A stretch of 16,836 nucleotides of DNA from Promethearchaeota archaeon Loki_b31 (GTDB taxonomy: Archaea > Asgardarchaeota > Lokiarchaeia > Sigyniarchaeales > SOKP01), in the NCBI GenBank assembly GCA_005222975.1, contig NJBI01000063.1:1-16836 (forward strand), read 5' to 3'. Of this stretch, positions 1-16,836 are shown one piece after another. The notes beneath the pieces are model-generated. The model had not been told where the DNA came from, did no database searches, and worked only from the letters and a program-made list of their open reading frames with translations. Positions within the stretch are counted from its first letter, which is position 1. Each line of letters starts with the position of its first letter. The translations under genes were made by a program, and so were the position numbers.

Positions 1-159
1 AGCTAAAAAAGAAGCAAATTATATAAAATGAAAAATTCTAATTCTCCTATTTTCCATACTCTTAAGGGTGACAAACCCCAATATTTTAAGAAGCTTTAAA
101 AACCAAATTTAATGATTTTAAATATTCGAAATTTGAATAAAATTACTTTTCTTTTTACA

Positions 160-1173
160 ATGTCAAATATATTAGTGACTGGCGGTACGGGGTTTATAGG
201 TGTTCCATTAGTTAAGAAACTGCATCAACTAGGACATAACTTAAAACTTTTAGTAAGGGAGAGTAGTAACACAGCTCCTTTTAAGGAACTTAGTAACATT
301 AAATATGTTACTGGTGATGTTCAAGATATCAATAGTTTGGAAAAGGCTGTAGATAATATTGATATTATATATCATCTTGCAGCAACCACTCAGATTTGGG
401 CTAAAGATAAATCTATATATGAAGAAATAAATATTAAAGGTCCTGAAAACATTGCTGAAGTTGCATTAGAAAAAAATATTCTCTTAATTTTCATTAGCTC
501 ATTTTTTGCCATTGGACCTTATAATTGTGGTGAAGATATTCCTGATTTTGAAACTTATGAGAGAAACATTGACTATTTTATAGATTATGAAAAATCTAAA
601 TCTGAAGGAACAAAAAATATTCGAAAATATAAGGAAAAAGGATTAAAAACCATTATTTTTTATCCTGGCTTCGTTTACGGTCCAGGGGATCTCAATTTTT
701 ACGGGAAATTGACTATTGATATAATTTTAGGAAAACTTCTGGGAATACCTAAAACATCAGTTTCTAAATTTAGTATGGCTTATGTCTATGATATTATAGA
801 GCCTATGGCTAATGTGATTAGTAGAGATGACTTAATTGGTGAAGAATATTTTCTAGGTGGTGAAGCGGCAACAACAATTGAGTATCTTAACTTAATCGCA
901 GAATTTGCTGGAGTGAAAAAACCAAGACAATTTCCATTGTTGTTTGCCTTGTTTTATGGACGCTTATGTGAAATTAGAGCAAAACTTTCAAAAAATAGAA
1001 TTCCCTACATAACACGACCCTTAATGAAAATGGCAACATATGATTGGGCATACTCATCTCAGAAAACTATTGATGATCTGGGATATAAAATAACCCCTTT
1101 TAGAGAAGGTTTGGAGAAAACGGTTGAGTGGTATAAGGAATATATTGAAAAAGGAAAAAAGGAAGGAGTGTAA
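160..1173 (+). CDS. Extended SDR / NAD(P)-dependent epimerase-dehydratase family protein (HpnA / plant farnesol dehydrogenase-like subgroup)
   Basis: Rossmann motif TGGTGFIG a few residues after ATG 160 (MSNILVTG). The ORF-track start at 112 adds 16 residues that do not belong to the domain. YHLAA, catalytic Ser (ISSFFAIG), YxxxK (YEKSK), YPGFVYGPG and C-terminal WAYSS..LGY are present. Confidence 0.88.
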   Translation: MSNILVTGGTGFIGVPLVKKLHQLGHNLKLLVRESSNTAPFKELSNIKYVTGDVQDINSLEKAVDNIDIIYHLAATTQIWAKDKSIYEEINIKGPENIAEVALEKNILLIFISSFFAIGPYNCGEDIPDFETYERNIDYFIDYEKSKSEGTKNIRKYKEKGLKTIIFYPGFVYGPGDLNFYGKLTIDIILGKLLGIPKTSVSKFSMAYVYDIIEPMANVISRDDLIGEEYFLGGEAATTIEYLNLIAEFAGVKKPRQFPLLFALFYGRLCEIRAKLSKNRIPYITRPLMKMATYDWAYSSQKTIDDLGYKITPFREGLEKTVEWYKEYIEKGKKEGV

Positions 1174-1182
1174 TGTAAAAAT

Positions 1183-1653
1183 ATGTTAGAAGAAGAAATA
1201 ACGAACAAAATTGAAGATAAGGATGTTTACAAGACAGAAATAGCTAAAAGATACACCATATTTCTGGCACAATATCCTGAGATTTTTTCTGATTTAATTC
1301 ATGGATCAAACTTTGATTTTGCAATTTATGATTCATTTGGAGCATATGATGATGAATCTCCTGTAGATATTTTTAATGTATTATGTAATGGGCATGAGAT
1401 CGAAATAAAACCAGGGAATGCGGTTAATGCTGATTTGGAACTAGCGCTCTCGATCAAGGCTATTGAAAAATTAATCAAAACAAAAACGAAAGTGGAATAT
1501 ACAAAACTTTTTGGATATTTTTACAATGAACCGGACGAGGAAAAAGGCTGGATTGATTTTGTTTTGCACAAAAGAACGCAAACCTTAATTGATATGGGTT
1601 ATGGAAGATTTGCTAAAACTGCTGGTATTCTCGAAGATGAGAACGATGCATAA
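1183..1653 (+). CDS. Hypothetical protein, SCP2/sterol-carrier-like fold suspected; paralog of 3240..3647
   Basis: 156-aa ORF 9 nt after the SDR stop, with GGAG upstream. Segment IEIKPGNAVNADLELALSIKAIEKLI resembles the SCP2 'G...aDl.l.ls...l..l' strand-helix. Fold call is inference. Confidence 0.6.
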   Translation: MLEEEITNKIEDKDVYKTEIAKRYTIFLAQYPEIFSDLIHGSNFDFAIYDSFGAYDDESPVDIFNVLCNGHEIEIKPGNAVNADLELALSIKAIEKLIKTKTKVEYTKLFGYFYNEPDEEKGWIDFVLHKRTQTLIDMGYGRFAKTAGILEDENDA

Positions 1654-1733
1654 TAATAATATTATGTAATAATTTTTTTTAAGGAAAATTTTGAAGTTGA
1701 AATAATACTAAAATATAAAGGTAAAATGGAAAT

Positions 1734-3227
1734 ATGTCAAAAGTAAAAGAATTAGAAATCAAGAATAAATATACGGGTGAAGTTATAAGAACTATCCCTG
1801 CTGACACGCCGGAAACAGTTCAAGCAAAAATAAAAAAAGTACATAAAAATCAACATTTATTAAGAGAAATGGACTTCTTTGAACGTGCTCAACTTCTCTC
1901 TAAATATGCAGGTAAAATGCGATTTAAAAAGAAAAAACTAAAAGATTTAGTTGTAGCGGAAGGTGGATTACCGATCAAATATTCAGAATGGGAATTATCA
2001 ATTGTTCTAACAGGATTCAAATTTTGCGATTGGTATCATCAGTTTATAGAAGACAGACCATTAACTGGTATTGAAGGACAGAAAAATGTAATAATAAAAT
2101 ATATTCCACACGGATTGTCTGCTTGTATTTCTCCTCGTAACACACCTATTAGCCTTCCCCTTTATCAGATGGGTGCTAATTATTTGGTAGGAAATGGTGT
2201 GATTGTTAAACCATCTACCGCATGCCCCTTAACCATGTTAGAAGCCTATTCTACCATGGAGGAAATGGATTTTCCGGGGTTAGATGCATTAGATTTGGTT
2301 ATAGCTCCTGGAGAATGGGCAGTAGATGAATTTCTTAAATCTCATTTAATCAAGATTATGATGACAGTTACCTCTTCACATACTGCAAAAGATATTCTAG
2401 TGAGATATGGAAAACTATTAAAAAAAACTGCAGATAAATCAATGGGTGTCGCAATGTATAGGGAACCGTTCAAACAATTCTTCTTTGAGTGCGCTGGAAA
2501 CGATGCTGGAATAGTAATGGATGATGTTAATTTAGAGAAAGTAGCTAAATGGAATGCTGTGGCAAGTTACACTAATTCAGGTCAACAGTGTTTCTCAATG
2601 AAGCGAATAATAGTCCACCAAGATATATATGATAAATATATAGAATGTCTAATAAAAGAAATTGAGAAATTAAAATATGGAGACCCCACAGATCCCACTG
2701 TTGATATTGGACCATTAGGAAGTCGACGTATACTAATGATGATGGAAGTGATGGTGGCTGATGCTAAAGAATATGATGTTAAAATCTATACCGGAGCAGA
2801 AAAAATTGATACTGGCGAGGATTATGGATTGTTTTACAAACCAACTCTGGTTGAAATTAAACCAGAATTGTGTGAAGATTTATCTAAGGCTCCGTTTTTA
2901 TGGAGAGAAGAGGCTTTTGGACCTGTCCGTTCTATTACTAAAGCCAAAGATATGAAAGATGCAATTAGATTAGCAAATGCCAGTAATTATGGTATGAGGG
3001 CAGTAGTTTACACTTCCAATTTGAATAATATTGAGGTTTTTAAGAATCAATTAGAAGCTGCAAATATATATATTAATGCAAGACCTATGCTTGTTGATAT
3101 TACGGTTTCTTTAGGAGGAATTAAAGATTCTGCTTATCCAGCAGGTTGTAAATATTATCCTCAAGAGTTAGTTTATGGAAAATATATTTATGATGGTACA
3201 CCGCTGAATTTAGAAAAAATAAAATAA
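1734..3227 (+). CDS. Aldehyde dehydrogenase family protein (divergent)
   Basis: ISPRNTP (PxNxP), VIVKPS, general-base Glu in FECAGND, catalytic Cys in NSGQQCFS, YGDP, IGPL, EEAFGP, ANASNYGM, LGGIKDS. Confidence 0.92.
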   Translation: MSKVKELEIKNKYTGEVIRTIPADTPETVQAKIKKVHKNQHLLREMDFFERAQLLSKYAGKMRFKKKKLKDLVVAEGGLPIKYSEWELSIVLTGFKFCDWYHQFIEDRPLTGIEGQKNVIIKYIPHGLSACISPRNTPISLPLYQMGANYLVGNGVIVKPSTACPLTMLEAYSTMEEMDFPGLDALDLVIAPGEWAVDEFLKSHLIKIMMTVTSSHTAKDILVRYGKLLKKTADKSMGVAMYREPFKQFFFECAGNDAGIVMDDVNLEKVAKWNAVASYTNSGQQCFSMKRIIVHQDIYDKYIECLIKEIEKLKYGDPTDPTVDIGPLGSRRILMMMEVMVADAKEYDVKIYTGAEKIDTGEDYGLFYKPTLVEIKPELCEDLSKAPFLWREEAFGPVRSITKAKDMKDAIRLANASNYGMRAVVYTSNLNNIEVFKNQLEAANIYINARPMLVDITVSLGGIKDSAYPAGCKYYPQELVYGKYIYDGTPLNLEKIK

Positions 3228-3239
3228 ATTTCATTCAAA

Positions 3240-3647
3240 ATGGAAACTGAGGAATTATACACAAAATTAGAAACATTTTTTCCAAATAAATTAGATTTAA
3301 TGAGACATCTACATGTAAATGCCTGTTGGGAGTATTTTATCACTGAAAATTCCACTGACGATACCTCTTTCAAACTACACTATTTTTTATTCAAAAAGAA
3401 TGAAAATACCTTAGAGATGACAAAACAGGTGCCCGATATTAAACCAGATTTAATTTTATATTTCACAGAAAAAGCTATTTTAAATTTGATTGAAGGGAAT
3501 TCAAGCGTAGAGGAATACTACGCTCGTTATCATAAAGTGATGGGTAATCCTCAGTCTGGTATTGAAGTGGACAATAAAGTAAATAAACCTAGACTAAAGC
3601 TTTGGCAGATTGGATATAAAAAATGGCAAAAAGACTTTAAATTTTAA
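3240..3647 (+). CDS. Hypothetical protein, SCP2/sterol-carrier-like fold suspected; paralog of 1183..1653
   Basis: 135-aa ORF 12 nt after the ALDH stop. KPDLILYFTEKAILNLIEG matches the SCP2-like pattern and aligns with the 1183 protein. Confidence 0.6.
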   Translation: METEELYTKLETFFPNKLDLMRHLHVNACWEYFITENSTDDTSFKLHYFLFKKNENTLEMTKQVPDIKPDLILYFTEKAILNLIEGNSSVEEYYARYHKVMGNPQSGIEVDNKVNKPRLKLWQIGYKKWQKDFKF

Positions 3648-3750
3648 GTTCGCACGGTTAATTCCTATAAAACTTTTGACTTTAAGTTAATACTTTATTA
3701 TTCTTTCAACATTTTGATATAAAAATTCCTTTAATTGAAATTTTTAAATA

Positions 3751-3764
3751 TTTTTTTAAAAAAA
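3751..3764. terminator. Possible bidirectional oligo-T terminator (T7A7 palindrome) between convergent genes
   Basis: TTTTTTTAAAAAAA gives a U7 tract on both strands between the stops at 3647 (+) and 3787 (-). Archaeal termination at oligo-U is established, but the AT-rich context weakens the call. Confidence 0.35.
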
Positions 3765-3786
3765 GAATATCATATTGATGATTAAA

Positions 3787-4488
3787 TTAAAAAGAAGTAG
3801 TTCTAATTTTTTTCTTTTTCAAAGAAATGAATATTATAGCAATAATAGCCACTATTGAAAATCCTATAAAATAGGTGCCAGAAGGGATTCCGAATCCGAA
3901 TCCGAAACGAAACGTTCCTTCCGTCCTTACTATAACTTGGTCAAATTCATCGTAATAAGTTTCAATTGCAATAATTCCTCTAGTATCAAATTCTTTTTCC
4001 CATACATAATCCTTTCCAGTATCACTTCTTCCCTGTTTAAATATCGAATACCCAAGTCTATAATACTCCGATGGTAAATTGACCATAACTTCGTCCAAGT
4101 AATCGTTAATTGGAGTAAGGCAGAAATTATAATCGTCGTAATTCATGGGATACTTTCCAATATGGAAAGACCTCGATTCTCCATCCACACCCCAATCAGT
4201 TTTGTAATCCCAAAAAGATACTTCTATTATCCAAAGCACATGAGATTCTTCAACGCTTCTAATAACCATTCTTATTTGATCTTCTAACTCAAAATTGGGA
4301 TCAACTCCAAATACTTCTCTAAAGCTGCTTAAATCTAATTGCGTTACCTCCCAAATTAATTCCGTTCCCTCGTTAAACCCTATTCTATATTCGGTATCCT
4401 GTGCCTTAACATTGAAATTAAGGCAACAACTAAATATAAGGAAATTTAACAAAACAATTGAGTAAATAATTTTTTGTTTTTGTTTCAC
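3787..4488 (-). CDS. Secreted, C-terminally membrane-anchored hypothetical protein
   Basis: GTG start. Basic N-region, hydrophobic core and VKA|Q cleavage-like site, then an acidic beta-rich body. C-terminus is IPSG + TM helix + KKKK. Confidence 0.8.
   Translation of the reverse strand: MKQKQKIIYSIVLLNFLIFSCCLNFNVKAQDTEYRIGFNEGTELIWEVTQLDLSSFREVFGVDPNFELEDQIRMVIRSVEESHVLWIIEVSFWDYKTDWGVDGESRSFHIGKYPMNYDDYNFCLTPINDYLDEVMVNLPSEYYRLGYSIFKQGRSDTGKDYVWEKEFDTRGIIAIETYYDEFDQVIVRTEGTFRFGFGFGIPSGTYFIGFSIVAIIAIIFISLKKKKIRTTSF
3889..3906 (-). repeat. In-frame hexamer tandem repeat (TTCGGA)x3 encoding FGFGFG
   Basis: + strand TCCGAA TCCGAA TCCGAA, three perfect copies with identical codons. Confidence 0.85.
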
Positions 4489-4712
4489 TTTACCATCAAA
4501 AAGTTTTTACTTAAAATTTTTACAATAGAATATCTTCTATAATAAATTGAAAAATAAATATTTTCTTTAATTTAAAAATTTGATTTAAGATTTTCGTATC
4601 TGTTTATAATATTACAAAACTTGCACTTATTCAAAATACCTCGATTAAATATTAAATACCAATAACAACATTTATTTTCGATTTAATATTGAAATCATTT
4701 AATTCAATCTAA

Positions 4713-4717
4713 GGTGA
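4713..4717 (+). promoter_or_regulatory. Shine-Dalgarno GGTGA for the amidase gene
   Basis: AAGGTGA lies 7 nt before the TTG start at 4725. Confidence 0.6.
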
Positions 4718-4724
4718 AAAAAAT

Positions 4725-6143
4725 TTGAATAAAGACGAAATTTGTTTTATGCCAGCTTACGAAATGTTAGAAAAAATTAAGACGCAAGAACTGACATCTA
4801 CTGAAATTACTGAAACTATAATTGAAAGGGTTGAAAAAATAAACCCAATAATTAATGCTTATTGTACTACTACGTTCGATTTAGCCCGAGAAATGGCAAA
4901 AAATGCGGATGACGCTGTTAAAAAGGGAGAAAAATTAGGATTGCTTCATGGGATTCCAACATCAATTAAAGATTTGATGTTAACTAAAGGAATAAGAACT
5001 ACTTTTGGATGTAAAATTTACGAAAATTATATTCCCGAAGTTGACGAAATCGTAGTTAAACGCTTAAAAAATGAAGGGATGGTTTTAATTGGTAAAACTA
5101 ACACGCCTACTTTTGGGTATTGGACAATAACAGACAATTTTATATTTGGTCCCACAAAAAATCCATGGGATTTAACCCGCAATTCTGGTGGATCGAGCGG
5201 AGGTGCGGCAGCTCAAGTATCAGCTGGTCTTGGACCATTATCCCTAGGGTCTGATGGCGGTGGTTCTATTCGAGTTCCCAGTAGTTTCTGCGGTATCTTT
5301 GGGCTTAAACCAACTTTTGGAAGAATTCCGCGTTATCCTATTCACGATGTAACATGGGTTACAATGGATCATTACGGACCAATGGTAAGAAACGTGAAAG
5401 ATGCTGCCCTTATGCTGGATGCAATGGCAGGAGTAGATCTCGCGGATAAATATTCGTTAACTAAACCTAGTTATAAATACCTTGATATCGTTGAAGATAG
5501 ACCTACTAAACTTAAAATTGGTTATTCGTTAAATTTAGGGTTTATTAAAGCTATTGATGAGGAAGTTGAAAAGAATTTCTTACAAGCAGTTCCTAAATTC
5601 GAAAGTTTAGGTTGGGAAGTTGAAGAAGCTAAAATCAAGATAAAGAAACAGTTTAAAGCACATTCTACATTAGTTACTGCTGGATATGCCTATGATTTAA
5701 AACGTTATTTAAAAGAGTGGCGAGATAAACTGGAGGTTGATTTCTTGAGAATGGTTGACGCTGGTTTTGGATATTCAGCCGTTGATTTAAAACAAGCAGA
5801 AGATATAAGAGAAAAAGTTCATGACACGCTTCATCATTACTTCAAAAATTATGATTTATTGTTGACACCCGCGACAGGTGTTCCAGCGTTAAAATTGGGT
5901 GAGAGATTTCCGGCCAAAATTAGAGGTAAAAGTGTTACTCCCACTGAATGGTTTTCCTTTTCAACTCCATTTAATTTAACGGGACACCCTGCGGCATCAA
6001 TTCCTTGTGGTTGGACCGATGATGGTTTACCAGTTGGATTACAAATCATAGGTAAGCGGCTTGATGAGGCTACCGTTCTTCAAGCTTCTAAAGCATTTGA
6101 AGATATTGCTCCATGGCAAGATAAAAAACCACAATTCAATTAA
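4725..6143 (+). CDS. Amidase signature (AS) family amidase
   Basis: TTG start. Lys-cisSer-Ser triad motifs GIPTSIKD, SGGSSGG and LGSDGGGSIRVPSSFCG, plus GLKPTFGR, PFNLTGHPAASIP and GLPVGLQI. Confidence 0.93.
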   Translation: MNKDEICFMPAYEMLEKIKTQELTSTEITETIIERVEKINPIINAYCTTTFDLAREMAKNADDAVKKGEKLGLLHGIPTSIKDLMLTKGIRTTFGCKIYENYIPEVDEIVVKRLKNEGMVLIGKTNTPTFGYWTITDNFIFGPTKNPWDLTRNSGGSSGGAAAQVSAGLGPLSLGSDGGGSIRVPSSFCGIFGLKPTFGRIPRYPIHDVTWVTMDHYGPMVRNVKDAALMLDAMAGVDLADKYSLTKPSYKYLDIVEDRPTKLKIGYSLNLGFIKAIDEEVEKNFLQAVPKFESLGWEVEEAKIKIKKQFKAHSTLVTAGYAYDLKRYLKEWRDKLEVDFLRMVDAGFGYSAVDLKQAEDIREKVHDTLHHYFKNYDLLLTPATGVPALKLGERFPAKIRGKSVTPTEWFSFSTPFNLTGHPAASIPCGWTDDGLPVGLQIIGKRLDEATVLQASKAFEDIAPWQDKKPQFN

Positions 6144-6167
6144 TTTTTATATTATTTTCTTTTTTTT
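6144..6167 (+). terminator. Oligo-T terminator downstream of the amidase
   Basis: The 24-nt gap between convergent stops is almost all T and ends in a long T run. Confidence 0.5.
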
Positions 6168-7265
6168 TTAAAATGACTTCATATTTGACGTTGTAATGTA
6201 AGTAGAGTCACCAATAGTTATATTATTTTTTATTAAATCTTCTAAAATTGAGTAATCGCCGATAATACTGTTAGAAGAGATAATTTTCTTCAATAACACG
6301 CCATCTCCTATTACTGATTCGGAGAGAATGCATTTTTCTAATTCTAGATCGTCCCCAATCGAAACATTTGGACCTATAATTGAATTTTTAATTCTTACAT
6401 TTTCTCCAATCAACACAGGAGGTACTATTTTTGAGTCTACTATATTTCCTGATTTGAACATGCTTTCGTAAAGAGGATCTTTTAATTTACTCTCAGACAA
6501 TAAATAACGATTTCCCTCAAGTAAGGTTTCTGGCCTTCCAAAATCTAAGATCTCTTTCTGCATCACGTTACCCCTAAGCTTTATTCCCTCTTCTATAAGT
6601 TGTTCGATTATTGGTGTAAATTGATGTTCTTTTCCATTTACTATCTTTATCTTACTCTGTTCCTCTAAAAGTTCAAATAATCTAGAAACGGATTTCTTTC
6701 CAAAAAGATAAGCACCGGAAACGGCATAATCAGAAATGTGAACTTGTGGTTTTTCAACAATTTTAGTTATAAAATCATTAGTGTCTAATACTGTAACTCC
6801 GTAGAATTGAGGGTTCTCAACCTTTTTAATATTGATAACTCCATCGCAATTTCCTTGATGATAGGTTAATAAAATAGAAGAATAATCTTCCATTGGTAGT
6901 CTATCACTTAAAAATATAAAACAATCGTCGTCAATAGTAAATTCCTTAGCTAATAATATTGCGTCTCCAAGACCGCTGAAAAAAGGCGTATCAGCCGAAA
7001 ATCCCAGAGGTTTCTGTTCGATAAATTGAAGCTTGAAATAATCTGAAAAGTGTTCAATTAGGTATCCAGAAATCTGCCTTTTTTTATACCCTACTATAAA
7101 AACTATAACGGTTCCTTTAGGAAAAGTGCTTTTTAACCTTATAAGTATATGGTCGATTAGCCTTTTTCCAGCAACTTTTATAAAAGCTTTGGGTTTTGAA
7201 TAAGTAAATGGTTGTAATCTTTTTCCAACCCCTGCAATTGGGCAAATTATTTTCAACTTCAACAT
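6168..7265 (-). CDS. Sugar-phosphate nucleotidyltransferase (glucose-1-phosphate thymidylyltransferase long-form-like) with C-terminal left-handed beta-helix
   Basis: AGVGKRLQPFTYSKPK signature, GLGDAI, YGV, IVEKP, DFGRPETLL, and hexapeptide repeats (PPVLIGENVRIKNSIIGPNVSIG). ATG at 7265 overlaps the upstream TGA (TGATG). The ORF track uses TTG 7268. Confidence 0.9.
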   Translation of the reverse strand: MLKLKIICPIAGVGKRLQPFTYSKPKAFIKVAGKRLIDHILIRLKSTFPKGTVIVFIVGYKKRQISGYLIEHFSDYFKLQFIEQKPLGFSADTPFFSGLGDAILLAKEFTIDDDCFIFLSDRLPMEDYSSILLTYHQGNCDGVINIKKVENPQFYGVTVLDTNDFITKIVEKPQVHISDYAVSGAYLFGKKSVSRLFELLEEQSKIKIVNGKEHQFTPIIEQLIEEGIKLRGNVMQKEILDFGRPETLLEGNRYLLSESKLKDPLYESMFKSGNIVDSKIVPPVLIGENVRIKNSIIGPNVSIGDDLELEKCILSESVIGDGVLLKKIISSNSIIGDYSILEDLIKNNITIGDSTYITTSNMKSF

Positions 7266-7795
7266 CAACTATCTAATATTTCTCTTAAAATTTCATAATA
7301 TTCCGCTTCTTTTAATTTTTCTTTTACTAGATTTTTTAATTTTCTTAAATAATAGTTATCTGAATTCGTTCTCGTCGTGTTTTTAAGTTTCTTATTTAAA
7401 GCTATTCGCGTCTTTTCATCTAAAAAATTAACCGGAATAGATTTATAATTATTAATCAAAAAATTTTTTCCAAATTCTCCCGAAGTTTCTTTTTGTTGTT
7501 CCAAACTGGCAGTAAGAATTAGATATAAATTTGCGACCCATGTTTCTATTCTTTCTAAATCTCCTTTTAAATAAGATCTATTAATTAACCAATCCTTAAA
7601 CTCAATAACACTGTTCAAAAAGTCCGTTCTTTTATCATTTTTATTACTTGCGTTTATATTCTTCTGTACTATTTTGCGAATGTTTTGAAGTTTTAAATCT
7701 TTTCTTTCTTCTTTAGACAATTTGGCGTATATGTCCTCTCTTACTTTCTTTTCCTCAACGGTATCTTTATCGTCTAGCCATTTATCCATTGACAT
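7265..7795 (-). CDS. Hypothetical protein, charged and predicted helical
   Basis: 176-aa ORF with ATG start whose stop overlaps the start of the next gene. No family recognised. Confidence 0.75.
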   Translation of the reverse strand: MSMDKWLDDKDTVEEKKVREDIYAKLSKEERKDLKLQNIRKIVQKNINASNKNDKRTDFLNSVIEFKDWLINRSYLKGDLERIETWVANLYLILTASLEQQKETSGEFGKNFLINNYKSIPVNFLDEKTRIALNKKLKNTTRTNSDNYYLRKLKNLVKEKLKEAEYYEILREILDS

Positions 7796-7926
7796 TATTC
7801 TAATAATAATTAAAGTTTGATTCTAAAAATTACTTATCTATTAAATAATTAATATAAAGAAAAAATTTCGTTTTAAATTCTGAGAGAGATAGTTTAATAT
7901 TGATTTAAGTTATTAATATATATAGA

Positions 7927-8700
7927 ATGAGAGTAAAAGGATTGATATTTGATTTTGGTTTTACACTGTTTTCCTTTGAGAATCCGTCAATTGAAAAATA
8001 TTACGATTGCTTTAATCGTGGATTATTGAAATCACTTGATATTTTAAAACAAGAGAAAATTATAGAAGAAAAAGAAATAGATAATTTTATTAGAGTCTTC
8101 AACAGAAAAAGAAATACCTTTTTTAAATCGTCATTAAAAACGAAGGAAGAATTTCCAACTACACTATTATTCAAAAGCGTGTTAACTGCGTTAAAAGAAA
8201 GAGGTTATAATATTAAAGACGAGAATGTTAAAGAAGAGTTTATAGAAAATTTAGCTGAAATTTATCATTCTTGTGAAGAAGAAGAATGGAAACCCTATAA
8301 AGAAACGAGATATACCTTAGAATCACTATCTAAATCCTCGTATCTAAAAATAGGTCTTATTTCAAATCATCCAAACCATAAAACTATAAAAAATTTACTC
8401 AAAAATAATGAAATGAAGCATTATTTCGATGCGATCGTTACTTCTGCAAAATTTGGTAAAAGAAAACCCAATCCAGACATCTTTTTCCATACATTAAAGA
8501 AAATGGGATTAAATAAAGACGATGCAAAAGATTGTATGATGGTGGGTGACGAAGCTGCCGACGCTGTTGGTGCTTATAGGGCAGGCATGCAACTCATCTT
8601 AAAAGAAAGAGAATACGAATTTCCCTTTGAAACAGAAATCGATTTGCCAAATTTAATAAAAATAAAATCGATTAAAGAAGTATTAAACTACGTAGAATAG
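7927..8700 (+). CDS. HAD-superfamily hydrolase, subfamily IA (DxGxT variant)
   Basis: Motif I IFDFGFTL, motif II LISN, motif III RKPNPDIF, motif IV MVGDEAADAVGAYRAGM. Confidence 0.9.
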   Translation: MRVKGLIFDFGFTLFSFENPSIEKYYDCFNRGLLKSLDILKQEKIIEEKEIDNFIRVFNRKRNTFFKSSLKTKEEFPTTLLFKSVLTALKERGYNIKDENVKEEFIENLAEIYHSCEEEEWKPYKETRYTLESLSKSSYLKIGLISNHPNHKTIKNLLKNNEMKHYFDAIVTSAKFGKRKPNPDIFFHTLKKMGLNKDDAKDCMMVGDEAADAVGAYRAGMQLILKEREYEFPFETEIDLPNLIKIKSIKEVLNYVE

Positions 8701-8708
8701 ATATAAAG

Positions 8709-8811
8709 TAGCCCAGAGGGGAATTATTCCTTCTTAAAGAATTTTTGAGAAGATTGAACCCCTGATCACTTGCTTCGCAGGCAAGCGTCTTATCCACTCG
8801 ACTACTGGGCT
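8709..8811 (-). tRNA. tRNA-Arg(GCG) with a 30-nt intron in the T-loop (position 58/59); CCA not encoded
   Basis: Minus strand folds as: acceptor AGCCCAG/CTGGGCT + discriminator A; D-arm GTC/GAC with GG and A20 (Arg identity element); anticodon arm CTTGC-CTGCGAA-GCAAG (anticodon at 8778-8776); variable loop TGATC; T-stem AGGGG/CCCCT. Removing 8724..8753 gives T-loop TTCAATT and a 73-nt mature tRNA. Confidence 0.93.
8724..8753 (-). other. Archaeal tRNA intron with BHB splicing motif
   Basis: Central 4-bp helix GTTC/GAAT, two 3-nt AAT bulges on opposite strands, intron helix CTTCT/AGAAG, outer helix GGG/TCC. Cutting after the second nucleotide of each bulge releases exactly 30 nt. Confidence 0.88.
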
Positions 8812-8836
8812 AAGCTTTACTGCTTTTCCTATAATA

Positions 8837-8844
8837 ATTATAAA
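8837..8844 (-). promoter_or_regulatory. Putative TATA box of the tRNA gene
   Basis: TTTATAAT on the minus strand, 26-33 nt upstream of the mature tRNA 5' end. Confidence 0.5.
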
Positions 8845-8894
8845 CGTGAATAATACTTAAAATACTTTATTTCTCTATTATAATTTATTAAGAA

Positions 8895-9590
8895 ATGTTT
8901 AAAGATAAAAACATGTTTGAAAATTATTGCGTAATATTCGATATGGACGGTGTATTGGCGGATACTGGGCCTATCCACTATGAAAGTTGGGTAAAATTAG
9001 CCAAACAGATAGGAGTTAAATTTTCCAAAAGATTTTTTAACCTCACTTTTGGTCAGCAATCTATTTCAATTACTCGGGAATTAGTAGGTCCAAAGATCAA
9101 ACAAGAAGTTGTTGAAAAATGGGCAAACCTTAAGGAACGGTATTATCGAGAGATGGTTAAAGATGGGTTAAAACCCTTGCCAGGGGCGCTGGTTTTAATA
9201 AAAGTTCTTCACGCTCGTAATTTTAAATTAGCCGTTGGCTCAAGTGGACCACCTGAAAATGTAGATCTATTATTGTCAACATTAAGTATAAAAAATTACT
9301 TTGATGTAATCATAACAGCAGCAGAAGTAAAAAATGGGAAGCCGGCACCCGATGTATTTTTAATAGCCGCTGAAAAATTAAATATTAAAGTAGATAATTG
9401 CCTTGTAATTGAAGACGCCCCTGTTGGCATAACTGCCGCACGGAAGGCAGGAATGAGCGTTATCGCTTTAAGAACAACACATTGTAACGTAGATCTTTTA
9501 GATGCAGATATGGTTGTTCAAGATTTAAGCTACATTAACATAAACGATATTTTGAAATTGTTAGATATTAATAAGAATAATCAACCATGA
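8895..9590 (+). CDS. HAD-superfamily phosphatase, beta-phosphoglucomutase/CbbY-like (subfamily IA variant 3)
   Basis: IFDMDGVLADT, AVGSS, GKPAPDVF, VIEDAPVGITAARKAGM. An alternative start exists at ATG 8913. Confidence 0.92.
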   Translation: MFKDKNMFENYCVIFDMDGVLADTGPIHYESWVKLAKQIGVKFSKRFFNLTFGQQSISITRELVGPKIKQEVVEKWANLKERYYREMVKDGLKPLPGALVLIKVLHARNFKLAVGSSGPPENVDLLLSTLSIKNYFDVIITAAEVKNGKPAPDVFLIAAEKLNIKVDNCLVIEDAPVGITAARKAGMSVIALRTTHCNVDLLDADMVVQDLSYININDILKLLDINKNNQP

Positions 9591-9615
9591 ATAGATTAAA
9601 AAAATCAAGAATTTC

Positions 9616-10743
9616 TTATAAAATCTTAACTTGATCTTTGCACTTATCTTTCACAATAAGTTTACCTACATTAGTAATTCGTTGTGCTAATTCAGTTATT
9701 TTCCACTTTTCGTGCTCTTTTACATAAGTAGCAAATGTGTCTTGTAGAGGATCTTTCCATTTAGGAAGTATGTTCTCAGCTCCCAATTGAACGCCTAAAA
9801 CCGCTCCTATATTTCCGCAGTTACAATCGGTATCAAGTCCCATCATAGCGGCAATGCAAATTGATTTGCCAAGTGGGTCTTTCTCATCTTGAGCTCCAAA
9901 TAATAAAGAAAGAATAATAATTCCAATATTAGGTAAAACATGTACTCCTGAAGTTTTAGTATGTAAAAACCTTCTTCTTTTTTTTTGAAGTAAAGATTCT
10001 GATTGAGAGCCCTTAACACCCGTTAACGCCAATTTATTTTTTCTTACATCATCCCAATAATTAATTAAATTCTCTCTTGCTTTTCTAAAGTTATCTGGAA
10101 ATAGATCATACAGGTTGATTGCTTTTTCTACCATTTGAGTATAATAACTCTCACTATTAGAAGGCAGAAATTTGAGAGAGTTCTCGATATTTAACCTAAT
10201 ATCTTCTTCAAAAAACGCGTGAGAAATTAAAACTGCTAAGTAAATTTCGCCTTCGATACCAATACCCGCATGTGAAATAGATCCATCCATTTCTGCAAAT
10301 TTTTTAGCTACTTCGGGACATCCAGGGGAAATTTGACCCCAAATATCTGCCCGCATCTGTGCTCCAATAGCATCGTAATAATAATTATTATGAGTGCCAG
10401 ACTTAGGTGGCCAAATTCCTGAATTTAGATTTTTTATAGCTATTTTTTCAGCAGTGAAATTTAATGTGTATAAAAGATTTACCCACTCTTGAGCAATATC
10501 TTTCGCTGTGACTTCGCTTCCGCGTTTTTCAAGGGCAACAAGTGCGCAGATTTCATACATTTCGTCGTCATTAACATAATCTAAATCAATAGGTTCAGGA
10601 AAATATTCGATAATTCCATACTTTTCTATAATTGTTGGGTACGGTACAAATTCGACTGGGGCACCTATAAAATCTCCCGCTACTCGCCCTAACCACGAGC
10701 CCAAAACTTTACTAAAATACTCTTTACTAGTTAACTCTTTCAT
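9616..10743 (-). CDS. ADP-ribosylglycohydrolase (DraG/ARH) family protein
   Basis: GDFIGAPVE, metal-binding NDDEMYE, GAQMR, ISH and GLDTDCNCGNIGAVLG motifs. Confidence 0.9.
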   Translation of the reverse strand: MKELTSKEYFSKVLGSWLGRVAGDFIGAPVEFVPYPTIIEKYGIIEYFPEPIDLDYVNDDEMYEICALVALEKRGSEVTAKDIAQEWVNLLYTLNFTAEKIAIKNLNSGIWPPKSGTHNNYYYDAIGAQMRADIWGQISPGCPEVAKKFAEMDGSISHAGIGIEGEIYLAVLISHAFFEEDIRLNIENSLKFLPSNSESYYTQMVEKAINLYDLFPDNFRKARENLINYWDDVRKNKLALTGVKGSQSESLLQKKRRRFLHTKTSGVHVLPNIGIIILSLLFGAQDEKDPLGKSICIAAMMGLDTDCNCGNIGAVLGVQLGAENILPKWKDPLQDTFATYVKEHEKWKITELAQRITNVGKLIVKDKCKDQVKIL

Positions 10744-10814
10744 ATTTGTGTCTTTTAATCTTTAATTTGAATTTGAATTAAAATATGAGAAATATATTAA
10801 ACTTATTAATTAAT

Positions 10815-11099
10815 TTATTTGGGATAATCAGGTTTGCTAGACACTAATGTAGTAGTTTCTTCAATCCAACTAGATAATTCTTCGTTAACGCGAATAAAAG
10901 TCACGATTTTATCTAATTCTTGTAGTTTAGTAAATGTGCATTCCACTACCAAATCCCAACCGCCATAAATAGGGGTTACATATGTCACTTTCCAATTTTC
11001 ATCGGGAATGGTTGACTTTAAACCGTTCAATCTCTCAACGACTTCCCATTCAGTACCAATAACTTTTAATCTAATTAGTATATATCCTCGATAAAAAAT
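10815..11099 (-). CDS. Stand-alone Lrp/AsnC ligand-binding (RAM) domain protein, about 94 aa, probable ATT start
   Basis: The frame is open upstream of the ORF-track TTG (11030) and encodes FYRGYILIRLKVIGTEWEVVERL, the first strand and helix of the domain. IYGGWDLVVE and IEETTTLV fit the RAM pattern. No HTH. GGTG lies 7 nt before ATT 11099. Confidence 0.8.
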   Translation of the reverse strand: MFYRGYILIRLKVIGTEWEVVERLNGLKSTIPDENWKVTYVTPIYGGWDLVVECTFTKLQELDKIVTFIRVNEELSSWIEETTTLVSSKPDYPK

Positions 11100-11263
11100 T
11101 TTCGAACACCAGAAATTCTCTTATTTATTATTTACTCCGATTTATTTATTTGCTAATATTCTCTTAATAAAGATTTATTTTTTTTGATAAGCTTTATTAT
11201 TAATACTCAAATAGCTTTAAATTTAGAATTGAAAATAACGATCTTTAATGCGTGATTTTTGTA

Positions 11264-13024
11264 ATGGATATTGATGAAATAAAAAAGTTATTATGGGTTT
11301 TTGGTCTTACAAATGCGGTGAAATTCGGGGGAAAACCGAATGTAAAGGCAATTATGGGTAAAATAATGAGCCAAAAGCCTGAATTAAGATCTCAAATTAA
11401 ACTGATTAAACCTTTATTAGATGAAACGATTATCGAAATTACTAAAATAACTTTAGAAGTACAAAAAGAGAAATTACTTGAATTGGATCCATCTGCTTTA
11501 GAGAAAAAAGAAACTAAGAAAGAGAAAAAAGAATTGCCAGAGTTACTAAATACGCAAAATTACGATAAAATCGTAATGCGTTTAGCACCATATCCAAGTG
11601 GTGCTTTACATATTGGAAATGCGAGAATGATAGTTCTAAACAGCGCATATATCAAGCGGTATAACGGGAAATTAATCTTATTCTTTGATGATACAATAGG
11701 GAGTCCAAAATCTTTGAGAGATAGCCCTAAAGCAAAATATGTGCTTCCTGAAGCTTACGACTTGATAAAAGATGGTTTAAAGTGGTTGGGGATTGATTAT
11801 TCTAAAATATATTACAAGAGTGATAGGTTAGAACTTTACTACGAATATTGTGAGAAACTAATTCAGGATAATATGGCATATGTATGTTTTTGTAGTGCAA
11901 ATGAGTTTAGGGAGAAATATAAAAAACAGAAAAAAAATTGTCCTCATAGAGATCAATCAATAGATATAAACTTAGAAGAATGGAACAACATGATTAAAAG
12001 TAAGTACCATGAAACAGAAGTTGTAGTTAGATTAAAAACGGGAATGGCCCAAAAAGATCCTGCAATAAGAGACCAAATAATTATGAGAATTTCTGAAGCG
12101 AATCACCCACTGGTTGGAAATAAATACATTGTTTGGCCAATGTTAGAATTTTCCTGGGCAATCGACGACCATTTAATAGGCGCTACACATATCTTAAGAG
12201 GCGCAGATTTGGTAAAAGAAGATATAATCGAAGCATTTATCTGGGAGCATTTTAACTGGAAAAAAGCGGAATTCTTGCATTACGGTAGAATTAAGTTTCC
12301 AAATATGAATTTAAGTAAAACTCAATCAAGAAATAACATATTAAGTGGTAAATACGAAGGATGGAACGACCCTAGGACTTGGAGCTTGCAATCGCTTAAA
12401 ATGCGAGGGATTAGACCAGAAGCTTTGAAAGAAACGCTTTTAGACCTTGGAATGTCAATTACTGGGATTACTTTTGATGAATCATGGCTTTATTCTAAAA
12501 ATAAGGATATAATTGATGAAGTTTCAGATAGGTATTTCTATGTAGAAGACCCTATTACAATTGAAATCGAAAACGTTCCTTTTTCAAAACACACGGCTGA
12601 ACCATTAGTACTACCGTCAAATCCTAAAAAAGGAAAAAGAAAAATAAATGTTAAAGCAAAAGAAGGTAAATTGAAAGTATTCGTTGCTAAATCAGATGCT
12701 TATAAATTTAAAATAGATCAAAATGTACGGTTAAAAGACCTAATCAACATTAAATTAACCTATATTGATGTAGAGAACCATAAAATAAATGCTCAGTTCC
12801 ATAGTTACGAATTAAACAGAGAATATTCAATTATTCAATGGGTATGTGAAGAAGAAAATGTGAAAGTTTCAATTCTAAAACCTGATGGGACTATTTCTAA
12901 GGGAAATGGAGAGCTTAACCTTGTAAACATTCCTATGAATAAAACGATACAATTCGAGAGATTTGGATTTGTAAATCCAATTAAATGGGAAAAAGACACA
13001 TTAGAATGTTATTTTACCCATTAA
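11264..13024 (+). CDS. gltX: Glutamate--tRNA ligase, archaeal type
   Basis: Archaeal N-terminal domain (NAVKFGGKPNVKAIMGKIM), RLAPYPSGALHIGN (HIGH), YVCFC..CPHR, IDDHLIGATHILRGAD, LSKT (KMSKS), GWNDPR and QFERFGF. ATG 11264 is preferred over GTG 11252, which looks like part of the SD (GTGA). Confidence 0.96.
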   Translation: MDIDEIKKLLWVFGLTNAVKFGGKPNVKAIMGKIMSQKPELRSQIKLIKPLLDETIIEITKITLEVQKEKLLELDPSALEKKETKKEKKELPELLNTQNYDKIVMRLAPYPSGALHIGNARMIVLNSAYIKRYNGKLILFFDDTIGSPKSLRDSPKAKYVLPEAYDLIKDGLKWLGIDYSKIYYKSDRLELYYEYCEKLIQDNMAYVCFCSANEFREKYKKQKKNCPHRDQSIDINLEEWNNMIKSKYHETEVVVRLKTGMAQKDPAIRDQIIMRISEANHPLVGNKYIVWPMLEFSWAIDDHLIGATHILRGADLVKEDIIEAFIWEHFNWKKAEFLHYGRIKFPNMNLSKTQSRNNILSGKYEGWNDPRTWSLQSLKMRGIRPEALKETLLDLGMSITGITFDESWLYSKNKDIIDEVSDRYFYVEDPITIEIENVPFSKHTAEPLVLPSNPKKGKRKINVKAKEGKLKVFVAKSDAYKFKIDQNVRLKDLINIKLTYIDVENHKINAQFHSYELNREYSIIQWVCEEENVKVSILKPDGTISKGNGELNLVNIPMNKTIQFERFGFVNPIKWEKDTLECYFTH

Positions 13025-13120
13025 GCTGACTGTTATATTTTTTATGTGTCATACTTTTAAATCAAAAACAATAATAGAACAATAGTATTTATTATTTTAA
13101 CATCTTAATATGTAATAAAA

Positions 13121-14221
13121 ATGAACGAAAATGAAAATTTAGACGATTCAACCAATATTGAGTTTAAATGGCTTTATTGTCCTATCTGTGGAACTAAGAT
13201 ACCTCAAATTAAAAATATAATATATTGTATTAAGTGTGGTGTTGACCTTCAATATATAAACACCCATATGAGGATGCCTTCTCGTAAAAATATACGTTAT
13301 CTGGGCTCCCCAGAAGCATTTTCTCAACAAAATTTTTATCTATCAAATAAACCTTTAAGAAAAAAACTTTCTGAAGAAGAACTCCTTAACTTAGAGGATC
13401 AGAAATTATGGGGTAGCTTTGCTTCTATTGGTATTACTGCAGCTGCATATGTTTTAATGAACTTCGTAGAAGTTTTAGTCATTGTAATTTTTATTTTATT
13501 TACATTTAACTTAGAGAGCGTATTAGAATTCTTAGTTAACCCGTATTTTATTATTGGTATCTCCTTTGTTGAATTAATATTTATTCTTGTTCCAACTTTA
13601 TACGTTGGTAAATATCTTCAGAGACCAACACTAAATAACCGTTTGATTTTATTAGGTTTTACTAAGAAAGGATTTGATAAGACTAAACTTATTAAAGAAA
13701 TCCTGATTGGTTTAGGATTTGCGGTAGTGGGAGTAACTTTAGTGTTATCCATCTCTTTTCTCATGGAAATTATATTGAGCCTAATTTTTGGATACGAAAC
13801 CATTCAGGATCTTTTTGGAACCGCTGGAGAAGTAGATACAATGATTGCCTCCGCAGACATTCTTAGCATTTTTCTATTAACCATAATAATGATATTAATT
13901 ATTGGTACTACCGAAGAAGTTTTGTTTCGAGGGTTTTTGCAAAAAGGGTTAGTTCGAAGTTTAGGTAAATCGTGGGGGATTGTTATTACAGCGTTGATTT
14001 TTTCATCGATTCATTTGATTGGAATTTTTACATCTCTAGGATCGCCCATAATATTTATAATATCATTTCTTTTTAATTTTTTTCCCTTTTTTGCTATTTC
14101 TTTGTTGCTTGGATTACTATTTAATTGGAGAAAAGAAAACTTAATCGCTGTTATGATTACACATGGCGTTTACAATGCGCTAACAATTATTCTTGCGTTT
14201 ATTGTTTTTAACTTTATTTAA
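13121..14221 (+). CDS. CPBP-family (type II CAAX / Rce1-like / Abi) intramembrane glutamic protease with N-terminal zinc ribbon
   Basis: EEVLFRG, FSSIH and HGVYN motifs, multiple TM helices, and N-terminal CPICG...CIKCG. Confidence 0.92.
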   Translation: MNENENLDDSTNIEFKWLYCPICGTKIPQIKNIIYCIKCGVDLQYINTHMRMPSRKNIRYLGSPEAFSQQNFYLSNKPLRKKLSEEELLNLEDQKLWGSFASIGITAAAYVLMNFVEVLVIVIFILFTFNLESVLEFLVNPYFIIGISFVELIFILVPTLYVGKYLQRPTLNNRLILLGFTKKGFDKTKLIKEILIGLGFAVVGVTLVLSISFLMEIILSLIFGYETIQDLFGTAGEVDTMIASADILSIFLLTIIMILIIGTTEEVLFRGFLQKGLVRSLGKSWGIVITALIFSSIHLIGIFTSLGSPIIFIISFLFNFFPFFAISLLLGLLFNWRKENLIAVMITHGVYNALTIILAFIVFNFI

Positions 14222-14239
14222 AATCAATTGAGATTTTCT

Positions 14240-15100
14240 ATGAGCATATTAGATATTTTCACTTCTAAAGTAGAAGGTAAAATTACTAACATTGGGATTG
14301 GATTAGGTGATTCGGAAGCCCATAATCTCAAAATCCTAAAAGCTACTATAAAACTATTAGAAATCAATAAATCTTCAGTGTATTTCTTTGGCAATAAATC
14401 TTCTATTAATCAAATTTCTAAAAACACTCTTTATAAAAAAAATTCGAAAAGAATCTTTTTAATCGATTCAAACGAGCCTGAATCTGAGATTTTAAATTAC
14501 CTAGGCAAAGAACTCATATCTTGCGTTGTAAGAGGTAGTTTGGGTTCAAGTAAATTCTTACAAAGCCTCAAAACATCCCTAAATATCTCAGAGATTGCCC
14601 GTTTAGCGTTATTAGAAACTTATAAAGGCCAACAATTTTTCTTCGGACCCGTAGGTATAGACGAATGCAATAATATTAAAAATAAAAAGATATTCTTAGA
14701 AAAAGCAATAAAAATATTAGAAGCTTTAAATCTTAAACCAAAGATCAGCATTTTAAGCGGCGGAAGGGTTGGAGATTTAGGCAGAAATCCGGATGTCGAT
14801 AAAACTATCAACGAAGCGAAAGAATTAGTAGATTATTTCAAGCTGGAACATCCAAAGTTGGAAATAAATCATACCGAAATTTTAATTGAAAAAGCAATTA
14901 ACGATAAATCTAATTTAATATTAGCACCAAATGGTATCTCTGGAAATCTAATTTATCGTACCTTGGTGCATTTAGGCGGAGGTAAAGCATATGGCGCAAT
15001 ATATATGGATATCGGGCATATTATAATAGATACATCTCGCGTAGGTGACTTTTCCGAGATTTATGGAGGATTTATTTTGGCTCTTGCGTTAACACATTGA
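14240..15100 (+). CDS. mtxX: MtxX / methanogenesis marker protein 4 (Mmp4)-like protein, phosphotransacetylase-like fold
   Basis: VRGSL, FFFGPVGIDE, LSGGRVGDLGR..VD, GISGNLIYRTL, GGGKAYGA and IDTSR match the MtxX pattern as recalled. Start is ATG 14240 or TTG 14228. Confidence 0.8.
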   Translation: MSILDIFTSKVEGKITNIGIGLGDSEAHNLKILKATIKLLEINKSSVYFFGNKSSINQISKNTLYKKNSKRIFLIDSNEPESEILNYLGKELISCVVRGSLGSSKFLQSLKTSLNISEIARLALLETYKGQQFFFGPVGIDECNNIKNKKIFLEKAIKILEALNLKPKISILSGGRVGDLGRNPDVDKTINEAKELVDYFKLEHPKLEINHTEILIEKAINDKSNLILAPNGISGNLIYRTLVHLGGGKAYGAIYMDIGHIIIDTSRVGDFSEIYGGFILALALTH

Positions 15101-15110
15101 AAAATAAATG

Positions 15111-15148
15111 CGGGGTCGGTCAGTCCCTCGATTTTTTTATTTGTTTTT
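15111..15148 (+). terminator. GC-rich weak hairpin followed by T-tracts after mtxX
   Basis: CGGGG..CCTCG stem (one G:U pair, 10-nt loop), then ATTTTTTTATTTGTTTTT. Confidence 0.35.
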
Positions 15149-15253
15149 GGAAAAAGTATAACAGAGATATATAAACTATATCAAAAGCTTAAATCTCATA
15201 AAGATATAAAAAAAAACAGTTTAAGATTTATTATACAAAATTAAAAAAAAAGG

Positions 15254-16836
15254 TTATTTATTTTTTATTTTTTTCATTAAAATTATTGCTACTAAGGAAA
15301 TCACTCCAAATATCAAAATTACATCGTATCCAGGAATAGGTGGTTCAGATGGAATGCTTTTTATTACAGTAACACTACTCGTTCCTATTTTGCCAGTATC
15401 ATCTTCCGCAGAGAACGTGATTAATATATTTCCCTGAGAAGCGCTATCCCATGCATTTTGATTAATAGCCCCTGTGAGTCCATAAGAAGTATAATTTGTT
15501 ACTCCTCCATCTATAGTATACCATAGAGAATGTAATAGGTATTCACTAGTAATGGTAATATTATATGTAGGAGCATCAACTCCAAATTCTTGATTGGGTA
15601 GTGGTGAATGTATAGTAATATCTGGGCCTACTATATCCTTAAAAATATTGACTGTTTCAGATCCTAAGTTCCCCAATGTATCATTTGCATAAAAGGTAAG
15701 GCTTATGGAACCGATCCCCGCATCATCCCATGCGGTTTGGTTTACAGTTCCAATTAATCCTGAAAAGGTATAATTTGTTACTTCTCCATCTATAGTATAC
15801 CATGTAGAATCTACTGGGGATTCATCAATAATAGTTATAGTAAATGTAGGAGCATAAACTCCAAAGACTTGATCGGATACCGGTGAAAGTATAGTAATAT
15901 CTGGTGGTGTTAAATCGTCGGATTCGATATATACAGGATAAAACCATACTCGTTCAATAGGGTTAGGAACCCATCCAAGGACATAAGTTTGCCAGGCATC
16001 ATAATTTATACCTGTAATAAGTGTCATACCAGGCATATATTCTTCAACCATTAACTTTTGTATCATCCAGTACATATTTGACCTTACTGTTGGGTTAATT
16101 TCTGTTAGAGCATCATCCATTAATACTTGTACATCGGGTTCGTAGAAGTTACCTCCGTTTATATCGGAAACATTACTCCAAATAGGATTGATGTAAGTTT
16201 CAGGGTCAAGATAATCAGGAGCCCAACCGAGAGCGTACATATCCATTTTTTCTCGGTCTGCTATTATCATATCTAGGAAATCACCCCAAGTTACTCCGTT
16301 TACGTCTAATTTGACACCAATGTATTCAAGGTCAAAAGCTAATCTAAGTCCTATATTTTCCCTCTTATCATTTCCAATATTCCACGTATAGTTGTAATGT
16401 GCGATAGGACTACCACCGGTTGCAACGGCAATCCACGCGGCATCTGAGCTTGCTCCAGTTAAACCTGCAGCAGCACATATTGGCCCCCAAGTAGGGTCAG
16501 TAAGGAGTTTATTTCTTGCAACAGGTCTATCGAAGGTAGCTGCGTCTAAACTATAGTTTGCGTATGGAATACCGTTTGGAATGTAAGTTGGCCATCGAAC
16601 AGCGTCTCCGTCGTAAATTACATCGACAACATACGAGTAATTAAGTGCATACGATACGGCATGCCTCATAGCTTTATCAAGATGTAAATAATTGAATGTA
16701 ATCCAAGCGACGGTTAGGGTATTTCCATATTCTTCACACGATATATCAGGATCGGCTTGGAATACAGGAATGAAGCTTGGGTCCACGCTATCTATAAGGT
16801 CAATAACACCGGATAATAAACCGTTACGCAAAGTAG
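15254..16836 (-). CDS. ABC transporter substrate-binding protein, family 5 (Opp/Dpp-like), 5'-truncated by the window edge, with two Ig-like repeats and a C-terminal IPGY-TM-basic anchor
   Basis: Frame open to the window end. SBP5 motifs WITFNY, MRHAVSYALNY, LEYIGVKL and GWAPDYLDPETY. Two 93-aa repeats starting PDITI.SP. Ends PPIPGYD + TM + KKIKNK. Confidence 0.9.
   Translation of the reverse strand, partial: TLRNGLLSGVIDLIDSVDPSFIPVFQADPDISCEEYGNTLTVAWITFNYLHLDKAMRHAVSYALNYSYVVDVIYDGDAVRWPTYIPNGIPYANYSLDAATFDRPVARNKLLTDPTWGPICAAAGLTGASSDAAWIAVATGGSPIAHYNYTWNIGNDKRENIGLRLAFDLEYIGVKLDVNGVTWGDFLDMIIADREKMDMYALGWAPDYLDPETYINPIWSNVSDINGGNFYEPDVQVLMDDALTEINPTVRSNMYWMIQKLMVEEYMPGMTLITGINYDAWQTYVLGWVPNPIERVWFYPVYIESDDLTPPDITILSPVSDQVFGVYAPTFTITIIDESPVDSTWYTIDGEVTNYTFSGLIGTVNQTAWDDAGIGSISLTFYANDTLGNLGSETVNIFKDIVGPDITIHSPLPNQEFGVDAPTYNITITSEYLLHSLWYTIDGGVTNYTSYGLTGAINQNAWDSASQGNILITFSAEDDTGKIGTSSVTVIKSIPSEPPIPGYDVILIFGVISLVAIILMKKIKNK
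15347..15904 (-). repeat. Intragenic tandem duplication, period 279 nt (two Ig-like domains)
   Basis: ATAGTAATATCTGG occurs at 15612 and 15891. A 36-nt block at 15489-15524 and 15768-15803 has one mismatch. Both offsets are 279 nt. Repeat boundaries are approximate. Confidence 0.88.

What the first reader, a model, noticed from the sequence alone, without database searches (positions are those of the whole stretch)
8709..8811. Hidden tRNA-Arg(GCG) with a non-canonical T-loop intron (58/59) and a strict BHB motif
Seen: a complete cloverleaf whose T-loop is interrupted by 30 nt forming a textbook helix-bulge-helix-bulge-helix (GTTC/GAAT flanked by two AAT bulges). Established: most archaeal tRNA introns sit at 37/38. 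T-loop introns are best known from Thermoproteales-type crenarchaea and are often missed or called pseudogenes by standard scans. In an Asgard-like genome this bears on splicing endonuclease specificity and on the origin of the eukaryotic 37/38-only system. The T-stem must shift register by one base to form the BHB. The intron also interrupts the 3' half that integrases often use as an attachment site.
Basis: partly seen in the sequence, partly recalled or inferred. Interest (0 to 1): 0.72.

Follow-up and report, generated by a model that had tools for sequence, protein, structure and literature searches.

The report
Asgard tRNA-Arg gene with T-loop intron
This is a genuine arginine tRNA gene of a Loki-type Asgard archaeon, split in its T-loop by a 30-base intron that the tRNA-splicing enzymes very probably remove; such introns are common in this lineage and already described for Asgard archaea.

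Summary
Window 8811..8709 (minus strand) is a tRNA-Arg(GCG) gene with a 30-nt insert (8753..8724) between T-loop positions 58 and 59. Cutting the insert out in silico gives a tRNA-Arg(gcg) that ARAGORN accepts. The uncut gene is missed by ARAGORN and only partly matched by Rfam.

The genome is a Promethearchaeota (Loki-type Asgard) MAG. The insert can form a 3-4-3 bulge-helix-bulge. That pair is G·A in 5 of 16 relatives, and the slipped fold is about 5 kcal/mol weaker than the native T-stem. "Strict" is therefore only partly right.

The same insert sits in 31 Arg(GCG) genes (29 distinct insert versions) from 5 genera of the family, with compensatory changes in the intron hairpin. No second Arg(GCG) gene was found in this genome or in near-complete close relatives. 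A two-subunit EndA carrying the broad-specificity loop lysine, and RtcB, are present. No spliced RNA was seen.

The kind is in print for Asgard archaea (PMC5829648, PMC11291895, bioRxiv 10.64898/2026.10.13.758758). Earlier notes of this scan report tRNA-type mini-introns in mRNAs of this and other genomes. None shown to me concerns this tRNA.

The parts
8709..8811 (-). Pre-tRNA-Arg(GCG) gene, 103 nt: acceptor stem A1-U72 type, discriminator A at 8709, no encoded CCA
   Evidence: sequence; Rfam RF00005, 36.8 bits, model 7-64; ARAGORN tRNA-Arg(gcg) after in-silico removal of the insert
8754..8811 (-). 5' exon, tRNA positions 1-58 (acceptor 5' strand, D-arm, anticodon arm, variable loop, T-stem 5' strand, T-loop U54-A58)
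8776..8778 (-). Anticodon GCG (positions 34-36), reads CGU/CGC
   Evidence: CGT is 3.6 and CGC 2.6 per 1000 codons in long ORFs of the genome
8724..8753 (-). 30-nt intron between T-loop positions 58 and 59
   Evidence: BHB scan plus ARAGORN; conserved position, variable loop and bulges, compensatory stem changes
8709..8723 (-). 3' exon, positions 59-73 (U59, U60, T-stem 3' strand, acceptor 3' strand, discriminator)
8756..8759 (-). Central BHB helix, exon strand: G53 U54 U55 C56
   Evidence: U54-A, U55-A/G and C56-G paired in 16 of 16; G53 pair is GU 8, GC 3, unpaired 5 of 16
8726..8729 (-). Central BHB helix, intron strand: GAAU (intron nt 25-28)
8753..8755 (-). 5' bulge A57 A58 U; predicted cut after A58
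   Evidence: Geometry. The cleavage rule (after the 2nd bulge nucleotide) is recalled knowledge of archaeal EndA, not tested here
8723..8725 (-). 3' bulge A A U59; predicted cut before U59
   Evidence: As above. Bulge letters vary among relatives
8748..8752 (-). Intron hairpin helix, 5' strand (CUUCU)
   Evidence: 3 of 5 pairs change on both sides in 16 orthologues; 4 of 5 pairs in 30 further genes
8730..8734 (-). Intron hairpin helix, 3' strand (AGAAG)
8760..8762 (-). Outer BHB helix, 5' strand (G50-G52), pairing one base out of the mature T-stem register
   Evidence: The pairs never vary, so the register itself is not proven
8720..8722 (-). Outer BHB helix, 3' strand (U60 C61 C62)
8837..8844 (-). 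A/T-rich TATA-like box, 26-33 nt upstream of position 1 (inferred promoter)
   Evidence: Sequence only. A similar A/T-rich box lies upstream in relatives. Not tested
7927..8700 (+). Flanking HAD-family hydrolase gene. In relative G241 a 4.9-kb block lies between this gene and the tRNA
8895..9590 (+). Flanking HAD-family hydrolase gene (context, conserved neighbour)
11252..13024 (+). Glutamyl-tRNA synthetase gene. Used to name the lineage; it has the tRNA upstream in 13 of 27 related loci

Best explanation
The locus is the working, and apparently only, tRNA-Arg(GCG) gene of this Loki-type Asgard archaeon.

Proposed pathway:
1. The gene is transcribed as a 103-nt precursor.
2. The conserved T-loop letters G53-U54-U55-C56 pair with GAAU near the 3' end of a 30-nt intron. 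Together with the intron's own hairpin and a short exon helix, this forms a bulge-helix-bulge.
3. The heterotetrameric (alpha-beta)2 splicing endonuclease cuts in the two 3-nt bulges, after A58 and before U59. Its catalytic subunit carries the broad-specificity loop.
4. RtcB joins the exons. This restores a normal 7-nt T-loop and the G53-C61 T-stem.
5. CCA is then added.

Shown here: the gene, the motif, its conservation and covariation, the lack of another Arg(GCG) gene, and the presence of the enzymes. Inferred: the cuts, the ligation and the exact conformer that the enzyme sees.

The intron is one of a family-wide set of T-loop introns. Within the family it is present in some genomes and absent in others.
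For: 1. Removing 8753..8724 gives a tRNA-Arg(gcg) that ARAGORN accepts. Rfam matches the uninterrupted part above its gathering score.

2. Conservation. Sixteen distinct orthologues were aligned and 15 more Arg(GCG) genes were found with the covariance model. They come from genera g1, g6, g8, g11 and g12 of the family. All carry a 30-36-nt insert at the same T-loop place; in 44 of the 46 genes aligned it is 30 or 31 nt. The tRNA positions flanking the insert are conserved, while the insert's loop and bulges vary.

3. Covariation. The intron hairpin has changes on both sides in 3 of 5 pairs and in 4 of 5 pairs. Cells paired are 95.5% and 93.9%, against 37-54% when the 3' partners are slid. In both alignments 0 of 500 shuffles reach the observed covariation score.

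4. Sole copy. Four searches of the own genome find no other Arg(GCG) gene: blastn-short with the precursor and the spliced form, an anticodon-arm search (only C36 of 7 hits is tRNA-like), ARAGORN and model R1. CGT and CGC codons are in use. Close relatives rated about 97-100% complete carry the intron gene (G233, G235, G240, G241, G247, G248, G249). None has a match to the intron-less type.

5. Enzymes. There are two EndA paralogues of 200 and 201 aa.
   - The first is most like the A. pernix catalytic subunit (3P1Z_B, E 2.8e-34). It keeps Tyr, His and Lys, and it has a lysine (K58) aligned to K44 of the Crenarchaea-specific loop (K44 named in PMC5829648).
   - The second has Ser in place of the catalytic His.
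   - RtcB is present.

6. In a relative's inserted block, the block-borne copy of the 3' part differs from the host copy only at two intron positions, one in the loop and one in the bulge.
Against: No RNA evidence. The four RNA or possibly RNA runs laid on the locus gave only contigs of related strains and no joint across the insert. One RNA contig runs from the 5' exon into the intron, which means unspliced RNA or DNA carry-over.

The assembly is 92% complete with 6% contamination, so a second gene on missing DNA cannot be ruled out.

The BHB fold is not the most stable one. The slipped BHB scores -13.1 kcal/mol, against -18.6 for the native T-stem plus intron hairpin. The minimum-free-energy fold lacks the central helix.

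The G53 pair is broken (G·A) in 5 of 16 orthologues and in 6 of 29 cells of the wider set.

The outer helix never varies, so nothing proves the slip.

Intron-less Arg(GCG) genes exist elsewhere in the family, even in the same genus (G266). G225 has both types 2.3 kb apart. The intron is therefore dispensable as such.
Confidence: 0.9

Rival explanations
1. The intron and outcome are the same, but the enzyme sees a relaxed motif rather than the strict 3-4-3 BHB. The T-stem stays in its native five-pair register. Only U54-U55-C56 pair with GAA. The 5' site lies in a normal 3-nt bulge and the 3' site in a 5-nt bulge. Cleavage then depends on the broad-specificity loop of the catalytic subunit.
For: This fold is 4.6 kcal/mol more stable than the slipped BHB (-17.7 against -13.1). 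The intron letter opposite G53 varies freely: U 8, C 3, A 5 of 16. The outer-helix pairs are invariant in both registers. The catalytic EndA subunit has the loop lysine that papers tie to relaxed substrates.
Against: The strict geometry places both cuts exactly where a 7-nt T-loop is restored. In the wider set G53 pairs with C or U in 23 of 29 cells. tRNAs with G57 use the neighbouring register UUCG/CGAA with a full 4-bp helix, which suggests that four pairs are selected for.
Confidence: 0.35
2. The locus is a disrupted tRNA pseudogene. The 30-nt insert is not removed, and arginine CGU/CGC codons are read by a gene missing from the assembly.
For: No spliced RNA was seen. The assembly is 92% complete. 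Intron-less Arg(GCG) genes occur in other members of the family.
Against: The tRNA positions are conserved across five genera, while the intron loop and bulges vary and the stems covary. Relatives rated about 100% complete have only this type. At least nine other tRNA genes of the genome have an insert in the same T-loop place. They cannot all be pseudogenes when only 22 Rfam tRNA matches exist.
Confidence: 0.04
3. The insert is kept in the mature RNA as an enlarged T-loop, or is a scar of a mobile-element attachment site rather than an intron.
For: In relative G241 a 4.9-kb block is flanked by a 62-nt repeat that covers the insert. Mobile DNA has therefore used this stretch.
Against: The window has no such block and no repeat. 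The insert has a conserved BHB with covariation. It sits between U54-A58 and the T-stem, where an extra hairpin would break the T-loop that all tRNAs need (established tRNA structure; not tested here).
Confidence: 0.02

Closest known systems
Non-canonical bulge-helix-bulge tRNA introns of Crenarchaeota, especially Thermoproteales, including T-arm positions 53/54, 56/57 and 59/60 (Yoshihisa 2014, PMC4090602, passages read; Fujishima & Kanai 2014, PMC4033280, passages read)
   Same: A short protein-spliced intron outside the anticodon loop. It is defined by a transplantable BHB at the exon-intron borders. It often occurs together with other introns in the same gene. Similar introns occur in different isoacceptors.
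   Different: The host is an Asgard (Promethearchaeota) genome, not a crenarchaeon. The position here is 58/59, one base from the listed 59/60. It uses the register GUUC/GAAY, which borrows G53 from the T-stem.
[quoted passage not shown] 2026 preprint, 10.64898/2026.10.13.758758, abstract and passages)
   Same: Asgard tRNA genes with introns at non-canonical positions and multiple introns per gene. Called introns concentrate at 37/38 and in the T-arm. T-arm inserts mostly form canonical BHB motifs. Gains are repeated and lineage-specific. This matches the presence/absence pattern seen here.
   Different: Those papers centre on Atabeyarchaeia, Freyarchaeia and Jordiarchaeia. The preprint's main text never uses a Loki-type name (0 hits for 'lokiarchae' and 'promethearchae'). 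Its per-gene tables are in supplements that I could not open, so I cannot say whether this gene family is listed.
Aeropyrum pernix (alpha-beta)2 splicing endonuclease with the Crenarchaea-specific loop, L1 (PDB 3P1Z/3AJV; Kaneta 2018, PMC5829648, passages)
   Same: Two paralogous subunits of about 200 aa. One keeps the Tyr/His/Lys triad and a lysine aligned to K44 of the loop. The other lacks the catalytic His. The paper already states that Asgard archaea have this type with L1.
   Different: Nothing beyond sequence divergence. Activity on this substrate is not tested.

Membership tests
tRNA (Rfam RF00005), isoacceptor Arg(GCG) | Cloverleaf match above the family's gathering score | tested here: met
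   36.8 bits against 29, but only model positions 7-64, because the insert breaks the T-arm
tRNA (Rfam RF00005), isoacceptor Arg(GCG) | Complete cloverleaf with a 7-nt anticodon loop and a 7-nt T-loop once the insert is removed | tested here: met
   ARAGORN calls tRNA-Arg(gcg) on the in-silico spliced sequence
Archaeal EndA-dependent (BHB) tRNA intron | Two 3-nt bulges on opposite strands separated by a 4-bp helix and flanked by helices (hBHBh') | tested here: met
   The window sequence passes the 3-4-3 scan. It does so with a G·U closing pair and an outer helix of 3 bp out of the T-stem register
Archaeal EndA-dependent (BHB) tRNA intron | Helices kept by compensatory change in relatives | tested here: met
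   Intron helix: 3 of 5 pairs and 4 of 5 pairs change on both sides. Central helix: one-sided changes only. Outer helix: invariant, so uninformative
Archaeal EndA-dependent (BHB) tRNA intron | Splicing endonuclease able to cut outside the anticodon loop encoded in the genome | tested here: met
   Alpha-like (C13) and beta-like (C79) EndA genes; loop lysine aligned to A. pernix K44
Archaeal EndA-dependent (BHB) tRNA intron | RNA ligase RtcB encoded in the genome | tested here: met
   C84:38695-40002, 562 bits to PF01139
Archaeal EndA-dependent (BHB) tRNA intron | Spliced product, or circular intron, observed in RNA | tested here: inconclusive
   Four runs were laid. They gave contigs only and no joint. 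One RNA contig enters the intron
Strict (canonical) BHB as opposed to relaxed BHB | All four central pairs are standard, and the motif is the favoured fold | tested here: inconclusive
   The G53 pair is G·U here, G-C in 3 and G·A in 5 of 16 relatives. The slipped BHB is -13.1 kcal/mol against -18.6 for the native T-stem fold
tRNA gene used as an integration site | Direct repeat of the tRNA 3' part flanking foreign DNA | tested here: not met
   There is none in the window: no second copy of any part of the gene in the genome. It is met in relative G241

The most novel reading that the evidence does not exclude
The T-loop introns of this Asgard family may be one portable cassette.

The cassette would be a roughly 30-nt hairpin that brings only GAAY (or CGAA) and borrows the universally conserved GUUC(R) of any tRNA's T-loop as the other strand of its BHB. 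That would let it copy itself into many isoacceptors. It may share origin and spread with the roughly 30-nt tRNA-type introns that earlier notes of this scan report in mRNAs of the same genome.

Hints:
- At least nine other tRNA genes of this genome carry an insert in the same T-loop place.
- The register follows position 57. UUCAA loops use 58/59 and UUCGA loops use 59/60 (G233 and L086 are exceptions).
- A loop motif chosen after seeing the data (AAA, 1-4 letters, TCTT) occurs in 21 of 29 Arg(GCG) introns and in 5 of 15 introns of other isoacceptors. It occurs in 2.8% of random 31-mers.

Against:
- The motif was chosen post hoc and the sequences are kin.
- The own-genome Lys, Met and Val introns do not show it.
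- The 2026 preprint reports no general route of copying between tRNA genes (abstract).
Probability: 0.2. Interest if true: 0.55.

Novelty: new member of a known kind. Interest (0 to 1): 0.3.

Why it matters
This gene carries the only anticodon found in the genome for CGU and CGC codons, so an annotation that misses it leaves the tRNA set incomplete.

The genome shows only 22 Rfam tRNA matches. Much of the missing set turns out to be genes with T-loop and other non-canonical introns. This is a practical warning for annotating Loki-type Asgard MAGs.

Biologically it adds a Loki-type example to the published picture. Asgard archaea have a crenarchaeal-style splicing endonuclease that does not depend on intron position, and their introns are gained and lost repeatedly. 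That differs from the position-measuring eukaryotic enzyme. This locus does not change the picture.

Tried and rejected
1. RNA evidence. Of 24 runs listed, I laid the four RNA or possibly RNA ones. They are Logan contigs of related strains. There is no joint over the insert and no cover of 8688-8711 in any run. This says nothing for or against splicing.

2. Genome-wide length histogram of strong BHB candidates (5,686 candidates with outer helix of at least 4 bp and intron helix of at least 5 bp). It is flat at about 50 per length, with no peak near 30 nt. Chance matches in this 31.5% G+C genome swamp any true class.

3. ARAGORN with its intron option on the whole genome. It allows introns only in the anticodon loop. 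It gave 23 calls, several with odd assignments (SeC, Pyl, a 4-letter anticodon), and I did not trust those.

4. A 59/60 register for this gene. The letters needed for a 4-bp helix are not there (reasoned from the sequence). The 59/60 register does hold for the Lys and initiator Met genes of the genome.

5. An integrase next to the tRNA. None is in the window. None was recognised in the G241 block either.

6. The isoacceptor of the own-genome gene at C2:23023-23124 could not be settled by eye.

7. The loop-motif count was made after seeing the data. It is a lead only.

8. tRNAscan-SE and SPLITS are not on hand, so I did not test whether the standard archaeal annotator calls this gene. Supplements of the 2024 paper and the 2026 preprint are closed; they may list this gene family.
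Full report
WHAT IS THERE.

The finding lies on the minus strand. Read from 8811 down to 8709, the sequence gives:
- a 7-bp acceptor stem of the A1-U72 type;
- a D-arm;
- an anticodon arm with the loop CUGCGAA (anticodon GCG at 8778..8776);
- a 5-nt variable loop;
- the T-stem 5' strand and UUCAA;
- then 30 letters (8753..8724);
- then UU, the T-stem 3' strand, the acceptor 3' strand and a discriminator A.

No CCA is encoded. Rfam's tRNA model matches 8805..8747 at 36.8 bits (gathering score 29), but only over model positions 7-64. ARAGORN does not call the gene. Its only call in the window is a doubtful tRNA with a four-letter anticodon at 244-339, inside an epimerase-family reading frame.

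TEST OF THE MOTIF.

I scanned both strands of the whole 3.52-Mb assembly for the 3-4-3 bulge-helix-bulge geometry. The window is all of contig C36 of that assembly. The scan gave 206,493 candidates. I cut each candidate out and ran ARAGORN on the joined sequences.

Twelve junction-spanning tRNA calls came back. One is tRNA-Arg(gcg) at C36:8708-8811, with the junction after nucleotide 58 and a 30-nt insert.

- G53-C56 pairs with GAAU of the intron.
- Each strand of that helix is followed by an AAU bulge.
- A CUUCU/AGAAG intron helix follows.
- The outer helix is G52·U60, G51-C61, G50-C62. This is the T-stem slipped by one base.

The usual archaeal cleavage rule (recalled, not tested here) puts each cut after the second bulge letter. 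Under that rule the exons join to give a normal 7-nt T-loop and the G53-C61 stem.

The motif is not the most stable fold. The slipped BHB evaluates at -13.1 kcal/mol. The native T-stem plus intron hairpin gives -18.6, and adding the three UUC/GAA pairs gives -17.7. The minimum-free-energy fold of the whole strand keeps the native T-stem (z = -3.0 against shuffles).

WHOSE GENOME.

The glutamyl-tRNA synthetase gene at 11252-13024 has relatives at 65-95% identity. All but one of the records that name a taxon are Promethearchaeota (Asgard) MAGs or carry another Asgard name; one is labelled as a bacterium, and two are 'uncultured archaeon'. The assembly has 31.5% G+C, 99 contigs, 92% completeness and 6% contamination.

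CONSERVATION.

The same gene sits upstream of GluRS in 13 of the 27 related loci. A BLAST survey of 400 genomes of the phylum and a covariance-model survey of the 135 genomes of the family brought in more copies.

In all I saw 31 Arg(GCG) genes with an insert at this T-loop place: 16 in alignment A1 and 15 in A2. They hold 29 distinct insert sequences and come from genera g1, g6, g8, g11 and g12.

The tRNA positions beside the insert are kept. The insert's hairpin loop and bulge letters vary.

| Measure | A1, 16 orthologues | A2, 30 genes of several isoacceptors |
|---|---|---|
| Intron-helix pairs changed on both sides | 3 of 5 | 4 of 5 |
| Cells paired | 95.5% | 93.9% |
| Cells paired with 3' partners slid | 37-54% | 32-53% |
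| Shuffles reaching the covariation score | 0 of 500 | 0 of 500 |

A2 was fitted to the model's structure, so it leans towards it.

The pair made by G53 is G·U in 8, G-C in 3 and G·A in 5 of the 16 orthologues. In the wider set it is G-C 14, G·U 9 and unpaired 6 of 29. The outer helix never varies, so the slip is possible but unproven.

Some relatives carry further introns in the same gene. G179, G233, G258, G171 and G159 have one at 37/38. G252, G170, G175, G173, G164 and G159 have one in the D-arm.

THE REFUTATION TEST.

In the own genome I found none by four routes:
- ARAGORN;
- blastn-short with the precursor and the spliced form;
- an anticodon-arm search, in which only C36 of 7 hits lies in a tRNA-like context;
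- the covariance model, in which 7 hits include no second Arg(GCG).

CGT and CGC make up 3.6 and 2.6 per 1000 codons of long reading frames, so the anticodon is needed.

The family does hold intron-less Arg(GCG) genes. Nine of ten 75-nt model hits that I fetched are such genes. They have G1-C72 acceptor stems. One comes from the same genus (G266). G225 has both types 2.3 kb apart.

The window's clade shows no match to that type. This clade includes genomes rated about 97-100% complete (G233, G235, G240, G241, G247, G248, G249). There the intron-bearing gene stands alone.

Three other Asgard loci (family f31) have an uninterrupted Arg(GCG) gene with encoded CCA. The intron is thus lineage-specific, kept where it is the only copy, and absent elsewhere. 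This fits repeated gain and loss.

THE MACHINERY.

The genome encodes two EndA paralogues, each with the N- and C-terminal Pfam domains.
- The 200-aa protein on C13 is closest to the catalytic alpha subunit of Aeropyrum pernix EndA (3P1Z_B, E 2.8e-34). It keeps the Tyr, His and Lys. It aligns without gaps through the Crenarchaea-specific loop, with its K58 opposite K44. K44 is named as the key loop residue in PMC5829648.
- The 201-aa protein on C79 has Ser where the catalytic His stands. It looks like a structural beta subunit.
- RtcB is present.

This is the (alpha-beta)2 type with loop L1 that Kaneta et al. 2018 already reported for Asgard archaea.

CONTEXT IN THE GENOME.

Only 22 Rfam tRNA matches exist, five of them partial. 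Many of the missing genes carry non-canonical introns. T-loop inserts occur in:
- Lys(UUU), C84:25935-26039;
- Lys(CUU), C94:30066-30170;
- initiator Met, C55:286-394;
- Tyr, C34:221-373;
- Arg(CCU), C83:26025-26147;
- Val(UAC), C94:25887-25989;
- a Val-like gene, C75:65078-65211;
- an unresolved gene, C2:23023-23124.

Arg(UCG) has an insert before the T-stem.

Across these genes a rule appears. T-loops reading UUCAA use the helix GUUC/GAAY, with the intron at 58/59. T-loops reading UUCGA use UUCG/CGAA, with the intron at 59/60 and the T-stem left in register. G233 and L086 are exceptions. This explains why this gene needs the slip.

RNA DATA.

I laid four RNA or possibly RNA runs on 8400-9100. 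They gave contigs of related strains and no joint. One RNA contig runs from the 5' exon into the intron. This neither supports nor refutes splicing.

WHAT IS KNOWN.

- Non-canonical BHB introns, including 53/54, 56/57 and 59/60, are reviewed for Crenarchaeota and Nanoarchaeota (PMC4090602, passages).
- Intron transposition between isoacceptors is reported for Thermoproteales (PMC4033280, passages).
- For Asgard archaea, Valentin-Alvarado et al. 2024 report 92-95% intron-bearing tRNA genes, often at non-canonical positions (PMC11291895, passages).
- A 2026 preprint reports that called introns concentrate at 37/38 and in the T-arm, sit at canonical BHB motifs and were gained repeatedly (10.64898/2026.10.13.758758, abstract and passages).
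- That preprint's main text does not name Loki-type lineages. Its tables are in supplements that I could not read.

I therefore file this as a new member of a known kind.

EARLIER NOTES OF THIS SCAN.

Earlier notes report roughly 30-nt tRNA-type introns in protein-coding genes of this and other Loki-type genomes. None shown to me concerns this tRNA. They are unchecked here. My one attempt to see such a class in a length histogram gave nothing.

SIDE OBSERVATION ON INTEGRATION.

In relative G241 (locus L024), the two HAD genes that flank the tRNA in the window are separated by an extra 4.9 kb. The block lies between the full tRNA gene (L024:6126-6228) and a 62-nt copy of precursor positions 42-103, intron included (L024:1143-1204). 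That copy is identical to the window's sequence and is followed by the window's flank.

The block encodes a 1167-aa fusion of a DEDDh exonuclease and a reverse transcriptase, similar to defence-associated RTs. No integrase was recognised. The intron-bearing 3' part has therefore served as an insertion target, and the block brought its own intron-bearing copy.

VERDICT.

The reading is supported, with "strict" softened. The mechanism is very probably ordinary archaeal tRNA splicing at an unusual but documented place. Interest is modest.

Noticed in passing
L024:1143-6228 (relative G241, contig JAHLWS010000052.1); the empty site in the window is 8700-8811: A 4.9-kb block lies next to the tRNA's 3' end in a relative. 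It is flanked by the full tRNA gene and by a 62-nt repeat of precursor positions 42-103 that includes the intron. It carries a 1167-aa DEDDh-exonuclease/reverse-transcriptase fusion (DRT-like by PADLOC), a 259-aa ORF and a 71-aa ORF. No integrase was recognised.
   Followed up: partly
Own genome: C84:25935-26039(-), C94:30066-30170(+), C55:286-394(-), C34:221-373(+), C83:26025-26147(+), C94:25887-25989(-), C75:65078-65211(+), C2:23023-23124(+): At least eight further tRNA genes of this genome carry a roughly 30-nt insert in the T-loop: Lys UUU, Lys CUU, initiator Met, Tyr, Arg CCU, Val UAC, a Val-like gene and one unresolved gene. UUCGA loops use the register UUCG/CGAA (59/60). UUCAA loops use GUUC/GAAY (58/59).
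   Followed up: partly
Relatives G225:C26:19043-19117 and G225:C26:21424-21526; G266:C17:13240-13314: The family holds two kinds of Arg(GCG) gene. The A1-U72 kind carried the T-loop insert in every copy I saw. The G1-C72 kind is often uninterrupted. One genome has both kinds 2.3 kb apart, and a genome of the same genus as the window has only the uninterrupted kind.
   Followed up: partly
Relatives: e.g. L010:1587-1725 (G252), L079 (G159), L076 (G170): Orthologues of this gene carry up to three introns (D-arm, 37/38 and T-loop). The window's copy has only the T-loop one. The 37/38 and D-arm introns come and go among the copies that carry the T-loop intron.
   Followed up: partly
window 244-339 (+): ARAGORN calls a tRNA with a four-letter anticodon (ttta) inside the epimerase-family reading frame 112-1173. 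It has no Rfam match and is very probably a false positive.
   Followed up: partly
T-loop introns of relatives (alignments A1, A2): Many T-loop introns of different isoacceptors share a hairpin-loop motif (a run of A, 1-4 letters, then TCTT). It occurs in 21 of 29 Arg(GCG) introns, 5 of 15 others and 2.8% of random 31-mers. The motif was chosen after looking at the data.
   Followed up: partly
Own genome C52:9361-9464 (+): tRNA-Arg(UCG) has an insert of about 28 nt between the variable loop and the T-stem. ARAGORN miscalls it as Pro(cgg) with a 6-nt intron. In family f21 (L054, L055, L058) Arg(UCG) instead has a T-loop insert.
   Followed up: no
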